Notes under the pieces: generated by a model
The model's input: the letters and a program-made list of their open reading frames with translations, nothing else
What the model was told of the DNA's origin: nothing
Database searches by the model: none
Part shown: positions 1 through 64,000 of the stretch, piece after piece
Layout: each line of letters begins with the position of its first letter
How positions within the stretch are numbered: the stretch's first letter is position 1
Made by a program: the position numbers and the translations under genes
Sequence record: PZ583738.1
Reading direction: 5' to 3' (one strand)
Origin: a phage
DNA length: 64,000 nucleotides

Positions 1-1393
<1,393 letters not shown>

Positions 1394-1394
<1 letters not shown>

Positions 1395-1459
1395 TGAAAA
1401 TTCAAATTGCTGGCCTTTTATTCCTGGCTGTAATGGTCGGGCTTAACTTCTTACTATGA
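1394..1459 (+). CDS. hypothetical 21-codon hydrophobic micro-ORF (MKIQIAGLLFLAVMVGLNFLL)
   Basis: ATG overlaps td stop (TAATG) and its stop overlaps the next ATG (ATGA); single predicted TM-like helix; not in ORF track (too short). Confidence 0.25.
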
Positions 1460-1755
1460 AAGCCTGTCGGGTTGTTAACAAATATCAATCCGACTTTGAT
1501 GTGAATATTCAACGGGGTACCATGTGGGGAAACCCATATAAAGATGGTACCCGAGAAGAAAACATAAAGAACTTTAAAGAATATTTCATAGCAAAGATTA
1601 AATCGGGCGAAATCAAAAGAGAACACCTTGAAACCCTTCGCGGAATGCGATTAGCTTGTACATGCAAACCAAAAGCATGTCATGGGGATATCATCGCTCT
1701 GGTCGTTAACAAACTTTTCAAAGACACCTTTTCGCTCGAGGATTTGGGCGCATAA
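1456..1755 (+). CDS. hypothetical protein, DUF4326-like (WGNPY ... CTCKPKACHGD motifs); nrdA.2 position
   Basis: 99-aa ORF; motif pattern recalled for DUF4326; synteny between td and nrdA. Confidence 0.6.
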   Translation: MKACRVVNKYQSDFDVNIQRGTMWGNPYKDGTREENIKNFKEYFIAKIKSGEIKREHLETLRGMRLACTCKPKACHGDIIALVVNKLFKDTFSLEDLGA

Positions 1756-1763
1756 ATACGATT

Positions 1764-1788
1764 CCGCTTCAGGGCACTGTGATATAAT
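1764..1788 (+). promoter_or_regulatory. middle-type promoter (partial MotA box CGCTTCA, ~11-nt spacer, TATAAT)
   Basis: Sequence read directly; upstream of ORF 1815; coordinates +/-2. Confidence 0.4.
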
Positions 1789-1814
1789 TATTTAAAATTT
1801 AATGAGAGGAAATT

Positions 1815-2060
1815 ATGAATTTACGATTTAAACGCCAGTCAGGCGAAGTCATTTTTGAAATGCCACAATTTACCGAACAGGATTTACCTGCACCAAATTC
1901 TTATATCACTATTGACGGAATCAAATTTCTGGCCAAACGACATGAACGTGTCTACTGTCATGATTCAGCCGGTGACGTCCAGTCATATTTTGACATCACT
2001 GTCCAGTCAGAAGAAGAATATAATGATGAAATGACTTCGGAACTACCAGAGACAATTTAA
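1815..2060 (+). CDS. hypothetical protein (nrdA.1 position)
   Basis: 81-aa ORF with GAGAGGA RBS and upstream promoter-like element; synteny. Confidence 0.55.
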   Translation: MNLRFKRQSGEVIFEMPQFTEQDLPAPNSYITIDGIKFLAKRHERVYCHDSAGDVQSYFDITVQSEEEYNDEMTSELPETI

Positions 2061-2093
2061 GGTTCCCAACCCTTTTGAACTATAGAGGAAAAC

Positions 2094-4349
2094 ATGCAAG
2101 TACAAAAAAGTAGTGGTGTATCTCAAGATTTTGATGGCCAGAAAATTATTAAAGTTCTTTCCTGGTCATGTGAAGGAACTAATATCGACCCGTATGAATT
2201 ATACGAAACAATCAAACCACATCTGCGCGATGGCATGACTACTCGCGATATTCAGACGGTTATCATCAAAGTATCCGCTGGGCTTATTTCGGTTGAAGAA
2301 CCAGATTACCAATATGTTGCAGCCAAAGCTACGATGTTTGCTCTGCGTAAAGATGTTTATGGCCAGTTTGAGCCACGTTCTTTTATTGACCAGATTTCTT
2401 ATTGTGTTAATGAAGGTAAATATGACCCAGAGCTGTTGTCAAGCTACTCAGCTGAAGAGATTACTTACCTGGAATCTCGTATTAAGCACGAACGCGATTT
2501 TGACCTGACTTATGCAGGCGCGATGCAGCTTAAAGAGAAATACCTGGTTAAAGATAAAACCACTGGGAAAATCTATGAGACTCCACAGTTCGCTATCATG
2601 GCCATCGGCATGGCACTGCACCAGGATGAACCAACGGACCGTCTGAAGCACATTTGCCGTTTTTATGATGCAGTATCTACGCAGCAGATTTCGTTGCCCA
2701 CACCTATCATGGCGGGCGCCAGAACACCTACCCGACAGTTCAGTTCGTGTGTGGTTATCGAAGCTGCGGACTCCCTGAAGTCAATTAATAAGACTGCTAA
2801 TTCAATCATCGAATATATCAGCAAGCGTGCAGGTATTGGTATCAACGTTGGCATGATTCGTGCTGAAGGTTCGAAAATCGGTATGGGTGAAGTCAAGCAT
2901 ACTGGTGTTATTCCGTTCTGGAAACATTTCCAAACGGCTGTTAAATCATGTTCACAAGGTGGAATCCGTGGCGGCGCTGCTACTGCTTATTATCCTATTT
3001 GGCATTTGGAAGTTGAAAATTTACTCGTTCTGAAGAACAACAAGGGCGTTGAAGAAAACCGCATCAGACATATGGACTATGGTGTCCAGCTGAATAACCT
3101 GATGATGGAACGACTGGCTAAGAATGATTACATCACTCTGTTTAGTCCACACGAAGCTGGCAGTGAATTGTATTATTCATATTTTGATAACCCGGATAAA
3201 TTCCGCGAGTTATATGAAGCCTTAGAAAAAGACCCGACTGTTCGCAAGAAACGCATCAAAGCAAAAGATGTATTTGAATTATTCATGACCGAACGTTCCG
3301 GTACAGCCCGCGTTTATCCGCAGTTCGTTGATAACGTGAATGACTACACTCCGTTCATCCGTGACAAGGCTCCGATTCGTCAATCAAACCTTTGCTGTGA
3401 AATTGCAATCCCGACCACTGATGTAAACAGCGAAGATGCTGAAATCGGATTGTGCACGCTATCAGCATTTGTTCTGGATAGTTTTGACTGGCAGGACCAA
3501 GATAAGATTAACGAGCTGGCTGAAGTTCAAGTTCGTGCTCTTGATAACCTGTTGGACTATCAGGGTTATCCGGTTAAAGAAGCTCTGAAAGCCAAAAAAC
3601 GCCGCAACCTGGGTGTTGGGGTTACTAACTATGCTGCATGGTTGGCAAGCAATTTCGCTTCCTACGCTGATGCAAACGATTTAACGCATGAACTGTTCGA
3701 GAGATTACAATATGGCCTTATCCGAGCATCAATCAAGCTCGCCAAAGAAAAAGGACCTTGCGAATATTATTCAGACACTCGTTGGGCTCGAGGCGAATTA
3801 CCTATCGACTGGTACAATAAAAAGATTGACCAAATCGCAGCTCCAAACTACGTTTGTGACTGGGCGCAGTTGCGGGAAGACCTGGTTGAACATGGCATCC
3901 GTAATAGCACATTATCAGCACTTATGCCTTGTGAGTCATCTTCCCAAGTTTCTAACAGTACAAACGGTATCGAACCTCCGCGTGGACCAGTCTCTATTAA
4001 AGAGTCAAAAGAGGGTTCCTTTAATCAAGTCGTGCCCAATATTGAGCACAATAAAGGATTGTACGATTACGCATGGGTGCTAGCTAAGCAAGGTAACAAA
4101 CCTTATCTGACCCAAGTCGCGATTATGTTGAAATGGATTTGTCAGTCAGCATCAGCCAATACATATTATGACCCGCAGAATTATCCGAAAGGAAAAGTTC
4201 CGATGTCAGTTATGCTTGACGACTTGATGTACAGTTGGTATTTTGGTCTCAAGAATTTATATTATCATAATTCTCGTGATGGTTCTGGTCAAGATGATTA
4301 CGAAATTGAAGTTCCAAAAGCAGATGATTGCTCGGCATGTAAACTGTAA
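2094..4349 (+). CDS. nrdA: aerobic ribonucleoside-diphosphate reductase large subunit
   Basis: 751-aa ORF; class Ia RNR alpha features (ATP-cone N-terminus, C-terminal CSACKL-type tail); colinear with T4 NrdA. Confidence 0.96.
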   Translation: MQVQKSSGVSQDFDGQKIIKVLSWSCEGTNIDPYELYETIKPHLRDGMTTRDIQTVIIKVSAGLISVEEPDYQYVAAKATMFALRKDVYGQFEPRSFIDQISYCVNEGKYDPELLSSYSAEEITYLESRIKHERDFDLTYAGAMQLKEKYLVKDKTTGKIYETPQFAIMAIGMALHQDEPTDRLKHICRFYDAVSTQQISLPTPIMAGARTPTRQFSSCVVIEAADSLKSINKTANSIIEYISKRAGIGINVGMIRAEGSKIGMGEVKHTGVIPFWKHFQTAVKSCSQGGIRGGAATAYYPIWHLEVENLLVLKNNKGVEENRIRHMDYGVQLNNLMMERLAKNDYITLFSPHEAGSELYYSYFDNPDKFRELYEALEKDPTVRKKRIKAKDVFELFMTERSGTARVYPQFVDNVNDYTPFIRDKAPIRQSNLCCEIAIPTTDVNSEDAEIGLCTLSAFVLDSFDWQDQDKINELAEVQVRALDNLLDYQGYPVKEALKAKKRRNLGVGVTNYAAWLASNFASYADANDLTHELFERLQYGLIRASIKLAKEKGPCEYYSDTRWARGELPIDWYNKKIDQIAAPNYVCDWAQLREDLVEHGIRNSTLSALMPCESSSQVSNSTNGIEPPRGPVSIKESKEGSFNQVVPNIEHNKGLYDYAWVLAKQGNKPYLTQVAIMLKWICQSASANTYYDPQNYPKGKVPMSVMLDDLMYSWYFGLKNLYYHNSRDGSGQDDYEIEVPKADDCSACKL

Positions 4350-5074
4350 TGAATTATAAGAAAATATATGATTCTCTAATTGAGAGGCGGAAAGCCTCTC
4401 CTTTAGAAGGCTATACCGAATCCCATCATATTATTCCCAAATGCATGGGCGGCACAGATGACAAATCCAATTTAGTTAAATTATCAGCTCGAGAACATTT
4501 CGTTGCGCATCAATTACTGTACAAAATATATAGAACTCATGGATTACTTTGTGCTATTACATTAATGTGTACGGATAAATTTGGTAATAGATTGAATAAT
4601 CGATTATATGAATGGCATAGACTTAGATTTGCAGAGTCCTCTTCCAAACATATGAAAGAATATTTTAAAAATAATCCACATCCAAAGGGAATGTTAGGTA
4701 AGCATCATTCCGATAAATCTAAAGAACAAGTTTCAATTGCAAATAGAACTTCGGTTCCATCAATTAAAATTTTCAAATTTGATTTAGCCGGAAAATTTAT
4801 TGAAAGCTTCCAGTCAATTGCCGAAGCTGCTCGGCATGTTAACGGTAATGCATCAAATCTAAAATATTGTGCAGAAGGGAAATTCCAATATGCATATGGA
4901 TTCAGATGGTCATATAAACCGGATGCAACCTTTGCAGAAGTCAAGGACCGAGCATATAAAGGAATACGCGGTAAAATTTGGATTAATGATGGCTCATCTT
5001 GTACGCTTATAGAAAAGGGTGGTATTATACCTTCAGGTTGGAAACGTGGAAGAATTTTAAAGAGGAAAAATTAA
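4349..5074 (+). CDS. mobE: freestanding HNH homing endonuclease (MobE-like) between nrdA and nrdB
   Basis: HNH motif (ESHHIIPK...GG.D...N...REH..AH) at N-terminus; C-terminal NUMOD1-like helix (FQSIAEAARHVNGNASNLKYCAEGK...GFRW); same position as T4 mobE; start overlaps nrdA stop, stop overlaps nrdB start. Confidence 0.85.
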   Translation: MNYKKIYDSLIERRKASPLEGYTESHHIIPKCMGGTDDKSNLVKLSAREHFVAHQLLYKIYRTHGLLCAITLMCTDKFGNRLNNRLYEWHRLRFAESSSKHMKEYFKNNPHPKGMLGKHHSDKSKEQVSIANRTSVPSIKIFKFDLAGKFIESFQSIAEAARHVNGNASNLKYCAEGKFQYAYGFRWSYKPDATFAEVKDRAYKGIRGKIWINDGSSCTLIEKGGIIPSGWKRGRILKRKN

Positions 5075-6252
5075 TGAGTACAGTTTTTAATACCACTCCG
5101 GTGAATGTTTTAGCCGAGCCGATGTTCTTCGGTTCTGGATTGGGCATCGCCCGTTATGATATCCAGCGACACAAACAGTTTGAAGAGTTGACAGAGCGTC
5201 AACTCTCGTACTTCTGGCGGCCCGAGGAAGTCAACCTGATGATGGATGGAGCCCAATTTAATAAGCTTCCTGAACATCAACAAAATATTTTTACCAACAA
5301 CCTGAAATACCAATCACTTCTGGATAGTATCCAGGGACGTGCTCCAGCTGCAGCATTAGCCGCATTAGTTTCCGACCCGAGTCTTGATACATGGATTCAG
5401 ACCTGGACATTCAGCGAGACAATTCACTCTCGTTCTTATACGCACATCATGCGAAATCTCTATACTGACCCGGCGAAGGTATTCGACGAAATCCTGTTAG
5501 ATGATGCAATCATGAAGCGCGCAGAATCCATTGGTCATTACTATGATGATGTTCTGAATAAAACTCGTCAATGGCAAAACCAGATTGCTTTTGTTGAACT
5601 GGCCAAAGAAACTCCCGAAGCAGATGAACGTTTGGAACGGGCTATCAAACAAGAAGCTATTGCCAAACGAGCATTGATGAAGTCTCTTTATCTCTGCCTG
5701 CATGTCATTAATGCCCTGGAAGCTATTCGTTTTTATGTATCTTTCGCATGTACTTTCAACTTCCATAAGAACATGGAAATCATGGAAGGCAATGCGAAGA
5801 TAATGAAGTTCATCGCCCGTGATGAACAGCTCCACCTTAAGGGGACCCAATATATTCTTCGTCAGCTGCAGACTGGTGTTGACGGTGACGAATGGGTTAA
5901 AATCGCGCACGAATGTGAAGCAGAAGCCGCAGCCATTTTCATGGAAGTTAATCGCCAGGAAAAAGAATGGGCCATGCATCTGTTTAAAGATGGTGGACTC
6001 CCTGGGTTGAGCGTCGAGATTCTTAACCGGTTCATCGATTACCTTACAGTTTCTCGTATGAAGCAATGCGGTCTCCCGTGTGAAATCGTGTTAGAATCTA
6101 CTAAGCACCCGATTCCATGGATTCGCGAATATCTTAACTCTGATAATGTGCAATCTGCACCACAAGAAGTTGAGTTGTCTGCTTACCTGGTAGCCCAGAT
6201 TGACAATGACGTCGATGAGAATGTTCTTGCTGGTTTCCGTAAATATCTATAA
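5074..6252 (+). CDS. nrdB: ribonucleoside-diphosphate reductase small subunit, uninterrupted (no intron)
   Basis: N-terminus MSTVFNTTPVNVLAEPMFFG matches T4 NrdB; ORF-track start at 4999 rejected in favour of the ATG at 5074 that overlaps the mobE stop. Confidence 0.95.
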   Translation: MSTVFNTTPVNVLAEPMFFGSGLGIARYDIQRHKQFEELTERQLSYFWRPEEVNLMMDGAQFNKLPEHQQNIFTNNLKYQSLLDSIQGRAPAAALAALVSDPSLDTWIQTWTFSETIHSRSYTHIMRNLYTDPAKVFDEILLDDAIMKRAESIGHYYDDVLNKTRQWQNQIAFVELAKETPEADERLERAIKQEAIAKRALMKSLYLCLHVINALEAIRFYVSFACTFNFHKNMEIMEGNAKIMKFIARDEQLHLKGTQYILRQLQTGVDGDEWVKIAHECEAEAAAIFMEVNRQEKEWAMHLFKDGGLPGLSVEILNRFIDYLTVSRMKQCGLPCEIVLESTKHPIPWIREYLNSDNVQSAPQEVELSAYLVAQIDNDVDENVLAGFRKYL

Positions 6253-6256
6253 GGAA

Positions 6257-6274
6257 AGGGCTTCGGCCCTTTTT
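6257..6274 (+). terminator. hairpin (AGGGC-TTCG-GCCCT) plus T5 between nrdB and denA
   Basis: Read directly; T-run abuts denA RBS region. Confidence 0.55.
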
Positions 6275-6278
6275 GCCC

Positions 6279-6689
6279 ATGAAACAAATCGCTGATGAAT
6301 ACAGTTTTATAAAATACGCGGAGTTAGAGTTAGTCGATGGTAAAATCCCTATCCTTACTCTCGCAAACAAGAAAAATGTTATCTATGCTATTTCAGTTGA
6401 TGATGAACTAGTGTATATTGGTAAGACGAACAACCTTAAGAAGCGTATCAACTATTACCGGACTGCAATTAACCGAATCGAACAGACGAGTGATTCAAAC
6501 AAATCCCGGATGATACATGAAGCTTTACAAGAAGGTAAAAAGGTGATATTCTATGCACGACAATGTTTCAATCTGTCAATGACCAATGAACTTGGCACAA
6601 TGTCAGTCGAAACGATGTCTCTAGAAGAGCCGATGTTCATCAAGCTTTTTAATCCCCCGTGGAATTACCAACATAAGGTGAAGAAATGA
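6279..6689 (+). CDS. denA: endonuclease II
   Basis: 136 aa from ATG at 6279 (MKQIADEYSFIKY...GKTNNLKKRINYYRTAINR) closely matches T4 DenA; track start 6273 is a TTG. Confidence 0.93.
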   Translation: MKQIADEYSFIKYAELELVDGKIPILTLANKKNVIYAISVDDELVYIGKTNNLKKRINYYRTAINRIEQTSDSNKSRMIHEALQEGKKVIFYARQCFNLSMTNELGTMSVETMSLEEPMFIKLFNPPWNYQHKVKK

Positions 6690-7822
6690 TTGAATTATAT
6701 GATAACTTAATGAAGCTTTGCGCCGAATCCGATAAAGGTAAGTTTTTCTATACGGATTTTGTTTCTCCATTTGAAACTAAGTTCCGCATCTTTAGCTATA
6801 ACTATGCTTCCTATAGTGATTGGCTTCTTGATGATGCGCTGGAGTGCCGTGGCATTATGTTTGAAATGGATGACAATGGTCCAGTTCGCATTGCTGCCCG
6901 TCCTATGGAAAAATTCTTTAATCTGGGTGAGAATCCAATGACCATGGACCTTAACCTTGATGAGGTTGTCCTGGTTACTGCAAAAGCTGATGGTAGCTTG
7001 GTTTCTACTTATATGGACCAGACTAATATCGCCTTTAAATCCAAAGGGTCAATCAAAAGCTCCCAAGCTGCTGAATCCTTGCAGGTGTTTAAACAAGAGC
7101 ATCGCAGTGCATTCAGGGCTCGCGTAACTGAAATCACTGAAGCTGGTTATACATGCAATATGGAATATGTTGCACCAACCAACCGCATTGTTTTGCCTTA
7201 CCAGGAACGTGACCTGATTTTACTGAACGTTCGTCATAATGAAACTGGCGAATATATTCCTTATCGGGAATTGTTCAAAGATGCTGCACTCCGTCCTTTC
7301 CTGGTTGAAGCATATGACCTGGCGAGCATTGAGAATGTTCGTGGTATGAAAGAGATTGAAGGTTTCGTCTATGAGCTGGCAAGTGGTCAGAAGTTCAAGC
7401 TGAAAACAGAATGGTATTGTGCTCTGCATCATACTAAAGACTCCATTAATAATAATGAGCGTCTGTTTGAAGTTGTTGTTGCTGGCGGGGCAGATGATGT
7501 TATTGCCATGTTTACTGGCGATACTTATGCTCGTGAAAAAGTTACTGCCTTTACTGTAACGCATCTGGATTATCTGTCCAATACACTGGGATTATTGCTT
7601 GATGCTCAGAAACAATTGGCAGGAAAAGACCGCCGCGAGTTTGCGATTAAAGGTCAAGAGTTGTGCAAACCATACCCGGGATTGTTCTCCGTATTAATGA
7701 ACACCTATCAACGCCCACAGGAAACTGAACAAACGATTGCTCAAATCAATAAAGTTTTCCTTAAAAATCATAAACTTTACATTCCGTCGGACTACCAAGC
7801 GGAAGTAATCCTTCCTGAATAA
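6686..7822 (+). CDS. rnlA: RNA ligase 1 (gene 63)
   Basis: 378 aa; KADGSL ligase motif I region and colinearity with T4 Rnl1 (IFSYNYASYSDWLL...ALECRGIMFEMD). Confidence 0.95.
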   Translation: MIELYDNLMKLCAESDKGKFFYTDFVSPFETKFRIFSYNYASYSDWLLDDALECRGIMFEMDDNGPVRIAARPMEKFFNLGENPMTMDLNLDEVVLVTAKADGSLVSTYMDQTNIAFKSKGSIKSSQAAESLQVFKQEHRSAFRARVTEITEAGYTCNMEYVAPTNRIVLPYQERDLILLNVRHNETGEYIPYRELFKDAALRPFLVEAYDLASIENVRGMKEIEGFVYELASGQKFKLKTEWYCALHHTKDSINNNERLFEVVVAGGADDVIAMFTGDTYAREKVTAFTVTHLDYLSNTLGLLLDAQKQLAGKDRREFAIKGQELCKPYPGLFSVLMNTYQRPQETEQTIAQINKVFLKNHKLYIPSDYQAEVILPE

Positions 7823-7825
7823 TAA

Positions 7826-7850
7826 AAAAGGGGTGTACAAGCCCCTTCTT
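7826..7850 (+). terminator. hairpin (AAGGGG...CCCCTT) after rnlA, embedding an early promoter -35
   Basis: Weak T-run (CTTCTTTCT). Confidence 0.45.
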
Positions 7851-7862
7851 TCTATACATAAT
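7833..7862 (+). promoter_or_regulatory. early promoter (GTGTAC -35, 18-nt spacer, CATAAT -10)
   Basis: -35 lies inside the loop of the post-rnlA hairpin; upstream of the alc-paralog ORF. Confidence 0.55.
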
Positions 7863-7893
7863 GGTTCCATCAACTACTGATGAGGACCAAAAC

Positions 7894-8127
7894 ATGTTAA
7901 ACTTAATTACAAATGACAGAGTTACACAGGCATATGGTGACAGAAATGATGGAATCTATGTCTATAAGGGAGACCGCCGGATTGGTTTCATTACTGACCT
8001 AAAGGCCAAATTGTTAAAAGAACTGAAAGCTCAAACAGGTGATTCCGGGTTTAGAGCAAGAGCCAAAAAGAAAGATGAGCGCCTGGGTGCCAACTCTTTT
8101 GGTCCCCGGGGTTATAACCGCTACTAA
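7894..8127 (+). CDS. hypothetical protein, paralog of the Alc N-terminal region
   Basis: 77 aa from internal ATG with GAGGA RBS; shares YGDR(N/H)DGIYVYKG..IG..TDL..KL block with the downstream alc-like ORF, then a Lys/Arg-rich tail. Confidence 0.5.
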   Translation: MLNLITNDRVTQAYGDRNDGIYVYKGDRRIGFITDLKAKLLKELKAQTGDSGFRARAKKKDERLGANSFGPRGYNRY

Positions 8128-8140
8128 TGAGGAAAATATT

Positions 8141-8644
8141 ATGGATATGCAACTGATTTCAAATGAAATGATTGTCAATGAATATGGTGACCGTCATGAC
8201 GGAATTTATGTCTATAAAGGGACCAAGAAAATTGGTCTTATGACTGACCTGCGGAAAAAACTCGCCTCTAACAAAAAGTTGAAGGCGAAACAAAAAGAAT
8301 ATCGCGATAAAAAATCAGAAGAGCGGAAAGAAGCACTGCATGAATCTGTTCCTGAAATGGTTGAATTCTTAAAGAACCATTTGGTTAAATATGATGCAGA
8401 AGTGTTCATTAACCAGACCCAACCTAATGTACATATCAATGGATGTGTTTGTTATGTTGTGGTTGAACCCCTGACACTTCAACACCGCCTGGGAATTAAA
8501 CACCCAGTGTTAACCCAGGATGATATGGCGGATGAAGTTGGTAATCAGTTCCGCATTTCAGCGTCTGACAGTACAAATCACATCCTCCTGAATGGTTTAT
8601 CCCAGGATGATATTGTTGAGGTAATCATCAAGTTATGCAAATAA
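8141..8644 (+). CDS. alc: Alc-like protein (host transcription terminator for cytosine-containing DNA)
   Basis: 167 aa from ATG at 8141 with GAGGA RBS; size and position between rnlA and the spanins match T4 alc; sequence identity to T4 Alc not verified. Confidence 0.65.
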   Translation: MDMQLISNEMIVNEYGDRHDGIYVYKGTKKIGLMTDLRKKLASNKKLKAKQKEYRDKKSEERKEALHESVPEMVEFLKNHLVKYDAEVFINQTQPNVHINGCVCYVVVEPLTLQHRLGIKHPVLTQDDMADEVGNQFRISASDSTNHILLNGLSQDDIVEVIIKLCK

Positions 8645-8988
8645 GTAATCTCACTGCAGGGCTTATGCTCGCCCTGGTAGTAACTGCTGGTAGTGGTTTC
8701 TATCTAAAAGCAAAAGTAGATAATCTCAAGACAGAGGTGGCTGCGGTCACCAAAGTTGCAGAAGATAACGCGAAAAATCTGCAATCAGTAAAAGACCAAA
8801 TTAATCAAATTAATCTCCTTGACCAGGAGCGGCAGGAATATGTTGAACTTCTGCAGAAGGAAAATGATAAACTCCGTGCAGATGCAAAACGTACTAAGGT
8901 TGTGGTAGCGAAGCCTAAATTAGTTGAAAAACAGATTAATCAGTCTTTTGATAAGTTCGCCCGGGACTTCCAGGAGCTCACCAAATGA
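8635..8988 (+). CDS. i-spanin (PseT.3-like)
   Basis: N-terminal TM segment (LTAGLMLALVVTAGSGF) followed by coiled-coil-rich periplasmic region; precedes lipoprotein ORF; T4 pseT.3 position. Confidence 0.75.
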   Translation: MQISNLTAGLMLALVVTAGSGFYLKAKVDNLKTEVAAVTKVAEDNAKNLQSVKDQINQINLLDQERQEYVELLQKENDKLRADAKRTKVVVAKPKLVEKQINQSFDKFARDFQELTK

Positions 8989-9275
8989 TGAAATCTATCA
9001 TGGCAGTATGTTTGGCTATTGGACTCGTTTCATGTGCCCAGAAGCCCGTTGTGGAGCCCACAATCCAAGTTCATCCCAATTGGCCTGTTGCATTGGCTGA
9101 TTACAAACAGCAATGGGAAGTTAAGGTAATTGAGGGTCAAGCCTGGGTTGGTATGCCTTTTGAAGCATCGCAAGAATTCCGGATTTGGATGAATGATGTA
9201 AAAAGATATGTACATGACCAAAAAGGTATGTTATGTTATTATCGTTCTGAACTAAAAGAGGAACGTTGTAAATGA
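8985..9275 (+). CDS. o-spanin lipoprotein (PseT.2-like)
   Basis: Signal peptide with lipobox (AIGLVSC); 96 aa; start overlaps i-spanin stop; T4 pseT.2 position. Confidence 0.8.
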   Translation: MMKSIMAVCLAIGLVSCAQKPVVEPTIQVHPNWPVALADYKQQWEVKVIEGQAWVGMPFEASQEFRIWMNDVKRYVHDQKGMLCYYRSELKEERCK

Positions 9276-9378
9276 TAGAGAACTGTAGCCTTGGTTGGGA
9301 TATTGTTAGATTTGGTGCATTCTGTTTTTGTTTTGGAATTGCGGCCACTTTATGTGTTCAAGGTCTTTTTGGAAAGTA

Positions 9379-9408
9379 GTGTACAAACTCATGGGAGCAG
9401 AGTATAAT
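9379..9408 (+). promoter_or_regulatory. early promoter (GTGTAC -35, TATAAT -10)
   Basis: Upstream of ORF 9442. Confidence 0.5.
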
Positions 9409-9441
9409 GCTCCTACGGATTATAAAATTGGGGAAATTATT

Positions 9442-10663
<1,222 letters not shown>

Positions 10664-10664
<1 letters not shown>

Positions 10665-10864
10665 TGGGCTATTATTGCGATACCTGGGCCATTGTTAATA
10701 TTACCAATCAGAAAAAGATTGTAGTTATTGACGGCCGTTTCTATACGTTCAGTAACGAATCAGACGCCTGGGAAGAATGTCTCCGATTGAAAAAATTGAA
10801 TCCCGAGGTCGAGCTTACTGTAAAACAAACTCGAATCCAATTACCATGGAAAACTTATGAATAA
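10664..10864 (+). CDS. hypothetical protein (cd.x region)
   Basis: 66-aa ORF, start overlaps pseT stop; tightly packed early gene array. Confidence 0.5.
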
Positions 10865-11054
10865 CATTGAAAAAATTTTTCGCACAATCGAAGAGATTGA
10901 AAAACGTTACGAATACTTTTTCAGCGTATGGCCTTTAACTGATGGACGTATTGGCCTGGATGTAATGGACTATAAAGATGAAGACAAGGTCGATGGCGGT
11001 ATCTTTAAATCCGCTCCAGAACTCTTGGCCTTCTTGGAAGAACATTATGTATAA
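10857..11054 (+). CDS. hypothetical protein
   Basis: 65-aa ORF overlapping neighbours by a few nt (translational coupling). Confidence 0.5.
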   Translation: MNNIEKIFRTIEEIEKRYEYFFSVWPLTDGRIGLDVMDYKDEDKVDGGIFKSAPELLAFLEEHYV

Positions 11055-11262
11055 CAAACACCATGAAGTTGAAGAAGAAGCTTATAAAGAGCTTCAGAAA
11101 CTGGTAGGTCAGAATATGTCTCCTGCTCTTATCAATAACCTGGCTGCACTGCGTAATGACATCAACGAACGGTACAAGGGCGAATATTATGTTGAATTCG
11201 TTCCGCTGACTGAAGTCATTGACCGATTTATCGTTAATGTCAAGGTGCATACCGTCCATTAA
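11047..11262 (+). CDS. hypothetical protein
   Basis: ATG at 11047 overlaps previous stop (ATGTATAA); track start 10978 would overlap the upstream ORF extensively. Confidence 0.45.
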   Translation: MYNKHHEVEEEAYKELQKLVGQNMSPALINNLAALRNDINERYKGEYYVEFVPLTEVIDRFIVNVKVHTVH

Positions 11263-11287
11263 CGCTTTAAAAATTTTATGGTATAAT
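11263..11287 (+). promoter_or_regulatory. middle promoter (MotA box GCTTTA, 12-nt spacer, TATAAT) with GGGGTCTAGG extension
   Basis: Matches T4 middle promoter architecture; upstream of ORF 11334. Confidence 0.55.
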
Positions 11288-11333
11288 GGGGTCTAGGTCC
11301 TTTGGATACCCCAATAACTAAGCGAGAAAAGAA

Positions 11334-11612
11334 ATGTTTCCTACATATTCTGAAATTGTTAAAGTACTTTTTAGTCAGATTGTATCTGATTATCTATACG
11401 AAAGCGTCGACGTGTCGACTGAACTAAAAGTGCACGGTCGTTTGTCTGCTATTCTGGAAATCATGTTCCCGGATGCAGTTGATGCAATCACTGTTCAACT
11501 CACGCCTGGTGCAGCATTTGCAATTGTTCCGTTTAAAATTGATAACCACATTTTGGCTATTTCATGCAAAATGGACTTCCAGAAACAAACGGTAGTTGTC
11601 GAAGCAATTTAA
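11334..11612 (+). CDS. hypothetical protein
   Basis: 92-aa ORF downstream of a MotA-box/TATAAT middle-type promoter. Confidence 0.55.
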   Translation: MFPTYSEIVKVLFSQIVSDYLYESVDVSTELKVHGRLSAILEIMFPDAVDAITVQLTPGAAFAIVPFKIDNHILAISCKMDFQKQTVVVEAI

Positions 11613-11614
11613 GT

Positions 11615-11643
11615 GTTTACTTTCACCACGGATGGTGTATAAT
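11615..11643 (+). promoter_or_regulatory. early promoter (GTTTAC -35, 17-nt spacer, TATAAT -10)
   Basis: Upstream of ORF 11673. Confidence 0.6.
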
Positions 11644-11672
11644 GAATTTCATCAACACATGAGGAAAACAAA

Positions 11673-12215
11673 ATGAGTAATTTCTTTGAAGAAGGCAAGT
11701 TTTACAAGTTCGCATCTGAAAATGCCAAAAAACAGTTTATTGCCGGAGGCTGGGCAGCTAATTACCAAATTGCTGGATACATCGGTATGACTCCGTTTGA
11801 AGTGAAAATTGTACCTGATACCGCGAGCGGTGGAAGAAAAGTTTGTGAGATACGTTTGATTGATGAAAATGATTTTGTGGATTTGGCAAAAATATCTGGC
11901 ACACAGAACAGGCATCATGGAGCAATGTTTGTTTCTGCTGGTCCATTGTCTGATGAATTTGATTATTTCATCCAAGCGGAAGTTGGTGTTAAGCCAGAAG
12001 TTGAACCTGTGCCAGTAAAACTTGCATCAGTTTGGAAATTGCTTGTGGTTAAAAATGGCAAGATTGAGATTAACTCTCGTCATGTGTCAAAAGAATATGC
12101 GGAAGGCGAAGCAGAGCGTCTGTTAAACCGCGGTACTGTTGAAGATTGTTATATTATCAAAGGCGATATCACAAAAGCTTCTATCATTAAACAAGTAAAA
12201 CAGGAGACAATCTGA
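11673..12215 (+). CDS. hypothetical protein
   Basis: 180-aa ORF with GAGGAAAA RBS downstream of GTTTAC/TATAAT early promoter. Confidence 0.6.
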   Translation: MSNFFEEGKFYKFASENAKKQFIAGGWAANYQIAGYIGMTPFEVKIVPDTASGGRKVCEIRLIDENDFVDLAKISGTQNRHHGAMFVSAGPLSDEFDYFIQAEVGVKPEVEPVPVKLASVWKLLVVKNGKIEINSRHVSKEYAEGEAERLLNRGTVEDCYIIKGDITKASIIKQVKQETI

Positions 12216-12460
12216 TGCTTAGCGAAACCCCAATTACTGTTGAAGAGTTCCACGAAAAAGTGAAGGCATTTGCCCAAGCGATGATTAACCGCGTATCAGA
12301 GCGATTCCCTGCTGCAACTTTGCAAGTTATTCAGGAATCTACACGCAGTTTTATGATTGTCATTAATCCGAAAATTACTCTAAAAGGTGGTGACCAGTTG
12401 ACCCAACTGAAATTGGGTTCTGATGGTCTGGTTGAAGCGCAGCGAGTGTATATTCAATGA
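12215..12460 (+). CDS. hypothetical protein
   Basis: 81-aa ORF, ATGA overlap with upstream gene. Confidence 0.5.
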   Translation: MLSETPITVEEFHEKVKAFAQAMINRVSERFPAATLQVIQESTRSFMIVINPKITLKGGDQLTQLKLGSDGLVEAQRVYIQ

Positions 12461-12795
12461 TTAGTTTAGTAGAAGCTATTACCACTGCATTACAGGAAGA
12501 CAAGGATGGAGACCATCGCGGTCTCTCTGAAAGTGCTGTACAATTTATCCGGGCTTTGCTGATGAATGATACTCTGTTCAAAAGCATTAACCCCGCTGAT
12601 TATGATGGTGTGTTGTTGACTATGCTACCCGTTGAAATTGGCAATTCATTAGCGGGCGTAGTATTTTTTGATAAGAAAAAACGCTTTAAAGATGGTTATG
12701 GTATATTAACCTCACGTGTGAAATCAATCACGAAATTGCGACATGAATTATATCGTGTTGAAACTGCTAAATCTGCCTATATCATGGTGATGTAA
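12457..12795 (+). CDS. hypothetical protein
   Basis: 112-aa ORF, overlap-coupled to neighbours. Confidence 0.55.
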   Translation: MISLVEAITTALQEDKDGDHRGLSESAVQFIRALLMNDTLFKSINPADYDGVLLTMLPVEIGNSLAGVVFFDKKKRFKDGYGILTSRVKSITKLRHELYRVETAKSAYIMVM

Positions 12796-13377
12796 ATGAA
12801 ACCAACTACTGTTCTGCAAATCGCATACCTTGTATCTCAAGAATCCAAATGTTGCTCCTGGAAAGTGGGAGCTGTTATTGAAAAGAATGGCCGTATTATT
12901 TCTACAGGGTATAATGGTTCCCCTGCAGGTGGGGTTAACTGTTGCGAGCACGCGGAAGAGCAAGGTTGGTTACTGAATAAACCTAAACCTGTTCTCATCC
13001 CTGGTCATAAGCCAGAATGCGTGAGATTCAGTCAGGTTGACCGTTTTGTATTGGCGAAAGCCCATCGCGAAGAACATTCTGCATGGTCAAAGAACAACGA
13101 AATTCATGCCGAGCTTAATGCGATTCTGTTCGCAGCCAGAATGGGTTCGTCAATTGAAGGCGCTACTATGTATGTGACGCTTTCTCCTTGTCCTGATTGC
13201 GCAAAGGCAATTTCTCAATCAGGAATCAAGAAATTGGTTTACTGTGAAACGTATGATAAGAATATTCCTGGTTGGGATGATATCCTGAAGAACGCAGGAA
13301 TTGAGGTGTTCAATGTGCCTAAGCGTAGTCTAGACAAATTGAACTGGGAAAACATTAACGAATTTTGTGGTGAATAA
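12796..13377 (+). CDS. cd: dCMP deaminase
   Basis: Zn-binding deaminase motifs (HAE...PCPDCA); near-identical to T4 Cd over the full length as I recall it. Confidence 0.95.
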   Translation: MKPTTVLQIAYLVSQESKCCSWKVGAVIEKNGRIISTGYNGSPAGGVNCCEHAEEQGWLLNKPKPVLIPGHKPECVRFSQVDRFVLAKAHREEHSAWSKNNEIHAELNAILFAARMGSSIEGATMYVTLSPCPDCAKAISQSGIKKLVYCETYDKNIPGWDDILKNAGIEVFNVPKRSLDKLNWENINEFCGE

Positions 13378-13610
13378 TGAAATTTCGTCTAGTTAAGTTT
13401 TCAGGTCTGAACTCAAAAGGTGAAAACCTGGTAGCCTTTTCAGTAGAATATAAAAAGTACTTTTTCTCTCGTTGGAAATCGTACTATAAATCCGAGTGGG
13501 TTCGCCCCGAAATGAAATATAAAACGGGACCTATTCTTGATAATTGTCATAGCCTATTAAGAGCTCTAAAAGAGCGTAACGCAACCACTATCAAAACTGT
13601 TTTGGAATAA
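13377..13610 (+). CDS. hypothetical protein (31.2 position)
   Basis: 77-aa ORF, start overlaps cd stop. Confidence 0.5.
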   Translation: MKFRLVKFSGLNSKGENLVAFSVEYKKYFFSRWKSYYKSEWVRPEMKYKTGPILDNCHSLLRALKERNATTIKTVLE

Positions 13611-13612
13611 TT

Positions 13613-13912
13613 ATGATTTTAACTGAACAAGAAACAATTCGTCTCCGTGAAAAAGTCAAGACTATTTTGTCTGTTGGTTTTCACGAAGTTCTGTTTGAAA
13701 AAGCAGATGGTAGCATCCGTCGTATGACTTGTACTCGCGACCTGGACCTGCTACCGTATAAAGAAATCCAGGCCCCTGGTCCAGAAGCCAATAAAGAACC
13801 AGTTAGCTATATCCGGGTATTTGATACCAAGCTTAATGAATGGCGTTCATTCTGTTTCAATAAATTGATTTCCGTGAATGGACTACAGACCGAGACTCTG
13901 CTTGTCCTTTAA
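13613..13912 (+). CDS. hypothetical protein (31.1 position)
   Basis: 99-aa ORF between cd and gene 31. Confidence 0.55.
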   Translation: MILTEQETIRLREKVKTILSVGFHEVLFEKADGSIRRMTCTRDLDLLPYKEIQAPGPEANKEPVSYIRVFDTKLNEWRSFCFNKLISVNGLQTETLLVL

Positions 13913-13937
13913 TGCTTCAAACGGTGCGTGTTATTAT
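13913..13937 (+). promoter_or_regulatory. middle promoter (MotA box TGCTTCA, 12-nt spacer, TATTAT)
   Basis: Upstream of gene 31. Confidence 0.55.
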
Positions 13938-13943
13938 TAATAC

Positions 13944-14291
13944 ATGACCAAACAACATGGATTAAATATGGAATTACCAATTAAAGCAGTAGGTGAATAT
14001 ATTATTTTGGTTTCTGAGCCAAAGCAAGCTGGTGATGAAGAAACTACGGCATCAGGTATCGTTATCGGAAAACTCCATCAGGGTGAAATCCCGGAAATGT
14101 GTGAAGTATTTTCGATTGGTCCGGATGTTCCTGAAGGTTTCTGTGAAGTGGGTGATTTGACTCCTCTTCCGGTTGGCAAGATTGCAAACGTTCCGCATCC
14201 TCTGGTTGCTCTGGGACTTAAGCAGGCTAAAGAAGTTAAGCAGAAATTTGTGACTTGTCATTATAAAGCTGTTCCTTGTCTTTATAAGTAA
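13944..14291 (+). CDS. 31: co-chaperonin GroES homolog gp31
   Basis: [16 protein letters not shown]...[15 protein letters not shown]...[15 protein letters not shown] matches T4 gp31; start may be the second ATG (13968); MotA-box promoter upstream. Confidence 0.92.
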
Positions 14292-14300
14292 AATTAGCGT

Positions 14301-14308
14301 TATAAATA
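14301..14308 (+). promoter_or_regulatory. late promoter TATAAATA
   Basis: Exact octamer just downstream of the gene 31 stop; ~155 nt upstream of rIII-like ATG. Confidence 0.5.
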
Positions 14309-14462
14309 ATAATATGGATTGGTTGATGTCATACAGAGCTTTGCTGGTGTATGGGGTTAGCTAATCCTAAACGGTGGACTACAACTGAGAGACTTGTCGA
14401 AAGGAAGTGAAATTCAGAAGAACGTGTCCACCAAATATTCACCTCATATTGAGGCTTCTAAA

Positions 14463-14717
14463 ATGTCTTTAAACAAACAATTACAACACGCTCTCGAACT
14501 GCAACGCACTGCATGGAATAACGGTCACGAAAACTACGGCGCATCTATTGATGTTGAAGCCGAAGCACTGGAAATTCTGCAGTATTTCAAACATCTTAAC
14601 CCGATTCAAACCGACCTTCGCGCAGTGCTCGAAGCAAAAGATGAACTGAAATTTGCTAAGCCGCTGGCATCTGCTGCCCGTAAAGCTGTTCGTCATTTTG
14701 TCGTAACCTTGAAGTAA
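14463..14717 (+). CDS. rIII: rIII-like lysis-inhibition accessory protein (by position and size)
   Basis: 84 aa from ATG at 14463 (track start 14394 is TTG); lies between gene 31 and the gene 30.x array as in T4; a TATAAATA late promoter lies ~155 nt upstream. Confidence 0.5.
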   Translation: MSLNKQLQHALELQRTAWNNGHENYGASIDVEAEALEILQYFKHLNPIQTDLRAVLEAKDELKFAKPLASAARKAVRHFVVTLK

Positions 14718-15046
14718 GTTTTAAGTGGATGTTGGCAGGTACCTCCACTATAATATGATACCTGCTTGTATATTGTCTTTAATATCATCCGAGGAGCCAC
14801 CGAATTATCTGATTAATGGTTTGCGAATCATTATAGTTTTAGACCCCGATAATTTTGTGGTGTACCTCTTGAATGTATTTTGTACTATCACGCGTCAGAA
14901 AAAGGTTATCTGTCTAAGTCGTGGTTGGTATGATGACGAGGTTTATGGTTATCCTGTCGTTAAATATACAAAACCTATGTTCCCCCTTGAGGGCTTGCGC
15001 AGACAATGTCAATAAGTCCTGCATTCTATTTTAAAGAGAATTTAAT

Positions 15047-15208
15047 ATGGCTAAGAAAGAAGTTAAAGTTGTTGATGGCTCTTCCAAACGCGCTGGTTAC
15101 AAGCGTGCGTCCAACCAGCGAATCAATCAGGTAACTGATAAACTTCAGGCTCGTGCTCGTGCGGTATTGCGTGCCGATGCAGCTTGCTTTGGTAAGCCGA
15201 AAGCATAA
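15047..15208 (+). CDS. hypothetical small basic protein (53 aa, MAKKEVKVVDGSSKRAGYKRASNQ...)
   Basis: Not in ORF track (below 60 aa); weak AAGAG RBS; immediately followed by a strong GGGACTC-TTCG-GAGTCCC-T6 terminator. Confidence 0.4.
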   Translation: MAKKEVKVVDGSSKRAGYKRASNQRINQVTDKLQARARAVLRADAACFGKPKA

Positions 15209-15213
15209 GTTCA

Positions 15214-15237
15214 GGGACTCTTCGGAGTCCCTTTTTT
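15214..15237 (+). terminator. intrinsic terminator GGGACTC-TTCG-GAGTCCC-T6
   Basis: Perfect 7-bp GC-rich stem, tetraloop, T6. Confidence 0.8.
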
Positions 15238-15252
15238 ATTTTCCATAAAGGG

Positions 15253-15282
15253 GTTTACAACAGGGTTTGACCAGTGCATAAT
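15253..15282 (+). promoter_or_regulatory. early promoter (GTTTAC -35, 18-nt spacer, CATAAT -10)
   Basis: Upstream of ORF 15326; shares a 22-nt block with the promoter at 37118. Confidence 0.6.
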
Positions 15283-15325
15283 GATTCCATACTGAGTTGC
15301 ACATTAAACAAATGAGGAAAATACT

Positions 15326-15613
15326 ATGTTTATGACTACTTACTTTGATACACGCAAAAATTTCTGTGAAGTTGTTTTCTCTAAAAAAGGCCCTAATGTT
15401 CCTGCTGGGTGTGAACCAACTAAAGAATCCATTAAAAACTATGTGGATATAGTTTGCCCAGTTGAATTCAGGACTGTTAATGGACGTGATACGCTGGCAA
15501 TCACCAAGCTTCGCCGTGACATTGATATTGACCCAATTGCAGCACGTGAAATTAATTCGTCTGATATTAATGGCGGTAATGTTAAATCACACGGTTTCCA
15601 GATGAGGTTCTAA
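15326..15613 (+). CDS. hypothetical protein (30.x array)
   Basis: 95-aa ORF with GAGGAAAA RBS downstream of early promoter. Confidence 0.55.
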   Translation: MFMTTYFDTRKNFCEVVFSKKGPNVPAGCEPTKESIKNYVDIVCPVEFRTVNGRDTLAITKLRRDIDIDPIAAREINSSDINGGNVKSHGFQMRF

Positions 15614-15807
15614 TGCAACTATTTCTATCACAAACTGTTCAGTTAAAAGGCGTAGGTATTCCTGGAATGATTTCTAAGGTCTTGCCTGCTTTTCAATTAG
15701 GCAATATTTCCATTAAAGAAGCATATGCAGTCCTGTGGGTTGACGGAACAGAAGACGTTCGCATGGGTGGTGAGTTGTCTGTAATCAAATGTTTAAAGCG
15801 AGGATAA
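15613..15807 (+). CDS. hypothetical protein
   Basis: 64-aa ORF, start overlaps upstream stop. Confidence 0.5.
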   Translation: MQLFLSQTVQLKGVGIPGMISKVLPAFQLGNISIKEAYAVLWVDGTEDVRMGGELSVIKCLKRG

Positions 15808-15808
15808 T

Positions 15809-16021
15809 ATGTTTAAGAAACTGATTCAGAAAATTTTGGGAACAGAAATGGTTGAAGTTACTTATCGTGTAACAGACGTGAGTCCATGGGCCCGAAATAT
15901 TGAACCATATACTAAAACAATTAAAATGCTGAAATCTGACGGTGGATTGTCTATTAAAGACCGTCTACCTGGTTATGGTCATTGGGCAAACGTTGATGTA
16001 GTAAGTGTCAAAGATGTCTGA
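15809..16021 (+). CDS. hypothetical protein
   Basis: 70-aa ORF with AGGA RBS. Confidence 0.5.
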   Translation: MFKKLIQKILGTEMVEVTYRVTDVSPWARNIEPYTKTIKMLKSDGGLSIKDRLPGYGHWANVDVVSVKDV

Positions 16022-16472
16022 GTTAGAAATCAGAAGCAATTTCCCATGGCCATCATGTGCATTAAGTAACTTTGCTAAATGGCCTTTTGTTATGGATGGC
16101 ATCCAGTTTGGAGGTCTTGAAGGCTTCCTACAAGGGTGCAAGGTGAGAAATAATGAACAACAAAAACGTATATTTGGGATGTCCGGGCTGGTCGCACAAC
16201 AAACTGGAAGAGCTTATGCTAGAGCTGCGGACCGTGGGACGCTTTTCTGGCTTGGAATTCCCTTTTCAAGATACTCTGCATCATGGAAAGAGTTGTATAC
16301 AAATGCTTATTTTGAAGCAGCGCTCCAAAACAAAGGATTCCGCGACGCATTACAAGCTACAAAGGGGAAAGTTTTAAAGCATTCGATGGCGAGCCACCTT
16401 ACTGTTCATGATACAATATTGACTGAACAAGAATTTATTGACATACTTAACCAATTGAGAGATGCATTATGA
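16014..16472 (+). CDS. gene 30.3-like protein with NADAR/YbiA-like motifs (tentative)
   Basis: ATG at 16014 overlaps upstream stop (track start 16005 is GTG); LSNFAKWPF..DG...GLEGFLQGCK pattern resembles the FSNF..WP..DG...EHYFQA.K signature I associate with NADAR (DUF1768) domains; position matches T4 30.3. Confidence 0.55.
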   Translation: MSELEIRSNFPWPSCALSNFAKWPFVMDGIQFGGLEGFLQGCKVRNNEQQKRIFGMSGLVAQQTGRAYARAADRGTLFWLGIPFSRYSASWKELYTNAYFEAALQNKGFRDALQATKGKVLKHSMASHLTVHDTILTEQEFIDILNQLRDAL

Positions 16473-17293
16473 AACCCGTTATTTTAACAGATATTGATGG
16501 CGTATGTTTGTCATGGCAGTCTGGCTTGCCTTATTTCGCCCAAAAATATAATTTACCCCTGGAACATATCCTTAAGATGATTCAGGATGAAAAATTTGTG
16601 ACCCCTGGTAAACTGTTCAATTGTGATGAAGAGTTGGGAGCACAGTTGATTGAGAAATATAACTGTTCAGATTTTATTCGCTATTTGTCTCCTTACGCGG
16701 ATGCGTTAAGGGTTATTAATAACCTCAAAGAGCAATATGATTTTGTGGCTGTTACAGCCCTGGGTGATTCCATTGACGCCCGTCTGAATCGTCAATTTAA
16801 CCTGAATGCTTTGTTCCCTGGAGCGTTTAAAGAAGTGATGATGTGTGGTCATACAGCCTCTAAAGAGGATTTGTTTCAGAAGGCAAAAGACAAATATAAT
16901 GTCATTTGTTATATTGATGACCTTGCACACCATTGCGACCATGCGAGTGAAATTCTTGAGGTTCCGGTTTATTGGATGGCCCGCGGCGAACGTGATGCTA
17001 TTCCTAAAACAGCTTCCAAAGTTTTTAATTGGGACGATGTTGCTGGACAGCTTAAACTGAAACACAAAGATGAACCGGTCAAACCAGAATTCACTCCAGA
17101 TGAACTCCGTAAACTGGAAGAGCTGTTTCGTGAAACTCGACGCCTTCAACAACAAATGCAGCAAGGCTGGCAGCCTGGTCAACCGTGGACTCCTGGATAT
17201 AATCCAGCATATCCATATCAATATGGCCAGCGTGTAGGTACTGGTATTGAATACTGGTACAATCAACCGACCGGTGGCCAAGGGGGTAATTGA
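16469..17293 (+). CDS. HAD-superfamily 5'(3')-deoxyribonucleotidase-like protein (30.2 position) with Q/P/G/Y-rich C-terminal tail
   Basis: N-terminal ILTDIDGV motif typical of HAD phosphatases; C-terminal ~50 aa low-complexity region. Confidence 0.6.
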   Translation: MKPVILTDIDGVCLSWQSGLPYFAQKYNLPLEHILKMIQDEKFVTPGKLFNCDEELGAQLIEKYNCSDFIRYLSPYADALRVINNLKEQYDFVAVTALGDSIDARLNRQFNLNALFPGAFKEVMMCGHTASKEDLFQKAKDKYNVICYIDDLAHHCDHASEILEVPVYWMARGERDAIPKTASKVFNWDDVAGQLKLKHKDEPVKPEFTPDELRKLEELFRETRRLQQQMQQGWQPGQPWTPGYNPAYPYQYGQRVGTGIEYWYNQPTGGQGGN

Positions 17294-17571
17294 TGTTTGT
17301 CGTTCATACTATTTCTGACCGTGGTCCAACTACCACGATGGATTACGGTCATGTTAACCAGTTTATTCGTCATGTGAATCATAATTACTCGTTTGATATT
17401 AATCCGGCTAAAGATAACCCCGTTTGGCGTGAATGCGTTGAGCAAGGATTTATCTATGTTCACTTCATGACCAAAATGAAACCAGACGGGGCAACTAAAT
17501 TTGTGTTCACTTATCATAAGCGGCTGGATTTGCTTTTGGAAGACGTGGCATATAATAGAGTCAACGACTAA
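17293..17571 (+). CDS. hypothetical protein (30.1 position)
   Basis: ATG at 17293 overlaps upstream stop (TGATG); 92 aa. Confidence 0.5.
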   Translation: MFVVHTISDRGPTTTMDYGHVNQFIRHVNHNYSFDINPAKDNPVWRECVEQGFIYVHFMTKMKPDGATKFVFTYHKRLDLLLEDVAYNRVND

Positions 17572-17581
17572 GAGGTGATTA

Positions 17582-19114
17582 ATGATTTTAGATATTTTAA
17601 ATGAAATTGCTGCAACCGATTCTACTAAAGAGAAACAAGCTATCTTGGAATCGTATTCTGATAATGAAACCCTTAAACGCGTGTATCGTTTGACATATTC
17701 CAAAGGCATCCAGTTCTATATAAAGAAATGGCCAAACGCTGGGTTAACTACCCAAAGTTTTGGAATGCTGAATATCGATGATATGCTTGACTTTATAGAA
17801 TTCACATTAGCCGCGCGTAAATTAACAGGTAATGCTGCAATCGAGGAATTATCTGGCTATATTGCAGATGGTAAAAAAGATGATGTTGAAGTCTTGCGCC
17901 GCGTGATGATGCGTGACCTGGAATGTGGTGCGTCTGTATCAATTGCGAATAAGGTTTGGAAAGGTTTAATTCCTGAACAACCGCAGATGCTCGCTTCTTC
18001 TTATGATGAAGCTGGCATTGCTAAGAACATTAAGTTCCCGGCCTTTGCACAATTGAAAGCCGACGGCGCCCGATGTTTTGCAGAAGTTCGTGGCGATGAG
18101 TTGGATGATGTTCGATTGTTATCCCGAGCTGGTAACGAATACCTCAAGCTTGACCTCCTTAAGAAGGAATTGATTGAAGCCACCCGTGAAGCGCGTGAGA
18201 GACATCCTGAGGGCGTTTTAATTGATGGCGAGTTAGTATATCACGAACAGAAAATAGCTCCCCAGAATGACGGTTTGGGCTTCCTTTTTGACGATTCAGA
18301 TGAGATTGCTCCTGCAAAAGAAACTGCTGAATCAAGAACCTTTTCAAATGGTCTGGCAAACAAATCATTGAAAGGAACTATTTCTGCAGCAGAAGCTTCT
18401 TGTATGAAATTCCAGGTTTGGGATTATGTTCCACTGATTGAAGTCTATTCTGATGTTAAGATTCTCAATCCGCTGAAATATGATGTGCGTTTTGCTGTTC
18501 TGGAAAAGATGATTGCAGATAACGTGGTGCTACATGGTTTCGACCGCATGATTCTGATTGAAAACCATGTTGTTAACAATCTCGATGAAGCGAAGGTTAT
18601 CTATAAGAAATATGTAGATGAAGGCCTTGAAGGTATTATCCTTAAAAACATGGCATCGATTTGGGAAAACAAGCGCTCAAAGAACCTGTATAAGTTCAAA
18701 GAAGTAATTGACATTGCAATGGAAATCATTGGATATTACGAGCACGATAAAGACCCGAATAAGATTGGTGGCGTTGTGCTTCGTTCTTCTTGTGGTAAGA
18801 TTACAAATAACTGTGGTTCTGGTTTTAAAGACACAACTCAAGTTAAAGATAAGAAAACCAAAAAATGGGTTACTATTCCGATTGAGGAGCGTCATGAAAT
18901 GGACCGTGAAGCCTTAATGGTTAAAGCCCGTAAAGGTGAATTGGTTGGAATGATTGCCGACTGTGAATGTAATGGTTGGTTGACTTCCGAGACTCGTAAA
19001 GATAATACGGTTGCATTGTTCCTGCCGATTATCAAAGGGTTCCGTTTCGATAAAGACCATGCAGACACATTCGAAGATGTATTTGGCGACTGGTCAAAGA
19101 CCGGGTTAAAATAA
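17582..19114 (+). CDS. 30: ATP-dependent DNA ligase
   Basis: 510 aa; adenylation motif (KADGARCFA) and extensive identity to T4 DNA ligase (MILDILNEIA...EDVFGDW). Confidence 0.96.
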   Translation: MILDILNEIAATDSTKEKQAILESYSDNETLKRVYRLTYSKGIQFYIKKWPNAGLTTQSFGMLNIDDMLDFIEFTLAARKLTGNAAIEELSGYIADGKKDDVEVLRRVMMRDLECGASVSIANKVWKGLIPEQPQMLASSYDEAGIAKNIKFPAFAQLKADGARCFAEVRGDELDDVRLLSRAGNEYLKLDLLKKELIEATREARERHPEGVLIDGELVYHEQKIAPQNDGLGFLFDDSDEIAPAKETAESRTFSNGLANKSLKGTISAAEASCMKFQVWDYVPLIEVYSDVKILNPLKYDVRFAVLEKMIADNVVLHGFDRMILIENHVVNNLDEAKVIYKKYVDEGLEGIILKNMASIWENKRSKNLYKFKEVIDIAMEIIGYYEHDKDPNKIGGVVLRSSCGKITNNCGSGFKDTTQVKDKKTKKWVTIPIEERHEMDREALMVKARKGELVGMIADCECNGWLTSETRKDNTVALFLPIIKGFRFDKDHADTFEDVFGDWSKTGLK

Positions 19115-19116
19115 CA

Positions 19117-19137
19117 AAAGGGCTTCGGCCCTTTTTT
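19117..19137 (+). terminator. intrinsic terminator GGGC-TTCG-GCCC-T6 after DNA ligase
   Basis: Stem-loop plus T6; A-run upstream. Confidence 0.75.
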
Positions 19138-19139
19138 AG

Positions 19140-19147
19140 TATAAATA
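19140..19147 (+). promoter_or_regulatory. late promoter TATAAATA for alt
   Basis: Exact octamer ~30 nt upstream of alt ATG, directly after the ligase terminator. Confidence 0.7.
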
Positions 19148-19172
19148 CATCATATTTTATAAGGAACCTATT

Positions 19173-21239
19173 ATGTCTGAACAATTAAATGAACTCTTTG
19201 ACACCGATACAGAAGGTCTGAACTACCCTGTCATTGATATGAACCCGAAATATAAAGTACCACAGGTGTGGCACTTCGCTGTTCCTGGTACAGATTCTCT
19301 TATGGCTCGTTTGATGCAATTCACGGGCAAAGAAACTGTTAAACAATATAAACGTGGCGATGCGATTGCTGAGGTATTCCTGCTCTCCGGTACTTCACAC
19401 GGTCATGCTGTTCCTCTGAAAGGCGGTTTAGGTGAAAAACCTATTGATGCGATTAACCTGATTTTTACTACTGTCTGGGAAAGCATTAAACTAGGCAAAC
19501 CAGATGTAGTATTGTTCCGTTTCCCATCCAAAAAGATGAAAGGACAAGAGCAAGCTGTTATTCGTATTATGACTCGACTGATTCAGATGAAAACTGGTGG
19601 CCGTTATCGTGTTCTTCCGAATGCTTCTGGCCTTGGTAAAAAGAACGCATACGTAATTATGTACAAAAAAGGTGTTGACCTGCTTTCGGTTGATGGTATG
19701 CCACCAGTCCCTGCGAAATATCAAAAAGTCGAAACTAAAGTTGGCGATGTATTCACTGATAAAGATACAGGTACACAGGTTTCCAACCAAGAAATCGCGG
19801 CCGAGATTCTGATTGATGCAGCAAACAAAAAGACTGATGCTTCTGTTGCGCAGAAAACAAAAATCAGTCGCAGAGCTATCGCACAGGCCCAGTATGCACT
19901 TCGAGATGAAGTTCCCGAAGGTTGGGATGAAATTGATGCAGAAGCTGCTAAATTTAGCAAACCGGTAACTGCTGAACCAATAAAGAATTATAAAGAATTA
20001 CAAACTATTATTAAACCATCGGATGCTAATGCGATGTTCCGTATGAAAGCAGCAGATTATGCTATGCGTTCTAACGGGGTGTGGAAAGAAGAAATTCGTA
20101 TTGAAGATACTGACCCTATTTTTAATCGCATGCACCGTGAACTTAAACGTGCTCCGGTTGGCAGTATGAAGCAGATGCAGATTTTTGCTGAGTCATGTGC
20201 TGAGGTTCTTAATCTACGTAAAGCCGCATTTATCGAAAAACAAATGGCTTCTGCTCCACCAAATCTAAATGCAGCCGAATATGCAGCAGAGCTTTGGGAA
20301 AAAGAATATACTGCGGGAATTCGTGCGGCAGTTAATGATTTTGCAGACGACTCCACCGAAAGTATCTTGAATTTCGTTAGTAGCTACAATGAAGCCGCCC
20401 GTTTTACCGTAAGTCAAAAAGGAACAATCATGGGTTATTGTGGCGTTAACTATATTGACATCAACAATTATTTGATGGGTAATTATTACGAGGAAGAAGC
20501 TGAATTCCTTAATAGCGCTAAAGATGTTGCACATAAAATAAAAGTGATGGACTCGGCATTTGAGGTTGGTCAAAAACTACCTCCAGATATTACTCTATGG
20601 CGTGGTCAATATCTAAACGTTCCTACGTTTAATAAAATTAAGCAGTCGAAGTTATTTTATTTCCGTAACTATGTATCAACATCCCTTAAACCGATTATCT
20701 TTGGCGGTTGGGTTGCAAACGTTGCTATGGCTGCAGTTCATCAGGATTATCGCGATGGAACCACTTTCCAGGGTGACGAGGAAATTGTGCTTCCTAATAT
20801 TCCTGGGGCAAATCCTGATAATGCAATGATGCATGTCGGTTGGAAAATCTCTGGAGCTGATTTAATTAACGTCATTCTTCCTGGTCAATTATCTAACAAC
20901 ACATCCGAGCAGGAAGTTATTCTTCCTCGTGGGACTGTAGTTAAGATTACCAAGATTACCGATGCATCGTATAAAGGAAACGCAAACGTCAAACTGTTGG
21001 AAGCTGATATCCAGACTACCGAAATGCTGGATGAAAATGCAGTTATCTATGATGGTGATGTGTTGATGGAAACTGGTGAGCTTGTCGTTTATCAGGGCGA
21101 GGAATCAGAAGAGCCAGTAGAATCTGTTGACTTTGCATCGTTTGCATCCTCTGGGGTAACGAAGAAAGTCAATCAAGGTCTTGGTATTCTTGCTAGTTGT
21201 ATTAATTTGGAAGCTATTCCTCCTAAATTCCTTTCGTAG
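19173..21239 (+). CDS. alt: Alt-like ADP-ribosyltransferase (virion-packaged)
   Basis: 688 aa; blocks matching T4 Alt as I recall it (KISRRAIAQ, FYFRNYVSTSL, EVILPRG, DFASF); TATAAATA late promoter ~30 nt upstream. Confidence 0.9.
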   Translation: MSEQLNELFDTDTEGLNYPVIDMNPKYKVPQVWHFAVPGTDSLMARLMQFTGKETVKQYKRGDAIAEVFLLSGTSHGHAVPLKGGLGEKPIDAINLIFTTVWESIKLGKPDVVLFRFPSKKMKGQEQAVIRIMTRLIQMKTGGRYRVLPNASGLGKKNAYVIMYKKGVDLLSVDGMPPVPAKYQKVETKVGDVFTDKDTGTQVSNQEIAAEILIDAANKKTDASVAQKTKISRRAIAQAQYALRDEVPEGWDEIDAEAAKFSKPVTAEPIKNYKELQTIIKPSDANAMFRMKAADYAMRSNGVWKEEIRIEDTDPIFNRMHRELKRAPVGSMKQMQIFAESCAEVLNLRKAAFIEKQMASAPPNLNAAEYAAELWEKEYTAGIRAAVNDFADDSTESILNFVSSYNEAARFTVSQKGTIMGYCGVNYIDINNYLMGNYYEEEAEFLNSAKDVAHKIKVMDSAFEVGQKLPPDITLWRGQYLNVPTFNKIKQSKLFYFRNYVSTSLKPIIFGGWVANVAMAAVHQDYRDGTTFQGDEEIVLPNIPGANPDNAMMHVGWKISGADLINVILPGQLSNNTSEQEVILPRGTVVKITKITDASYKGNANVKLLEADIQTTEMLDENAVIYDGDVLMETGELVVYQGEESEEPVESVDFASFASSGVTKKVNQGLGILASCINLEAIPPKFLS

Positions 21240-21242
21240 GGG

Positions 21243-21272
21243 GTTTACAAGCACAAGGAAGTGCGATACAAT
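21243..21272 (+). promoter_or_regulatory. early promoter (GTTTAC -35, 18-nt spacer, TACAAT -10)
   Basis: Upstream of ORF 21304. Confidence 0.55.
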
Positions 21273-21303
21273 GTTCATATCAATTGCACATGAGGAAAAC
21301 AAA

Positions 21304-21594
21304 ATGAAATCATCTTTTCGCTTTAATGGTCAGGAACTGGTAGTTGAGAATGTTATCCCGGCTTCAGAAGAGTTTGACAGCGCGGTAGGTAATGAACTGC
21401 GGCGAGTGTTTGGCGAAGATAAGAAGTTTGACCTTCGCCCTGTTGAAAACTTTGTAAATTCTGAACAAACAGAAAATATTTTTAATGGTGTAGTAACTGG
21501 ACAACTTGAATCTGAAGCACCAATTGCAATTACAGTCTTTGTTAAGAAAGAAGCTGTCATGACTGCAGCAGGTTTCATTTCATTCCGCAAATAA
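21304..21594 (+). CDS. hypothetical protein (alt.-x position)
   Basis: 97 aa from ATG with GAGGAAAA RBS after an early promoter; followed by bidirectional terminator. Confidence 0.55.
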   Translation: MKSSFRFNGQELVVENVIPASEEFDSAVGNELRRVFGEDKKFDLRPVENFVNSEQTENIFNGVVTGQLESEAPIAITVFVKKEAVMTAAGFISFRK

Positions 21595-21598
21595 AAAA

Positions 21599-21620
21599 GG
21601 GACCTTCGGGTCCCTTTCTT
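21599..21620. terminator. bidirectional terminator GGGACC-TTCG-GGTCCC flanked by A-run and T-run
   Basis: Between convergent ORF 21304 (plus) and gene 54 (minus). Confidence 0.8.
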
Positions 21621-21621
21621 T

Positions 21622-22581
21622 TTATAATATACGTTGACTTCCACCGGAGATTGTTCTCCCAGAACCAGTGAACGTATTGTATAGACTTGTTAACCCAGAT
21701 TGAGCACCAGACAAGCGACTCAATTTGGCAACTTCTGAGTTCAAGTTGTTATCTGAACTAATACCAGATACACCCTTAATAACCTTATCTTCCAACCATT
21801 CCAATGCCGCAGCTCTTCCCACCGCACCAGTTGACATAACGCGATAAGCAAAAGTCACATCAAATGTAGCTATCTGATTATCCCCTTCATAGCTCAATTC
21901 AGGCGCTGATACACTTACAGGAACACAACCAGTTAACATAACAACCGTATGCGGTAACCCATTACGCGAATGAAGGTTAACCTGAATATCAGCTTCAACG
22001 TCTTCAGGCAAGGCCCTTAGCTGGGTAACTGGGTCCTGTACAGAGTTGACCCAATCGTTAAATGCTCTAAAGTTCCCTGCCTCTGAATCCATTCTAAAAC
22101 TCAATACCAACGGAGAATATTCTCTCCCGGTTATCTTGATATTTGGTGCATTATGGTTAAGGTCCATTTCGTAGTTCAATGTGTTATCTGGAAGCTTAAC
22201 AGAGTGAACTAATAGACCAGCCGTTGGATAAGCCATATTAAAGAAATCAAGCAGGTAAGTACCAACCTCAAATTCCCCTAATAACGATTGCACAACACGG
22301 TTACTCATTGCCCCGATAAGATATTTGCTTATCCCTGATTTGCGAATAAGCTTTTGTGTCCCGGCAGTAACAAGAGTTGTTATCCCCTGAGTTAAGTCAC
22401 CTTGAGTTAATCCGAACCAATCTGAGTTAACAGGAAGGTTACTGAATAATGCGCCGCCGAACTGGTCCAGAAGATTCTGAGATTTGGAGGAAGGCGTGGT
22501 CGCGAAGACCACACTAAAAAGGTTATTCCTCTGCAAGTCGATATTAATCGCTTGTGTTTGAAATTCTTGTAAAGTAAACAT
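21622..22581 (-). CDS. 54: baseplate tail-tube initiator gp54
   Basis: 319 aa; strong colinearity with T4 gp54 (RNNLFSVVFATTPS...GITTLVTAGTQKLIRKSG...). Confidence 0.93.
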   Translation of the reverse strand: MFTLQEFQTQAINIDLQRNNLFSVVFATTPSSKSQNLLDQFGGALFSNLPVNSDWFGLTQGDLTQGITTLVTAGTQKLIRKSGISKYLIGAMSNRVVQSLLGEFEVGTYLLDFFNMAYPTAGLLVHSVKLPDNTLNYEMDLNHNAPNIKITGREYSPLVLSFRMDSEAGNFRAFNDWVNSVQDPVTQLRALPEDVEADIQVNLHSRNGLPHTVVMLTGCVPVSVSAPELSYEGDNQIATFDVTFAYRVMSTGAVGRAAALEWLEDKVIKGVSGISSDNNLNSEVAKLSRLSGAQSGLTSLYNTFTGSGRTISGGSQRIL

Positions 22582-23675
22582 TAGAAACCTTCCGCATATA
22601 GTGAGCCACGGTTAAGCGTAATGATTTCACGGAAAGTGATTTCAAGTACAAAAGTCGATGGCAGGTTAGGAGCAATAGCTAATCCACCGAAATGACCATC
22701 CGGAGATTTATCGAATCTTATGCTCTGAATCTGACATGGCCCAAATAGCTCCCCACGACCATCGTATGAGCTTGTATCACCGAAGTTGCGGATATACCAG
22801 ATGGTAGGGTTAGAGACCACCAGAACGTTCGTTAGGAAGCTTGTTATCTCTTCACCGAGCAACTTGCCATCAAAGTTATCGATTGCTTCCTTTTTAAAGG
22901 TGGATTTATACCATGTATCGATTTTATCTTTCAGCTCGGAAGCAAACGAACTTTTACCGGTTTCCCCATAGGAGTAATAGTTAAAAATCTCGTATATCTT
23001 CACTATCTGGATTAAGTCTTGGGCCGAACGTGGAGTCATTTCCCAGGTATAAACTTTTGTCCTGTTATCCGGACCAGCATACATGCTTCGTGCGGTTGTG
23101 TAAATCTGTTCGCCATGGTCAGCCATTACACCGTTTGTAACTGATTCGAGTGCGCCGAAAACTGCAGTCGATGCGATGTTACTAAGAATACCTGTAGCTG
23201 AGCCGCCACCTTTCGTAATAAGAGATTCACCAACATCGTTGAATCGGTGCGATACGGATTCTACATCAGACTTCGAACGAGGCAACAGGATATTTGCAAC
23301 AGCGTTTGAATCAAAACTTTTACCTGTTGAGCCAGCGCCGGTTAATTTCGATTTAGCAAAAGATGTTAAACTTTTAACCGGGTTAAATGAAGCACCATTG
23401 GAAACTTTCTTTAATGAAGTCAATTGGCTTGACCTGTCTGAGCGTAATTCCGGAGATGTTCTTGAACTGAAATTGTATGCCGTGAATAACAGACCATTTT
23501 TATAAAGGTCATTAACTCGCATATCATCTGAAGAATCATTACCGGAAGCTCGTTCTGCTGGATATTGCGCCACAATAGTAGCTTGAGTCTGGGCAGCTTT
23601 TGACTGCCCAGCGGAGGTCTTAGAACCTCCGTTAAATAAACCCGCAATATCAATATCGAGTTCTTTTACTTTCAT
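22581..23675 (-). CDS. 48: baseplate tail-tube cap gp48
   Basis: 364 aa; matches T4 gp48 (SAGQSKA...VAQYPAERASGND...MRVNDLYKNGLLFTAYNFSSRTSP). Confidence 0.93.
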   Translation of the reverse strand: MKVKELDIDIAGLFNGGSKTSAGQSKAAQTQATIVAQYPAERASGNDSSDDMRVNDLYKNGLLFTAYNFSSRTSPELRSDRSSQLTSLKKVSNGASFNPVKSLTSFAKSKLTGAGSTGKSFDSNAVANILLPRSKSDVESVSHRFNDVGESLITKGGGSATGILSNIASTAVFGALESVTNGVMADHGEQIYTTARSMYAGPDNRTKVYTWEMTPRSAQDLIQIVKIYEIFNYYSYGETGKSSFASELKDKIDTWYKSTFKKEAIDNFDGKLLGEEITSFLTNVLVVSNPTIWYIRNFGDTSSYDGRGELFGPCQIQSIRFDKSPDGHFGGLAIAPNLPSTFVLEITFREIITLNRGSLYAEGF

Positions 23676-23683
23676 GTTATTCC

Positions 23684-25429
23684 TTAGTTAATTCTCGTGG
23701 CCTGTCTCATGCCAGGGGCAGGGGTTGAACTTTGAGGAGGCATATTGTATTGCGTCCTGGAAGTCTTCTGAATATTATTGACCGTGTTAATTTGTGCCTG
23801 AGCTGGTACATCCTTGTATTTATTTTCTTTGGCCTTCATGCCTTCGTCAACCTTCGCAGCTTGTTGTGCATCCGGAGAAGTCTTAACATCCGGCGGTTTA
23901 ACTTTCGGTTCGTCTTTGAACTTCTCGAGAGACTTATCAAGTTTTTCCAACAGGGCGCGCATATTCAGGTCTTTCGGAGCTCCACCTTTTGCCATAGCTG
24001 GGTCAGCTAATTGTTTTTCAATGTTAGCTCTCATTTCCATCGCATTCTTTTTATCGGTTGCGTCTGGCTTCATTAGGTTGTCAGCAGTTTGTGTCAAACG
24101 AATAATATCAGCCTGTGCTTTGTCACGCTTCTTGAAATAGTCCAGACGTTCTTCTTCCGGAAGGTCTCTGAAGCTTGTGTCAATCCCACCTGCGCGAAGC
24201 TGGTCAGCTTGTTCCTTGGTAAGGTTACCATATTTTTCGGCTTGATTAATTAGTTCAGGTTTATCCTTATACTTCTTATTCATCTTCTCTGCAGCTTCCA
24301 TTGCTTCGGCCGAACGTTTGTCATGATATTTTGCTATCTTGGTTTGGTCTTCATCATCCAGAGTTGCCCCTGTATTTTGCTGATAAGACATCAATGCAGA
24401 GGCTTCCACATTATCTGCTAAATCACCCATCCCAGGGATTTTGCTTAAGATAGCTGAAATCAGTTTCGAAATACCGAGCATAAGAAGTTGAGCCATGTTC
24501 TTCGTTAAGTTGACCATCCCACGGATAATAGCTTCAGCTAATCCCAACCAGTTCCTTTCACTAAACATCGCTTCGGCGTTCTTAGCCCAGGTCATTAGTC
24601 CTTCAAGCAGCGGTCCCCATTCTTTGAACTTGTCATTAAATTCGGCCCATCCTTTTTCGAATTGCTTCATGAAATATTGGAAGTAAACTCGTATCGCATC
24701 GATACCAAATACCAACAACAATAATCCACCAATAAGCTTGGCTGCTTCGGCTGCTGCCGTAATTGTATATTTGAACAGCATCCCGGAGATTCGGTCAGCA
24801 ACAGAAACCGATGCCTTAAATCCTTTTTCGGTTATCTTCGAAAGGGTGTCAAGCTTATCACCAAGTGACCAGGTATTAGTCTCTTTACCTTCTGCATCGT
24901 TTTTTGGCTGTTCTGGTTCCGGAATGAAGTCAGCGTCGGGCTTTTGTTCTTCTGGCGGTATGAGCGCTGGAACGCTCGCTGTGGGCTTATTCTCTTCAGG
25001 CTCTGGTAGTGCATCCTCCACAGGTTTAAGGCTTTCAGAACCAGCCACAGGAGACGTGACGCCTATTTTACCGCTTATCATTGCACTGAGTTTGTCGAGC
25101 TTATCCGAGAGAATATCCGTGAGGTTTTTAATCCCTTGTTGAGTCTTCTCGGTGGCTTCGGCCGTTAGTTCGACCCCAGCACTGATATCCTGGAGGACTC
25201 CATTGTTGGTCTGGATATTCTCAATAATCTGATTACCCTTATCCTCAATAGCTTCCGATACAAGTTCGGTTGCAGCCTGAGTATTTGTAAGAGTTGTATT
25301 CAGATTCGATAATTCATCATTCTGTTCAGCAGAGAGGGCTTCCGCCCTCCTTTGTGGTGCTAATTCTTCGATAAGCTTTTTATTCGGTCCACCGCGTCTG
25401 AAGCTTGTTTGTTCGGAGTTCTTATTCAT
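23684..25429 (-). CDS. 29: baseplate hub / tail-length determinator gp29
   Basis: 581 aa, coiled-coil/Ala-rich tape-measure-like composition; position between gp48 and gp28. Confidence 0.88.
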   Translation of the reverse strand: MNKNSEQTSFRRGGPNKKLIEELAPQRRAEALSAEQNDELSNLNTTLTNTQAATELVSEAIEDKGNQIIENIQTNNGVLQDISAGVELTAEATEKTQQGIKNLTDILSDKLDKLSAMISGKIGVTSPVAGSESLKPVEDALPEPEENKPTASVPALIPPEEQKPDADFIPEPEQPKNDAEGKETNTWSLGDKLDTLSKITEKGFKASVSVADRISGMLFKYTITAAAEAAKLIGGLLLLVFGIDAIRVYFQYFMKQFEKGWAEFNDKFKEWGPLLEGLMTWAKNAEAMFSERNWLGLAEAIIRGMVNLTKNMAQLLMLGISKLISAILSKIPGMGDLADNVEASALMSYQQNTGATLDDEDQTKIAKYHDKRSAEAMEAAEKMNKKYKDKPELINQAEKYGNLTKEQADQLRAGGIDTSFRDLPEEERLDYFKKRDKAQADIIRLTQTADNLMKPDATDKKNAMEMRANIEKQLADPAMAKGGAPKDLNMRALLEKLDKSLEKFKDEPKVKPPDVKTSPDAQQAAKVDEGMKAKENKYKDVPAQAQINTVNNIQKTSRTQYNMPPQSSTPAPGMRQATRIN

Positions 25430-25940
25430 TTAGGAGTTCCATTATTTTCAGTAACCCCTTAACAGGACCATTCGGACCCGGGATTGCTAATGTGCTTGTG
25501 ATATTGTCTGCCCACTTAGCAACAAAAGCAGGCATATCCAGAAAGTCTGGAACATCTTCCCCGAGATAAAGGGTCTCCAGGAGATTGTCAACTGGTCCGA
25601 ATTCTTCATACGGTTTATTGGAGCGGAATTTAAAGGTCTTTCCTTGATAAGAGAATTCAAGGCGCTGACAGATATAAACATCATCCAGCTTATATGTAAA
25701 TCCATTAATCTCGCGTTTGTCTTTTAGCTTACCATTGAATTCCAGAAGATGTAAAGATACAAAGTCGGATTCGGCTGCTGTGAGATTAGGGAATATCGAT
25801 TGCATAATCTTTCTTAATGCCGCATAAGGGTTAGCTTCATTTTTAATCAGATTGTGATGCTTGAGACCAAGCTTAGGAACATGAATCTCTTTATCACCCA
25901 GCTGTATTTTCTTCGTCGGCAGAATCAGTTTTAAGTTCAT
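25422..25940 (-). CDS. 28: baseplate hub distal subunit gp28
   Basis: Start set at [16 protein letters not shown] (GAAGG RBS), matching the T4 gp28 N-terminus; track start 25982 would add 14 aa; overlaps the gp27 3' end. Confidence 0.85.
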
Positions 25941-27063
25941 TTTTAACCTTCGGTGGTTCTTCAACTTCGATAGGCTTACCATTGGTAAACATATAGAGGT
26001 TTGTAATTGATGTATTGTTACTCACTTCATGAATAACTTCGTCTACGTAAAAATCATATTTGAATTGGTTCTTAGGGTCAAAGAAATTTATCTTATCGCC
26101 CGGGGTCAGTTCAAAGTTCCCGTATGTTTTGCAATGTGCATAACCGTCGTATTGTGACATAGTTATCAATCGTTGTGCTTCCTCGAAACCATTTCGGTAT
26201 GTGTAATCTGCATAGCCCCCGGAACGAGATACCAGAATACTGTTTTGTCCTTCCCCAAAAGTTATTCTGGTTGCGTTCTTATCAAGGAATGAATGTGCAT
26301 ACACAGTTGCGTTTTCGTATGGTTTTCTTGTGTGTTGGTTTGCCTTTGTTAACCATTCAAAATCGAAGGCCAATGGAGTCTCGAGGTTTTGTATAAACTG
26401 ACCAACCAATCGAGGTTCCCCCACCACAAAATTAATTGGCTCTTGTGATGTTAACCATTCATAATCCTGGATACTTATTCCATCAATATCTTCCCATACA
26501 AAAACAAATTTATCAGTTTCTACCGCCAGACCAACTTCCCTTATGAATTCCATATATTGGTTCATCGAATCACACCATGGAACGTTAGGAGCATAAACGT
26601 TTATGCCGTTTATTGGTGGGGAAAGTAATGGTCTATCTTGATAAATTACCCCGGTCATTTCGACTAATGTTTCCTGTACGCTCGGGTAAAACATACGACT
26701 AAATTTCAAGTCTTCAATTTCGTGAATAGGAGCCAGCTGAATTGTAATTATGTTATCACCCTTTGAATCCACGGAAACAGCAAAGTGTTTACTTCCATAT
26801 ATTCTGGATTGGGTTCGGTCAGAGTTGGCATTCTTAACGGAAATCTGAATAACCTGTTCACCATTCATTTTTGTATGCAGGTTTTTCGTATCATAGAATT
26901 GCAAGAGCCCCTCGTTTCTTCCATAAAGGGAATCGCGCATGGTTAACGTTGTAAAGGTGGCAGCTAGTTCCACAAAACGGTGTTCAAGCCATGCATCATA
27001 ATCTTCGTAAAGGCGGATGCTGATATTAGGAAAGCCTTCACGCTGCATAGATTTAACTGTCAT
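25894..27063 (-). CDS. 27: baseplate hub subunit gp27
   Basis: 389 aa; colinear with T4 gp27 ([23 protein letters not shown]...). Confidence 0.93.
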
Positions 27064-27812
27064 TTTTTCAAGTCCTTCTCAACTAGTGATAAAGCAATAC
27101 CTCGTTCAATAGGAATCATATGCATGATGCTATCTAGCGAATATTGATTCTTTACCAGCAAGTGGTTAATTTGATAAAATATAAAGACTTCATCCGGGTT
27201 AAGGATAAGCTTAAAGACGTCAAGCAGGTCAGTATATTCGGTTTTGTGTTTTTCACAACAGCCATATGTAAATGGGATATAAACTGAATGCATTTTCTTA
27301 AGGAGTGCTTCAAGGCTCTCTATATCAATTGCATCGATAACCTGCATCTTTGTTTCTTCGGGGAGGTCTTCCCAATTGTATTTTTGTTCCGAGTCTTCGA
27401 CAGTCTGGATGGTGTTTAGAACAAGCTCTGACTTATCTTTATATTCCACTTCAGGGAACTTAAACTGTATTTTTATCCCGGCGGTTTCCATCGTTGGATT
27501 TACTAATGGACCCTGATTCATGTTAAACAAAGTCTGCTTTGTCTTTTTACATTTTTGACATTCAAACGCTACCGGGACTTTTGTCTTACCGATAGAGGAA
27601 GTGAATACCTTCAGGAATATGTAAGGCCTCCATGCTTTTGGATACTCTCCAAAATAATCTTCCAACAGTTCGTCTAATAATTGTTTTTGTTCTTCGACGG
27701 GTTTGTTGTTCATGTCGTTTCGCACAAGCAGTAAATCACGGTAATCAGCGACTGTAAACGGTTTGAAACGATGAACTCCGTCTGGCATTTCACATCTTAC
27801 GATATTGGCCAT
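27060..27812 (-). CDS. 51: baseplate hub assembly catalyst gp51
   Basis: 250 aa Cys-rich ORF; position and size as T4 gp51; TATAAATA immediately upstream on minus strand. Confidence 0.85.
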
Positions 27813-27836
27813 AGAATCCCCTTTTATCTTTATTGA

Positions 27837-27848
27837 TATTTATAAATA
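27837..27848. promoter_or_regulatory. overlapping divergent late promoters (palindromic TATTTATAAATA)
   Basis: Reads TATAAATA on both strands; between divergent genes 51 (minus) and 26 (plus). Confidence 0.65.
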
Positions 27849-27865
27849 CAGTAAAGGAGCAAATT

Positions 27866-28489
27866 ATGACTTATGAATTTATTGTCCAAATTAAAAATAA
27901 AACTATAAATTGTAGGGCTTTTACCTTGCGCGAATACAAAGATTTGCTTCAGGCAAAATTAGAAAAGCGTATGGAACCTGCAATAATTGAACTGCTTAAT
28001 AAATGCACTGATGCTAAAGGGTTAAACAAACAGGAAGCTGAACTGCTTCTTATTAATCTCTGGGCAAATAGTCTCGGAGCTGTTAACGTCGAGCATACAT
28101 GGGTATGTGAGTGCGGAAAGGAACAAGATATTCCTGTGACTATAAGTCGCGCAAGCATCGTGGATGAGTCTGAAGTTATTCGTGATTTCGGGGCGTTTAA
28201 AATTAAATTCCGTTATCCTGGACTGTTTGAAGATGGTGATAAAGGAAAAATGATTGCTTGTTGTATCGAATATATTATCACGGAAGGCGGTGAGCGCATC
28301 GTTGTTGATGACTTAAATGAGGCTGAAATCGAGGACCTGTACAATGCAATTACCCTCGATGATATAAATGCACTAACAGAAGAACTTCTCAAGCCGCAGG
28401 TCCAAATGGCTATTCCTATCTCTTGCGAGTGTGGAGCACATTCTGTCCATGTAATTAAGGGGCTTAAAGAATTCTTTAAGTTTATGTAA
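27866..28489 (+). CDS. 26: baseplate hub subunit gp26
   Basis: 207 aa from ATG with AAGGAG RBS (track start 27833 is TTG and would include the late promoter); divergent from gene 51. Confidence 0.85.
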   Translation: MTYEFIVQIKNKTINCRAFTLREYKDLLQAKLEKRMEPAIIELLNKCTDAKGLNKQEAELLLINLWANSLGAVNVEHTWVCECGKEQDIPVTISRASIVDESEVIRDFGAFKIKFRYPGLFEDGDKGKMIACCIEYIITEGGERIVVDDLNEAEIEDLYNAITLDDINALTEELLKPQVQMAIPISCECGAHSVHVIKGLKEFFKFM

Positions 28490-28879
28490 ATGAATATAAA
28501 CAAAATGTATAGCGATGTGTCTCCCGACTTATCTACAAGTTGGGATAAAGACGTTGCTAAAGTAACCGGGGCAAGGTCTGTTAAGAACAGTCTTTTGGGA
28601 ATAATCACCACAAGAAAAGGGTCAAGGCCTTTTATGCCTGAATTTGGATGTGATATAAGTAATCAGCTTTTTGAGAATATCACTCCATTAATCACAGATA
28701 CCATTAAACGCAACATCGTCTCCGCGGTGCGGAACTTTGAACCAAGGATAAGCAATCTGCAGGTTGCAGTTGTCCCCATGTATGATGATAACTCTATTAT
28801 CGTAACAGTTCAGTTCAGCATTGTTGATGACCCCGATACCCTCGAACAAATCAGGATTCAGCTAAGTCAAAACGGTTAA
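28490..28879 (+). CDS. 25: baseplate wedge protein gp25
   Basis: 129 aa; NSLLGIITTRKGSRPF.PEFGCD block matches T4 gp25. Confidence 0.93.
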   Translation: MNINKMYSDVSPDLSTSWDKDVAKVTGARSVKNSLLGIITTRKGSRPFMPEFGCDISNQLFENITPLITDTIKRNIVSAVRNFEPRISNLQVAVVPMYDDNSIIVTVQFSIVDDPDTLEQIRIQLSQNG

Positions 28880-28904
28880 TGCTTTAATTTTATGGCTGTA
28901 TAAT
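28880..28904 (+). promoter_or_regulatory. middle promoter for uvsY (MotA box TGCTTTA, 12-nt spacer, TATAAT) with GGTTCTAGACC extension
   Basis: T4 uvsY is a known middle gene. Confidence 0.6.
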
Positions 28905-28932
28905 GGTTCTAGACCCTTACATTGGATACATT

Positions 28933-29367
28933 ATGAAAACAGAGATTGAATATAAGTTAGAAGTCTTTCAGGATGAGTTGGATGCAGATTTAAAAATTGA
29001 TGGTACACAACTTCAATATGAAACACAAAACAACGTTTTGTTGCATAGCAAATGGTTGAGATTGTATACCAACTGCAAGAAAGAAATAATGCGTCTTGAG
29101 ATTCAGAAGAAAACTGCACTGAAAAAACGACTAGACCATTATACAGGAAGGGGTGACCCAGGGGAAGAAGTATGCATGGATGTGTACGAGAAGTCAGAAT
29201 TGAAAACAGTCATGGCCGCAGATTCAAGCGTACTGAAGATTGATACGTCAATTCAGTATTGGACACTGCTCCAGGACTTCTGTAGCGCTGCATTAGATGG
29301 TGTTAAGTCACGAAGTTTCGCACTTAAACATATGTTAGAAATAAGACAATTTGAGGCGGGCAAGTAA
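28933..29367 (+). CDS. uvsY: recombination mediator UvsY
   Basis: 144 aa from ATG at 28933; LQYE..NNV.L.SKWL...KK...R.E.QKK.ALK.RLD.Y.GRGD matches T4 UvsY; MotA-box middle promoter upstream. Confidence 0.93.
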   Translation: MKTEIEYKLEVFQDELDADLKIDGTQLQYETQNNVLLHSKWLRLYTNCKKEIMRLEIQKKTALKKRLDHYTGRGDPGEEVCMDVYEKSELKTVMAADSSVLKIDTSIQYWTLLQDFCSAALDGVKSRSFALKHMLEIRQFEAGK

Positions 29368-29600
29368 TGCGATATTCTATCGACGATGCGTTTAACCAAG
29401 ACGAAGAGTTCGAAGAAGAAATTAAGTATATGATGAAGGAATGGAAATTGAATCGTGCAGATATTCGTATCTGCGCTGACCACCCTTGTGGTGAAGATGT
29501 TATCTATGTTAAAGGTAAATTTGCAGGATACATCGATGATGCGTTCTATTCTCACAATATGGGAATAGATACTGGTATGAGATACTTTAAGGAAAATTAA
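29367..29600 (+). CDS. hypothetical protein (uvsY.-1 position)
   Basis: 77-aa Cys-containing ORF, start overlaps uvsY stop. Confidence 0.6.
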   Translation: MRYSIDDAFNQDEEFEEEIKYMMKEWKLNRADIRICADHPCGEDVIYVKGKFAGYIDDAFYSHNMGIDTGMRYFKEN

Positions 29601-29711
29601 ATGAAAAATATTAGTAAGATTCTCGACGAGATGGTTATCTCTGCAAACCGAATAACCGAAATTGTTAATGAGATGAAAGCTCGTGCTGCTATTATGAAGA
29701 GCACTAAATAG
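29601..29711 (+). CDS. hypothetical 36-aa ORF
   Basis: ATG immediately after upstream stop; below track size cut-off; weak support. Confidence 0.3.
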   Translation: MKNISKILDEMVISANRITEIVNEMKARAAIMKSTK

Positions 29712-29739
29712 ATATGTAAGTTTAACTGAGGAGACAATC

Positions 29740-29907
29740 ATGTCAGATAAGATTTGTGTTGTCTGTAAAACTCCAATCGATTCTGCATTGGTTGTGGATA
29801 CAGACCAAGGTCCGGTGCATCCGGGCGCCTGTTATAATTATGTTCAGAGTTTGCCAGTTACGGAAAATACAGAAGAGCAACTGAACGAGACCCAACTTTT
29901 AATTTAG
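29740..29907 (+). CDS. hypothetical 55-aa protein with CxxC motif (CVVCKTP ... HPGAC)
   Basis: GAGGAG RBS at good spacing; followed by hairpin/T-run terminator. Confidence 0.4.
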   Translation: MSDKICVVCKTPIDSALVVDTDQGPVHPGACYNYVQSLPVTENTEEQLNETQLLI

Positions 29908-29935
29908 CTAGTGTTGTTAACCATTTTTTGGTTTT

Positions 29936-29968
29936 GCCCCTTCCTTTTGGTTGGGGCCTTTTTATTTA
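29936..29968 (+). terminator. imperfect hairpin (GCCCC...GGGGC) plus T-run after ORF 29740
   Basis: Large loop; T5 follows. Confidence 0.45.
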
Positions 29969-30193
29969 GAAATCTTCGTCTTCGTCTTCGTCCATATCCT
30001 CAAGCTCGGCACGTTTACCGGCAAGAGCGTCACGAACACTGATATCATCGGAATCTTTCAGTTCAGCTTCTTTGCTGCGTTTCTTATAATAGCCTTCCAA
30101 CTCCTTCAGACCGTCCATGGTCTGACAGGAACCAATCTTAGACATAAAGCTTTCGATTGATGCTTCGTACATAATTTCTTCGAAGGATTTCAT
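29966..30193 (-). CDS. UvsW.1-like small acidic protein
   Basis: 75 aa with acidic C-terminal tail (DMDEDEDEDF); located downstream of uvsW as in T4, but separated from it by an HNH gene. Confidence 0.6.
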   Translation of the reverse strand: MKSFEEIMYEASIESFMSKIGSCQTMDGLKELEGYYKKRSKEAELKDSDDISVRDALAGKRAELEDMDEDEDEDF

Positions 30194-30978
30194 TATATTT
30201 CCACCTGTTTAATAAATTTATCGACCATTTTCCCATAGTGTACTTTAGGATATCCAGCTTCGACAGCGATTTTGGTAAATCCCGTTACTTTAGGTTTATT
30301 GTTATTTATCCAAAGTAAAAATAACTCGTCATATAATAGCCAATGCGGATATTTTTTGGCATGAGTCTCTTTCCAATTTTTGGAATGGTCTTCACTTCTA
30401 AAAGATTTTTTAACACCTTTATTTGCCTTTCCCGCCTTAGAACATGTCGCATAATCACCCGCCTTGACAGGAGTAAATCCTTTCATAGCTTTAGATTTTT
30501 TGTCACGCGTTTCCTGAGACTGTTTGGACCCGGTGTTTTTTGCCCAGGCCTTTTCCAAAGCTTTTAATTTCGCGGGAGTGAATCCGACTTTTCGCATGGC
30601 GTCAATATGTATTTGGAGACGTTCTGCGGACCATTCATATGAACCATGATTATTACCCATCAAAGCTTCACTAATTAAATGTGATGCCTTTTCTTTAAGC
30701 AGTGTAATGGTTCTTGAACTAACTTCTTTTAGGCGTCGACCGTTTGTCATACCAAATGCTGCGCGCCATAATTTACCACCTTGTGCTTTTGCTAAAATAA
30801 CATGAGCTAATATATGTTCACGAACTGTTAAAGCAACTAAATTATTAGGATGGTTGGAACCTCCAACCGACTTTGGTATAATATGATGTATTTCAATTCG
30901 ACAAGGAGCAGAGGTCTTTGTCCAACCCCTTGTCCTTGCATTTGAAATTAAATCATCGTAAATTTTTTGATAATTCAT
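30193..30978 (-). CDS. freestanding HNH homing endonuclease (paralog of the mobE-like gene at 4349)
   Basis: HNH motif (IHHIIPKSVGGSNHPNNLVALTVREHILAH); N-terminus MNYQKIYDDLI parallels MNYKKIYDSLI of the 4349 ORF; NUMOD3-like SQETRDKKSKAMKG; overlap-coupled between uvsW and uvsW.1. Confidence 0.85.
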   Translation of the reverse strand: MNYQKIYDDLISNARTRGWTKTSAPCRIEIHHIIPKSVGGSNHPNNLVALTVREHILAHVILAKAQGGKLWRAAFGMTNGRRLKEVSSRTITLLKEKASHLISEALMGNNHGSYEWSAERLQIHIDAMRKVGFTPAKLKALEKAWAKNTGSKQSQETRDKKSKAMKGFTPVKAGDYATCSKAGKANKGVKKSFRSEDHSKNWKETHAKKYPHWLLYDELFLLWINNNKPKVTGFTKIAVEAGYPKVHYGKMVDKFIKQVEI

Positions 30979-32474
30979 AGTTCCACATGTTTCACTACAT
31001 AGTTAAAACGTTCATCAGCATATCGTTGAATACGTTCAAGGCCGTGTTTAAGAAGATAGTTCAAATGAACATATTTCTTTTTAGCGTTTGCTGATTTAGG
31101 ACGGACCCCCATGTCGTCAACGATATCCCAAACATTTGCTTGCGATTTGGATGCGTGTTTTCGAAGTACACGACCGATTGTTTGAAGGACAATTACCTTT
31201 GATTTTACACCGTGAGCGAAAATAATATGATGGAGGTTTTTAACGGAAATCCCCGTTGAGAATACACCATATGAAGCTACAACAATAATTCCCTTTCCAT
31301 TCTCTGCCATGACCTTCAGAGCATTACGGGTTTCGGTATCAACTTCACCAGAAACATAATACACTTTCTCATGACCAGCTTCCTTAAGCATTTCAAACAT
31401 CGATTTACCGTGCTCGATATTCTTAAACATCAAAAAGACGTTTTCATCTTTTTTAGAAAGCTTGAGTGCAAGATTTGTTACCCATTTATTTCGGCGTGTA
31501 GCTTTTGTAATTACCTTGATTTCATCCTGATAAGTTTTACCTTTCATTTTAACGGTGAATTCATCAGGGTATCGAAGGAAAATACTATTTATTTTAAGGT
31601 CAGTAACCTGGCCATCTTCCATCAATTTGGATGTTGATACTGGTTTAAAGATATCACCAAACAGACCCATATATTGCATAAGGTTGGCTTTGCCATCACG
31701 GAGTGAACCTGACAGACCAAATTTAAACATGCAATTCGTAAGGCCTTCGATAACCGTCGAAATCGATTTACCGGTCGCCATATGACATTCGTCATTCATA
31801 AACTGACCGAACTGTTCAAACCATTCTTTATGTTGTTTTACAGCCGTCTGATAAGTCGATACATAAATCATCGCATCAGAATCACGTTTAGTCCCGGAAC
31901 GAATACCCAGACAAGCTGCACGAGGGAAAAGCCGATAATCAACAAAGTCATTAATCATCTGGTCAACAAGGGCAGTTGTAGGAACAAGGATAAGCACCTT
32001 GCCTTCATAGTTCTCGAGATAATATCGCGCCAGAAGCGCCTGGATGAGGCTTTTACCTGCAGACGTAGGTAAGTTCAGAATCTTTCTTCTGTTGACCAGA
32101 CCATCATATACGGCGTCAGATTGATACCAATGGGGCGTTATCTTGGTATTGCCTGAATAGATTTCTTTTGACTCGACCCATTTGTCGAATTCTTCGCGAG
32201 AGATTTCTTCTTTCTCGGTGATTTGTGGGTCAATCCAGAATGAATAACCAAACTGGTCAGCGAACTTTTTAATTTGATTAACCAAACCGTATGGTAATTT
32301 ACGATTGTAATCCAGGAGGCGGATTCGTCCGTCCCAAACTCCCTGCTTGAACTTTGGATTGAAGCGATAGTTTTCAGCTTCGAAGCTGAAGTAATCACGG
32401 AGTTCGTAGAAGATTCCATCTTCGCATTCAACATGCACGTGACTAAAATTTAGAAAGTTGATTTTAATATCCAT
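30975..32474 (-). CDS. uvsW: UvsW ATP-dependent DNA/RNA helicase
   Basis: Start set at MDIKINF to match the T4 UvsW N-terminus; SF2 helicase motifs (LPTSAGKS, DECH); TATAAATA late promoter ~30 nt upstream. Confidence 0.95.
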   Translation of the reverse strand: MDIKINFLNFSHVHVECEDGIFYELRDYFSFEAENYRFNPKFKQGVWDGRIRLLDYNRKLPYGLVNQIKKFADQFGYSFWIDPQITEKEEISREEFDKWVESKEIYSGNTKITPHWYQSDAVYDGLVNRRKILNLPTSAGKSLIQALLARYYLENYEGKVLILVPTTALVDQMINDFVDYRLFPRAACLGIRSGTKRDSDAMIYVSTYQTAVKQHKEWFEQFGQFMNDECHMATGKSISTVIEGLTNCMFKFGLSGSLRDGKANLMQYMGLFGDIFKPVSTSKLMEDGQVTDLKINSIFLRYPDEFTVKMKGKTYQDEIKVITKATRRNKWVTNLALKLSKKDENVFLMFKNIEHGKSMFEMLKEAGHEKVYYVSGEVDTETRNALKVMAENGKGIIVVASYGVFSTGISVKNLHHIIFAHGVKSKVIVLQTIGRVLRKHASKSQANVWDIVDDMGVRPKSANAKKKYVHLNYLLKHGLERIQRYADERFNYVVKHVEL

Positions 32475-32502
32475 GATGATTCCAAGGTAATAAATATATC
32501 TA

Positions 32503-32510
32503 TATTTATA
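32503..32510 (-). promoter_or_regulatory. late promoter TATAAATA for uvsW
   Basis: Exact octamer on minus strand ~30 nt upstream of uvsW ATG. Confidence 0.65.
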
Positions 32511-32528
32511 CACTAACCGAGGTTCATC

Positions 32529-33194
32529 ATGATTGACAAGAACTACATTGAGGAAATTCGTGTCCTCGAGAAAAAAGAAGCCAAAGAAAAATTAGCCGAA
32601 TATGCAGCATCACTTGGTGTTGATGTTAAGAAAACAAAAACCTTTGATAATATGTTGGCTGACCTGGAAGCAGGACTTAAAGCATTTGCTGACATGCCTA
32701 TGCCTGATGATAATGAAGGCCTGAGCATCACTGACCTTATCGATGCCGATGATGAATTGTCAGGTGCTAAATTTGATGGCGATGAGTCAGCTAAAGAAGA
32801 AGCTAAACTCTTATTTGATGCTCCAACCGAAGCAAAGGTTGAAGTTGTTGAAATCGAAGAACCAGTTGTTGTGGTTGAAGAAGATGTTCCTTTTGTCGAA
32901 GAAAAGTTCGAAGCTGCTGTTGCTAAGGTTATCGAATCTGAAAAACCTGTATTTGCTCTGCCAAAAAACTTTAGTCCAAATCTTATGCTTATTGGTAAGA
33001 ACCCTGGATTCTGTACTGTTCCATGGTGGATTTATCAGTGGATTGCCGAGACTCCAGATTGGAAAGAACGTCCAACTGCTTTCCCACATCCCACCGCACA
33101 CCAAACTCTATTCAGTTTGATTTATTACATCAATCGTAATGGGTCTGTTCTAGTACGAGAAACTCGTAACTCATCTTTTGTCACTTTAAAATAA
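32529..33194 (+). CDS. Inh-like protein (inhibitor of prohead protease), by position
   Basis: 221-aa acidic protein between uvsW and hoc, the position of T4 inh; sequence identity not verified. Confidence 0.45.
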   Translation: MIDKNYIEEIRVLEKKEAKEKLAEYAASLGVDVKKTKTFDNMLADLEAGLKAFADMPMPDDNEGLSITDLIDADDELSGAKFDGDESAKEEAKLLFDAPTEAKVEVVEIEEPVVVVEEDVPFVEEKFEAAVAKVIESEKPVFALPKNFSPNLMLIGKNPGFCTVPWWIYQWIAETPDWKERPTAFPHPTAHQTLFSLIYYINRNGSVLVRETRNSSFVTLK

Positions 33195-33203
33195 GGGTTT
33201 ATT

Positions 33204-34052
33204 ATGGCTTATACCGTAACTATTGCTCCTTTGGCGGCTACGGCCGTTATTGGAGCAACAACCAATTTCACTGCGACCGGTTCCGGTGCTGCAGCTGAAG
33301 GTACCGAATCATTTGTCTGGACCGTTGATGGCGTTCCTCAATCTTCTGTGACTGCTGCAATGGATTATGTTGCTGTTGGTCCAGCAGGCAGTAAGACTAT
33401 TAAAGTTGTTGCAACAACTACACCAGCGGACGGCGAACCAGAAACAGCTGAAGCCGAAACAACTTTAACTATCCAGAATAAAACAATGTCTGGTGTTTCT
33501 GTGACATTAACCCCAGAATCAATTAATGTTCCGGAAGACACCCTAGCTTCATTTAAAGCAGATGTAGTTGGCGCACCGAGTGGAGCTACTTTTGCCTATT
33601 CATGGAAGAAAGACGGTTCTCCTGTAGTTGGCACCACGGATACTCTAGCAATCGATACAAGCACCGAAGGTTCCCAGGTAATTGAAGTTTCTGTTGTTGT
33701 ATCTGCGACTGATTATAACCCTGTAACCGTTACAAAAACTGGTAATGTAACAGTCACGGCTAAAGTAGCTCCTGAACCAGAGGGCGAACTACCTTACGTT
33801 CATCCGCTGCCAGTTCGTAATTCAGCTTATATCTGGTGTGGTTGGTGGGTTATGGACGAAATTCAGAAAATGACTCTTGCTGGGCAAGACTGGAAAACTG
33901 ATGCTCCAGATAGCCCGTATTATTTGCACCGATATACACTTCAAAAAATGATTACCGACTATCCAGAGGTTGATGTACAGGAATCTCGTAATGGTCGAAT
34001 TATTCATCGCACCGCTTTAGAAGCTGGTATTATATACGATTACGTTTATTAA
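33204..34052 (+). CDS. hoc: Hoc outer capsid decoration protein (two Ig-like domains plus capsid-binding C-terminus)
   Basis: C-terminal ~110 aa (TATDYNPVTVTKTGNVTVTAKVAPEPEGELPYVHPLP...WCGWWVMDEIQKMT...YYLHRYTLQKM) matches T4 Hoc; Thr/Val-rich Ig-like repeats upstream. Confidence 0.88.
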   Translation: MAYTVTIAPLAATAVIGATTNFTATGSGAAAEGTESFVWTVDGVPQSSVTAAMDYVAVGPAGSKTIKVVATTTPADGEPETAEAETTLTIQNKTMSGVSVTLTPESINVPEDTLASFKADVVGAPSGATFAYSWKKDGSPVVGTTDTLAIDTSTEGSQVIEVSVVVSATDYNPVTVTKTGNVTVTAKVAPEPEGELPYVHPLPVRNSAYIWCGWWVMDEIQKMTLAGQDWKTDAPDSPYYLHRYTLQKMITDYPEVDVQESRNGRIIHRTALEAGIIYDYVY

Positions 34053-34059
34053 TTAAAAA

Positions 34060-34084
34060 GGGACCTTCGGGTCCCTTTGTTTTT
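34060..34084 (+). terminator. intrinsic terminator GGGACC-TTCG-GGTCCC-TTTGTTTTT after hoc
   Basis: Same stem sequence as 21599. Confidence 0.8.
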
Positions 34085-34121
34085 ATGGTACTGTACAAAC
34101 GTCGCCTGGCATAAAAACCCT

Positions 34122-34151
34122 GTTTACAAGTTAAAAATTCCATGTTAAGAT
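34122..34151 (+). promoter_or_regulatory. early promoter (GTTTAC -35, 18-nt spacer, TAAGAT -10)
   Basis: Upstream of ORF 34169. Confidence 0.45.
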
Positions 34152-34168
34152 AGCTTCACTAACTCAAC

Positions 34169-34372
34169 ATGAGAATCATTATGGATAAGGTTAAAGTACA
34201 TTTTCTGCATGAATCTGGCATGACATTTATTGAAATTGCCAAGGTATTAGGCGGGACTGCTAAAGAGATGGCAAAGGCCTGGGTTGATGTAGAACAGGCC
34301 AAAGCTAAATTTAAAGCAAAAGAAAAGATTGTTTATCGTAAACGTTTGAATAACAAAAAGGTGAAGAAATGA
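34169..34372 (+). CDS. hypothetical protein (24.3 position)
   Basis: 67-aa basic ORF downstream of early promoter; start could be second ATG (34181). Confidence 0.45.
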   Translation: MRIIMDKVKVHFLHESGMTFIEIAKVLGGTAKEMAKAWVDVEQAKAKFKAKEKIVYRKRLNNKKVKK

Positions 34373-34632
34373 CATTCGCAGAAGAACTACGTCAAATCGC
34401 AAAAGAATCCCAAGATAAAGTTGCAAATGACTTTATTGCTATATTTCGCAAAGTGGCTATTGCCGCCGCCGAGAATGGCAAAGATGCTGTTAATATGGCA
34501 GTTTCTGAAAAAGAGTATGAAGAAGGAAACCGCGCGAAGATATCTGATTTTCTGCGAGCAGAAAAATTTACATCATTTACCTGGAATTATGATTGGCAAG
34601 AAGCCAAGCCAATGCTGTATGTAAAATTCTGA
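34369..34632 (+). CDS. hypothetical protein (24.2 position)
   Basis: 87-aa ORF overlapping upstream stop. Confidence 0.5.
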   Translation: MTFAEELRQIAKESQDKVANDFIAIFRKVAIAAAENGKDAVNMAVSEKEYEEGNRAKISDFLRAEKFTSFTWNYDWQEAKPMLYVKF

Positions 34633-34639
34633 CCCTTTT

Positions 34640-34665
34640 TGCTTCAAATAAAATTGTGGTATAAT
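34640..34665 (+). promoter_or_regulatory. middle promoter (MotA box TGCTTCA, 13-nt spacer, TATAAT) with GGTTCTAGACC extension; second TATAATGGGTCTA copy at ~34713
   Basis: Upstream of rnlB. Confidence 0.55.
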
Positions 34666-34763
34666 GGTTCTAGACCCCTTTGTGACTATTAATTCCTTTC
34701 AGAGAAAGAAAGTATAATGGGTCTAATTTATAATGATATTTATAACATCAAAAGTGAGAGATT

Positions 34764-35771
34764 ATGTTTAAGAAATACAACAGCCTTGAAAATCACTATA
34801 ACAACAAGTTCATTGAAAAGATTCGCCTGCAAGGCTTCACCAGCGGTGAATGGGTAGCTCGCGAGAAGATTCATGGTACCAACTTTTCATTAATCATTGA
34901 ACAAGACAATGTGACATGTGCGAAACGCACTGGACCTATCCTGCCTGCAGAAGATTTCTATGGTTATGAAATTGTATTAAAGAATTATGCTGATTCTATT
35001 AAATCTGTGCAGAAACTTTTGCAGGATATTAATTACCAGGCATACCAGATTTATGGTGAGTTTGCCGGGGCAGGTATCCAGAAGAATGTGGATTACGGTG
35101 ATAAAGATTTTTATGTATTTGATATCCGCGTTACTAAAGAAGATGGTTTTGAATCCGTCCTGACTGACACCTTGATGGAAGCATTCTGTATTATCCATAA
35201 GTTTAAGGTTGCACCGCGCCTGGCTACAGGTAGTTTTGAAGAATTAATTAAGCTCCCTAATGACCTGGATTCTGTTGTCCCTGATTACAATTTTACAGTG
35301 GATAACGCAGGTTTGACTACAGCAAATACCACTGATTTTGATGCAAAGGCGGAAGGTAAAGTATTCACTGCTGAAGGATTTGTATTAAAACCTGATGTTC
35401 CTGCATGGTTACCTAACGGCGAGCGTGTAGCGATTAAATGTAAGAACTCTAAATTCAGTGAAAAGAAAAAGTCTGATAAGCCTATTAAGGCTGCAGTGGT
35501 TCTGAGCCAAAATGATATGGATTTACTGTGGAATTTCACTGATTATGTGACTGTTAACCGTATCAACAATGTTATCAGTAAAATTGGGGAAGTAACACCG
35601 AAGGATTTTGGAAAGGTAATGGGGTTAACAGTCCAAGATATTCTGGAAGAAGCGGGGCGCGAAGGTCTTGAATTATCCCTGACGGAAAATCCTGTTGAAG
35701 TTAAAAAGCAACTCATCACAAATGTAAGAGAAACATTAAGACATGTTTGGATTGCATTAGTTAGTGAATAA
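34764..35771 (+). CDS. rnlB: RNA ligase 2
   Basis: 335 aa; nucleotidyltransferase motif (KIHGTNFS) and near-colinear identity to T4 Rnl2 ([13 protein letters not shown]...). Confidence 0.95.
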
Positions 35772-35778
35772 AAATAAA

Positions 35779-35799
35779 GGGACCCGAAGGTCCCTTTTT
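35779..35799. terminator. bidirectional terminator GGGACC-CGAA-GGTCCC between rnlB and gene 24
   Basis: A-run upstream, T5 downstream. Confidence 0.8.
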
Positions 35800-37078
35800 A
35801 ATTTATTTCAGTCAGAACTTTAGGAAGTTTCACACCAAGCAGTACAGACATATCTGAACGTCCTGCCATCAAATCCATATTTGTTGCATCAATAATACGA
35901 GCTTGTTTATCATCAGCAGTCACTGTATAAGGGTTAGCTGCTAACGCATAACGAACCATTAATGCAATAGACGGCTGCAAACTTTCTGGGTCAACGACAA
36001 CTTTGAACGAACCAACATGTTCAGGGTCTTCCAGGTCAAGACCTTCGGTATAAGGTGCATAAAACAGTGAACCCACCATCTCTTTCCCACCGAAATCTTC
36101 TTTAACACCAACAGTCACATAATCAAATGGAGTGTTCGTATCACAATAAAGCGGTAGACCATTATCCAAGAAACCATACGCATTATCGGAGAGATATTTC
36201 TCATCTTGTGGACGATGCTTCAACCAACCGGAACCAGCCAAAACTGCAGCTACACGCGTAGAAGCAACAACGTATGTTGCGGTGTAAGAAGTTGCCCGCT
36301 GAATATGGGAGACCATCTCACACATGATTTCGTACAACTTGCGTGAAGCTTCCGGAGAGTTAGTATAAGACAGGTCAATCAGGCCATCATCACAGAGCCC
36401 AGCAACTTTATAACGCTTGGAAACTGTTACCAGGGATTGCAGGATATCTTTGTTAATTTCATCAGCCATTTCGGTAGCTAACAGGTCTTCCAGGAAGTTT
36501 GGAGCGTCAAAACCGTTTGCTTCCAGGTCCTGGGCCAGTTCCACTGTAACAGTGCTTTTCAGCTTACGAGATTTAACCGGAGCATTCCATTTGTTAACCA
36601 AAAATTTAGCTTCGGCAATTTCGACTTCCTGTGGTCCTTCAAAACGTTCGGTGATTGCAGCTTCGGACATAATACGGATGGTCAATTTAACCATCGCTTC
36701 TTGAAGCTGGTCATACTCATCGCCCGTTGCTCCAGCAAATGGAGTTGCTACCAGCGCTTTATAAACTACATTTTCAAACTGGAACAAATCGTCTTTAGCA
36801 TAAACTGCGCCAGCAACAAAAACCGGAATGGTCGCACGGTCTTTTGCTGATACTGCACCAGAATAGGTTGCACCAGTCTGGAAAGATAATTCATCTTGCT
36901 GAGTCAGGTATTTAAGACCGTATAATGCCGCCAGTGGCTGGGATGTGCGCTGTTGTGCTACTAAATCGGTGTAAATCAGTTTAGTCGTAGCTCTGGTTAA
37001 AGCTACTAGATTCGGTCGACCAATCGAAGAACTTGTGGTCGTGGTCGACTCTTTTAAGAGTTCGTTAATTTTAGCCAT
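35798..37078 (-). CDS. 24: head vertex protein gp24
   Basis: 426 aa with gp23-like fold signature; position; TATAAATA ~26 nt upstream. Confidence 0.95.
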   Translation of the reverse strand: MAKINELLKESTTTTSSSIGRPNLVALTRATTKLIYTDLVAQQRTSQPLAALYGLKYLTQQDELSFQTGATYSGAVSAKDRATIPVFVAGAVYAKDDLFQFENVVYKALVATPFAGATGDEYDQLQEAMVKLTIRIMSEAAITERFEGPQEVEIAEAKFLVNKWNAPVKSRKLKSTVTVELAQDLEANGFDAPNFLEDLLATEMADEINKDILQSLVTVSKRYKVAGLCDDGLIDLSYTNSPEASRKLYEIMCEMVSHIQRATSYTATYVVASTRVAAVLAGSGWLKHRPQDEKYLSDNAYGFLDNGLPLYCDTNTPFDYVTVGVKEDFGGKEMVGSLFYAPYTEGLDLEDPEHVGSFKVVVDPESLQPSIALMVRYALAANPYTVTADDKQARIIDATNMDLMAGRSDMSVLLGVKLPKVLTEIN

Positions 37079-37103
37079 TGCTATTTCCTTTTGTGATATA
37101 CTT

Positions 37104-37111
37104 TATTTATA
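37104..37111 (-). promoter_or_regulatory. late promoter TATAAATA for gene 24
   Basis: Exact octamer on minus strand ~26 nt upstream of gene 24 ATG. Confidence 0.7.
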
Positions 37112-37117
37112 AAAGTT

Positions 37118-37147
37118 GTTTACAACCAGATTAAGATAAGACATAAT
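37118..37147 (+). promoter_or_regulatory. early promoter (GTTTAC -35, 18-nt spacer, CATAAT -10)
   Basis: Adjacent and divergent to the gene 24 late promoter; upstream of ORF 37189. Confidence 0.6.
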
Positions 37148-37188
37148 GATTCCATACTGAGTTAACAAACAAAACCTGGAGTTTAAAA

Positions 37189-37470
37189 ATGAACAAAGCA
37201 ACTTTCCTTCTGAACACCTTTAAAAATCTGGAAATTGAAGTTATTGCCTTGGTCAACAAATACCCAAATGGTGTTAATGGTAATGCTCTGAACAAACTAG
37301 TTAAAAAATATGAAAACTTAGCATATGACACTGATTTCTGGTGGAATGGTAATTATTCTACTCACACTAAAGATAAAAATGGTAACTGGTTGAAACTTCA
37401 AGAAAACAATGTTAACTTCAGAGACCTCATCAAGCGCCGGGTAGAAGTTCATTTAAATGGTATGGTATGA
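37189..37470 (+). CDS. hypothetical protein (early cassette between genes 24 and 23)
   Basis: 93-aa ORF with own early promoter and bidirectional terminator, opposite in orientation to the flanking late genes. Confidence 0.55.
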   Translation: MNKATFLLNTFKNLEIEVIALVNKYPNGVNGNALNKLVKKYENLAYDTDFWWNGNYSTHTKDKNGNWLKLQENNVNFRDLIKRRVEVHLNGMV

Positions 37471-37480
37471 AAACAAGAAA

Positions 37481-37502
37481 GGGACCTCAAGGGTCCCTTT
37501 TT
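37481..37502. terminator. bidirectional terminator GGGACC-TCAAG-GGTCCC between ORF 37189 and gene 23
   Basis: T5 downstream; A-rich upstream. Confidence 0.75.
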
Positions 37503-37520
37503 ATTTAACTTAATCTAGGA

Positions 37521-39080
37521 TTAAATTCCTTTAACATATACGCGGCGGAAGTAACCGTTCAAGCCAAGGCTGTTAACGATGTCCGGCATGCCGTTCTGAA
37601 TGCGCTTGGTCGGAGCCTGAGCAGCAGGGTCAGCAAACGGGTTGATACCGATACCGTAACGGGTTTTGAAGCCCATAACCGGCTGGAAGTTTTTCGGGTC
37701 AGAACCACGCAGCGGGGTCAGTGCAACATATGGTGCGTAGTAGATACCAGCATCCATTTCGTTAGCGCCTTTGTAACCGATGGTGAAGTAATCTGCACGA
37801 GCATACTGGTCGATATAGACACGGTATTTGCCACCCAGAACACCAGCGAACACAGCTTTAGTGGTGTCAACGTTGAAACCTTTACCCAGACCCTGAGCAG
37901 CATAACTAACAGAAGTATCAACAGCAGCCAGCACGTTAACTACGTTACGGGAAGCGATGATGAAGTTACCTGCACCACGACCGGTCTGACGAGCGATTTC
38001 AGCGGCTTCTTTATCAATCTGGAACAGTAAAGCTTTGAAGCTTTCACCAGCCCAACGAGCACCACGGATATCAATTGGGTCCTGGAAGTCAAACACACCA
38101 GCTTTAGCGCCAACGGTGTTGGTCATACCAGATTTACCAACCTGTGCGGAGTAGTTAATCCAATCGATAACTTCGCGGTTGATTTCCAGCATAATTTCGG
38201 TAGCCAGAATACCACTCAATTCGGCATCAGCATCCATACCGTGAACAGCGCGGAGGTCCTGTGCCAGTTCGATGGAGTAGCTTGCTTTCAGCTGACGGGA
38301 TTTAGCTTCGATAACTTGTTTGTCGATGCGGAAGCCCATTTCGTTCCACGGGTTATCAGAGGAACCGTTAAAACCTTCTTGCAGTTCGGCGATGGAGGTA
38401 GCCATACCTTCAGCCAGTTCAGCCAGCTGACCAGCTTCCAACAGAGCGGTTACAGCGGCATCCAGTTTAGCAGCATCAGTAGCAGCAGCATCAACAGTTA
38501 CAGCTTCAACAGCCTGGAAGTGTGCGGAACCTGTTGCTTCAAAGAAGTGAGAATAAATTTTACCAACTTCCAGAACTTTGCTTGCAGCCAGTGCTTCAAA
38601 AGTCTTAGCAGCGCCCTGACCAGAGAACATAGCGTTCGGAGCATACATCGGATGGAAAGCTTCTTTAGCACCAGCAGCGACAGGGTCTTTACCGTAAACT
38701 GCACGCAGGGCAAATACCTGGCCAGTCGGGTTGTTCAGAGGCTGTACGCCGCAAATATCAAACGCAATCAGATGCGGGATAGCACGACGAACCATACCCA
38801 TAACTGCCGGCCCAATCTGAGTTACTGCACCAGAGGTCTGGCCGGCAGCAATATTGGTAGCATCATAACCATGGTCACCACCGATTTCAGCTTCGGTCAG
38901 GAAAGAACCAAATGCTTCAGAGATTTTTTCGTCACGGTATTCAGGAGCGGTCAGAATATCTTGTTCCTGGTTTTCAAAGATTTTAGCGATGATAGCTTGT
39001 TTAGAAGCACCAACGATTTCAGGAAGAGCTTCGTTTTCCAGCAGAGCGGACCATTTTTGAACTAATGCATTCTTTTTCAT
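37521..39080 (-). CDS. 23: major capsid protein gp23
   Basis: 519 aa; long identical blocks with T4 gp23 (QAIIAKIFENQE, FGSFLTEAEIGGDHGY, ILATEIMLEINREV, GMTNTVGAKAGVFDFQDPIDIRGARWAGESFKALLFQIDKEA). Confidence 0.98.
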   Translation of the reverse strand: MKKNALVQKWSALLENEALPEIVGASKQAIIAKIFENQEQDILTAPEYRDEKISEAFGSFLTEAEIGGDHGYDATNIAAGQTSGAVTQIGPAVMGMVRRAIPHLIAFDICGVQPLNNPTGQVFALRAVYGKDPVAAGAKEAFHPMYAPNAMFSGQGAAKTFEALAASKVLEVGKIYSHFFEATGSAHFQAVEAVTVDAAATDAAKLDAAVTALLEAGQLAELAEGMATSIAELQEGFNGSSDNPWNEMGFRIDKQVIEAKSRQLKASYSIELAQDLRAVHGMDADAELSGILATEIMLEINREVIDWINYSAQVGKSGMTNTVGAKAGVFDFQDPIDIRGARWAGESFKALLFQIDKEAAEIARQTGRGAGNFIIASRNVVNVLAAVDTSVSYAAQGLGKGFNVDTTKAVFAGVLGGKYRVYIDQYARADYFTIGYKGANEMDAGIYYAPYVALTPLRGSDPKNFQPVMGFKTRYGIGINPFADPAAQAPTKRIQNGMPDIVNSLGLNGYFRRVYVKGI

Positions 39081-39101
39081 GTGTTGTATAACCTTATTAA
39101 A

Positions 39102-39920
39102 TTAAGAAATTCGTGATGCTGCGAGAGCAGACAAGTCCGCGAAGGACAGGGTAGGCTTGGCGCCTTTTTCTTCAACTGCTTCTGAAATGTAATTCAGTGC
39201 CGCAGCATCGTCTACATTTTTATTTATAGCGGCTTCGGTGATTGGTTTGTCGGTGGGTTCTACCTGACCTTTAACCATTTCAACGATAGCGCCAATTTTG
39301 GTACCGAATGCATCAGAGTATTCCATGCCTTCTACCAGAGAACCAACTTTTTCTTTCTGAGATTCAGTCAGGTCTTTAGTTGCTTCAGTCAACGCAACTT
39401 CACGTTGGACATAATTGATATAAGCATCACGCTTAGAAACTTCTTCGAACAGGTTAGCGGTTTCTTCTTTCTGTTCAGCCAGTTCTTCCTGCATTTCTGC
39501 AACAACATCAACAGATTCTTCCGGAACAACAACGTTGTGCTCAACGAACAGTTCTTTCATGCTGGTGAACATGGATTCGAACAGGTCAGCTTTAATGCCA
39601 CGGTCGACAGCCAGTTTATTTTCAGCAAGCCATTCTTTAGCAACGTGGTCCAGGAATTTAGCTGCAGATTCTTTCAGTTTTTTCTCTGCTTTTTCGTCGG
39701 ATTCTTCTTTATTCTTTTCGACTTCTTCTTCAGCTTTTTCAGCGATGGCGTGAATGTGAGATTCTGCCAGTTTGATGGCGTGTTGCTTGACGGTAGCTTC
39801 GAATACAGTGCCGAAGGTAGCTTTCGCTTCCGGGGACAAATTAACTGATTCGAAAATACTATCGAGAGCAACGGAAGCATCGATATTCTGAGCTTCGGCA
39901 ATGAGTTGTTCTTTAAGCAT
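39102..39920 (-). CDS. 22: prohead core scaffold protein gp22
   Basis: 272-aa Glu/Lys-rich coiled-coil protein; matches T4 gp22 N-terminus (MLKEQLIAEAQ.IDASVALDSIFESV). Confidence 0.93.
   Translation of the reverse strand: MLKEQLIAEAQNIDASVALDSIFESVNLSPEAKATFGTVFEATVKQHAIKLAESHIHAIAEKAEEEVEKNKEESDEKAEKKLKESAAKFLDHVAKEWLAENKLAVDRGIKADLFESMFTSMKELFVEHNVVVPEESVDVVAEMQEELAEQKEETANLFEEVSKRDAYINYVQREVALTEATKDLTESQKEKVGSLVEGMEYSDAFGTKIGAIVEMVKGQVEPTDKPITEAAINKNVDDAAALNYISEAVEEKGAKPTLSFADLSALAASRIS
39220..39227 (-). promoter_or_regulatory. late promoter TATAAATA (within gene 22 3' region) for gene 23
   Basis: Exact octamer on minus strand ~140 nt upstream of gene 23 ATG. Confidence 0.5.
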
Positions 39921-39949
39921 TTTGTAGTCCTGTTGTTAAGATATACATT

Positions 39950-39957
39950 TATTTATA
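39950..39957 (-). promoter_or_regulatory. late promoter TATAAATA for gene 22
   Basis: Exact octamer overlapping the gene 21 stop, ~30 nt upstream of gene 22 ATG. Confidence 0.65.
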
Positions 39958-40591
39958 ACGTCTTTAAAGCCTCTGCGAGAGCCATAAAGGCGTCATCGGC
40001 ACTGGTATCGGCAACAGCCGTTTGTGATTCTGTAATCTGCTTTGGTTTGACCCAAGCGTCCGGAGCACTTGGCCCCCATACTGCGTCTACTCCAACCGTC
40101 AATTTAAAACCTTCATTAACGATGCTATAACCTTTTGCTGATTTAGTCAGGGAACCAAGTCCACGACTAGATACACCAGGAATCCAACCTGCTCTTATAT
40201 TTGCAGCAAGTTTATCACCTGGACCATGGTCGCCTTCGATAATACGCGCGCGGCCATATACATCATTCCCTTTCCACCACATTTCCTCGATAATAATTGC
40301 CGCCTGCATAGGGTCAACGTTTGCACGAGGTGGATGGTTTAATTCTCCAAGAGACTGCTTGGTTTCAACCTGTTCGGCGATATAGTCCGCAACGGCTTTT
40401 TCCAAAATATGTTTAGGATAAAGTCGTTTATTACGGTTAACAACTTCAGCTTGTAGGAAAATACCTTCAATATAAAGTCCTGGCTTTAAACCGCTGCTGG
40501 AACCATCATGAGATTCCAACATCGGTACACCATCTTTAATTTCGCCCGGTTGACCCCAGTGTTCGATTAGTAACTCTGGTTTCTGTTCCAT
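39953..40591 (-). CDS. 21: prohead protease gp21
   Basis: 212 aa; ELNHPPRANVDPMQAAIIIE.MWWKGNDVYGRAR.IEGDHGPGDKLAANIRAGWIPGVSSRGLGS matches T4 gp21. Confidence 0.96.
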   Translation of the reverse strand: MEQKPELLIEHWGQPGEIKDGVPMLESHDGSSSGLKPGLYIEGIFLQAEVVNRNKRLYPKHILEKAVADYIAEQVETKQSLGELNHPPRANVDPMQAAIIIEEMWWKGNDVYGRARIIEGDHGPGDKLAANIRAGWIPGVSSRGLGSLTKSAKGYSIVNEGFKLTVGVDAVWGPSAPDAWVKPKQITESQTAVADTSADDAFMALAEALKTL

Positions 40592-41019
40592 TAATCAAGT
40601 CCGAATGCTTTACGCTTAGCTCGAGCTTTTTTGCGCTTGCGCTCTGCTCTAATTTGCGTAGATGGGTTTGCTCTTTTCGTTTTAGTAGCCAGACGGGCAA
40701 TTTGACGACGTTTAGCTTTAGAAAGACCAGTTGTTTGGAAAGCATTACGCTTACGAGTAGCTCGGTCTTTTGTGCGGGTTAACTCACCGCGAGACGATAC
40801 ATGTTTAACGATAAATTCGTTAAGCTGAACACCTTCATTCAGAGCGCCGATAACCGTTGCTTTTTCGTATTCACCGGCTGCAAACATGTTTTCTACAATA
40901 ATATTTATATCGTCTTTTTCTAAGGCTTCAGATAATGAATCAAATTGTCCCTGAGCTTCTTCGGAAACACTTTCGATGTTTTCAAGAGTTAATTCGTAAT
41001 CATCAGGGATAATAAACAT
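40591..41019 (-). CDS. 68: prohead core protein gp68
   Basis: 142 aa; position between 67 and 21; basic C-terminus. Confidence 0.8.
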
Positions 41020-41273
41020 TATTCATCGTCCTCATCTTCATCGTCGTCGCCTTCGTCAGCGTCATCAGATTCTTTTTTGTCTTTCTTTTCTGCTTTACCG
41101 TCGTCTTCATCTTCATCATCTTTAGGCTCTTCGCCTTCAATCATGATGGAACGTGCAATTTCAATCTTACGTTCTTCAATCAAACTACCGCATACTGGGC
41201 CAATGTTTTCAGCAAAATATTTGCGAACGGCTACGAGGTCGTTTGATTTAATGGCTTCAAATAAATCATCCAT
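41019..41273 (-). CDS. 67: prohead core protein gp67
   Basis: 84 aa with highly acidic tail ([33 protein letters not shown]); position. Confidence 0.75.
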
Positions 41274-42847
41274 TAGAAATCCTCTTCTTCTTCTTCAGGG
41301 TTTTGGAAACGAGCCTCTTTGGACTCCAATTCAATTTGCTTAGCTTCTTGATTAATTTCTTCATCAGACATCTGGAGGAAATCCTTCATAGCCGTTTGAT
41401 GCGAAATATATTTACCGATAAACGGTTCAGCCATCGTTAGCATATTGATTCTGCGTTCCATGATTTCTGCATCTTTCATTTCAGTGAAATAGCTATCACG
41501 GTTGAACGTAACTTTAATATTATTTAGTTCCTTTTCCCATTCCTCTTCTGAAATAATTTTTTTCAGGATAAGGTTGGTTTTAAGTGGGTCGAGGAAAACT
41601 TCTTCAAATTTATTCTGTAGCTGTCGAATCCATTTAGAGAAATTCAATTCATCGCGAGTAATTGTCGCGCCCGCATCAAACATAACACCACTGTTTTGGT
41701 CATTAGGGATACGAGATAATGGAATTCGGAGCGCCTGATATAGGTTGTTCTTAAACCAGCGAACATCGTCCATATCCGACATGCCTTGTGCACCCGGGAG
41801 TGTATCAACTTCAGTGACTGCTTTACCATCACGACGTTGCAACCAATAGTCTTCTGTCATTGACATGTTGTGCTGTTGGTTTTTGATTTTACCCGTAGTT
41901 GCATCATATACGACACGGTTTTTCATCGTGTTCATAATATGTTGCATGTGTGCTGCTGCTTTACGGGACGGCATATTCCCGGTATCGATATAAAAGACTC
42001 GGCGGTCTGGGGCACGAGTTATACGATAAATGACTAAAGCATCTTCTAATAGTTTTAATTGGTTTGCAGGTTTAATTGCTCGTTGCAAGTATCCGATGAT
42101 ATTCTTGCCACAACAATCGAGTAATCCAGAATGCGCATATACAATCGCCGCACGAGGAATTTTTATTTTAGTACCTGCTTCATATATACGACCATCGGCA
42201 CAATAACTTTCATGGCCAGTATCGTATACAAAATATTCTCTGTAACCGTCGACAATTTTTGTACCGTTTTCCATGCGTGTAACGATTTCACGGATGAACT
42301 GGATTTGTCTTGGGTCAAGGCGACGAAGTTCTTGAACTCCATCTTTAAGTTTTGATGGGTTGATAATTTTGTGGAAGAAAATTCGAGAATCCACATACCA
42401 ACGTTTAAAGTGGTCAGAACCTTTGCGCTCGAAATTAAGGAGGTTATTGACTTCCGAGAATTCTTCGAGGATTCGGTCTTTAATTTTCTGACTAAATTCG
42501 GTAGCATCAAGGTTAAGAGCTACAACATCTTTACCGTCTTCAAAAACGATAGCATCAGACACAATTTCTTGCACTGCGTTATCAACTTCATAATTATTTA
42601 GTAAGTTGCGGTAGGTGTCAATTAATTCCCTGGTATTTTTTACTTCAGGTTCATTGCTCCCGAACATCTGTTGCATCAATGCATTATACGGGACGTTTTG
42701 TTCTTGTGACTCAATTTCACGAGCCCCATCATCAAACTTCGGCCCGGTCATTGACTCTAAATTATTTTTTTCTTGTTGCTTATATTCTTGTTCATCTTCT
42801 TTAGCCCAAGGCTTAAGAAAATTTAGTATTGTGTTAAAACCTGCCAT
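41273..42847 (-). CDS. 20: portal vertex protein gp20
   Basis: 524 aa; extensive identity to T4 gp20 ([60 protein letters not shown]). Confidence 0.97.
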
Positions 42848-42895
42848 TAGAGTCTCCGAAGTTTGGGAAATGAGGCCGAAGCCTCATAATAACTT

Positions 42896-42903
42896 TATTT
42901 ATA
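42896..42903 (-). promoter_or_regulatory. late promoter TATAAATA for gene 20, followed by 5'-proximal hairpin
   Basis: Exact octamer on minus strand; GAGGC-CGAA-GCCTC hairpin at ~42872-42886 lies between promoter and RBS. Confidence 0.65.
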
Positions 42904-42904
42904 C

Positions 42905-43396
42905 TTATTCCCACCAGTCAATTGCGAACGTTGTTTCAAACGTCTCAATCTCATTATTGGAGTCCCAATCCATCTGGACTTCCCCAACGTTGGTTGGCCA
43001 CATGCCGGTAATAACAACTTCTTTCGTAATGGTCTTGCCATCACGATGGAACTGGCGGACAGTAGCGGTTTTCTTATAATCAGCAGGAGCTGCACCAGTG
43101 ATTTCGTTAGTCATACCGTGACACAGGTTTTGCCAATCAACAATTGCTTGACGAACTTTATGAGCATCGTCGTTATAAATCGTAATAGTCCAGTCATCAA
43201 ATGTACGGTCACCCGCCACGTTGATTTTACGGTTCATGTAACCGACCGGAACTTTTTCTACAATGCCTGCTGGCATCGGGGCTGCTTTACAATGGAAAGC
43301 AAAGTTTTTACCCAGGAATGGGATTTCGACTTCGAACAGGTTAGGGCGAGCAAAGTCCCCTGACTCGAAGGCCCTGGTGATATCAGTAAGTTCCAT
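42905..43396 (-). CDS. 19: tail tube protein gp19
   Basis: 163 aa; TRAFESGDFARPNLF.VEI...MNRKINVAGDRTFDDWT matches T4 gp19. Confidence 0.96.
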   Translation of the reverse strand: MELTDITRAFESGDFARPNLFEVEIPFLGKNFAFHCKAAPMPAGIVEKVPVGYMNRKINVAGDRTFDDWTITIYNDDAHKVRQAIVDWQNLCHGMTNEITGAAPADYKKTATVRQFHRDGKTITKEVVITGMWPTNVGEVQMDWDSNNEIETFETTFAIDWWE

Positions 43397-43399
43397 AAG

Positions 43400-44083
43400 T
43401 TATTGTTTCCTATGATAATTTTCTATAAATTCTTGTAAATCACGTAAAGATATACTATTATTTATATCCTTCGAACGATTCAATTCCCACGGAATCATTT
43501 CAAGATTTTCAATGTGTCCAATGATTTCGGGGTCGATATTATTGTCAAATCCATACTTGATGGAAACCTTGTGGTCTAATTGATATGCACCTTCAATTCC
43601 AGCTCTTCCGGTCTTTTCAAAATTTGGGAGATTTTGCACTTCAGATTTAAAATTTAATGCGGTGAATTGACGAACTGCATATGCATATCGTTTGAATTCT
43701 CTTAATCTTGGATTATATCGTCCGTTTAATTCCCCTCGAGTATTTATATTGGGAATACCCTTTTTGGATTTGGAGATTTTTACGCCTTTAGATTTTCGAA
43801 TTTTTAGTCCATCTGGTGTGTTCCAAAATTCTTTACGCAAATCCGAATAAATTTCCCATCTATGGCTTTTGCAGAATTGGATATTGATGTTATTTATTTT
43901 ATCTCGTGTAACTGTATATTCAGCTCCACATTCATCACATTTACAATCAACTTTGACTCGGCATCCCAAATGTTCAATGTTGATTAAATGTGTTGTTCCT
44001 ACTGAAACATCATAACCTTGCTCACGCAAATTTGTCACATTTCTATTAGTTACATTAACGAGTTGTTTATCACTTACTATCAT
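43400..44083 (-). CDS. freestanding HNH endonuclease with N-terminal Zn-ribbon, inserted between genes 18 and 19
   Basis: C-terminal HNH core (YQLDHKVSIKYGFDNNIDPEIIGHIENLEMIPWELNRSK); CxxC...CxxH cysteines in N-terminal half; TATAAATA late promoter ~115 nt upstream. Confidence 0.8.
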   Translation of the reverse strand: MIVSDKQLVNVTNRNVTNLREQGYDVSVGTTHLINIEHLGCRVKVDCKCDECGAEYTVTRDKINNINIQFCKSHRWEIYSDLRKEFWNTPDGLKIRKSKGVKISKSKKGIPNINTRGELNGRYNPRLREFKRYAYAVRQFTALNFKSEVQNLPNFEKTGRAGIEGAYQLDHKVSIKYGFDNNIDPEIIGHIENLEMIPWELNRSKDINNSISLRDLQEFIENYHRKQ

Positions 44084-44192
44084 AGTAGCCTCAAATCGCG
44101 CACCAGAGCGATTCTGGGACGATTTTATCCGTGTTATGTATAAACACCTTACTTAAAGGTTGCGTGCTCTATAATCGTTTATAGGAGCTTTA

Positions 44193-44218
44193 TGCTTTTA
44201 TTTATAACACGGTATAAT
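44193..44218 (+). promoter_or_regulatory. middle-promoter-like element (TGCTTTT box, 13-nt spacer, TATAAT, GGGTCTAAT extension) antisense to gene 18
   Basis: Same motif family as 11263, 28880, 34640; no plus-strand gene downstream. Confidence 0.4.
44199..44206 (-). promoter_or_regulatory. late promoter TATAAATA for the HNH gene at 43400..44083
   Basis: Exact octamer on minus strand ~115 nt upstream of the HNH ATG. Confidence 0.5.
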
Positions 44219-44291
44219 GGGTCTAATCTATTCCGTTAAGCAATTACACTCAACCATAATAGGTAAGAGGGGACTTTCATCCCCTAATTTA

Positions 44292-46271
44292 TTATTGTGG
44301 CCCAATCAGCTCATCGAAATTAGCACCGGTGCTTGTTGCTACGAAATTAAGCGTGATGTAGTTGATGCTGCGCGCCGGTTTGAAATAAATGCTGGCAACA
44401 AACTCATTTCGGTCTATGACCGACGGGGTGTTGTTGGTAGTATCACAAACCACACGACCTTCATAAATGCCACCGAGCGCACGAATACCATCCAAGTATT
44501 GAGAAGTTTCCATACGGAATGATGCACGAGTGAAGTTATCGTTAAGCTCAAACAGTTTATATTTGGATGCGTCACCGATATTTTTCTTCAGCATATTCGT
44601 AAGACGGCGAACGTTGATATGGTCCATCGGAGATGGAACTTTAGTTGCAGTCTTATCACCATACAGAACAAAACCATCACCACCTGCGAAACCAACAACC
44701 GGGTTGATAGCTTCCTGATACATGCGGTCACGTTGGGTCTGACGTGGTTCAACAGCCAATTTCAGAACGTTCAGAATCTGACCGCGGTTATAACCTGCCG
44801 GAGACATCCAAGGCTGAGAAACATCATCAGTACGAGCACACAGACCAGCCATATCAGCTGCCAGAGGAACCCAACGGTTAACGTCGTTATATTTATCATA
44901 CTGATATTTATAGTTGCCATCAATCGCTGCATAAGTCGTGCTGATATTCATGTTATCAGTATCAAATGCACCAGCACCTGTACGCCAGTCAATCAGGTTA
45001 TCCACTGCACGGGTCAGAGGAACGTTAACCAACAGACCTTTCGGCGGGGAAATGAATGCCAAGCAATCCTGACGTTCGTCAGCAATAGAAACTACGTGCT
45101 TCTGAACAGTGGAAGCGGTCGCATCACCTTCACCAGCACAAGCACCAGCGATAAGTAGGTTGATATGCAGAGCTTCACGGTCAGCGAACAGGTCCCAACC
45201 TTGCATCAAATCACCAGCGGTAATCTTATCGTTTGCAGAAATACCACCAGACAGATTGATGATACCACTGAAGCCTACAGGCCAGTTGCGAGATGTTGCA
45301 TAGATGTAGTTGGAAGTACCTTTTGCAAAGTAGTCATCCAGGTAAATGTTATTACCATAAACATCTTTTTCGCCCTGCTTAGTAGACAAAACAACGTTTT
45401 CGACGATTGCACCATCGCGGCGAACGATAATTGCATATTGGTTTTCGGTCTGAGGACCATAGTTAAACACTGCACGAGCTATAGAAGCGCGGGAACCACC
45501 ACCGGGGAAAATATCCAGATTTGCAGTTGCGCCTTTTTCAAATTCAGCTTTGGATACGATTTCAACTTCAAGAGTCGAACCAATTTCACCAGGATAAAGA
45601 GCAACAACACCCGGCATTACATATTTTGCCAATGATGCCTGGAATTCCAGAGAAGTAATTGCTTCTTCACTGTTTTCTGCTTCAGTCAACAGAATGCCAG
45701 AATCGGTAACAATTTTTCCGACAGTGATGGTACCAGATACACCGGAAGAAGTGGTCGTAACTTCTGCAGTCCATGCACTGCCCAAATTAGGATACTGATT
45801 AATAGTTTTAGCAAATGCAATAATCTTATTGGTAGGAATAAAGATTGCCAGAATTTTACCATCAACATCGACCTTGGTCACACGGCCAGCTGGTTCAACA
45901 ACAGTCTGGTTGTGTTTAACCTGAATAACATCACCGACAGCATAGTTTGTACCAGCAGTTACGATGGTAGTTTCAATATTGCCAGCAATAGGGGATGCGT
46001 TTTTAGCTTCGTCACGGTTAACAACACGTACAGTACGGAGGTCATTACCATATTGCAGGAAGTTCATCCCACTCATAAAGTAATCTGCTGTTTCATTATT
46101 CGGACCACCAAACAAATCAACAAGTTCAACTTCGTTTGTAATCTGAGTTACCTGGAAAGCTGGGCCCCACTGGAATTTACCAACCAGCGCCGCACGACCC
46201 GTCGCGTTACGAACAACAGTGCTTTGGACCGTTGTTTCTTTGAGCTCAATGCCCGGAGATAATAAAGCCAT
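44292..46271 (-). CDS. 18: tail sheath protein gp18
   Basis: 659 aa; colinear with T4 gp18 (MALLSPGIELKETTVQSTVV..., NVRRL.NMLK.NIG, NYITLNFVATSTGA). Confidence 0.98.
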   Translation of the reverse strand: MALLSPGIELKETTVQSTVVRNATGRAALVGKFQWGPAFQVTQITNEVELVDLFGGPNNETADYFMSGMNFLQYGNDLRTVRVVNRDEAKNASPIAGNIETTIVTAGTNYAVGDVIQVKHNQTVVEPAGRVTKVDVDGKILAIFIPTNKIIAFAKTINQYPNLGSAWTAEVTTTSSGVSGTITVGKIVTDSGILLTEAENSEEAITSLEFQASLAKYVMPGVVALYPGEIGSTLEVEIVSKAEFEKGATANLDIFPGGGSRASIARAVFNYGPQTENQYAIIVRRDGAIVENVVLSTKQGEKDVYGNNIYLDDYFAKGTSNYIYATSRNWPVGFSGIINLSGGISANDKITAGDLMQGWDLFADREALHINLLIAGACAGEGDATASTVQKHVVSIADERQDCLAFISPPKGLLVNVPLTRAVDNLIDWRTGAGAFDTDNMNISTTYAAIDGNYKYQYDKYNDVNRWVPLAADMAGLCARTDDVSQPWMSPAGYNRGQILNVLKLAVEPRQTQRDRMYQEAINPVVGFAGGDGFVLYGDKTATKVPSPMDHINVRRLTNMLKKNIGDASKYKLFELNDNFTRASFRMETSQYLDGIRALGGIYEGRVVCDTTNNTPSVIDRNEFVASIYFKPARSINYITLNFVATSTGANFDELIGPQ

Positions 46272-46299
46272 TTTGAGTCCTCTAATAGTTTGCTTTACT

Positions 46300-48607
<2,308 letters not shown>

Positions 48608-48611
<4 letters not shown>

Positions 48612-49483
48612 AATGGTACCCTATTTTTTCTTGGGGCTGGAGGTGCTGGGTCAACCGGTACAGGAATATCCTGCGAGTAGGTTTGAACAGATTCACCTTG
48701 CCAGTCTTCTTGGTCGACGTCTCGTGGAACGGCTTCCGAATCAACAGATTCGAAATTACCTTCCGGTGCAAGCTCTCTAGAATTTGCAAAGAAGTCAAGA
48801 TAGATAGTACGGATTTCCCCGGCTACTTCCTTAACCGGTGGATATAACCAACCGTTGACTTCGAACATAATGGACCATTCGAGTCTACGACGAGTCATTG
48901 CATCACCTTCAATTTGCTCATCCATAGCAATGGACTGGAGCACGATTCTTATATCACGTTCGAATGTAATTTCATTCGTGTAAAGTTCAGTGATGGTTGT
49001 ATTAAAATGTGGCTGGAAGTAAGGCATGATTTGTTCGATAATCTGGAACATATCATCTTGATGCCTTGTATATATTCCAAGCTCGAAAATCATTTTGACC
49101 GGCACAGGAGAATATTGAGATATCTGCTTGCGAGGGTCGTTATTAGCAAATCGCGCTTGTGTGTGATTCTGGAGAGCCGTTTTATATTGCCCGTTATACA
49201 TCAAGTCAACCATATGTAGGTTCATACGGGGCAATACGGTCTCGATTTTAGCCTTCTGAGCAGCACGTTCTTGTGGTGTCATGTCAGGAGTAGGTGTATT
49301 CTGAATAGCGGTCCATTTTCCAAGCTGCATCATGAATTTTTCTTTTGAAGCATAAGAAATAGGGACCTTAATATATTTAAGTCCAGTGTCTTCTCTGGTT
49401 CTGGCCACTTGTACATGGGAAAATAAATCGCCCATTAAAACGATATAGCGACGCAGAGACGAATTATAAAAATGCCCAAACAA
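48608..49483 (-). CDS. 15: tail sheath stabilizer / tail completion protein gp15 (apparent TTG start)
   Basis: N-terminus (M)[12 protein letters not shown] parallels T4 gp15 MFGYFYNSSFRRY; first codon reads TTG preceded by GGAGG at ~5 nt. Confidence 0.9.
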
Positions 49484-49526
49484 AGTAACCTCCAGGCGCC
49501 CAGTTCGGGCGCATTAATAAATGTAT

Positions 49527-50315
49527 TTATTCATCAAAGAAACTATCGTCAAAGCTATCCTGTTTTGCCTTCGGAGGAGCCTCAAGTCCACGACCATTCT
49601 GCACAAAATATGGTTTAACATATTCAGCTGCTTCTGTGTTAATCTCATCAGATTCTGCATAAGGGATATCGCTGATATCTGTAAGGCCATCAATATTGTG
49701 GATTGGTTGTAAATCGAGCTCGCTGAATTCTGAAATATTAATACCTTCATTCCGTTGCAATTCAGGTTTAAGTTCTTCTCCGGAGTAAATGTATTTGCTC
49801 GCGGTGATTTTACGAATGGCGTTTTGACCTACCTGATAGAATGGGTCGTAAGGTTGCACCCATGTAATTTCGAACAGGCTGTTATCAAGAGGGAAATAAA
49901 TCAAATCCCCTGCAATAGGTTCGGTTCCGTTGCATTGATGTTTAAACAGATTAGGGTTAATCGATATTGTGATTTCATCATTCACAGTCATACCGAATTT
50001 ACTAAAGATAGAACCATCCCCCTGATAAGCATCGAACGTATCCAGATAGCCAGCAAATTTCCATGCTTTATCAAATTTACTCTGGAGGTCTTCACCGAAT
50101 AACAAATCCGGTTTAACGAATTGTCTTGGGATATAATAGAGAGACATTCCGCGCATCTGAATACTTTCAGCAACAATAGCATCAGCTAAAGTCTGGGTAT
50201 TTTCATGATGCATAAAGTTTACATATTGGTTGAGTATCTCTGACGAGTTTGTATTGTCATACCCGGTCCCGTCTTCAAGCCGGGCGAATAAGCTTGCATC
50301 ATAAGAATTACGCAT
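49527..50315 (-). CDS. 14: neck protein gp14
   Basis: 262 aa; position between 13 and 15; acidic C-terminus. Confidence 0.88.
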
Positions 50316-50943
50316 AATTCCATAATTTCCATTTTTCGGCTGTACTTTTACATCTGTAAATGACCGCAGCCGGAGTTATTGAATAATATTCTGCACATTT
50401 TCTTCCGGTACAAAATTCTAGGTCGCCAGTAATAATTTTACGTGCCGCCGGATTTTTATCATCAGAAAAATCAGGATGTCGGTCCTTAAAATCAATCCAC
50501 ATTCGCGCCGTTGACTCTTTACGACGTTTTAATCCTTCTTCGGACCATTCTCTTTGTTTTGCGGCTTCCGACATTCGTTTTCTTGATTCAGCTGTTCTCT
50601 TTTTACCAAAAGCAGGAGAATCTTCTGGACGACTATAACCTTCTGGACCACCTCCCCCTGTTGGATGTAAATTTGCACAATTATCAAAACTTTCTAAAAG
50701 TTCACTAACTAGTAAAGCTTCGGCTTCCTTTAATAGAGCAGGTGATTCAAAAGGTTTAGACCAGGTAATATCGACTAAACATTTTCTTCCATATTTTTGT
50801 TTAGCTCGTTTAACAATAGTACCCGACCCAAAATAACTATCCGCTTTAAAATCTTCATATGGCGAATGACGTTTACCGCCATACACCATTACCCCACCAG
50901 ATGTTTCAAATGTCGACACATAAAGTCTATAATAAGTAGCCAT
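50308..50943 (-). CDS. putative GIY-YIG-type homing endonuclease with NUMOD-like DNA-binding motifs, between genes 13 and 14
   Basis: N-terminal Y-x-L-Y ... VYGG pair at GIY/YIG spacing (~11 aa) followed by R, E and N positions; [13 protein letters not shown] (NUMOD3-like) and [24 protein letters not shown] (NUMOD1-like); overlaps both neighbours. Confidence 0.6.
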
Positions 50944-51881
50944 TAGCCCACCAATATAGGAGTCGGTGCATCCAGCAGGTCAAGTTCTTCACGAAGACGT
51001 TCTTTTTCCATACGAGCTTCTTCAATTAAACGAACACCATCAACTGTGACGCCACCTGGCATCATCATTCCCTGGTGTTTAGCTAATACGTTGCCATTAA
51101 CTTCCTTAACGAGCGCCGTGGCATAGTCTTTCACCCAACGGTTGTTGTATGCACCATCTTGAAGTCCAAGGTCCTCACCTGCTCTCATGCCGCTTATTCT
51201 GCGCGCCGGGTTATCCCACTGTGCACCAGCATTCCATGGATTATCACAATCGGCCGAAGCAAAACCATAGCCAGCTGTATTGCCTACCATTGAATCCACA
51301 CCGTTATATGATTTGGTATAAACTTCAATTACAATCACATCTCCCTGACGGAAGTTGCCCATAATTTTAAGTTGTTCAGTATCGTCATTATACCAGTAAT
51401 CTGGCAGCGGAACCATCAGGTCTTGCATCATTGAACGGTATTGCATAAGCTGTGTAAAATAACCAAGGTCTGCACCAAAAGCATTTGGTCCAAAGCTGTT
51501 ACATGAGCTACCCATTCCACCGTTAATCCCAGCAAGTCCCAGAACAAAATCTGTGAACCACGGATATGTGGCTTGCCCGTCCATCGAAGTTAATGAACCG
51601 ACGTTAGTACGAATAATCTGCGTTACTGCAAAAATATTACGGCCTTTTAAATCGAAAACACCATCGCGGAATTTCTGCTGTGAAACTTCATCATGGCCAA
51701 TATAAAAAGCCTGATAACCTTTGTTATAACCATTATAGTGATATTCGCCATATAATTCTAATGCGCGCTGGATGCAATCATAAACCTGTTCGGTCGTAAC
51801 TTCGATATTCGTGATTGGCGCACCAAGACGACGAAGGATTGCATCTTTTAATTGTTTCGGGTTGTATGATTCAGTTGCCAT
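50943..51881 (-). CDS. 13: neck protein gp13
   Basis: 312 aa; position; TATAAATA ~20 nt upstream. Confidence 0.9.
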
Positions 51882-51899
51882 ATGTTTTCCTCTTTACTG

Positions 51900-51907
51900 T
51901 ATTTATA
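51900..51907 (-). promoter_or_regulatory. late promoter TATAAATA for gene 13
   Basis: Exact octamer on minus strand ~20 nt upstream of gene 13 ATG, directly after the wac terminator. Confidence 0.7.
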
Positions 51908-51910
51908 CGA

Positions 51911-51934
51911 AAAAAGGGCCGAAGCCCTTTTATT
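51911..51934 (-). terminator. terminator GGGC-CGAA-GCCC with flanking A6/T-run after wac
   Basis: On minus strand the hairpin is followed by T6, then the gene 13 late promoter. Confidence 0.75.
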
Positions 51935-53564
51935 ATGGTGCTGGATTTAATGTCACAAATGTTGACAAAAGAACCCATGCATTATCAACTAGAACATACG
52001 GGAGGCCATCGGCCACAGGAGCGACAGGAGGCCTTTTGGCGAGCTCTGTTTCTAAGGCTGATACTTTACCTTCTAAAGTAGTTATCTTCGTCTCGGCCGC
52101 ATCCAGGCGACCAGGAAGCGGAGTTACTGTACCTTCAAGAGTTGTCACACGAGTAGTTAATGGTGCGATTTTTGCAGTATCGAGTTTAATTGCATCAATC
52201 TCGGTTTTAGCATCGATAATTTCAGCCCAGGTTCCTTGCTTACGTCCATATAGCTTATTATCCAGTGGTGCATCGTTCAGCTTGGACGCCATCAGCATAT
52301 CCAAGTTAATTACAACCGGAAGAACACCACGTTCAGCCACAGTAGCACCGTTAGGGTTTGTACCATTCATCTGACTAGTTAAAGTCAAAATAGAACCTTT
52401 CATACCAGTGTTATTTGTACCAATTTCAGCTTGTACATCCTGGAGACCTGATGCAGTTTCGTTAGCCAGCGTAGTGGTTGCATTCAACTTATACGTGATA
52501 GTGTTTGGCTCTGGAGATTGCTCTGTACCGATTCTCTGAGAAAGCCATGCAGTGGTACCACGCAAACCGGAACTTGAATCCTGGCCAACAACAACCTGTA
52601 ATCCATTGACATCCGCTCGTAAAGCACTGATTCGACCATTAATTGTCAATGGCTCCAGTGCTGTTCCAATATCAGCTTCAACCTTAGTGAGTCTTGGTTT
52701 GATATTCGCAATATCTGTTTCATTGACCGAAACACGCCCACCAAGATTTTCAACGCGGGTTGTAATTGCAATCCCTGTACCAAAACCAATAGCTTCTTGA
52801 ATGTTGGCAATATCTTCGTCAATTTCGACTGCTTTACCATCAAGAGTATTCAGTCTAACAAATACAGCCGGTTTACCTATTGCTAAAGTAGACTCACCTA
52901 ATTCTTCGCGAATTTTAATTACTTTTACGTTAAGAGAACCAACATCAGAATCATGGTAATTGTCCTCAAGAGTCTTAATACGAACTCCATGAGCAACAAT
53001 AGCAGAACTGTTATCGATGATGCGGCGTTTCATGCCTTTTGATGGATTGCCGATAACCTGGAGACCATTTATATCTTGGTCAACATACTGACCTAATTCA
53101 TTTTTAATCCATACGAGGTCATTACGAACTGTGCGATAATATGAATCGGTTAACGGGTCATAAGCACCAACATCTTCTTTTAACGTTTTAAGACCTTCGG
53201 ATGTTTCACTTGACAGCAATTCGGTATTAAATTGACGTTCATCAAGGTCAAGAATATCCGTACGGTTTTTTTCAATTTGTTTAACAACTTCTGTGTTAGT
53301 TGTTATATCCAAAGCTTCCTGAATATTATTGACGTTATCAATAATTTCGTTGATTTTTTCTTTAGATGCATTTGAGTTGTCGTCGAGTGTATCTACGTTT
53401 GTTTGAACGCCAACTGCAGCGGCGTTCAAATTACCATCATAACCATATTTGGTACTGGCCGCAGTCATACAATCGCCGTTTTGTATCCAACGAATTCTCT
53501 GTTGACCTTCGTCTGGAATACCGATGCTATACGGCAGCTCTTTGAGACTGAGTTTATTAATCAT
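51933..53564 (-). CDS. wac: fibritin (whisker antigen control protein)
   Basis: Start set at MINKLSLKELPYSIGIPDEGQQRIRWI (AAGGA RBS), matching the T4 Wac N-terminus; coiled-coil body; C-terminal foldon-like (GLPYVLVDNAWVLLSTF). Confidence 0.92.
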   Translation of the reverse strand: MINKLSLKELPYSIGIPDEGQQRIRWIQNGDCMTAASTKYGYDGNLNAAAVGVQTNVDTLDDNSNASKEKINEIIDNVNNIQEALDITTNTEVVKQIEKNRTDILDLDERQFNTELLSSETSEGLKTLKEDVGAYDPLTDSYYRTVRNDLVWIKNELGQYVDQDINGLQVIGNPSKGMKRRIIDNSSAIVAHGVRIKTLEDNYHDSDVGSLNVKVIKIREELGESTLAIGKPAVFVRLNTLDGKAVEIDEDIANIQEAIGFGTGIAITTRVENLGGRVSVNETDIANIKPRLTKVEADIGTALEPLTINGRISALRADVNGLQVVVGQDSSSGLRGTTAWLSQRIGTEQSPEPNTITYKLNATTTLANETASGLQDVQAEIGTNNTGMKGSILTLTSQMNGTNPNGATVAERGVLPVVINLDMLMASKLNDAPLDNKLYGRKQGTWAEIIDAKTEIDAIKLDTAKIAPLTTRVTTLEGTVTPLPGRLDAAETKITTLEGKVSALETELAKRPPVAPVADGLPYVLVDNAWVLLSTFVTLNPAP

Positions 53565-53572
53565 TTTGGTCC

Positions 53573-55123
53573 TTAGTAATGAATTTTGATAATATAGTTT
53601 AAAGACATATTCCATGGGCGAGTTTCATAACCAATAAGACCTTCACGGTTTAATGTACCTAAAGCATCTCTGCCGCCACCGAGTTCAAATCCATCGTTAG
53701 TAAAATATGAAGCGTTATCCCAGTCTGCATATTTTCTTGTGCCCAGATAACCCTGATAAACTGATGCACCAAATGGAGCTTCGTTGCGTTGGTATTCACC
53801 CCAGCCACCCGCGTGTTTATGATATGACATTTGCTGAGCTTGTACACCACCGACCCATGAACCATCACAACCAACACCCAAACGGTCTTTGCCATAACCA
53901 TCTTGACCGCGGTTATTCAGAATATGTCCACCGGTACCAGCACCGCGAACAAACAAACCGCGCATATCAGGAATACCGACGTTAGTCCAATCGCCACCAA
54001 AACGAGTTCCAACAGTATTTCGATAGTCAGGGAATTGGTCACCATTAACGGTGCCACCATGACACATAATCCAACCAGGAGGAGCACTATCACCCGCGAA
54101 CATCATCACTGTTCCGACAGGAACGCGTTCGGAAGCATAACGCTGTGTGGAAAGTAATTGGCCACCCATATGGGCCGTATTAGAATCAAAATTGCCGGTG
54201 GAAATATAATCTAAAGAAAGACTTCCATTAATTCGTTGACCGCCGCGAGTGTTGATTACATCGGCGTTCCAAGCCAGCGCCCCGGCACCGTCACCACCAG
54301 GAGCAACCCCAGCCTGAGTAGTTAATCTAACAACACCGCGAATATCGGTTGTAGCACCACGACCATTAAGAGTTGCTCCGGTTACCGCAACACCATCAGC
54401 ACTGTTATTAATCTCTGACTGAGTACCAAGACGAATAATCCCCGCGCGGTCTTGTGTTGCTGTACGAGCATTTAAACCAGCCGGAGAAATTGCTACACCG
54501 TCACCCAGAGTTCCTGCTTGCACTTCAGCATTTGTAGCAATTCGTACTAAACCAGAAACAGTTTGTGTGGCAGTTGAATAAGTCGGAAGAGCTGCTGTTG
54601 CTTTGCCAATTGCCAGAGCAACTTTCAACGGAGACATAGCGGTTGTATCATCTGTACCAGCTAAAGCTGCATCCTCGGTACTAATACGAAGAACACCCAA
54701 ATTATTTTCGGTACCGACACGAACAGCAAAAACATCATCAATTGTTGCTTTTAATGAAGACGGAACAATAGCCGCATCGGTTAATGTCCCGGCAATTGCT
54801 TCAGCATTGGTTGCATAACGGGTAATACCTACATAAGTTTCTGTGGCTTGCGTAGGGATGTCTAAACGAGCTTTTAAGGTCGCTGGAGTAACTGCAGAGT
54901 CTGGACTAATACCATCAATAACTTCTTGTGTGGTGGCTAGTCTGATGAGTCCTGCAGTCGTTTCGGAAGAGGCTGGGATATATCCATCTAACGCAATTTT
55001 ATTAAGAGACCCTAAAGCCTCTTGTACGTTGGTAACAGTCGACGGGAAAGCTGTCCCCGTCGGGTCGAACGTTTTATATTCAGATTTATCGCTAATGTGT
55101 TTTAGCGTGTTAGTCGTTGTCAT
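53573..55123 (-). CDS. 12: short tail fiber protein gp12
   Basis: 516 aa; C-terminal receptor-binding region matches T4 gp12 (QQMSYHKHAGG.GEY, RPWN.SLNYIIK). Confidence 0.95.
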   Translation of the reverse strand: MTTTNTLKHISDKSEYKTFDPTGTAFPSTVTNVQEALGSLNKIALDGYIPASSETTAGLIRLATTQEVIDGISPDSAVTPATLKARLDIPTQATETYVGITRYATNAEAIAGTLTDAAIVPSSLKATIDDVFAVRVGTENNLGVLRISTEDAALAGTDDTTAMSPLKVALAIGKATAALPTYSTATQTVSGLVRIATNAEVQAGTLGDGVAISPAGLNARTATQDRAGIIRLGTQSEINNSADGVAVTGATLNGRGATTDIRGVVRLTTQAGVAPGGDGAGALAWNADVINTRGGQRINGSLSLDYISTGNFDSNTAHMGGQLLSTQRYASERVPVGTVMMFAGDSAPPGWIMCHGGTVNGDQFPDYRNTVGTRFGGDWTNVGIPDMRGLFVRGAGTGGHILNNRGQDGYGKDRLGVGCDGSWVGGVQAQQMSYHKHAGGWGEYQRNEAPFGASVYQGYLGTRKYADWDNASYFTNDGFELGGGRDALGTLNREGLIGYETRPWNMSLNYIIKIHY

Positions 55124-55788
55124 TACGATACTCGCTTATAATGGTAAAGTGAAATTGCGCCATTTGCTGTGCCACCTGATAATGTCTGGGTTGAAGTTCC
55201 AAGATATTCCCAGGAACCATAACCACCGCGCGGTTGCTGTGTAATAATCTGGCTAAGCGTACAACCATATTGAGCGAAAGGTGCAAAATTATGGTTTTGG
55301 TAGTCGTTATATGTAATATTTAATATAGACTGGTCCACACTATCAATTGCAGAGCTTGACACAATTAAACTATCAGCAACAGCCGTCAGCAAAGCATCGT
55401 TAACCTTGGAAGCAACCAATACAGCCGAATCCCCGACAATAACCTCAACCGGAATACCAAAAATGAAAAACAAAACAGTATCACCGACCCCAGCGCCAGA
55501 AATAGACCCGGTGAATTTAATTTTATCCGACTGACTAATTGCAGCAGGAGAAAGGTTATTTGTATTAGTAATTACACTGCCAACCGGAAGCTCACATCGA
55601 AACGCAATATCATCTATTGCGCTCTGAACTGTTGGATAAAAAATACCCTCGGTTGTTTGTGTTGCGGATGGGCCGCCGATTGCTCGTTGACCCATGACAG
55701 CCGTAATATTTTTTGATGTATTTTGAAATTCTAAGTAACTAGCAAGGCGGGAAATTACTCCAGCCTTTTTATTCGTTAATGTTTTCAT
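55123..55788 (-). CDS. 11: baseplate wedge / short tail fiber connector gp11
   Basis: 221 aa; NKKAGVISRLA N-terminus resembles T4 gp11; position. Confidence 0.88.
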   Translation of the reverse strand: MKTLTNKKAGVISRLASYLEFQNTSKNITAVMGQRAIGGPSATQTTEGIFYPTVQSAIDDIAFRCELPVGSVITNTNNLSPAAISQSDKIKFTGSISGAGVGDTVLFFIFGIPVEVIVGDSAVLVASKVNDALLTAVADSLIVSSSAIDSVDQSILNITYNDYQNHNFAPFAQYGCTLSQIITQQPRGGYGSWEYLGTSTQTLSGGTANGAISLYHYKRVS

Positions 55789-57599
55789 TAAGCAATCCTT
55801 ACCCAGCGATGAGCAATCAAATATGGAGGCATTGTATAAACCGGTTGAGCTTGAGGGTCTTGCGCCTGATTAATAGTGGCTTTGTCTTCTCTGTATTTGG
55901 TATAGGCTGGACCTTGTGCATCTGGGTCTACCTGACAACCGCCGACAACAATCGGACCATTATCATCAACAACCAAAAATTTCTCATCGGTTTCAAGTTT
56001 AGGTACGTTTATATCTTTAATATGAACTTCAACACTACCACCTGTGCCACCCGCCGTCGCTTGTGGGTTACCACCAGAATCCAGGTCATTATTGTTTGTA
56101 TGGAAGTTTGAGGCAGGGTCGTCCGACCAGGCAACAATTACACGTTCTTTCAAACGTTTCCATGAACCAAACCCCATATAAGTAACCGGGTTATTCGGGT
56201 TAACCGTATTTTCGTAAATTGTACCAACCGGATAGAATAATTCAAAGATAGCGCCAACAGAAGATGGAACAACTTCCTGAAGACCGACTGGTTCAACGTT
56301 TGGTGCAAACGGATTATCAAAATCTGTAATACGTACACGACCGGTTAAGCTCAATGTATTTCCCTGAGAAACATAAAGAGTGTCAGTCTCATCACGGATT
56401 TCATCCATGGTCATAGTTGTGCCGATATCGTTATTGTACCAAATGACCGACAGAATATCACCATCTTCAAATTCACGATAAATGCTAATACCTTCGATGC
56501 GGTTGTCATCATCAAATTGCAGCAAATAATCCTGGGTTGATTCAGACCAACTGCCACCATTTGCGCTACATTCTGCCGCAGTGGAACCTTGCGCACCTTC
56601 GCAATAAAATACTGGAGTTCCTGCAGTCCCGGCTTGGTGTTGTAAAATACTGTTAATGAATACCTGACATGCATTTGGGTTAATTGGGCTACCCGGAGAG
56701 ATACCAAGTTCTTCAATTGTAAAGGTGTGTTTGGATGTCAAATCTGTAACAATCAAAGAACCATTAATTGTTGTTTCTTTGGTCCTGTCCTGACTACGAA
56801 CAAGTACATCACGACGATTATACGAACTACGCCATTGAGCAATACCATCATTAAATGTTCGGATGATAACAGTATCACCTTCAGCACATGGCATTTTCAG
56901 ACGGATGCTTTTACCATCAAGCGCAACGATTTCACCAGGGTTTGCACCAGGGGAACCAAATTCAGCATTCACCGGGTCGAAAATATCATCTTTACCATAA
57001 AACAGGTCGTTACCACGATGTTTGACTTCTAAGTTCGATACGCTATACGGAATAGCACCAAACACATTGATAAAGTCAGTTTGTCCTTCGGTAGCAATAA
57101 ACTGTTGGGATGCAACTGTAGCAACGTCGTTATTTGAAATTTTATCGACTTGTTTATTATCGATATATTCCCAACGACCTGGTGAACAATATACAAGTTC
57201 AAGGTCAGCTAAGTTGCGTTTAATTTCTACTGGATTTGGTGAGCCTTTAATCGTATCCCCGACTGCAGGAACAATTGTCACCGGGTTGATTTGCCAGGTA
57301 GCAAACACGTCACGCAAGCGAATTACATAATTGTATTCTTGAGTTGTTCCTTTCGGGAGGACGACTCGAACAGCACCGGCTGATGTATCGATGGTATAGC
57401 TTCGACCCATAACAGCAGACAACTCGGTGCCTTCTTGTGTAGTCCAAGTTTTCCATGCACCAGCCGCATGAGGATTTTCACCGTCACCCAGCTGATAATA
57501 AAGGTCGTCAAAGTTATTGTTTATTTTTTGACCGCCGAGACGAAGGTAATCACCAGTACCATCATCAACCATATTGCCAATTTTTAAATTCTGTTTCAT
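55788..57599 (-). CDS. 10: baseplate wedge protein gp10
   Basis: 603 aa; matches T4 gp10 (MKQN..IGN.VDDGTGDYLR.GG.KIN.NFD.LYY.LGDG, PNNPVTYMGFGSWK). Confidence 0.95.
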   Translation of the reverse strand: MKQNLKIGNMVDDGTGDYLRLGGQKINNNFDDLYYQLGDGENPHAAGAWKTWTTQEGTELSAVMGRSYTIDTSAGAVRVVLPKGTTQEYNYVIRLRDVFATWQINPVTIVPAVGDTIKGSPNPVEIKRNLADLELVYCSPGRWEYIDNKQVDKISNNDVATVASQQFIATEGQTDFINVFGAIPYSVSNLEVKHRGNDLFYGKDDIFDPVNAEFGSPGANPGEIVALDGKSIRLKMPCAEGDTVIIRTFNDGIAQWRSSYNRRDVLVRSQDRTKETTINGSLIVTDLTSKHTFTIEELGISPGSPINPNACQVFINSILQHQAGTAGTPVFYCEGAQGSTAAECSANGGSWSESTQDYLLQFDDDNRIEGISIYREFEDGDILSVIWYNNDIGTTMTMDEIRDETDTLYVSQGNTLSLTGRVRITDFDNPFAPNVEPVGLQEVVPSSVGAIFELFYPVGTIYENTVNPNNPVTYMGFGSWKRLKERVIVAWSDDPASNFHTNNNDLDSGGNPQATAGGTGGSVEVHIKDINVPKLETDEKFLVVDDNGPIVVGGCQVDPDAQGPAYTKYREDKATINQAQDPQAQPVYTMPPYLIAHRWVRIA

Positions 57600-58468
57600 T
57601 ATACCGGTACTCCGATTGTTTGGGCGGAAATTACTTTAATAGCGAGCTTCATGGCAGTGGGTGAGCTTATAGCCGCCTGAATGATATCCTGGTTATCAAT
57701 TCTAAAATCGATGGCATATATCTCATCTTCTTCATTAGTTTGTCCACGTCTGATTACAGCGTATTCTGTGCTATATACCTTGCGGTCCTTAAGGTCGATG
57801 TAAAGTAATATTTCTGATGCTTTGTATTTAGTTTCGTCTGTTGAAATAGCTGTCAGCATCAATTTGATAGTTTTATAATCTGCGCGGAAAGCAAGTGGAA
57901 TATCACGAACAACCGAGCTCATATTGTATGTTTTGTCGAGCAATACAGATTGGTTGCCAAACATACTTTCAATTTTGTAGTCCCAGGTCCCTACGCCGTT
58001 AGCATCGTCAATACACCACAATGTAATTTTTGTATAAGGCTGAGTAAATTTCATTTTGTTCGTTGCAGCAGTCAGGAATGAATCCGTGCCTTGTAGTTCA
58101 ACTTCCAGAGGCAACGAGGTGGATAATGAACCATTGGAGTTAATAAAGATAACACCTTCGCCTGCTTTACCTTTTGCAATTCTTGCAGTGATAACACCTT
58201 CGGCAGTATTGACATCTCGCATAGAACCGAGAGCAACAGTCGAGTTCCATTCGATGATATTTGTGGCTTTTTGATAGTAGCCAGTCGCATGAAGTACCTG
58301 GGAGTTTTCTCCATTGTTCACAGAGTACAGACGCTGGTCGCCGAATGTATTATACAAACTGTCTAAATCCACGTTCAGTTTACGACCGCCTTCATATAGA
58401 ATATCACCGGTGCTGGCGTTACCAATCTCGCCGATGTCTACTAATAATTTTGGGGTTTGATTAATCAT
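57599..58468 (-). CDS. 9: baseplate wedge protein gp9 (long tail fiber socket)
   Basis: 289 aa; position; own TATAAATA late promoter. Confidence 0.9.
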   Translation of the reverse strand: MINQTPKLLVDIGEIGNASTGDILYEGGRKLNVDLDSLYNTFGDQRLYSVNNGENSQVLHATGYYQKATNIIEWNSTVALGSMRDVNTAEGVITARIAKGKAGEGVIFINSNGSLSTSLPLEVELQGTDSFLTAATNKMKFTQPYTKITLWCIDDANGVGTWDYKIESMFGNQSVLLDKTYNMSSVVRDIPLAFRADYKTIKLMLTAISTDETKYKASEILLYIDLKDRKVYSTEYAVIRRGQTNEEDEIYAIDFRIDNQDIIQAAISSPTAMKLAIKVISAQTIGVPV

Positions 58469-58495
58469 AGGTAAGCCTCGTTATTGATATAGCTA

Positions 58496-58503
58496 TATTT
58501 ATA
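58496..58503 (-). promoter_or_regulatory. late promoter TATAAATA for gene 9
   Basis: Exact octamer on minus strand ~30 nt upstream of gene 9 ATG, after the gene 8 terminator. Confidence 0.7.
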
Positions 58504-58508
58504 GAATA

Positions 58509-58533
58509 AAAAAGGGACCCGAAGGTCCCTTGT
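58509..58533 (-). terminator. terminator GGGACC-CGAA-GGTCCC after gene 8
   Basis: On minus strand followed by T6, then the gene 9 late promoter. Confidence 0.8.
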
Positions 58534-59537
58534 TAGAATTCAAAAATAATGTTAACTTCTTCTGTCTGGTCCATTGCACGAATAATCGGTGGGCGGTTTT
58601 CCATATAAATCATTTCCCCGGAATGACGGTCCAAATCAATTGCATCGTAGTATTCTTTGATTGCTTTGATATTTGGGTCATTAGGATGTACTTTAACTTC
58701 AAGTGGGTTGGATATAATCGACAGCTGGCGGAAGCCTTTGTTCCCTGGAAGACTGAACTCTGGGAAATAAATGGAATCCATAAATGCTTTAAATCTGATT
58801 GTATATCCTTTGATTCTGTATATTAAACCGAAATCATCTTGTTGCCAGCTGATATTGTCTTTGTAACCCCAACGTGATGGGTCTTCTTCAATTTCTTCAG
58901 GCCATGGAACAACAATATATTCGTTAGTACAACGGTTGATGGATACATCAGGTGGAATCTCATACAAATATTCCCAGAGATAACCATCGCCCATATCGAC
59001 TCGTCCTTCTGTATCACCAGTCCCAGCTGGAGCTCTCGTCGAGTTATATTCAGCAGTCCATTTACCACCGAGTTTTAAACACTCTTCTTTATTGATAATA
59101 GAATAAATGGAGCAAGTCCCAACATCAGGAACGTCTACACAACGATAAACCATCCAACCTTTACCAACATCAGTTCGGTTATACGGAGCACTGTTAGCTA
59201 CAACAATTTCCCCTACCTGGAAGTTAAGCGGATTGGGATATCTGATATCGCCCCAGTCTTTACGTGGGACAACACAATCAAGCATTGACTTATAAACTTT
59301 GACTGCACCCATCATATTTGTCCAAGTATCTTCAACACCTTGTGCTGTGTCAACCGGATAAGGAGGGGCGAACCCCGGGTCATTCTCATTCGAAGCCCAG
59401 GGTTCAGCACGACCGAACGTTACATACATCGTATTCTGGTCGGGCTCATTACCAATCATTTTATAAAAGTTATACATTTTTTCAGTTCGAAATTTCGAGG
59501 TAATTATCGAACGATAAACTACAGATGAATTATTCAT
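58533..59537 (-). CDS. 8: baseplate wedge protein gp8
   Basis: 334 aa; near-colinear with T4 gp8 (YRSIITSKFRTEKM.NFY, RCTNEYIVVPWPEE, GFRQLSIISNPLE). Confidence 0.95.
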   Translation of the reverse strand: MNNSSVVYRSIITSKFRTEKMYNFYKMIGNEPDQNTMYVTFGRAEPWASNENDPGFAPPYPVDTAQGVEDTWTNMMGAVKVYKSMLDCVVPRKDWGDIRYPNPLNFQVGEIVVANSAPYNRTDVGKGWMVYRCVDVPDVGTCSIYSIINKEECLKLGGKWTAEYNSTRAPAGTGDTEGRVDMGDGYLWEYLYEIPPDVSINRCTNEYIVVPWPEEIEEDPSRWGYKDNISWQQDDFGLIYRIKGYTIRFKAFMDSIYFPEFSLPGNKGFRQLSIISNPLEVKVHPNDPNIKAIKEYYDAIDLDRHSGEMIYMENRPPIIRAMDQTEEVNIIFEF

Positions 59538-62500
59538 TTACCTTTACCTGTGATGGGTCTTTCGGGTCGCGTGGATTACCAATATCATCCTTAAGACGTT
59601 GATTAACCAAATTGCGCCAGTTCGCAAAAGTCACGGCAGACTGGTCAAACAATGGACTGTATTTTTTACGACGTTCAGACGGGAGAGTCCCATGAAAATC
59701 TGAAAAATCGTTTTCGGCATCATAATCTGCCGGTAATGGGAACGGTAAACCTGCGTTAGGAGCAATATTATATACTGCTTCGCCTGTAACAGCATTATGC
59801 TCAATGTTTCCATCGGCTCCAATAACTGCAATACGGTCACACCATTCTGACGGAATACCCGACGACCAACGATAGTTGTTCAGTTTATTGATAATGGTTT
59901 CTGTATGTTTTAATGACAGACCAGCATTAACAAACATTGTCAATAATGTAATTCCAACAAATCCAAATCCAACCGGATGAACAAATCGCAATACGTCATT
60001 ACGATAACGAGATGTCGGGAGACTTGATTTAATGGTCATTACATAGTAAGAACGATTTCGGTTGATATAATCGATGTTGTTGCTAAGCAATTCTTTCCCG
60101 CGAACGCCCTGAACAATCATGCCTCCAAAGGAAGTCCTTTCGGATTTAATTTCTTGCCCAACAATAAAGCGACCAAGCAAGTTATGAATCGTGATACGCC
60201 ATCTCAATTTACCCTGTTTGTAGTCACGCTCCATATAGGTAACGTTACTGCGGCCGGTTGGTGTGTAAATTGTTTGCCCAACAATATCTTCGCTGATATT
60301 ATCAGATTCGACAATTATGTCATACTCGGTTCCGTTCTTGGATTCAATATCGATTTCAACGTCTTCATTATATAACAATTTGAATAAAAACTTATAGGAT
60401 GCTTCAGTCCCCTTGGTTGCCCAAAAATCAGACTGTCTTGCTTCAAAGAAACGAACTACTTCGTCACGCTTGGTCTTTGACAAATATATGTTTCTTTTGT
60501 ACATTTCACTCCAAAGGTATTCCCATGCATCTTCCTCGCGTGGGTACTGGTTGCGAATCAAGTTCAAAAGGTTGTTATAATATGTGCCAGAACCATCACT
60601 GATAAACTGTAAATAATATTCACAGAATTTTTCGAAGTTGCTATCCTGGAGCAAATAACTATCCGGAACCATCTTTGTTAAAAGAGGACGCAAGTCCGGG
60701 TCTTTCTCTTGTTCATCATTATCCGGGGTCCATGGAATATCATGTTCCTGGTTCTGTAATTCTGCAGTGAACATAACTTCTTTCGGTTTCCAGATTAATC
60801 TAACTTCATCACGCATACGATAGTCGAATTCAAAATAACCAATAAGCTCACCAGTATTTTTATGTAACATAATACCCGAGGCATATTTTTTAAAGCCATT
60901 GAATTCGATGTTAGGAGAAGTAACTTTCACTTGACCTTTATTCCAGTATTCGTGCACAATACGTTCAGGGGATGAACCACCAAAGGTATCGATAATCTTT
61001 TGATACAGCATGTCATTATATACAACCAGAGCTCTGTCTGATGTGGTAATCCAACAACGAGTATCATCACGGCGAGACCAGTTAAAGAACGGTTCAGCGT
61101 AATATGACATACGTCCAGGTTTAAACTCTTCCCAACCTGAATCTTTATTCGACCTAAAACTCATCATCAAATAATGCTTGTCATGTATCCATTGTTCATC
61201 ATACACATATTTGACTGCTTCGTTAACTTCTTCAGGATACTTAGCAGGGAGTTCGGTATCTGGCTCAACGGAATAACGGAAGTTACTTGAACTGATAAAA
61301 AGTTCAATTCCATCAGTTGACATGCTTGTGTAACCATGTTCAATACGGCGACGTTCATCCTCTGTATTACCAAAAACTCGTGTCCATGTATCGGTATCGG
61401 TATTTAATTTATAAACGCCCTTTGATAATGAATCGACAACGTTTTCAGGCTTAGTCGGGTCTTGGCGTTCTTCCTTTACTTCACCCGTGATTAATGCAAA
61501 CACTTCACCGTCAATTGAATCCATCTTGTAACAAACAGCTTTTGGGTTGCCGCTTATTGTGCTATATCCAGCTTCAAATAATTTTTCACCGAATGTTGGA
61601 GAGTTAGGGTCATTATCAATTGGAGCATCAGAAGATTTAGCTTTGTATACACGGTCGCGGCCAGCAACGTAAATCATGGAATCGGTCGTAGTAATTGCTT
61701 CGGCAATTGTTGAGATATATGCCGGGAGTCTTGCGTATGTGCCAAATATTTCAATATCAAATCCGAGATTGAAATCCGAACCAATTTTTGCAAATGTTAT
61801 ATCCTGAGAACTGAATCGAACATCATCAGCAGACCATCTTATGTCACTTGATTTACGACCGTAAAAAATTCGGTCATATCCGAGTACATAAGTTGTCGTA
61901 TCTGATTGATAATAAATTGTGCGCGATACTGGGTTACCGATACGGTCATTAAACAATTTTACATAATACCAGTTCTGCCCTTTATCATTGGAGACTTTGA
62001 CAGTTGTCTGGAATCGTTCAAACAAATACAGTACGCCACCAAGTTCAGCAATCATTGTACGATTAACATCATTACACACCGGCTGAATACTACCCTGAAT
62101 TTCGTGATATTGGTCTTCTTTTAATACATAGTTTGAAATTGAAGACAAATGAGAATAAGCAGGAGTAAAGCTAAAATCTTCAGACATCAGCGATGCCATA
62201 ATTGCATCATTATTAAAGTTGATATAAGCCTGGTTATTGTTTGTGAATTTTTCTTCGATGAATTTATTTGTTAATGTAAACTCACGCATGTGTTCAAATG
62301 TGTATGCGTTAGTTGCAAAGGTTTCAAATTCTTCGGTATAAACCCAATCAGATTGTTCAAAACCCATTGCTGCAACAGCAACACGCATTTTGTAAAATGA
62401 TACTGGACGAATAAAATCTTGTTCGAACCATTCATTGTCTGGAGTATAACCTAAATTCCTCCATAACAGATTTTCTTCTGGAATAGCAACACCATTTTCT

Positions 62501-62628
62501 TTTGTCGGAGCAATCTCAACAAAATAATAAAAGTTGGCGCCAACATTATCCCATTTTATGCTAACCTGGTTAGCAGATAGTTTATCAATCCGTAAGCTGG
62601 TTACATAAGGGGCTTTAACACTCATCAT
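59530..62628 (-). CDS. 7: baseplate wedge initiator gp7
   Basis: Start set at MMSVKAPYVTSLRIDKLSANQ (AAGGA RBS) to match T4 gp7 MTVKAPSVTSLRISKLSANQ; track ORF extends 31 codons further upstream; long identity blocks. Confidence 0.95.
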   Translation of the reverse strand: MMSVKAPYVTSLRIDKLSANQVSIKWDNVGANFYYFVEIAPTKENGVAIPEENLLWRNLGYTPDNEWFEQDFIRPVSFYKMRVAVAAMGFEQSDWVYTEEFETFATNAYTFEHMREFTLTNKFIEEKFTNNNQAYINFNNDAIMASLMSEDFSFTPAYSHLSSISNYVLKEDQYHEIQGSIQPVCNDVNRTMIAELGGVLYLFERFQTTVKVSNDKGQNWYYVKLFNDRIGNPVSRTIYYQSDTTTYVLGYDRIFYGRKSSDIRWSADDVRFSSQDITFAKIGSDFNLGFDIEIFGTYARLPAYISTIAEAITTTDSMIYVAGRDRVYKAKSSDAPIDNDPNSPTFGEKLFEAGYSTISGNPKAVCYKMDSIDGEVFALITGEVKEERQDPTKPENVVDSLSKGVYKLNTDTDTWTRVFGNTEDERRRIEHGYTSMSTDGIELFISSSNFRYSVEPDTELPAKYPEEVNEAVKYVYDEQWIHDKHYLMMSFRSNKDSGWEEFKPGRMSYYAEPFFNWSRRDDTRCWITTSDRALVVYNDMLYQKIIDTFGGSSPERIVHEYWNKGQVKVTSPNIEFNGFKKYASGIMLHKNTGELIGYFEFDYRMRDEVRLIWKPKEVMFTAELQNQEHDIPWTPDNDEQEKDPDLRPLLTKMVPDSYLLQDSNFEKFCEYYLQFISDGSGTYYNNLLNLIRNQYPREEDAWEYLWSEMYKRNIYLSKTKRDEVVRFFEARQSDFWATKGTEASYKFLFKLLYNEDVEIDIESKNGTEYDIIVESDNISEDIVGQTIYTPTGRSNVTYMERDYKQGKLRWRITIHNLLGRFIVGQEIKSERTSFGGMIVQGVRGKELLSNNIDYINRNRSYYVMTIKSSLPTSRYRNDVLRFVHPVGFGFVGITLLTMFVNAGLSLKHTETIINKLNNYRWSSGIPSEWCDRIAVIGADGNIEHNAVTGEAVYNIAPNAGLPFPLPADYDAENDFSDFHGTLPSERRKKYSPLFDQSAVTFANWRNLVNQRLKDDIGNPRDPKDPSQVKVNE

Positions 62629-62640
62629 GGTTTCCTTAAA

Positions 62641-62658
62641 AAGCCTCCGAAGAGGCTT
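62641..62658 (-). terminator. hairpin AAGCCTC-CGAA-GAGGCTT plus T5 between gene 6 and gene 7 (attenuator-like)
   Basis: Overlaps gene 6 stop; T-run merges into the gene 7 RBS (AAGGAAA). Confidence 0.5.
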
Positions 62659-64000
62659 ATAGTGTAATTGGTTCAAGGTCAATCTTTGTATATTGCGGAC
62701 GAAGGTCATTCTCAAATACAATCAGTGAACCATCTTGCGTGTATATATTATCTTGGTTAGGACTTGCATAAAGTTCGATTGATTGAACTTCAAAGCGGTC
62801 GGAGGTCAATCCAATCGCAGCGATATCCCAAAAAATATAATCAGAGTAATAGTCAATTTCGCCAATTGTGTAATAAACTGTTTGGTCAGCCGGAGCTTCC
62901 ATTTTATTAAAGTCATCTTGCAGGTAAGGCTGGATGTTTACATTTTCAATAACATCACCCGGACGGAATGGACCAATTACCATTTTACCATCACCACGAG
63001 AATCTTTATCAGTTGCAACAATGCGAACGTTATAGGCTTCACCTGTGGTCGGAACAAATTCAAATTCACTTGATTCGACTGAACGGTTGCCATACTGGTT
63101 ATAGTATTTAATGCCGGATTCTGGAGTCTTAAAGAAGTTCAGGACTTCACGCACCATCGAAATGGTTGCAGACGAACCAAGAATACTATGGTCGGTATTA
63201 TCCACATATGTAAGCATTTTTGACTTAGCAAAACTTCTGTTAAAGATTTCAACTTCATCGATATAATAACGGTCAATCTGATTAATGATTTGTGCTTGCA
63301 ACCATTGTTCAGATTCTTGTAATTTGTTCAGCGCATAAGATACTTTGATATTATGTTTAAGGAACAAATAATCCGGAGAAATAACCGATGGTGTAATTGT
63401 TGATACGTTGAACTCGCTAAGGTAGTTCTGGATGTCCTCACGTTGCACTGCGGTGAGATACAAGCCCGATTTAGGCTTAACTGATATAAACGCATACCCA
63501 GGTTTATTTGCGTCTGTAAACGTCTGTACGGCTTGCACGATTGAGCCAAATCTTTCGGATACGAAGGTATCATAATCCGTCCCGGTGACAGCACGCATCT
63601 GTGCTTCACGTTTAACAACAGCCAGTTCGCGGATTCGTTCGATATCTTCCGGGTCACCACCACCATCGGCACCGACATAATCAGGGTCGTTGTTGTAGTT
63701 TTCGGTAATTTTATCCACTGTAATATAAGACAAAGTATCAGCATAACTAAAATCAACAGCGCCGTTTGCATCTGCCCCGGAAGTACGAAGATACTCAATA
63801 ACAATTGTTGAATCTTGCACAGGTTTAAGACCGCCAATATAGTTGGCTTCCATAACGCCACCGGCCACAGATTTGGTGGATTCACCTTCACCGAAGAAAA
63901 ATTCGGTATAGCCATCGATTGTTTCACGCATATAAAATATGGTGGAAGTCGAACCAGCATGAACCATTGATTTGTTCGTCCAGTCATCCCACTCAACACC
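62657..64000 (-). CDS. 6: baseplate wedge protein gp6, C-terminal part (5' end beyond window)
   Basis: Frame is open to the window edge; lies immediately upstream of gene 7 as in T4; the 447 codons here are consistent with the C-terminal two thirds of a ~660-aa gp6. Confidence 0.85.
   Translation of the reverse strand, partial: GVEWDDWTNKSMVHAGSTSTIFYMRETIDGYTEFFFGEGESTKSVAGGVMEANYIGGLKPVQDSTIVIEYLRTSGADANGAVDFSYADTLSYITVDKITENYNNDPDYVGADGGGDPEDIERIRELAVVKREAQMRAVTGTDYDTFVSERFGSIVQAVQTFTDANKPGYAFISVKPKSGLYLTAVQREDIQNYLSEFNVSTITPSVISPDYLFLKHNIKVSYALNKLQESEQWLQAQIINQIDRYYIDEVEIFNRSFAKSKMLTYVDNTDHSILGSSATISMVREVLNFFKTPESGIKYYNQYGNRSVESSEFEFVPTTGEAYNVRIVATDKDSRGDGKMVIGPFRPGDVIENVNIQPYLQDDFNKMEAPADQTVYYTIGEIDYYSDYIFWDIAAIGLTSDRFEVQSIELYASPNQDNIYTQDGSLIVFENDLRPQYTKIDLEPITL

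Follow-up and report, generated by a model that had tools for sequence, protein, structure and literature searches.

On DNA that contains cytosine, elongation by host RNA polymerase is terminated by the phage protein Alc. Its action is blocked by mutations in dispensable region I of the RNA polymerase beta subunit, and the mechanism by which it stops transcription on unmodified DNA remains unexplained decades after its discovery (PMC2988021). Alc is also without a solved structure, as a sequence search of the Protein Data Bank with the protein returned no match. T4 carries a single alc gene, which sits directly after rnlA, as the first-pass annotation of the locus described below had stated. 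Larger regulators, among them plant and animal transcription factors, can have short paralogs that retain only the interaction domain of the parent, and these are known as microProteins or small interfering peptides.

A short relative of alc has been on record in T4-like phages since 2010, when the genome of Shigella phage SP18 (GQ981382) was entered with a long gene named 'alca' and a short gene named 'alcb' (ADO19581.1), the latter with the remark 'similar to N-terminal region of bacteriophage JS98 Alc'. The same short gene appears in phage VR7 as VR7ORF243c (ADR32618.1), described as 'similar to T4 Alc', and as the protein family PHROG 17715 (77 positions), which is labelled 'inhibitor of host transcription'. 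In all of these entries the gene encodes 77 aa, lies between rnlA and alc and is 95-100% identical to the one analysed here, which matches PHROG 17715 end to end (1-77, E=1.1e-53) and shows no material difference from any of them. The exact protein sequence is already present on 7 contigs in public collections, and its 90% cluster holds 38 distinct members. The gene is therefore catalogued and not new, and what the present analysis adds is context; a literature search on alcb found no functional study and no report of expression or interaction in any phage.

The DNA analysed, referred to here as the window, is a stretch of 64,000 nucleotides (PZ583738.1) that, judged by its sequence, comes from a T4-like phage of the genus Gaprivervirus. 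Over positions 6686-8700 it shares 98.3% nucleotide identity with Escherichia phage DK-13, and 33 further records (VR7, VR20, VR25, VR26, SP18, the TH series and others) are 90-98% identical over the same interval. The gene order on the + strand is nrdB, denA, rnlA, the 77-aa ORF, alc, the spanin genes pseT.3 and pseT.2 and, farther on, pseT. The features needed in what follows are these:

4999-6252, + strand: nrdB.
6273-6689, + strand: denA.
6686..7822, + strand: rnlA (RNA ligase 1), the upstream neighbour, with its stop codon at 7820-7822 (Pfam, PHROG).
7828..7847, + strand: GC-rich hairpin with a 7-bp stem and a 6-nt loop (AAGGGGT/GTACAA/GCCCCTT), followed by an interrupted T-tract, TTCTTTCT (terminator scan).
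7833..7862, + strand: predicted early-type sigma-70 promoter, with -35 GTGTAC(A) at 7833-7839, a 17-bp spacer and -10 CATAAT at 7857-7862 (scan).
7882..7886, + strand: ribosome-binding site GAGGA of the short gene, 7 nt before its ATG (read from the sequence).
7894..8127, + strand: alcB-like short gene, 77 aa, 8.8 kDa, pI 10.0, with a predicted N-terminus of MLNLITND.
8086..8124, + strand: conserved C-terminal motif of the short protein, aa 65-77, GANSFGPRGYNRY (alignment with the orthologs on metagenomic contigs L015, L016 and L017).
8129..8133, + strand: ribosome-binding site GAGGA of alc, within the 13-nt intergenic gap (read from the sequence).
8141..8644, + strand: alc (alcA), full-length Alc, 167 aa.

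The two flanking genes are readily identified, rnlA by the Pfam families T4_Rnl1_C (6e-41) and RNA_lig_T4_1 (1e-23) and by PHROG 562, and alc by the Pfam family ALC (PF17527; 164.9 bits, 1.8e-48, profile positions 1-176 of 177) and PHROG 1253 (1.6e-73); the Alc protein of the window is 56% identical to that of T4.

The first-pass annotation had proposed that the 77-aa ORF shares a block of ~45 aa with the N-terminus of the adjacent 167-aa alc ORF, and while the paralogy stands, the length does not, because the similarity spans ~60 aa. The pairwise alignment suggested as a check is significant, with 31 identities over 64 aligned residues (48%; 69% positives; BLASTP, E=5e-17), and the Pfam ALC profile, which has a curated cut-off of 25 bits, matches the short ORF with 40.4 bits (E=3e-10) at profile positions 3-62 of 177 only. 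Against T4 Alc the short protein is 53% identical over 55 aa. Residues that are invariant in Alc proteins (G16, D20, G21, I22 and G32) or nearly so (D36 and L37) are kept at the equivalent positions of its head (G15, D19, G20, I21, G31, D35 and L36), with one deviation, G20E, in the metagenomic ortholog on L016. At the level of sequence, these alignments confirm the ORF as a true partial tandem paralog of the alc N-terminus. The full-length Alc architecture of ~165 aa, in which a head is followed by a long helix and a C-terminal alpha/beta domain, is not present in it. Searches of NCBIfam and PADLOC gave no matches for either the short protein or Alc, and the 'PRC domain' label that the short protein bears in record EAWsc9 was rejected after a Pfam scan lent it no support. 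Gene conversion between the short gene and alc was likewise rejected, as their nucleotide identity is just 53-56% and long identical tracts are absent.

Structure prediction places the boundary between the shared and the unshared parts of the two proteins. The AlphaFold2 model of Alc, for which 23 homologs were used (mean pLDDT 92.3), consists of a head at residues 1-33 (a helix at 8-15 and a beta-hairpin at 23-33), a 47-residue helix at 34-80 and an alpha/beta domain at 87-166. The model of the short protein has an Alc-type head at residues 1-32 (helix 7-14, beta-hairpin 22-32) and a helix that starts at residue 33, is assigned by DSSP to 33-53 and is confident to residue ~48, with pLDDT below 50 at 52-54. 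Residues 11-40 reach a pLDDT of about 90; for residues 51-77 it is about 50-55, which suggests disorder in the tail. The short protein is thus predicted to be an Alc head with a stub of the long helix, followed by a basic, disordered tail that replaces the remainder of Alc. Judged from sequence and model, it resembles a microProtein in being a small protein derived from a multi-domain parent, with one module kept and the effector domain missing; a conserved additional tail is atypical for simple microProteins. A search for structural neighbours with the model of the short protein returned nothing significant.

The tail had been described as Lys/Arg-rich, and residues 51-77 do carry 8 Lys and Arg against 2 Asp and Glu (pI 11.0). 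Its basic charge is kept in three lineages (pI 11-12), it includes aromatic residues, and it closes on a motif that reads LGANSFGPRGYNRY, HGANSFGPGTENKF and LGRNSFGPDGLNKF across these lineages and follows the family pattern G[AR]NSFGP..N[KR][FY]. When the DNA and protein sequences of the tail were compared with the rnlA 3' end, with alc in three frames and with the downstream genes, scores were not above those of shuffled controls, so the origin of the tail is untraceable. A search for NSFGP elsewhere in the window found a single, unrelated occurrence.

Upstream of the short gene, the promoter and the hairpin occupy nearly the same DNA. A T4-type early promoter combines a GTTTAC-like -35 element, a 17-bp spacer and a TATAAT-like -10 element ahead of an early gene, and the predicted promoter before the short gene has these properties, matching the consensus at 9 of 12 positions (TGTACA-17-CATAAT, 7834-7862); by sequence, transcription would start near A7869. 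The first-pass annotation had given the short gene its own early promoter with the -35 element inside the loop of the hairpin that follows rnlA. A predicted promoter of this type is indeed there and overlaps the hairpin, and the placement of GTGTAC (7833-7838) is approximately right, since it spans the last two stem bases and four of the six loop bases, but the promoter is not the short gene's own; it is the positional homolog of an ancestral alc promoter and would serve both genes. In T4, in Tequatrovirus vB_EcoM-G28 and on contigs L015, L017, L018 and L021, a GTTTAC...TATAAT or TATAGT promoter begins no more than a few bases from the end of rnlA, ahead of alc, and the window (GTGTACAAGCCCC...CATAAT) and T4 (GTTTACAAGTCCC...TATAGT) have theirs at an equal position with an identical beginning. 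Because this post-rnlA promoter drives alc in T4, G28 and the relatives with a single alc, the short gene appears to have inherited the ancestral alc promoter. The same promoter layout occurs at six other sites on the + strand of the window and at none on the - strand. One of these, at 9379-9408, is a second early-type promoter with the same unusual -35 variant, GTGTACAA (TGTACA-17-TATAAT, 10/12), and further GTTTAC-type sites lie at 11615, 13237, 15253, 21243 and 37118, all on the + strand.

A scan of the + strand from 7862 to 8141 found no promoter match, and thus none specific to alc. With the ancestral promoter kept by the upstream copy, the short gene and alc are now best read, from their sequence, as one two-gene early operon, and translational coupling between them is likely in view of the layout of the gap and its ribosome-binding site, both of which are conserved in the genus and on L015-L017. 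The ATGAGGA leader of the short gene is common to the alc leader of T4, and the intergenic region between rnlA and the short gene is nearly invariant in the genus (5 variable columns in 71). The start of the short gene is better placed at 7894 than at the upstream in-frame ATG at 7861, which yields the 88-aa form in the DK-13 and RZ annotations and was rejected; that ATG overlaps the -10 element and would therefore precede the inferred start of transcription, a ribosome-binding site is missing in front of it, L015 does not conserve the 11 residues that it adds, and in L017 the ATG is out of frame. L015 shares the 88-aa-type ATG arrangement (window 7861-7893), by coincidence.

The hairpin, which shares bases with the -35 element, begins 6 nt past the end of rnlA. 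Its fold of -11.1 kcal/mol (z only -1.7) is equalled by 11 of 200 shuffled sequences, so its significance is modest. An intrinsic terminator has a GC-rich stem-loop with a U-tract directly behind it; here the stem has 4 GC pairs, and the tract is interrupted (UUCUUUCU). It is nearly invariant in 12 Gaprivervirus loci and absent in T4, G28, L015, L017, L018 and L021, which makes hairpin arms flanking the -35 element, as far as these sequences go, a feature specific to Gaprivervirus. The hairpin may be a terminator of rnlA transcripts just ahead of re-initiation, on evidence that is only moderate. Rfam models applied to the intergenic region gave one sub-threshold chance match only.

The distribution of the short gene points to a single branch of the T4-like phages. 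A tblastn search found it at full length in 35 phage records at 95-100% identity, and among those records that were opened, all belong to Gaprivervirus except one with no assigned genus. Records from other T4-like genera, including the sister group JS98/IME08, give one match each, which is alc itself. Among 1.84 billion representative proteins, searched exhaustively and without a profile, phmmer found two clusters of the AlcB type, one 63-aa fragment and ordinary Alc proteins. Five long repetitive matches (P0027, P0029, P0030, P0032 and P0034), each made of 5-12 weak stretches, were set aside as repeat artefacts; their Pfam scores are almost wholly summed over repeats, and only two single stretches passed on their own. 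Outside named isolates, the metagenomic contigs L015, L016 and L017, whose Alc proteins are 76-77% identical to that of the window, have a short paralog of 77-78 aa that lies 10 nt before alc, and L018-L022 (Alc 61-64% identical) carry alc alone. The presence of the paralog on the former and not on the latter implies that the duplication is older than the genus and confined to one branch of the T4-like phages. Most likely, the short gene arose by partial tandem duplication of the ribosome-binding site and about the first 50-60 codons of alc, in a common ancestor of Gaprivervirus and some uncultured relatives.

How such a gene could have begun is illustrated, by analogy, in G28 (NC_054916.1; L002 2580-2992), where a segment made up of the rnlA 3' end, the promoter and alc codons 1-48 is repeated perfectly in tandem. 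Outside the AlcB group, no other record has two Alc matches (833 places in 797 records). The duplication yields a 63-aa Alc fragment (YP_010069786.1) and a 33-aa ORF from the tail of rnlA. Like the short gene, the G28 fragment is a copy of the alc 5' end that lies between rnlA and alc with an early promoter; unlike the short gene, it is 100% identical to its own alc over 204 nt and comes with a duplicated rnlA 3' end, and its tail derives from the junction, is not conserved and occurs in one record only. The G28 copy, which is not an ortholog of the short gene, is either an independent and very recent event or an assembly artefact.

The suggestion that the short gene is a degenerating duplicate did not survive comparison of its relatives. 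Conservation of the paralog had been named as a check, and homologs are carried by 12 Gaprivervirus loci and by L015-L017; in these and in the window the gene lies between rnlA and alc, on the same strand and with a gap to alc of no more than ~13 nt. In the window and the 12 genus loci the ORF is intact, its ribosome-binding site is conserved, and the pooled pN/pS of the short gene (0.11) is close to that of alc (0.12) and that of the rnlA end (0.11). In the tail (codons 51-77), 11 sites vary synonymously among these 13 sequences, and there are 0 replacements. Between the deep lineages synonymous sites are saturated, yet the short protein keeps its length, its head residues and its C-terminal motif. 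Purifying selection together with retention in deeply diverged relatives shows, at the sequence level, that this is a selectively maintained protein-coding gene and not a decaying one. The short protein has nevertheless changed 2-3 times faster than Alc between the deep lineages (dN 0.37-0.62 versus 0.16-0.20).

The target of Alc gives the genus a further point of interest, as its cytosine modification appears to differ from that of T4. Two surveys agree that Gaprivervirus is without the enzyme that makes hydroxymethylcytosine in T4 (PMC12115623, PMC8056088), and VR7 DNA is reported to contain modified, unglycosylated cytosines (PMC6326788). The title of a work cited there (reference 24 of PMC6326788) describes the VR phages as low-temperature phages. 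In the complete Gaprivervirus genome TH15 (L024-L027), tblastn found no match to T4 gp42, the dCMP hydroxymethylase, or to beta-glucosyltransferase, and the same search found DNA polymerase, imm and uvsX. In T4 the two missing genes lie between imm and uvsX; a divergent gp42 at that position of TH15 was considered and rejected, since the position (L027 6405-6935) is filled by a 176-aa ORF with a lipoprotein-like signal sequence.

The best explanation of these observations overall is that the short gene is a maintained, alc-derived gene whose product is co-expressed with Alc and acts as its accessory or modulator, a reading to which we give a probability of roughly 45%. The first-pass annotation had suggested a decoy or a modulator of Alc, which is a reasonable idea. 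The accessory or modulator reading is favoured by the combination of a conserved Alc module that has no C-terminal domain, production together with Alc and a conserved tail of the short protein's own. The likeness to T4 Alc lies in the homologous N-terminal ~60 residues and in the same post-rnlA early promoter context. The short protein differs from it in that the long helix stops at residue ~50 and the C-terminal alpha/beta domain is missing entirely, with no match at profile positions 63-177; a basic tail that is unrelated to them and has a conserved motif of its own stands in their place. With the end of the helix and the C-terminal domain missing, termination activity is not expected, and the short protein alone probably could not terminate transcription. 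The two proteins would be produced simultaneously, and the head of the short protein, if one assumes that it is a docking module, would bind the partner of the Alc head, most plausibly the elongation complex of host RNA polymerase, or else Alc itself. The conserved basic tail may then add a contact to nucleic acid or to another protein, and the short protein would act as an accessory to, or a modulator of, Alc-dependent host shut-off. The value of the gene would lie mainly in its use as a natural tool for dissecting Alc: a natural, selectively maintained 'head-only' Alc is a ready-made dissection of the protein, and the identity of its binding partner would reveal the role of the head. That it occurs in a genus with a different cytosine modification is a second reason for interest.

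A purely competitive role is an unlikely alternative, in which the short protein would be a decoy or dominant-negative form that competes for the docking site of Alc or draws Alc into dead-end complexes, with no specific role for the tail, and so damps its activity, for instance so that transcription of the phage itself is spared. A head with no C-terminal domain, made from one promoter with alc, is what such a competitor might look like, and tuning of Alc might help a genus that is without the hydroxymethylcytosine-making enzyme of T4 (PMC12115623, PMC8056088), although VR7 DNA is reported to have modified cytosines anyway (PMC6326788). It is the tail that makes a pure decoy less likely, since it is the most strictly conserved part of the protein within the genus (0 replacements against 11 synonymous sites) and its motif survives where just about half of the residues remain identical, and a passive competitor needs no motif.

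Improbable in its turn is an independent new function, with the head as a scaffold for a task unrelated to Alc, such as that of a small basic nucleic-acid-binding protein, and with the linkage to alc merely historical. The faster evolution of the short protein than of Alc between the deep lineages points in this direction, as does a new basic tail (pI 11-12) with aromatic residues and no trace in Alc or the flanking DNA. Set against these are the retention of every invariant head residue of the Alc family and a linkage to alc of 10-13 nt that is conserved in all lineages with the short gene. As a point against the accessory reading, the faster divergence is compatible, too, with a change of partner by the short protein.

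More speculative, and a long shot by our estimate, is the idea that the short protein has been neofunctionalised as a partner of Alc and retunes or redirects transcription shut-off in a lineage without the T4 hydroxymethylcytosine pathway. Here the head would sit on the elongation complex and the tail motif would discriminate between phage and host DNA or recruit another factor. If true, this would open the way to the first experimental assignment of functions to the parts of Alc.

Finally, that the gene is a non-functional remnant of a duplication is very improbable, for while the copy is truncated, one metagenomic sequence has a frameshifted tail and the G28 fragment shows that such remnants arise, the gene has a pN/pS like that of alc and a conserved ribosome-binding site, and 38 distinct cluster members, as well as lineages that are saturated at synonymous sites, have kept its frame and its length of 77-78 aa.

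The frameshifted sequence is P0002, a 75-aa protein from an ENA metagenome in which a deletion and frameshift past residue 56 destroy the conserved tail; it represents a loss-of-function allele that arose naturally or else an error of sequencing.

Within the genus, in the stretch that runs from the last codons of the short gene as far as alc codon 55 (window 8106-8305), alc codons 1-55 exist in two deeply divergent versions. Between the window and VR7, alc dS is 1.2 in codons 1-55 and 0.12 beyond them; these 55 codons account for 12 amino-acid differences and the remaining 112 for 3. This divergence indicates a mosaic recombination tract and makes the head the variable part of the Alc protein.

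Follow-up and report, generated by a model that had tools for sequence, protein, structure and literature searches.

The window analysed here is a 64,000-nt stretch of phage DNA (sequence record PZ583738.1), and the region of interest within it, positions 14718-15046, comes from a T-even phage. Megablast of the segment 14400-15330 matched 872 phage records, the best of them from P896 and VR7, both Gaprivervirus phages, which are 97% identical to it. The genes and signals of the locus are as follows.

13944-14291, gp31, annotated neighbour
14301-14308, plus strand, match to the T4 late-promoter consensus TATAAATA, upstream of rIII
14463-14717, plus strand, rIII, lysis inhibition accessory protein, 84 aa
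14718-15046, plus strand, non-coding intercistronic region of structured RNA between rIII and 30.9
15047-15208, plus strand, gene 30.9, basic protein of 53 aa
15214-15237, plus strand, intrinsic terminator made of GGGACTC (15214-15220), TTCG, GAGTCCC (15225-15231) and T6 (15232-15237)
15253-15282, plus strand, match (10/12 positions) to an early-type sigma-70 promoter, GTTTACA...CATAAT, for the downstream 30.x genes

The gene upstream of the gap had been called rIII-like in an earlier, sequence-only reading of this DNA. It is rIII, as its product matches phrog_1457 (E 4.7e-42), and the protein is 62-87% identical to rIII from ten T-even genera. Downstream, the same reading had placed a 30.x array preceded by an ORF of 53 codons rich in Lys, Arg and Ala, and both are present. 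The ORF is gene 30.9 (phrog_1427, E 4.5e-26), annotated as gp30.9 in the records of VR7, SP18, IME08 and T4; its 53 residues include 14 Lys+Arg, 10 Ala and 4 Asp+Glu. Past the terminator follow 30.6, 30.5 and 30.4. The terminator itself is as perfect as had been described and starts 5 nt past the 30.9 stop codon, and the same one stands at this place in VR7, in T4 and in a metagenome locus (L235). A terminator scan of the 2.2-kb region found 1 site against 1.5 expected from shuffled sequence, so this count is not above chance.

Coding potential and transcription of the gap

Curated annotation leaves the space between rIII and 30.9 blank in the VR7, SP18 and IME08 records and in the T4 reference, where the blank covers 130541-130784 (244 bases). 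Automatic pipelines have put assorted short CDSs into it in P896, UPEC01 and PTE-Eco05. The following frames are open in the window.

14725-15015, plus strand, ORF of 96 aa with a GTG start, the sole long plus-strand ORF in 14718-15046
14921-15034, plus strand, shorter ORF of 37 aa
14930-15034, frame of 34 codons from ATGATG, open in this window, in VR7 and in T4-type phages despite indels
15006-15134, plus strand, shorter ORF of 42 aa

The sequence-only reading had listed 14725-15015 as the single ORF of the gap, had seen no recognisable ribosome binding site before it, and had concluded that no convincing ORF was present. It is indeed the only long one on the plus strand, with shorter ones occurring beside it, and no Shine-Dalgarno sequence is visible in front of either the GTG ORF or the ATGATG ORF. 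The conclusion is borne out by the blank in the curated records and by the way in which the sequence varies. Among 13 co-linear sequences, the variable columns of the gap were spread over the three codon positions as 14/14/15, compared to 13/9/50 in rIII and 17/14/33 in 30.9; the columns that varied amounted to 20.6% in the gap, 28% in rIII and 39.5% in 30.9.

We consider it extremely improbable that the gap codes for a small protein, be it through the 96-codon GTG ORF or through the 34-codon ATGATG ORF. Both frames are open in the window, the shorter one has stayed open in VR7 and T4-type phages in spite of indels, and short CDSs were called automatically in the three phages named above. However, the third-position bias of a coding sequence is absent from the gap. 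The start of the GTG ORF falls in a 72-nt segment confined to the window phage and IME08, and its frame is disrupted by ~50 bases missing in T4 and by ~100 bases added in SP18-type phages. The length of the ATGATG frame is not kept either, since it stops after 1-38 codons depending on the phage, and its ATG bases are one strand of stem S1 of the pseudoknot described below. Pfam and PHROGs contained no family for either product. A gene with an unusual start, which had been offered as one of the options, was thus given up. The gap is conserved non-coding sequence and does not behave as a protein gene.

The T4 record X54536 has promoters annotated at both corresponding sites, a late one between 31 and rIII and an early one past 30.9. 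We infer from the consensus match that TATAAATA at 14301-14308 is used as a promoter and is likely the start of a late rIII-RNA-30.9 transcript. In most phages no promoter of the RNA's own was recognisable, and between the RNA and 30.9 the scan gave nothing resembling a terminator, which points to an intercistronic part of the rIII-RNA-30.9 message. Most likely the RNA is transcribed within this one message, which would end at 15214-15237. In the window phage and IME08 only, a sigma-70-like match (TTGGCA-16-TATGAT, 14732-14759) overlaps the 5' hairpin of the RNA and might be a candidate for an extra start. The motif TGCTTGT at 14763-14769 was considered as a middle (MotA-type) promoter; its box is off consensus and the segment that contains it occurs in two phages only.

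A mosaic of folded RNA modules

A blastn search with the gap alone matched 773 T-even phage records, T4 included (72% identity), and most of the matches cover 14790-15044 of the window. The gap was present in all Tevenvirinae genera sampled, with a length of 120 to ~420 nt, and the hosts of the genera that have the RNA comprise Escherichia, Shigella, Klebsiella, Salmonella, Serratia, Edwardsiella, Enterobacter, Cronobacter and Pectobacterium. Paired changes were first revealed by an alignment of nine phages, in which CCACCGAATTATC...GATAATTTTGTGGT stood against CCGTCGAACTGTC...GACAGTTTTACGGT. T4 and all other examined T-even phages that carry 30.9 have a conserved, structured plus-strand RNA between rIII and this gene. 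The suggestion of a non-coding RNA or a regulatory leader, made earlier from the letters of this one genome, is therefore upheld by nucleotide conservation across T-even genera and by compensatory changes in the helices. The stretch left blank in the T4 reference holds a folded, conserved RNA that includes a pseudoknot and is found across T-even genera.

The RNA is a chain of independently folding modules, of which the module A pseudoknot is universal. In the window these are the following.

14735-14765, plus strand, 5' hairpin GCAGGTA/TACCTGC, 7 bp with a 17-nt loop, -10.6 kcal/mol, z -1.35
14791-14868, plus strand, module C, long bulged hairpin, from covariation and MFE
14791-14794 with 14865-14868, helix C1 of module C
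14796-14800 with 14857-14861, helix C2
14802-14809 with 14848-14855, helix C3
14814-14821 with 14826-14833, helix C4
14834-14847, conserved internal loop of module C, TAGTTTTAGACCCC
14887-14925, plus strand, module F, optional hairpin with outer helix ATCACG/CGTGGT, inner helix CAGA/TCTG and loop AAAAGGTTA
14933-14976, plus strand, module A, H-type pseudoknot, the universal element, from a covariance model and covariation
14933-14938 with 14955-14960, stem S1 of module A, ATGACG with TGTCGT
14939-14954, loop of module A, AGGTTTATGGTTATCC
14939-14944 (AGGTTT) or 14946-14951 (ATGGTT) with 14971-14976 (AAACCT), stem S2 of module A, its connecting loop (GT)TAAATATACAA being conserved
14979-14997, plus strand, module D, small hairpin GTT-CCC-loop-GGG-CTTG, near-invariant across genera
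14999-15022, plus strand, module E, hairpin GCAG...CTGC with the conserved loop CAATGTCAATAAGTC
15023-15041, plus strand, weak hairpin ATTCT/AGAAT over the Shine-Dalgarno region of 30.9

In module A, stem S2 is made by the loop pairing with the stretch beyond the conserved GUUAAAUAUCCAAAA linker. Across genera, S1 keeps AUG...CGU fixed and varies in its interior (ACG/UGU, UGG/CCA, UC/GA), and S2 takes a form that depends on the genus, namely CAAGGUU/AACCUUG, GUUGGUU/AACCAAC, AGUAGUU/AACUACU, GGUAGUU/AACUGCU, UGUGAG/CUCACA or GAUGG/CCAUC. The E. coli T-evens have two GGUU stretches, either of which is able to form S2. The swapping of S2 partners over 11 sequence classes gave p ~1e-4. Covariation over both stems was 0.344 compared to 0.133 after shuffling (0/500; alignment A2, 26 sequences) and 0.303 compared to 0.121 on alignment A6 (38 distinct sequences); because the compared sequences are mutually related, these shuffle controls and those for module C are not to be read as probabilities.

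The covariance model of module A matched the 64-kb window a single time, at 14928-14981 (71.8 bits, E 1e-16; the next score was 11.9 bits), and so gave no second copy in it. When 76 sources from IMG/VR, GenBank phages and metagenomes were searched, 73 had one plus-strand match downstream of rIII. One of the other three (L238) has a sequence that ends near rIII. The remaining two, the RB49-like L159 and the metagenome locus L235, have neither the RNA nor 30.9 and keep rIII, which in L235 adjoins the terminator that follows 30.9 in this window. The 39 IMG/VR loci with 30.9 were all on large contigs of T4-like type, and an rIII locus was obtained from nearly all of these contigs as well.

For module C, 99.4% of the cells in alignment A3 (19 distinct sequences) were paired and 7 pairs had changed on both sides; none of 500 shuffles equalled this, and a slid partner paired at only 25-64%. 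Its MFE z-score was -3.0, with 0/200 shuffles as stable. Many or all sequences have G.U at three positions of this module, and because these would be A.C on the other strand, the RNA is made from the plus strand, like the genes. Compensatory changes beyond the shuffled and slid controls were therefore found for module C and for pseudoknot A. The entire 343-nt stretch is not more stable than shuffled sequence (z -0.12), and the case for structure therefore rests on covariation and not on energy. On this basis the existence and the fold of the RNA are well supported.

The 5' hairpin is part of the 72-nt segment 14718-14789, known from two sequences only (the window phage and IME08), and stands where other T-evens have a small hairpin, B. 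Module F is absent from T4, and SP18-type phages have a module of ~140 nt at its place. Its inner helix covaries once, from CAGA/TCTG to CAGC/GCTG in the loci L129 and L138; the outer helix is weakly supported, as a double change in L133 breaks a pair, and the z-score of the module is -1.0. The stem of module D is kept by the variants CCTC/GAGG, GCCT/AGGC and CCCT/GGGG, and its position relative to module A depends on the genus. In module E, the outer pair changes from A:T to T:A in L144 and in SEA1-type phages, and at the inner pair this window has A:T, T4 has G:C and VR7 has G.T. An inner alternative, GAC-AAT-GTC (15002-15010), competes for the same G, and in other genera the site is taken by a different stable hairpin.

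Two further pairings were tried and rejected. One joined GGGCTT of hairpin D to AAGTCC of hairpin E and was preferred by MFE, and a change of partner in SEA1-type phages leaves it uncompensated. The other joined TTATTGG at the 5' end of the T4 RNA to CCAATAA of the E loop, and it is mismatched by VR7-type 5' ends while the loop is unchanged.

The last hairpin covers the Shine-Dalgarno region of 30.9, AAGAG at 15034-15038. Pairing over this region recurs across genera with other sequences (TTCT/AGAA, CTCC/GGAAG, CCTC/GAGG), in stems of 3-6 bp with -1.6 to about -5 kcal/mol, and we infer that it may have a regulatory role.

The genera differ in the set and in the order of their modules, which have been gained, lost and reordered. 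The order is B-C-A-D-E in T4, and in this window the special 5' hairpin is followed by C-F-A-D-E. SP18 has the ~140-nt module in place of F, the Klebsiella phages have A-B-I-D-E, and D-A-E is the order in Karamvirus and Winklervirus. In most phages the RNA begins directly at the rIII stop codon, and in PEi20, PetCM and CBH8 a module begins no more than 2 nt past it. The distance from that stop codon to the universal pseudoknot ranges from 0 to ~300 nt, and the distance from the pseudoknot to the 30.9 start codon from ~60 to >300 nt, with further hairpins lying between them here. The boundaries of the modules resemble recombination joints. Phi92-like phages carry an RNA of the T4 type without 30.9, located in a tRNA cluster; this copy looks recent, and one version of it has a damaged hairpin D. 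A search of 5,426 E. coli genomes and of plasmids gave no match to the gap RNA, and there was none to the ~140-nt module among 185,579 bacterial and archaeal genomes.

Comparison with known RNAs

A covariance-model scan against Rfam had been proposed as a check of the gap, and it returned no match there. With Rfam 15 and permissive filters, nothing was found in the gap when 14000-16000 of the window and ten related loci were searched, and the only matches nearby were Atu_C8 and TarB, both weak and both on the 30.9 terminator. The gap RNA therefore does not belong to a catalogued RNA family. ARAGORN gave 0 tRNA or tmRNA genes in the whole window. The element is an RNA family new to Rfam, within a known category and with an unusual mosaic build. 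We found no description in the literature of the rIII-30.9 RNA or of the function of gp30.9; a large screen of phage RNAs (PMC10690425), in whose text T4-type phages are not mentioned, may hold the RNA unnamed.

As an analogy, the nearest known element is the T4 gene 32 pseudoknot operator, from which the RNA differs in sequence, in loop geometry and in position. The gene 32 operator consists of a pseudoknot followed by A+U-rich UUAAA repeats and is bound by gp32 (PMC3014915). Module A is likewise an H-type pseudoknot in a T-even mRNA leader, in front of a ribosome binding site, its stems too are followed by UUAAA-like sequence, and the model of autoregulation by protein binding that we use below was taken from gene 32. 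However, the gene is another one and so is the sequence. The gene 32 pseudoknot, in its T2 structure, has loops of 1 and 7 nt and coaxial stems, whereas in module A there are 4-5 nt between the 5' strand of S2 and the 3' strand of S1 and a conserved connecting loop of ~14 nt. The pseudoknot here is also one module in a longer mosaic, ~60 to >300 nt before the start codon. By its loop lengths and by its position behind further hairpins, at least 70 nt from the start codon, it does not have the geometry of a gene 32-type operator.

The leaders of ribosomal protein genes, such as the rpsO/S15 pseudoknot, are also structured, with a pseudoknot before a gene for a small and very basic protein, and there too the RNA and the gene are found together. 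The analogy is a functional one only. No relationship of gp30.9 to ribosomal proteins was detectable, mimicry of rRNA was not found here, and the shuffling of modules seen in this RNA is not known from those leaders. T4 rnaC and rnaD, the species 1 and 2 RNAs of the T4 tRNA cluster, are structured phage RNAs as well, and the phi92-like copy sits in a tRNA cluster too. However, they come from another locus, the gap RNA has no tRNA-like 3' domain, and the only match was one of 10-12 bases, at chance level and on the opposite strand. Judged by this comparison, rnaC and rnaD are unrelated to the gap RNA.

The promoter-early stem-loop (PeSL) cassettes of RB49-type phages, reportedly described by Arbiol et al. 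in 2010, resemble the modules in being small non-coding cassettes shuffled among T4-type genomes, and the terminator and early promoter at 15214-15282, outside the gap, share their build. In contrast, PeSLs are promoter/terminator units at the DNA level, and the modules of 14790-15046 are covarying RNA folds without such features; inside the gap, only 14732-14759 is promoter-like, and it is limited to two phages. The preQ1-I, SAM-II and fluoride riboswitch aptamers are, like module A, small H-type pseudoknots whose connecting strand is rich in A, and they too precede a ribosome binding site. However, no ligand-related gene lies downstream of the gap RNA, and the Rfam riboswitch models did not match the gap even at E up to 10. 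The features here that could belong to a switch, the competing pairings in hairpin E and the pairing of the Shine-Dalgarno sequence, are both weak. The RNA does not look like an Hfq-type sRNA, as the only terminator lies past 30.9 and the RNA starts at the rIII stop codon in most phages.

Possible functions of the RNA

We tentatively favour, at somewhat less than even confidence, a cis-acting leader that controls the translation or stability of the 30.9 message in the rIII-30.9 transcript, because the RNA is contiguous with the ribosome binding site of 30.9, to which the structured region extends, shares its presence and absence with 30.9, and lacks a separate 3' end. Acting in cis as the 5' leader of 30.9, it would offer its pseudoknot and conserved loops as binding sites for protein, or alternatively as barriers to RNase. 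The effector would probably be a bound protein, for which the simplest candidate is gp30.9 itself, in an autoregulation of the ribosomal-protein type. The last small hairpin pairs the Shine-Dalgarno bases, and the state of binding or folding could in this way set the level of 30.9 translation. As for gp30.9, it has no Pfam or PDB relative, and no relationship to ribosomal proteins or to any other family could be detected. In its AlphaFold model (mean pLDDT 69.5) the basic N-terminus is disordered and residues 24-48 form a single helix. The basic composition and this model would be compatible with RNA binding, but they are no proof of it. The RNA gives a concrete handle on this orphan protein.

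Some observations are less expected of a leader. A length of 240-420 nt is very long for a gene of 53-59 codons, the pseudoknot keeps no set distance to the start codon, and the hairpin over the Shine-Dalgarno bases is weak. In addition, the stability of the whole stretch is no better than that of shuffled sequence, and phi92-like phages carry the RNA without 30.9.

Processed RNAs or a particle are the main rival to the cis-acting leader because of the independent modules, the great length of the leader, the variable distance of the pseudoknot and the weak pairing of the Shine-Dalgarno sequence. The modules would then be cut from the rIII-30.9 transcript and would work in trans, either as small RNAs that are stable or joined with gp30.9 in an RNA-protein particle, possibly in the role of decoys or sponges for RNA-binding proteins of host or phage or for defence systems. 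We regard this as a serious possibility, although an unlikely one. The order and set of modules vary by genus, and independent units therefore fit better than one operator: each module has a closing helix of its own, and modules were gained, lost and reordered as units between genera. The loops are also more conserved than the stems require, the gap varies less than the genes on either side, and gp30.9, which is very basic, is always encoded next to it. In phi92-like phages the T4-type RNA was transferred, without 30.9, to a tRNA cluster, a context rich in processing, but that copy may be a recent and inert acquisition. What speaks against action in trans is that most phages lack a promoter for the RNA and that no terminator stands at its 3' end. 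Furthermore, the stable RNAs of T4, rnaC and rnaD, are dissimilar, a tRNA-like element is absent, and processing sites are not in evidence.

A role on the side of rIII has a lower probability, since L159 and L235 retain rIII with a plain terminator and have dropped the RNA only jointly with 30.9. It is improbable, in our opinion, that the region serves rIII as a structured 3' UTR, shielding its message from 3'-5' decay or tuning its expression. Structured 3' regions stabilise bacterial mRNAs, the RNA follows rIII in every genome having it, and in PEi20, PetCM and CBH8 a module lies within 2 nt of the rIII stop codon. However, the pseudoknot stands at 0 to ~300 nt from that codon, and the transcript runs on into 30.9. 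A very improbable explanation of the conservation is an element acting at the DNA level, such as a promoter cassette, a recombination site or a replication signal, or merely recent common ancestry. T-even genomes swap small regulatory cassettes by recombination, for example the PeSL cassettes of RB49-type phages, the boundaries of the modules are joint-like, and a sigma-70-like match lies at 14732-14759. Yet the helices are kept by compensatory changes in different genera, the invariant G.U pairs would become A.C mismatches on the opposite strand, and the promoter-like segment occurs in two phages only, whereas the structured modules are widespread.

Beyond the cis-acting leader, which we still prefer, it is conceivable, though unlikely, that the modules (pseudoknot, hairpin C and the ~140-nt domain) are separate functional RNAs, which might be aptamers, decoys or partners of gp30.9 in phage-specific combinations. 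As of Uzan and Miller 2010, neither a riboswitch nor a trans-acting regulatory RNA had been characterised in T4 (PMC3014915). If the modules were such RNAs, they would be the first riboswitch-like or trans-acting regulatory RNAs of T4-type phages, and the reference genome would have kept them hidden in a gap. With an element this short and with T4 open to engineering, the functions proposed here can be tested directly. The locus also shows, in nature, RNA modules that are shuffled in the manner of gene cassettes. The ~140-nt domain of other T-evens has its own closing helix and a GNRA loop.

Variation of the segment between rIII and 30.9

The conserved structured non-coding region between rIII and 30.9 (window 14718-15046, + strand) begins with a stretch that we found to be common only to the window and phage IME08, a Dhakavirus, where it stands in place of the small hairpin of other T-even phages. 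A hairpin of 7 bp lies within this stretch, together with a sigma-70-like promoter match and the motif TGCTTGT, which resembles a MotA box. In comparison, rIII and 30.9 of the window are closest to those of Gaprivervirus phages.

Towards the other end of the region, the same G residues of hairpin E have two possible partners, a distal CC that would form an outer helix and a nearby CC that would form an inner 3-bp hairpin. Because each of the two pairings shows some compensatory change among the phages, hairpin E may be a two-state element.

In SP18, UPEC01, pSs-1 and several phages that infect Klebsiella, Edwardsiella, Serratia or Enterobacter, the gap between rIII and 30.9 holds a module of about 140 nt, which is present neither in the window nor in T4. 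Its sequence runs from GGCAAGTGCATGCTACC through to GCTAACGGTGTGCAACAGATAAGAG, and there were 24 distinct versions, one per genome. A covarying helix of its own encloses the module, which includes a GNRA-loop hairpin (TCGA-GAAA-TCGA, with the stem variants CTGA/TCAG and CCGA/TCGG). Neither Rfam nor bacterial genomes gave a match to it. The module looks like a self-contained fold of aptamer or ribozyme grade.

Elements compared:
Window 14718-14789, 72-nt segment shared with IME08
Window 14999-15022, hairpin E
L004 (SP18) about 1950-2095, ~140-nt module; also in loci L003, L008 and L112-L116 and 18 IMG/VR contigs

Absence and relocation of the RNA

In two of the related loci, L235 (1130-1260) and the RB49-like L159, a terminator lies immediately 3' of rIII and both the RNA and 30.9 are absent, which suggests that 'RNA + 30.9' is a cassette that was cleanly lost or gained. 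The terminator after rIII in L235 is identical to that after 30.9 in the window.

A complete T4-type RNA was also found outside the T4-type phages, within a tRNA cluster of a phi92-like phage, between tRNA-Gly and tRNA-Gln:
L162 1290-1640, T4-type RNA copy; also in L161 (phi92-like) and NC_023693

There, the ATG of the RNA is joined to the final 27 codons of rIII and not to 30.9. The order, RNA and then rIII tail, is circularly permuted compared to T4. The direct repeat TTTATTGGAGATT lies on both sides of the insert, and the GGAGATT within it is the 5' end of tRNA-Gln.

Downstream genes and database labels

The window phage does not have genes 30.8 and 30.7 (window 15209-15613), whereas VR7, T4 and IME08 carry both between 30.9 and 30.6. 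In the window, the terminator of 30.9 is followed by an early-type promoter and then directly by:
15326-15613, gene 30.6

In several GenBank phage records (NBEco003, AV122, KMB26 and EAWsc9), an ORF over the non-coding gap or 30.9 is named '1,4-alpha-glucan branching enzyme', which is evidently a propagated annotation artefact.

Follow-up and report, generated by a model that had tools for sequence, protein, structure and literature searches.

Repeated early promoters that double as sites of gene shuffling have been described as PeSL (promoter-early stem-loop) cassettes, reported for RB49/phi1 by Arbiol et al. 2010 (PMC2839356) and for T4/PST and KVP40/nt-1 by Comeau et al. 2014 (PMC4122927). 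They consist of strong sigma-70-like early promoters with stem-loops, conserved over ~100 bp and ending in the SD and ATG of small ORFans (PMC2839356; PMC4122927). The -35 and -10 are separated by ~17 nt, and the stem-loop is a stable one (PMC2839356). The cassettes are concentrated in hyperplastic regions, and they mediate ORF-scale shuffling that includes excision between tandem copies (PMC2839356; PMC4122927). The stem-loop itself can overlap either box, or it can be placed before the -35, between the two boxes or past the -10 (PMC2839356). Gaprivervirus is not covered in these two papers, which analysed other phage pairs, and no promoter analysis of this genus was found in the searchable literature, where the motif strings matched unrelated primers only. 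Promoter and terminator activity and mini-circles are experimental for phi1/RB49, whereas the Gaprivervirus cassette below is described from its sequence.

The second close comparison is the T4 early promoter (Pe), which is defined by a -35 of GTTTAC and an A-rich region (PMC1524935) and whose consensus (Wilkens & Rueger; Miller et al. 2003) we take from the summaries in PMC2988021 and PMC1524935. A review records that T4 early promoters have "additional regions of consensus" (PMC2988021), and a C is preferred just before +1 in RB69, RB49 and 44RR (PMC1524935). According to reviews, it is not known how T4 turns its early promoters off (PMC2988021; PMC3014915). For the early transcripts of T4, a strong RegB/S1 cleavage site, GG*AGRAYARAA, placed in unstructured intergenic translation initiation regions, is attributed to Durand et al. 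2006 as cited in PMC3014915.

The window studied here is a 64,000-nt stretch of phage DNA (PZ583738.1). It is 93-99% identical to the Gaprivervirus phages VR7, SP18, DK-13, RZ and P479, which are T4-like myoviruses, and its early-gene strand is the + strand. The original prediction was that two early promoters, at ~15253 (site 1) and ~37118 (site 2), share an identical 22-nt block behind GTTTAC and an 18-nt divergent spacer. Both parts of this description are borne out. The 22-mer CATAATGATTCCATACTGAGTT occurs exactly at the two sites (Table 1), and no further match at up to 3 mismatches is present in the window. At both sites GTTTAC lies 18 nt before the block and the sequence reads GTTTACAAC (15253-15261, 37118-37126), while the remaining 15 spacer bases agree at only 4 positions, the level expected by chance. 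An independent generic sigma-70 scan recovers both sites as TTTACA-17-CATAAT with 10 of 12 matches, and their PWM scores are 33.0 and 36.4 vs a late-strand maximum of ~11. The A-rich sequences ATAAAGGG and ATAAAAGTT lie upstream of GTTTAC at sites 1 and 2, respectively.

Both sites are intergenic, and each ends in the SD and ATG of a small ORF. Neither downstream ORF has a Pfam match, and both fall only into PHROG families without an assigned function. Terminators flank both promoter units. Site 1 is preceded by the gene 30.9 homologue (15047-15208) and its intrinsic terminator, and the segment from -75 to -15 containing that hairpin folds at -15.6 kcal/mol. The site 2 ORF is antisense between the late genes 24 (35798-37078, - strand) and 23 (37521-39080, - strand).

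Early promoters were predicted with an iterated PWM, for which the late strand supplied the background; a loose hexamer scan was noisier, with ~40 background hits per strand. The PWM scan predicts 41 early promoters in the complete genome of DK-13 and 46 in that of T4. The window contains seven early-promoter-like sites on the + strand (-10 at 7857, 9232, 9403, 11638, 15277, 21267 and 37142). The related versions noted earlier at ~7857 and ~21267 are real members of this set, reading CATAATGGTTCCATCAACTACTGA and TACAATGTTCATATCAATTGCA. Across the 41 DK-13 promoters the consensus is ttnaaaAAnnnGTgTACAa-N17-tATAATgatcCcAT, and nucleotides 1-14 of the block (CATAATGATTCCAT) match this genus-wide sequence. 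The last 8 nucleotides (ACTGAGTT), together with the leader, mark a discrete subfamily, which we call class A and to which two of the seven window sites belong. Positions 15-22 of the block are the minority state among the DK-13 promoters (32-49%), and the mismatches of these promoters to the block are bimodal, in that 11 promoters have no more than 3 and the other 30 have at least 7. The window site at 7857 belongs to another subfamily, class B (...CCATCAACTACTGA(T)GAGGA...), which has ATCAACTACTGA in common with a repeated module of T4. Class A (CCATACTGA) resembles class B (CCATCAACTACTGA) minus 5 nt.

The complete DK-13 genome has seven exact copies of the 22-mer and 6 further copies at 1-3 mismatches. 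These copies all occupy the early strand, where GTGTAC or GTTTAC precedes each by 18 nt, and in most of them the sequence continues into a similar leader (ACCAAATAAAACACTGGAGAATAAAATG). Four class A promoters form a tandem cluster within 1.4 kb of DK-13 (in the region 157.1-158.6 kb). Within IMG/VR, exact matches to the 22-mer are confined to VR20, VR25 and VR26, with 6-7 copies in each. Among the phages in GenBank, the 50-nt class A consensus finds 48 records, ~35 of them Gaprivervirus with 9-13 places each, while the genera other than Gaprivervirus give single, weaker matches. The block is thus the core of a promoter and leader cassette present in about 10-13 copies per Gaprivervirus genome, and the "two promoters" are those of roughly a dozen family members that fall inside the window.

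Table 1. Coordinates of the promoter elements, leaders, ORFs and terminators at sites 1 and 2, and of the other early-promoter-like sites in the window
Feature	Position	Strand	Details
Class B member	7833-7880	+	GTGTAC-18-CATAATGGTTCCATCAACTACTGA; -35 in loop of GGGG/CCCC hairpin
Weaker early-promoter-like site	9208-9253	+	ATGTAC-18-TATGTT
Family member	9379-9424	+	GTGTAC-18-TATAAT; hairpin enclosing -10; downstream ORF precisely deleted relative to DK-13
Family member, 17-nt spacer	11615-11659	+	GTTTAC-17-TATAATGAATTTCATCAACACA
Site 1, terminator hairpin and T run	15213-15238 (hairpin 15213-15232)	+	GGGACTCTTCGGAGTCCC; 8-bp stem, 5 G-C pairs; ends gene 30.9
Site 1, segment upstream of -35	15239-15252	+	from sequence; genus consensus ttnaaaAA
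Site 1, -35	15253-15258	+	GTTTAC, T4-type
Site 1, 18-nt spacer	15259-15276	+	variable among paralogues and orthologues
Site 1, block	15277-15298	+	-10 CATAAT 15277-15282; discriminator GATTCC; predicted +1 A 15289; first 10 transcribed bases
Site 1, predicted 5' leader	15289-15325	+	predicted unstructured; SD GAGG 15314-15317
Site 1, downstream ORF	15326-15613	+	95 aa; gp30.6 homologue, function unassigned; ATG 15326
Family member	21243-21288	+	GTTTAC-18-TACAATGTTCATATCAATTGCA; one hairpin upstream, another in spacer
Site 2, A/T-rich UP-like region	37097-37117	+	orthologues upstream of PsegD in T4 and of the C6 promoter in Dhakavirus
Site 2, -35	37118-37123	+	GTTTAC
Site 2, 18-nt spacer	37124-37141	+	no hairpin
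Site 2, block	37142-37163	+	-10 CATAAT 37142-37147; predicted +1 A 37154
Site 2, predicted 5' leader	37154-37188	+	predicted unstructured; SD GGAG 37178-37181
Site 2, downstream ORF	37189-37470	+	93 aa; phrog_6003, function unassigned; ATG 37189
Site 2, bidirectional terminator hairpin	37476-37502		closes promoter-ORF unit and gene 23

We propose that the block is part of a ~95-bp early promoter and 5'-leader cassette of the PeSL kind, which is repeated, recombines and is under purifying selection. This account is probably correct. The cassette is an expected feature of T4-like genomes, of PeSL type, and appears here in a genus-specific version. Within it, the block would comprise the -10 hexamer, the discriminator, the start site and the first ~10 transcribed bases. 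Judging from the consensus, the host sigma-70 RNA polymerase would be expected to fire from the cassette immediately after infection, and the predicted transcript start is the A seven bases after CATAAT. The transcript would then begin with a short, unstructured, A-rich leader carrying a GGAG/GAGG ribosome-binding site, followed by the small ORF. The modular identity of the copies, in which the -35, -10, initial transcribed region (ITR) and leader are alike and the spacer and flanks are unrelated, would have arisen by recombination or conversion between promoters, and purifying selection would maintain it. The repeated copies would in turn serve both as portable expression signals and as patches of homology for the gain, loss and swap of small ORFs. 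What appeared to be an odd pair thus becomes a genus-wide promoter-leader family of a known type.

The likeness to PeSL cassettes is extensive. In both cases, sigma-70-type early promoters are present in many copies and are preceded by A/T-rich sequence; conservation extends over ~100 bp, as far as the SD and start codon of a small ORF without an assigned function. Both are enriched at the indel and replacement junctions of close relatives, and in both a single ORF can be deleted by crossover between two tandem copies, as in VR26. Four of the five sequence-level features of PeSLs are present; the fifth, the stem-loop, is found at site 1 and family-wide, and not at site 2. Conversely, three properties set the Gaprivervirus cassette apart from the PeSLs of these papers. 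Its sequence is genus-specific (GTGTAC/GTTTAC ... CATAATGATTCCATACTGAGTTAC...), site 2 lacks any stem-loop, and conservation is strongest in the initial transcribed region, to which neither PeSL paper draws particular attention.

The stem-loops differ in position from copy to copy. In the window, the hairpin holds the -35 in its loop at 7857, lies over the -10 at 9403 and takes the form of an upstream terminator at site 1. At site 2, no stem-loop is found in or next to the promoter; the segment from -19 to +26 folds at only -2.4 kcal/mol and there is no G-C-rich hairpin upstream, so this promoter lacks the "SL" of PeSL. Pairing each spacer with its own -10 and ITR gives more stable folds than permuted pairs, both in DK-13 (-8.64 vs -5.74 kcal/mol, p=0.001) and, by the same comparison, in T4 (-8.90 vs -5.05 kcal/mol, p=0.0005). 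A hairpin around the -10 is therefore a feature of many early promoters. Its 3' arm is formed by the ITR (CCATACTG...) in several copies of class A, with the spacer as the other arm, and at 85996 in DK-13 the spacer and the class A ITR form a 12-bp stem. The 71-nt window segment 7815-7885 folds at -15.1 kcal/mol. Its hairpin, AAAAAAGGGG-TGTACAA-GCCCCTT (7828-7848), places the -35 of the 7857 promoter in the loop and so combines a terminator-like structure with a promoter.

A further property of the cassette concerns RegB, whose gene is annotated in Gaprivervirus. At its end, the typical class A leader carries GGAGAATAAAATG, which fits the 11-nt RegB/S1 strong-site consensus perfectly. In DK-13 the strong site is present in 5 of 10 class A leaders, in 1 of 13 class B leaders and in none of the 18 others; the class A leaders that bear it read GGAGAATAAAA. 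The motif is absent from the whole window, where the leaders of site 2 (GGAGTTTAAAA) and site 1 (GAGGAAAA) lack the full site, so the strong site characterises the typical cassette rather than the two window copies. It is plausible that transcripts of the typical cassette are inactivated by RegB, and this would not fully apply to sites 1 and 2.

In comparisons of close relatives, breaks in homology are concentrated at the promoters. Between DK-13 and VR7, 17 of 40 promoters lack a colinear orthologue, with most breakpoints falling about -45 to +72 from the -10. Random early-region positions are non-colinear in 61 of 300 cases (p=0.004 vs promoters), and only 36 have one-sided homology. A textbook excision of the PeSL type is seen in VR26, which lacks a 98-aa ORF (MFNAPAWHATQA...) that is present between two direct class A copies in DK-13, VR20 and VR25. 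The alignment blocks at this locus (VR26 L011 973-1022 vs DK-13 158028-157659) overlap by 50 nt, and this stretch corresponds to the class A sequence carried by two direct copies at a distance of 369 bp. The VR26 cassette is therefore chimeric, made by crossover between the copies.

Site 1 itself stands at a junction. The window lacks genes 30.8 and 30.7 (~840 bp in VR7), and the left end of the deletion lies in the class A leader and the right end at the 30.6 ribosome-binding site (junction 15295-15313). As a result of this loss, the 3' part of the site 1 leader derives from the ribosome-binding region of 30.6. DK-13 carries an independent deletion of the same region with the junction ...CCATACTGA|ACACCTGG, the right side being the 3' end of 30.7 (loci compared: window 15295-15313, DK-13 46953-46862, VR7 L001 3430-4370). 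These repeated, independent losses identify a recurrent hot spot. In JS10, LZ9 and others 30.9 is directly followed by 30.6, and T2 lacks 30.8. The right ends of the window and DK-13 deletions lie at short microhomologies and not at a second cassette copy; therefore, not every indel is a cassette-by-cassette homologous recombination.

At 9403, the window lacks a 162-aa ORF that follows this promoter in DK-13 (window 9403-9460 vs DK-13 53271-52749, with the window indel at 9445). Both ends of this deletion lie almost exactly at start codons, and the following gene is therefore the one that the promoter and leader now drive. Natural examples are thus available in the window and its relatives of PeSL-style shuffling, in the ORF excision, the losses of 30.8/30.7 and an overwritten ancestral promoter. 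The cassette provides an easy marker for immediate-early transcription units and hyperplastic junctions in the annotation of Gaprivervirus, and it is a candidate strong, portable promoter and leader. Gaprivervirus phages are in use for phage therapy.

Other differences between the window and DK-13 were seen in the same comparison. At 1403 (1388-1403), ~180 bp with a small ORF are absent from the window. The window segments 30219-30946 and 43399-44292 (~0.7-0.9 kb), near the ORFs after uvsW and at gp19.1, do not align to DK-13. A 211-aa ORF (50308-50943, - strand) lies between the late genes 13 and 14, where DK-13 lacks 627 bp. It is probably a free-standing homing endonuclease gene because it contains a weak NUMOD3 motif (17.4 bits, below the cut-off).

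The origin of the class A module is illustrated by the promoter in the slot between genes 24 and 23, i.e., site 2. Its upstream half, through GTTTACA, is conserved in T4 (PsegD), Dhakavirus C6 and Gaprivervirus. The three diverge between the spacer and the SD, where the class A sequence is present in Gaprivervirus only. Thus, an ancestral promoter acquired the -10, ITR and leader module of the family. Spread of a promoter cassette had been one suggestion in the original prediction, and it is supported by this replacement, by the multi-copy nature of the block and by the ORF-deleting crossovers between copies. A class-A-like promoter also precedes frd.1 (DUF5417) in Dhakavirus IME341 (L030, 118-200) and in Morganella phage MP1 (L031, 118-199). 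Both read CCCATACTGAGTTAACAA and have unrelated spacers. This suggests that the frd.1 promoter could be the ancestral copy, whose module was amplified in Gaprivervirus. In MP1 the frd.1 spacer contains a perfect 11-bp inverted repeat of the start region (AACTCAGTATG / CATACTGAGTT).

The strength of the constraint depends on the part of the cassette. Among paralogues within one genome, mismatch is 18-22% in the -35 and 6-8% in the block, whereas the spacer (~61%), the far upstream region (~74%) and the first 60 nt of the coding sequence (~67%) are at random levels. The VR20, VR25 and VR26 loci in this comparison were chosen by an exact match to the block, so a comparison of orthologues among them is biased, and the window and DK-13 are too similar to inform substitution rates. 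The unbiased comparison is that of DK-13 with VR7, in which orthologues were defined by colinear alignment through the downstream gene. In the six class A pairs, a small number, the -10 and ITR carry 0 substitutions in 132 positions, vs 9 in 102 for the spacer (Fisher p=0.0005). This supports the selection on the initial transcribed region that had been suspected from the extension of the block beyond the -10, while the factor-binding site suggested alongside it is neither favored nor disfavored by the data. In the promoters outside class A, the ITR (14/272) diverges about as much as the spacer (18/289), and the ITRs of class A and of the other classes differ (p=0.025). Either the constraint on the class A ITR is therefore unusually tight, or conversion among the copies keeps it uniform. 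The first ~20 transcribed bases are much more tightly constrained in class A than in the other early promoters of the same genome, a difference that touches on how early promoters are turned off.

The invariance of the class A ITR could reflect a specific function beyond general promoter or leader quality. In the alternative that survives best, the downstream conservation of class A is a specific cis-regulatory signal that goes beyond promoter strength and recombination. This could be a sigma-70-dependent promoter-proximal pause, an operator for an early shut-off factor, or a 5'-end determinant of RNA stability, capping or translation. The absence of substitutions in the class A -10 and ITR, against ordinary divergence of the ITR in the other classes, is consistent with such a signal. 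So is the frd.1 promoter, which keeps CCCATACTGAGTTAACAA in both IME341 and MP1, where it is single-copy and its spacer is completely different, and the stated lack of a mechanism for T4 early shut-off (PMC2988021; PMC3014915) leaves a role for it. Conversely, the leaders are unstructured and have no Rfam match, the use of ITR bases as the 3' arm of a hairpin in several copies offers another reason for the constraint, and gene conversion among ~12 copies could also maintain the identity. We consider a signal of this kind unlikely. Its narrower form, in which the invariant first ~20 transcribed bases (AUACUGAGUUAC...) would be a dedicated regulatory signal, with a pause site or the target of a shut-off factor as candidates, is a rather improbable one. 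If it were true, the ITR signal would unite roughly twelve small immediate-early genes in a co-regulated "regulon", and it would be ancestral at the frd.1 promoter across several genera, having been copied later to other Gaprivervirus promoters.

The pause site is a candidate because positions -1 to +5 of class A read CATACT (15288-15293, 37153-37158). This hexamer is -10-like in that it has the key A (position 2) and T (position 6), and the arrangement presumably resembles that of the sigma-70-dependent pause elements of lambdoid late promoters.

The second alternative is that the block is the general consensus of T4-type early promoters, so that the two sites agree by necessity, and the original prediction held that the block would then be ordinary. 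The sites do share much with T4 Pe. GTTTAC stands at -36 to -31 with an A-rich stretch at -40 to -44 in both, the spacing is 17-18 nt, A is found at -11 and T at -7, and the UP-like region is A-rich. They also lie on the early strand before early genes and show "additional regions of consensus" past the canonical elements. In favor of this alternative, CATAATGATTCCAT follows the genus consensus tATAATgatcCcAT with ~1 bit per position downstream of the -10 (41 DK-13 promoters), and a C before +1 has already been reported in RB69, RB49 and 44RR (PMC1524935). Conversely, all 46 predicted T4 promoters differ from the block at 10-17 of its 22 positions. Therefore, the block is not the T4 consensus, and the scan of the whole T4 genome rules out an ordinary T4 promoter sequence. 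The T4 -10, with TGn and TAnnAT and an invariant T at -12, is found at neither site. Class A has CATAAT, whereas T4 always has T first (C in 0 of 46), and the TG of an extended -10 is missing at -15/-14 at both window sites. The T4 majority sequence over the block is TATTATAAAACTATCAACTACT, and the discriminator and ITR read GATTCCATACTGAGTT in class A vs acaaCTATCAACTACT in T4. No class A copy is present in the whole T4 genome, where the closest matches (4-6 mismatches) are in coding sequence without a -35. Within DK-13, the minority state of positions 15-22 and the bimodal rather than continuous distribution of mismatches also stand against a general consensus, which we regard as a very unlikely explanation.

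T4 has a repeated module of its own that covers the -10, ITR and leader, TACTATACAACTATCAACTACTGATAC..GGAGAATAAAATG, with at least 5 copies. This promoter-leader module, AAAAATTTTTTCACAAAACnGTTTACA...TGGTACTATACAACTATCAACTACTGATAC.GA.TTGGAGAATAAAATG, is seen for example at 167062, 163649, 70672, 55360, 27056 and 6606 (L007-L010).

A recent segmental duplication or transposition of a promoter, or of a promoter-gene unit, between the two loci is the third alternative. The copies are identical at 22 of 22 positions and share GTTTACAAC, and site 2 forms a promoter-ORF-terminator unit complete in itself, at the place where T4 has a homing endonuclease gene. Despite this, the identity stops at the module boundaries: the spacers agree at only 4 of 15 bases, and the flanks and downstream ORFs are unrelated. 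The random level of mismatch in the spacers, far upstream regions and coding sequences of paralogues excludes a simple duplication. Furthermore, both loci are at unchanged positions across many genomes, and the upstream half of site 2 has orthologues in the promoters that T4 and Dhakavirus carry in this slot. This mosaic pattern, with identity confined to promoter modules, largely rules out a recent segmental duplication, which we regard as highly improbable. Site 2 does resemble "moron"-type units in having its own promoter, 93-aa ORF and bidirectional terminator, and T4 segD in that its ORF occupies the identical slot and orientation between genes 23 and 24. Unlike segD and other homing endonucleases, the 93-aa ORF has no nuclease or other recognisable domain. 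Unlike morons and insertion units, the upstream half of its promoter is an ancestral part of the slot that did not arrive together with the ORF.

A structured RNA or known RNA family can be set aside, because both window leaders fold worse than their shuffles (MFE -1.7 and -1.6 kcal/mol, z-scores > +1) and the window contains no Rfam match. A chance repeat of CATAATGATTCCATACTGAGTT is ruled out, since 0 are expected from 100 dinucleotide-preserving shuffles.

Finally, the block contains a mini-ORF, ATG ATT CCA TAC TGA (M-I-P-Y-stop), at 15281-15295 and 37146-37160. Because the predicted start site falls inside it, this mini-ORF would be present only in transcripts that read through from upstream.

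Follow-up and report, generated by a model that had tools for sequence, protein, structure and literature searches.

Introduction

Does the 152-aa ORF upstream of the ligase gene in this T-even-like phage encode an enzyme that erases ADP-ribose from DNA, and whose ADP-ribosylation would it erase? We addressed this question in a 64,000-nucleotide stretch of phage DNA (record PZ583738.1), hereafter the window. The corresponding region is 93–97% identical to Gaprivervirus-type T-even coliphages (TH44, VR25 and VR7), and its gene order is that of VR7 and T4.

The NADAR identity of phage gp30.3 has been pointed out before, by de Souza and Aravind (as cited in PMC11543638) and by Iyer et al. 2022. 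T4 gp30.3 was recently renamed AdfN (anti-DarT factor NADAR; Johannesman et al., Nat Commun 2025, PMC11825919). The function of 30.3 is thus already known and published for the T4 orthologue, and the window adds one more intact allele.

Results

Gene 30.3 lies within a tightly packed gene run

In the window, genes 30.6, 30.5, 30.4, 30.3, 30.2, 30.1 and 30 (ligase) follow each other in tight packing, with alt behind them, and the 30.x run is probably translationally coupled. Gene 30.3 (adfN; 16014..16472, + strand) is predicted to encode a 152-aa single-domain NADAR-fold DNA ADP-ribosylglycohydrolase, the orthologue of T4 AdfN. A mechanical ORF list opens the frame at GTG 16005, which gives 155 aa with the end at 16472. 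Starting from ATG 16014 gives 152 aa; the T4 orthologue is annotated with the same start codon, and the two proteins align without gaps from M1 to L152. Directly 5' lies gene 30.4 (15809..16021, + strand; 70 aa; PHROG 2042), whose stop overlaps the start of 30.3 by 8 nt (ATGTCTGA). Directly 3' lies gene 30.2 (16469..17293, + strand; 274 aa), the stop of 30.3 and the start of 30.2 overlapping as ATGA.

The ends of the run differ from those of some relatives. Genes 30.8 and 30.7 are missing at about 15209..15325, between 30.9 (15047..15208) and 30.6 (15326..15613). In VR7, VR25 and P896 these two genes take up ~840 nt, and relatives align across the 30.9–30.6 junction as two pieces with a span of ~1750 nt; the shorter arrangement is apparently common to DK-13 and the window. 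A strong terminator-like hairpin with a T-run (15213..15232) lies at the junction, followed by a sigma-70-like promoter match from a consensus scan (15254..15282, + strand) 5' of 30.6. This promoter-like site may, tentatively, mark the start of a 30.6-30.5-30.4-30.3-30.2-30.1-30 transcription unit. Because the scan returned no more promoter and terminator matches than expected for shuffled sequence, both sites are taken as tentative context only. At the other end, the ligase–alt gap measures 58 nt (19115..19172), and both the window and VR7 lack the small gene alt.1 of T4 and RB69.

A second ORF (16153..16377, + strand; 74 aa) lies in the +1 frame within 30.3 and is the equivalent of the annotated 30.3' of T4. 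We found no sign of selection on it: it is open only in close T-evens (in all loci of at least 84% identity, as 74–75 aa or as 53 aa from a later Met), its sequence drifts where it is open, and it is missing from RB69 and every distant relative.

The 30.3 protein is an AdfN orthologue with a NADAR fold

The protein matches Pfam Phage_30_3 (PF08010) with 216.3 bits (gathering cut-off 36; E 1.6e-64) and PHROG 652, and is 85% identical to T4 gp30.3 across 152/152 aa. A first-pass annotation of the window had described a 30.3-like 152-aa protein with a NADAR-like motif, and both the likeness and the motif are borne out. The 23 residues that differ from T4 AdfN include none of the invariant positions. 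With the family profile, 80 viral contigs were fetched, and neighbourhoods were compared in 85 loci. Genes 30.4 and 30.2 flank 30.3 in nearly all loci of at least 84% identity, the exceptions being L017 (30.4 undetected) and L014 (30.2 undetected).

The relationship to NADAR is reached less directly. The HMMER-type check against Pfam NADAR proposed in the first-pass annotation came out empty, with no match of the 30.3 protein to PF08719 at E ≤ 1 in a direct scan, and the NCBIfam search gave no match to any model. A PDB sequence search with the single protein returned YbiA (2b3w) as sole match (E 0.45). With the 52-sequence family profile YbiA was again on top, now at E 0.0086, and the sole other match, cystatin-C, was insignificant (E 0.9). 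PF08719 itself is matched by 14 of the 52 family members (best 1.5e-7), and hhalign aligned the family profile with E. coli YbiA over residues 15–122 (93.4% probability, E 2.4e-7). Comparison of the predicted model with NADAR structures, the other check proposed, indicated that the fold is clearly NADAR. Of the two observations that had been named as speaking against a NADAR, the absence of a Pfam NADAR match was indeed found, but the fold is on the contrary clearly that of a NADAR in the predicted model, and profile-level links point the same way. Since the direct Pfam NADAR and NCBIfam scans were empty, the link rests on intermediates, profile–profile and fold comparison, and by this route the NADAR relationship is solid.

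Together, our results make it very probable that this ORF, from a Gaprivervirus-like T-even phage, is orthologous to adfN (gene 30.3) and encodes the proposed anti-DarTG1 enzyme. Relatives of the protein are encoded in 1510 phage records, and among those listed nearly all are named "hypothetical protein"; the AdfN function, though published, has not yet entered annotation. As the genes are mostly "hypothetical", NCBIfam holds no model and Pfam separates PF08010 from NADAR, annotation of 30.3 as AdfN is warranted. This transfer, as AdfN, NADAR-type DNA ADP-ribosylglycohydrolase, is the practical gain of the analysis.

The active site is conserved and the allele is intact

The NADAR domain begins at about residue 3 of 152. 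Its N-terminal signature, L17-SNFAKWP-F25 (16062..16088, + strand), aligns with "FSNFAAWPI" of YbiA, and L17, S18, N19, F20 and F25 are invariant in the 52-sequence alignment. D28-G29, G34-LEGFLQ40 and K43 are further parts of the motif. The catalytic helix L35-EGFLQGC-K43 (16116..16142, + strand) carries E36 (16119..16121) and K43 (16140..16142), and its E-x-F-x-Q-x2-K pattern aligns with "SEHYFQAQK" of YbiA. Among relatives down to 35% identity, E36, G37, F38 and Q40 do not vary, and K43 is conserved to at least 90%. The third active-site residue, H123 (16380..16382, + strand), belongs to the last strand, directly after predicted strand 120–122, and is invariant among relatives. At this position His marks the phage gp30.3 type, Glu the YbiA family and Asp the BC4488/DarG1 type (PMC11543638, PMC11125620). 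In AdfN-T4, rescue is only partial with the E36A or the K43A variant, and E36A has no in vitro activity (PMC11825919).

The C-terminal helix (residues 138–151; 16425..16466, + strand), helical in the predicted model, is lost in the RB69 allele. RB69 gp30.3 carries a frameshift and ends at residue 137. This allele is non-functional, leaving RB69 sensitive to DarTG1, and AdfN-T4 cut at the RB69 end position has reduced activity (PMC11825919). The window allele is full length and keeps all family-invariant residues; the gene is an intact AdfN orthologue with conserved fold and catalytic residues. Being 85% identical to AdfN-T4, it is inferred to act likewise against DarTG1, and the intact allele predicts DarTG1 resistance of the window phage, unlike RB69.

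Published function of the T4 orthologue

The proposal that the NADAR enzyme counters an ADP-ribosylation-based defence, acting on DarT-modified guanine, has been demonstrated experimentally for the T4 orthologue (PMC11825919, PMC11125620). AdfN-T4 is a DNA ADP-ribosylglycohydrolase specific for guanine, and it is both required and sufficient for the phage to resist DarTG1 (Johannesman 2025; Toxins 2024; HIDEN-SEQ 2025). Upon deletion of 30.3, T4 and T2 no longer plaque on DarTG1 hosts, while ectopic expression of AdfN-T4 fully rescues RB69 there; the purified enzyme strips ADP-ribose off DarT1-modified DNA, the E36A variant fails to do so, and DarTG2 is not countered by AdfN-T4 (PMC11825919). 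An independent in vitro study found T4 gp30.3 to act on guanosine-ADPr and to be inactive on thymidine-ADPr (PMC11125620). The methods of that study give the construct as "residues 1-208", compared with 152 aa in the annotated T4 gene (L001:7308-7766).

The HIDEN-SEQ transposon screen of T4 (bioRxiv 10.1101/2025.11.20.689424, Data S6, control versus DarTG1) agrees in both respects. The mean for 30.3 falls from 261.0 to 0.7 on DarTG1 (log2FC -7.25, adjusted p 0) and is unchanged on DarTG2 (+0.03). On a plain K-12 host 30.3 is dispensable for T4.

The activity depends on the setting. T4 gp30.3 does not rescue uninfected cells from DarT1 toxicity (PMC11125620). Rescue of non-T-even phages by AdfN-T4 is weak; the protein is fully active only during T-even infection, and an additional phage factor has been postulated. 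As AdfN-T4 spares no uninfected DarT1 cells and rescues non-T-even phages weakly, the mechanism of AdfN action in vivo is incomplete.

Discussion

A model for the action of AdfN

We then propose the following model for the window phage. AdfN would be expressed early from the 30.x cluster as a free-standing NADAR-fold enzyme. The host DarT1 toxin would ADP-ribosylate phage DNA at guanine (N2) and thereby block replication. AdfN would hydrolyse the N-glycosidic bond between ADP-ribose and guanine N2, freeing ADP-ribose and returning the DNA to its unmodified state, and replication of the repaired phage DNA could resume to allow growth on DarTG1 hosts. Catalysis would rely on E36 and K43, a conserved pair, together with H123, which is specific to the phage type. 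In T-even phages, an orphan antitoxin-like NADAR removes DarT1 damage from the phage's own DNA, and this biology is already settled.

Alternative roles for the 30.3 protein

The first-pass annotation had also suggested that 30.3 pairs with Alt. Alt itself was verified at 19173..21239 (Pfam ADPrib_exo_Tox, E 6.8e-22), about 2.7 kb from 30.3 in a conserved early region, and Iyer et al. 2022 noted that NADARs are co-expressed with ARTs in T4-like phages, so that 30.3 might reverse or tune ADP-ribosylation by the phage's own Alt, ModA and ModB. However, Alt-type enzymes modify proteins, whereas every NADAR tested hydrolyses guanine-ADPr and none thymidine-ADPr, a protein substrate being unreported (PMC11543638, PMC11125620). 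Furthermore, T4 does not need 30.3 on plain K-12, a host in which Alt and Mod are active, and the neighbours of most gp30.3-type NADARs, both in the 80 fetched contigs and among the 85 loci, are entirely different. In the T4 screen on DarTG1, alt (log2FC -0.01), modA (+0.11) and modB (+0.13) are all neutral (bioRxiv 10.1101/2025.11.20.689424). The pairing is thus hardly credible, and we found no support for a functional 30.3–Alt link: the adjacency is inherited with the conserved T-even gene order.

Another reading would be an allele that has decayed as in RB69, or else a housekeeping N-glycosidase acting, like YbiA, on riboflavin intermediates. Inactive alleles do circulate, as RB69 30.3 demonstrates, and the closest PDB sequence match of the protein is YbiA, but the window protein is full length with its invariant residues and C-terminal helix kept, the third catalytic residue is the His of the phage type and not the Glu of YbiA, and the published phylogeny places the gp30.3 clade nearest DarG1, not YbiA. 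Both forms of this reading are highly improbable. It is improbable, too, that the enzyme acts mainly on soluble derivatives of ADP-ribose (cADPR-like immune signals or RNA-repair by-products) instead of ADP-ribosylated DNA. Iyer et al. 2022 proposed such a role for phage NADARs on contextual grounds, and in related loci a gp30.3-type NADAR adjoins a SLOG/DprA-like gene (L046), a gene encoding a kinase+HD protein (L057) or another NADAR, of the canonical kind (L078); yet in vitro the T4 orthologue acts on guanine-ADPr in DNA, and losing it is lethal specifically on DarTG1. Removal of DarT1-borne ADP-ribose from phage DNA remains our preferred reading.

Do the neighbours of AdfN take part?

The field's question is which T-even factor potentiates AdfN, and 30.4 and 30.2 are candidates. 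Judged from its AF2 model (pLDDT 87.8), gp30.2 is clearly a HAD-superfamily phosphatase, 5'(3')-deoxyribonucleotidase-like, although it has no Pfam and no NCBIfam match and is labelled "hypothetical" almost everywhere. Its best Foldseek match is cytosolic 5'(3')-deoxyribonucleotidase (cdN; 2jao, E 2.7e-8). Motifs I–IV are all present, with D8, D10, K132, D150 and D151 invariant and T96 conserved to at least 90%. The last ~70 residues form a low-confidence, disordered tail rich in Q, G, P, Y and W, whose length varies widely among relatives.

As a T-even cofactor of AdfN for DarTG1, gp30.2 was rejected: on DarTG1, insertions in T4 30.2 behave neutrally (log2FC -0.12, p 0.61; bioRxiv 10.1101/2025.11.20.689424), and only 23 of the 85 loci, mostly close T-evens, have a homologue of 30.2 within 5 kb of the NADAR gene. 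Given this neutrality, any NADAR–HAD cooperation would concern another target.

T4 30.4 insertions are mildly depleted on DarTG1 (log2FC -1.79, padj 0.014) and, in the part of the screen data covered (gene 26 onwards), 30.4 is the sole gene besides 30.3 whose fitness drops significantly on DarTG1 (bioRxiv 10.1101/2025.11.20.689424). Because the 30.4 stop overlaps the 30.3 start, the simplest and likely explanation is polarity on 30.3 or lost translational coupling. A direct role, with gp30.4 as the extra T-even factor that AdfN-T4 needs, could also account for the depletion, and the distribution of 30.4 does not separate the two. Genes 30.4, 30.5, 30.6 and 30.1 co-occur with the NADAR gene only in loci of at least 84% identity; since this says nothing beyond shared ancestry, co-occurrence was rejected as a functional signal.

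It is tempting to speculate that a gp30.3-type NADAR and a neighbour's product, the gp30.2 HAD or gp30.4, form a two-enzyme or functional module, but we regard this as unlikely. Of the two partners, gp30.2 is the better candidate and gp30.4 the weaker one. We favour gp30.2 because the start of 30.2 overlaps the stop of 30.3 in the window and in T4, because in Vibrio phage nt-1 an NT5C-family HAD gene (L004:4452-4952) occupies the same position and overlaps the 30.3 stop, and because Tenacibaculum phage pT24 (L005:4001-4879) encodes a 292-aa fusion of a gp30.3-type NADAR (residues 9–142) with a small HAD. The HAD domain of the fusion has a DFDST motif I and CLLDD with the DD of motif IV, its Pfam HAD matches being below cut-off. 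If such a NADAR–HAD module exists, its target or product would be one that DarTG1 assays do not show.

Several further arrangements were seen in the survey. Three different HAD types stand beside, or are fused to, gp30.3-type NADARs, namely 30.2, the nt-1 NT5C and the pT24 domain. In metagenomic phages, a canonical PF08719 NADAR lies directly 3' of the gp30.3-type NADAR with an ATGA overlap (L078:5001-5890), and the neighbours are a SLOG/DprA-like gene at L046:5472-6077 and an AAA_33 kinase with an HD phosphohydrolase at L057:5557-6465. At L022:5449-6756 the gene directly 3' is DNA-ligase-like, as judged by its N-terminal sequence alone.

Comparison with known systems

AdfN-T4 (PF08010; Johannesman et al. 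2025) is the closest known system. The window protein resembles it in identity (85%), equal length, neighbours, E36/K43/H123 and the C-terminal helix, and differs in the 23 substitutions outside invariant positions and in its source, a Gaprivervirus-like phage as opposed to the Tequatrovirus T4.

DarG1, the DarT1-associated antitoxin (BC4488-type NADAR; for example G. lovleyi NADAR, PDB 8bat, and E. coli C7 NADAR), differs in several respects. Gene 30.3 has no adjacent darT: its neighbours are 30.4, for which the domain search was empty, and 30.2 (HAD), and the sole nearby ART is Alt, of the ADPrib_exo_Tox type. DarG1 has Asp at the third catalytic position in place of His123, and its N-terminal extension is absent from 30.3. 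In uninfected cells the T4 protein cannot substitute for DarG1. YbiA (E. coli, PDB 2b3w) and Phytophthora NADAR (PDB 8bau) show about 20% identity, their third catalytic residue is Glu, and the role of the YbiA clade is a housekeeping one in riboflavin intermediates.

AdfN-Bas32, AdfN-Bas60 and AdfM follow the same principle of counter-defence, in which an orphan hydrolase resembling an antitoxin removes ADP-ribosylation from DNA. AdfM, the product of T4 tk.4, is a macrodomain directed against DarTG2 and differs from 30.3 in fold. [quoted passage not shown]

Follow-up and report, generated by a model that had tools for sequence, protein, structure and literature searches.

Middle promoters of phage T4 are described by the consensus (a/t)(a/t)(a/t)TGCTTtA-N12±1-TAtaaT, which specifies nothing downstream of the -10 element (PMC2988021). 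They are transcribed by an RNA polymerase that AsiA and MotA have remodelled and that makes no -35 contact (PMC2988021). MotA/AsiA-dependent initiation is known for PuvsY, the promoter of the origin oriF (ori(uvsY)), and for PnrdC.7, which is credited to Truncaite et al. 2003 in the same source (PMC2988021). Their starts were mapped at T4 positions 115371 and 53325, respectively (Table 1, PMC2988021). The PuvsY transcript primes replication in T4. Downstream of the -10 element, the canonical discriminator length is 6 nt; open-complex half-life is longest with GGG at -6 to -4, sigma region 1.2 makes its keystone contact, with a 10-50-fold effect, at G-5, and the polymerase makes few or no contacts at -3 to -1 (bioRxiv 10.1101/2021.09.08.459427). 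A GGG discriminator places the start 7 nt after the -10 element, the core recognition element prefers G just past the start, and the usual start preference is a pyrimidine at -1 and a purine at +1 (PMC5730371). Short promoter-bearing repeats of another kind, the PeSL/PmSL cassettes, occur in T4-type genomes (Arbiol 2010; Comeau 2014), and some of them are Mot-box-based (PMC4122927). In these cassettes a stem-loop immediately precedes the promoter, and they are located in hyperplastic regions beside ORFans.

In this study, a stretch of 64,000 nucleotides of phage DNA (sequence record PZ583738.1, hereafter the window) was analysed. An 8-kb piece around the finding showed 98% identity to Escherichia phage P479 and 96% to Shigella phage SP18, both of the genus Gaprivervirus (Tevenvirinae). 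Judged by this identity, the phage is T4-type and belongs to Gaprivervirus. Gene names were taken from the SP18 annotation. The window spans td/nrdA, cd, gene 30, alt, the baseplate genes, uvsY, uvsW, hoc, rnlB and genes for head and tail, up to about gene 7, and its + strand is the early/middle direction. A MotA-like activator (65975-66583) and AsiA (68473-68748) are annotated in P479, and both genes lie outside the window. JS98 (Dhakavirus) and T4 also encode both MotA and AsiA. The window holds two HNH-type homing-endonuclease-like ORFs whose presence varies among relatives, one after nrdA (4349-5074, + strand, NUMOD1 plus HNH) and one between uvsW.1 and uvsW (30193-30978, - strand). It also holds five near-identical hairpins AAAGGGACC(TTCG/CGAA)GGTCCCTTT (21590-21625, 34051-34086, 35770-35805, 37472-37507 and 58505-58540). 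With A-runs and T-runs as flanks, they resemble bidirectional terminators where gene direction switches.

The initial annotation had described a -10 hexamer with a conserved extension at five sites, numbered 1 to 5 here by position. The motif GTATAATGGKTCTAR was found exactly on the + strand at 28898, 34659, 34712 and 44212, against 0 expected from 100 dinucleotide-preserving shuffles. The remaining copy, at 11281, is GTATAATGGGGTCTAGG, which is the same motif with one additional G, so the five-site repeat stands with four exact members. TATAATGG alone was observed 9 times (2.9 expected), and GCTT-N13-15-TATAATGG 4 times (0.05 expected). A repeat finder independently returned the perfect 19-mer GTATAATGGTTCTAGACCC at 28898 and 34659 (family D10). 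The search in the window placed the motif above chance frequency, and MotA-box sites with the extension were also found in T4 (4), P479 (8) and JS98 (7). The repeated motif is real and non-random.

TATAAT is perfect at all five window sites. The MotA-like boxes that had been claimed before four of them are indeed present: the variant CGCTTTA at site 1, TGCTTTA at site 2, TGCTTCA at site 3 and TGCTTTT at site 5. They lie 12, 12, 13 and 13 bp from TATAAT, respectively, within the middle-promoter rule of 12±1, and no box precedes site 4 (34713). A sigma-70 -35/-10 scan did not pick up sites 2-5, which is consistent with promoters without a -35 element. GG opens the discriminator at five of five sites and is extended to GGG at sites 1, 4 and 5; the discriminator has 6 nt at every site but site 1, where it has 7 nt.

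Site 1 lies upstream of cd.3 (ATG at 11334). Its CGCTTTA (11263-11269, + strand) is found 12 bp before the -10 element, belongs to a GCTT-N13-15-TATAATGG match and is invariant in SP18 and P479. The TATAAT (11282-11287) with its extension GGGGTCTAGG occupies 11282-11297 on the + strand. The discriminator would be 7 nt long if, as we infer, the start is A 11295. In the cd gene (dCMP deaminase), the string TATAATGGTTCCC (12910-12922, + strand) lies in frame, encodes G-Y-N-G-S-P and recurs in the cd gene of JS98. It is a coding look-alike and no promoter.

Site 2 precedes uvsY and is the positional ortholog of T4 PuvsY/oriF. The MotA box TGCTTTA (28880-28886, + strand) is followed after 12 bp by the promoter core (28899-28916, + strand), which consists of TATAAT (28899-28904), GGTTCT (28905-28910), the predicted start A 28911 and then GACCC. 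The site is like T4 PuvsY in position, MotA box, 12-13 bp spacer, TATAAT and the TCT-A in which the T4 start is mapped at A. The two differ in that T4 reads GAATCT-A-AGTCC and the window GGTTCT-A-GACCC. For site 2, it is the orthology to oriF that is established; priming of replication is a feature of the T4 transcript. The longest uvsY ORF opens at ATG 28903, within the -10 box (TATA-ATG-G), and SP18 RefSeq uses the equivalent start (154 aa). Because this ATG sits upstream of the predicted transcription start, the uvsY start is probably ATG 28933 (144 aa), as annotated in P479. The 101-aa ORF at 44217, at site 5, shows the same artefact, an ATG inside the -10 box. Inside uvsY, the string TATAATGGTCTAGTCG (29136-29151, - strand) lies antisense, at a distance of about 240 bp from the uvsY promoter and facing it; no MotA box accompanies this string, which also occurs in P479 and may be a coding coincidence.

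Site 3 precedes rnlB. Its MotA box TGCTTCA (34640-34646, + strand) lies 13 bp before the -10 element of the core (34660-34677, + strand), which comprises TATAAT (34660-34665), GGTTCT (34666-34671), the predicted start A 34672 and again GACCC. Sites 2 and 3 share an identical 19-nt core, and their spacers between MotA box and -10 element are unrelated. In VR25 and VR26, the core of site 3 is fixed through +6 and the rnlB leader diverges past +6; the JS98 ortholog also lies upstream of rnlB (109893, - strand). Site 4, also upstream of rnlB, is the core copy TATAATGGGTCTAAT (34713-34727, + strand), with neither a MotA box nor a good -35 element. Its equivalent is TATAGT in P479, SP18 and VR20 and TATAGAGGGTATAAT in VR25 and VR26, so that every relative has TATAGT or TATAGA. 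This comparison suggests that site 4 is an orphan core copy, probably weak or inactive. Pairing of the 5' end of the rnlB leader (AGACCC) with GGGUCU of this second copy was considered and rejected, as it is not kept in VR25 and VR26. Sites 1-3 all come directly after coding sequence.

Site 5 lies antisense to late genes, in the spacer between gene 18 and a 227-aa ORF beside gene 19, and no ORF follows it. TGCTTTT (44193-44199, + strand) is separated by 13 bp from the core (44213-44227, + strand), made up of TATAAT (44213-44218), GGGTCT (44219-44224) and the predicted start A 44225. The orthologs in the 18/19 spacer of P479 and JS98 (99757, - strand) are antisense promoters as well, and VR26 keeps site 5. 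The 227-aa ORF itself (43400-44083, - strand) gave a match to phrog_5104 (unknown function) and none in Pfam. VR26 has this ORF, annotated as gp19.1-like, and P479 and SP18 lack it. The gene 19/18 spacer is a variable spot.

A terminator scan found a terminator-like hairpin, AGGGGA-CTTTCA-TCCCCT with a T-rich tail (44268-44296, + strand), downstream of site 5. The hairpin (44268-44285) abuts the gp18 stop codon (44292-44294, - strand), and the fold has an energy of -14.1 kcal/mol (z = -2.47). No credible ORF was found after site 5. We propose a candidate non-coding RNA of about 65-70 nt (44225-44296, + strand) that would end at the gp18 stop codon. The promoter and the hairpin are both kept in VR26; P479 has the promoter, followed by different sequence and no hairpin. 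A 5' stem of this putative RNA was rejected, as VR26 breaks one pair without compensation. A T4 analogue is P34i/ori(34), likewise a MotA promoter in a late-gene region that points antisense and gives a non-coding transcript. P34i nearly matches in sequence as well (TATAATGGTCCC-A-GAG); however, it lies inside the coding region of late gene 34, which is outside the window, whereas site 5 lies in a spacer.

The initial annotation did not count the extension as part of the T4 middle-promoter consensus, and this was correct: the published consensus has no element 3' of the -10 box (PMC2988021). It missed that T4 itself has the extension. A scan of the whole T4 genome returned four MotA-box sites of the form TATAATG(G/A)NTCTAAG(T/C)CC, among them the uvsY promoter, TGCTTCA-N13-TATAATGAATCTAAGTCC. 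PuvsY reads TATAATGAATCT-A-AGTCC and PnrdC.7 reads TATAATGGTTCT-A-AGCCC, and the mapped starts at 115371 and 53325 are both the A of TCTA, 7 nt after the -10 element. Since the mapped T4 starts fall on this A, GGKTCT is, by analogy, the untranscribed 6-nt discriminator (-6 to -1), with A as +1 and the transcribed part beginning there. PnrdC.7 resembles the window sites in its extension, its CGCTTTA-type MotA box and its mapped start at A. Its counterpart lies outside the window, and the P479 and JS98 orthologs bear the same extension. Because PnrdC.7 bears the extension, the extension is not origin-specific. The motif is thus the core, namely the -10 element, the next six bases and the start base, of a conserved MotA-type middle-promoter subclass that includes the T4 uvsY origin promoter. 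It is a refinement of a known promoter type and no new system.

These starts also bear on the palindrome TCTAGA, which had been put forward as a 5'-terminal RNA hairpin or a protein-binding site. With transcription beginning at the TCTA adenine, the start site cuts the palindrome in two and leaves no transcribed 5' hairpin. The predicted leaders showed no common fold and no common 5' hairpin, and an Rfam search of the window gave no match. A known RNA family or structured 5' leader was therefore rejected, and the hairpin claim fails. The palindrome itself is complete at only two of the five window sites; TCTAG occurs at only three, and the remaining two have TCTAAT. At equivalent sites, T4 has TCTAAG in place of TCTAGA, and other genera have CCTATG, CCTAGG or TCTATG; the symmetry is not conserved in T4, JS98 or other clades. 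The idea of a palindromic operator is accordingly weak and was rejected, and the TCTAGA palindrome is lineage-specific.

The extension was then counted across phages. The complete P479 genome has 8 MotA-box promoters with the extension and about 30 without it. JS98 has 7 MotA-box sites with the extension, and T4 has 4 plus the near matches PnrdD and P34i. Sites at uvsY, at nrdC.6/7, in the srd/modA spacer and in the gene 2/3 spacer are at orthologous positions in T4, P479 and JS98. The rnlB and 18/19-spacer sites are common to Gaprivervirus and JS98, and the cd.3 site occurs in Gaprivervirus only. The positions of sites 1-3 are conserved within the genus, and those of sites 2 and 3 also across genera. 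More than 10 clades (UvsY identity 54-85%) retain TATAATGG(N)YY(T)A at the uvsY promoter, whose spacer and leader change. A consensus of 25 sites gave G-13 84%, TATAAT 100%, G-6 100%, G-5 84% and T-3, C-2 and T-1 80% each; the TATAAT and G-6 columns are fixed by the choice of sites, because the 25 were partly located by the pattern TATAATG(G). From the start onward, the consensus is A+1 92% and G+3 72%, then pyrimidine/T-rich to +9. After the start, the sequence depends on the genome: three T4 sites read AAGTCC and the remaining one AAGCCC, those of JS98 read AGGTC or AGGTT, and those of Gaprivervirus read AGACC. Unlinked sites of one genome are more alike than each is to its orthologs, which suggests gene conversion or a genome-specific reader. 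The segment often resembles a repeat, either direct (GGTYC-TA-GGTYC) or inverted (GGTTCTAGACC); in Gaprivervirus it resembles an inverted one.

The motif is like the sigma-70 discriminator element, for which GGG is optimal, in G-6, G-5, the 6-nt discriminator and the start 7 nt after the -10 element. Lambda PR, which reads GATAATGGTTGC-A, is a close analogue of the motif core. Most of this core agrees with the known sequence preferences of E. coli RNA polymerase. The motif sites differ from both in that they pair GG with MotA/AsiA sigma appropriation in place of a -35 element and additionally conserve T-3, C-2 and +3 to +9. We compared several readings of the extension, and we lean, at somewhat better than even chances, towards an RNA-polymerase-optimised core of a MotA/AsiA-dependent middle-promoter subclass. 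On the non-template strand, this core would comprise G-13, TATAAT (-12 to -7), GG(G/T)TCT (-6 to -1), A+1, purines and a pyrimidine/T-rich stretch. AsiA would abolish the -35 contact of sigma-70, MotA on its box at -30 would take its place, and the consensus -10 would contact sigma region 2. G-6 and G-5 would contact sigma region 1.2 and give long-lived open complexes that start 7 nt after the -10 element. T-1/A+1 would serve as the preferred pyrimidine/purine start, and G+2, often present, would match the core recognition element. The outcome would be strong middle promoters with a precise start, which in the window would drive cd.3, uvsY, rnlB and a short antisense RNA beside gene 18. Sequence, spacing, orthology and the published T4 starts are established, and sigma region 1.2 contact, promoter strength and activity in the window phage are inferred.

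In many members of the subclass the MotA box is imperfect (CGCTTTA, TTGCTGT, ACGCTGTA), in line with a strong core that compensates for it. The early sigma-70 promoters of T4 and P479 have no GG discriminators, and the extension as a general property of phage sigma-70 promoters was rejected for this reason. As the early promoters and about 30 MotA-box promoters do without it, the extension is no general optimum for the phage. Against the polymerase-core reading also counts the discriminator of T4 PuvsY, which starts with GA instead of GG. In addition, known RNA polymerase contacts account neither for the conserved T-3 and C-2 nor for the likeness between +3 and +9, and the closer resemblance among unlinked sites of one genome likewise speaks against this reading. 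NAD-capping favours a purine at -1. A preference for NAD-capping was rejected as an explanation, since T at -1 does not fit.

The similarity that outreaches the region read by polymerase might instead point to a phage-encoded factor, either a DNA-binding one or a protein or RNA reading the transcript 5' end, that recognises about -6 to +9 and co-regulates the promoters, for example for late shut-off. The shared 19-nt core of sites 2 and 3 beside unrelated spacers would suit such a factor, as would the variants common to unlinked sites within each lineage and the repeat-like form of the segment, direct or inverted. We nevertheless regard it as unlikely. No variant is common to all sites of one genome (JS98 has GAATCAAGGAC, GGTCCTATGG and GGTCCTAGGTC across its sites), the symmetry is not conserved, and no candidate factor is known. 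The absence of a common leader structure and of an Rfam match also speaks against it.

The same within-genome similarity could be historical, in that duplication and short-patch recombination distributed the cores or made them alike and the likeness beyond the -10 element and GG has no function. The degenerate orphan copy at 34713 would fit such spread, and sites adjoin variable insertions, such as gp19.1 or, in P479, a mobile endonuclease beside gene 2. Repeated promoter cassettes have also been described in T4-type phages (PMC4122927). However, the spacers are unrelated where the cores are identical, contrary to recent duplication, and orthologous sites have retained G-6, G-5, TCT and A despite deep divergence. 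The PeSL/PmSL cassettes are likewise no match: the common part of the motif lies downstream of the -10 element and most sites are at conserved positions. Of the sites, number 5 adjoins the variable gp19.1 insertion, and sites 1-3 are at positions conserved within the genus. A terminator scan just upstream of sites 2, 3 and 5 found no terminator-like hairpin, and identity with these cassettes was rejected for lack of the upstream stem-loop, which also weakens the historical account. On balance, we find a purely historical origin improbable.

Similarly doubtful is the reading that the extension marks specialised middle promoters with a cis-acting RNA, either an R-loop origin primer or a silencing or insulating antisense transcript, for which -6 to +9 is needed. 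The uvsY member is the proven T4 origin oriF, whose transcript forms an R-loop primer, and T4 P34i (oriG) is a near match (TATAATGGTCCC-A-GAGAG). Three or four members, in the 18/19, srd/modA and gene 2/3 spacers, point antisense and are followed by no ORF, and conservation of antisense members extends from T4 to phages of Yersinia, Serratia and Acinetobacter. On the other side, the nrdC.7, rnlB and cd.3 members are ordinary mRNA promoters, and +2 to +6 is not conserved between genera. A review of origins gives no local motif common to all T4 origins and describes the oriF R-loop as independent of specific sequence. The T4 sites at 11.9, 53.3 and 76.0 kb lie off the annotated oriA (16.8 kb) and oriE (79.4 kb). 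Coincidence with T4 origins was rejected, because only oriF coincides and the other three T4 sites are 3-5 kb from oriA, oriC and oriE. Slightly less likely still is that the extension defines an ancient, conserved regulon which, apart from two or three messenger promoters, fires non-coding transcripts at fixed positions (the uvsY origin, and antisense into modA, gene 2 and gene 18), with -6 to +9 read by an agent other than polymerase.

Predicted clockwise MotA-box promoters were observed in two spacers outside the window. The one in the srd/modA spacer is antisense into modA and back-to-back with the srd early promoter. In T4 it lies at 11866-11905 (~11885, + strand), has a predicted start at ~11897 and the sequence TGCTTTA-N12-TATAATGAATCTAAGTCC, which agrees with PuvsY at every position from -14 to +8. 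This promoter also occurs in P479 (47798, - strand), in JS98 (11207, + strand) and in a Yersinia phage. The one in the gene 2/gene 3 spacer is antisense to gene 2 and lies at 75966-76010 in T4 (~75988, + strand, start predicted at ~76000), at 156278 in P479 (- strand) and at 74902 in JS98 (+ strand). It is conserved in T4, JS98, Gaprivervirus and Serratia CHI14-like and Acinetobacter ZZ1-like phages. Inverted repeats that differ in sequence between clades flank it; an RNA hairpin formed from them is at most a lead, as it has only one compensatory pair, which is not significant (107/500 shuffles). The gene 18 and gene 2 3' flanks open with the same block TAATCTATTATCCC (GGGATAATAGATTA on the promoter strand) at JS98 99710-99722 and 74940-74955 and at P479 ~156225-156240. 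The two antisense-promoter spacers thus share a cassette of about 80-90 bp, beyond the promoter core.

The published list of 58 T4 middle promoters (PMC2988021) does not include the T4 clockwise promoters at ~11885 and ~75988. The pair is conserved in JS98, Gaprivervirus and Yersinia phiR1-RT-like, Serratia CHI14-like and Acinetobacter ZZ1-like phages. Full-text searches of the accessible literature returned nothing relevant on the motif sequences, on antisense promoters in T4 or on genome-wide mapping of T4 starts. The sub-motif is not described there, and an earlier description in subscription journals is possible. The window promoters are thus new members of a known promoter kind, and priority for the sub-motif is uncertain.

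If the polymerase-optimised core is the true reading, T4-type phages maintain a small group of "maximal" middle promoters, in which a consensus -10 is combined with a GG discriminator and a fixed start. The published middle-promoter consensus would then be refined, which would aid the annotation of promoters and start codons in hundreds of T4-like genomes; uvsY in SP18, annotated from the ATG inside the -10 box, is an example. If the regulon existed instead, the reader of -6 to +9 could set R-loop/origin firing or the time at which antisense transcripts shut off early (modA/modB) and late (2, 18) genes. The clockwise srd/modA and gene 2/3 promoters may outweigh the main finding, as they could reveal antisense control or additional R-loop sites in the model phage T4.
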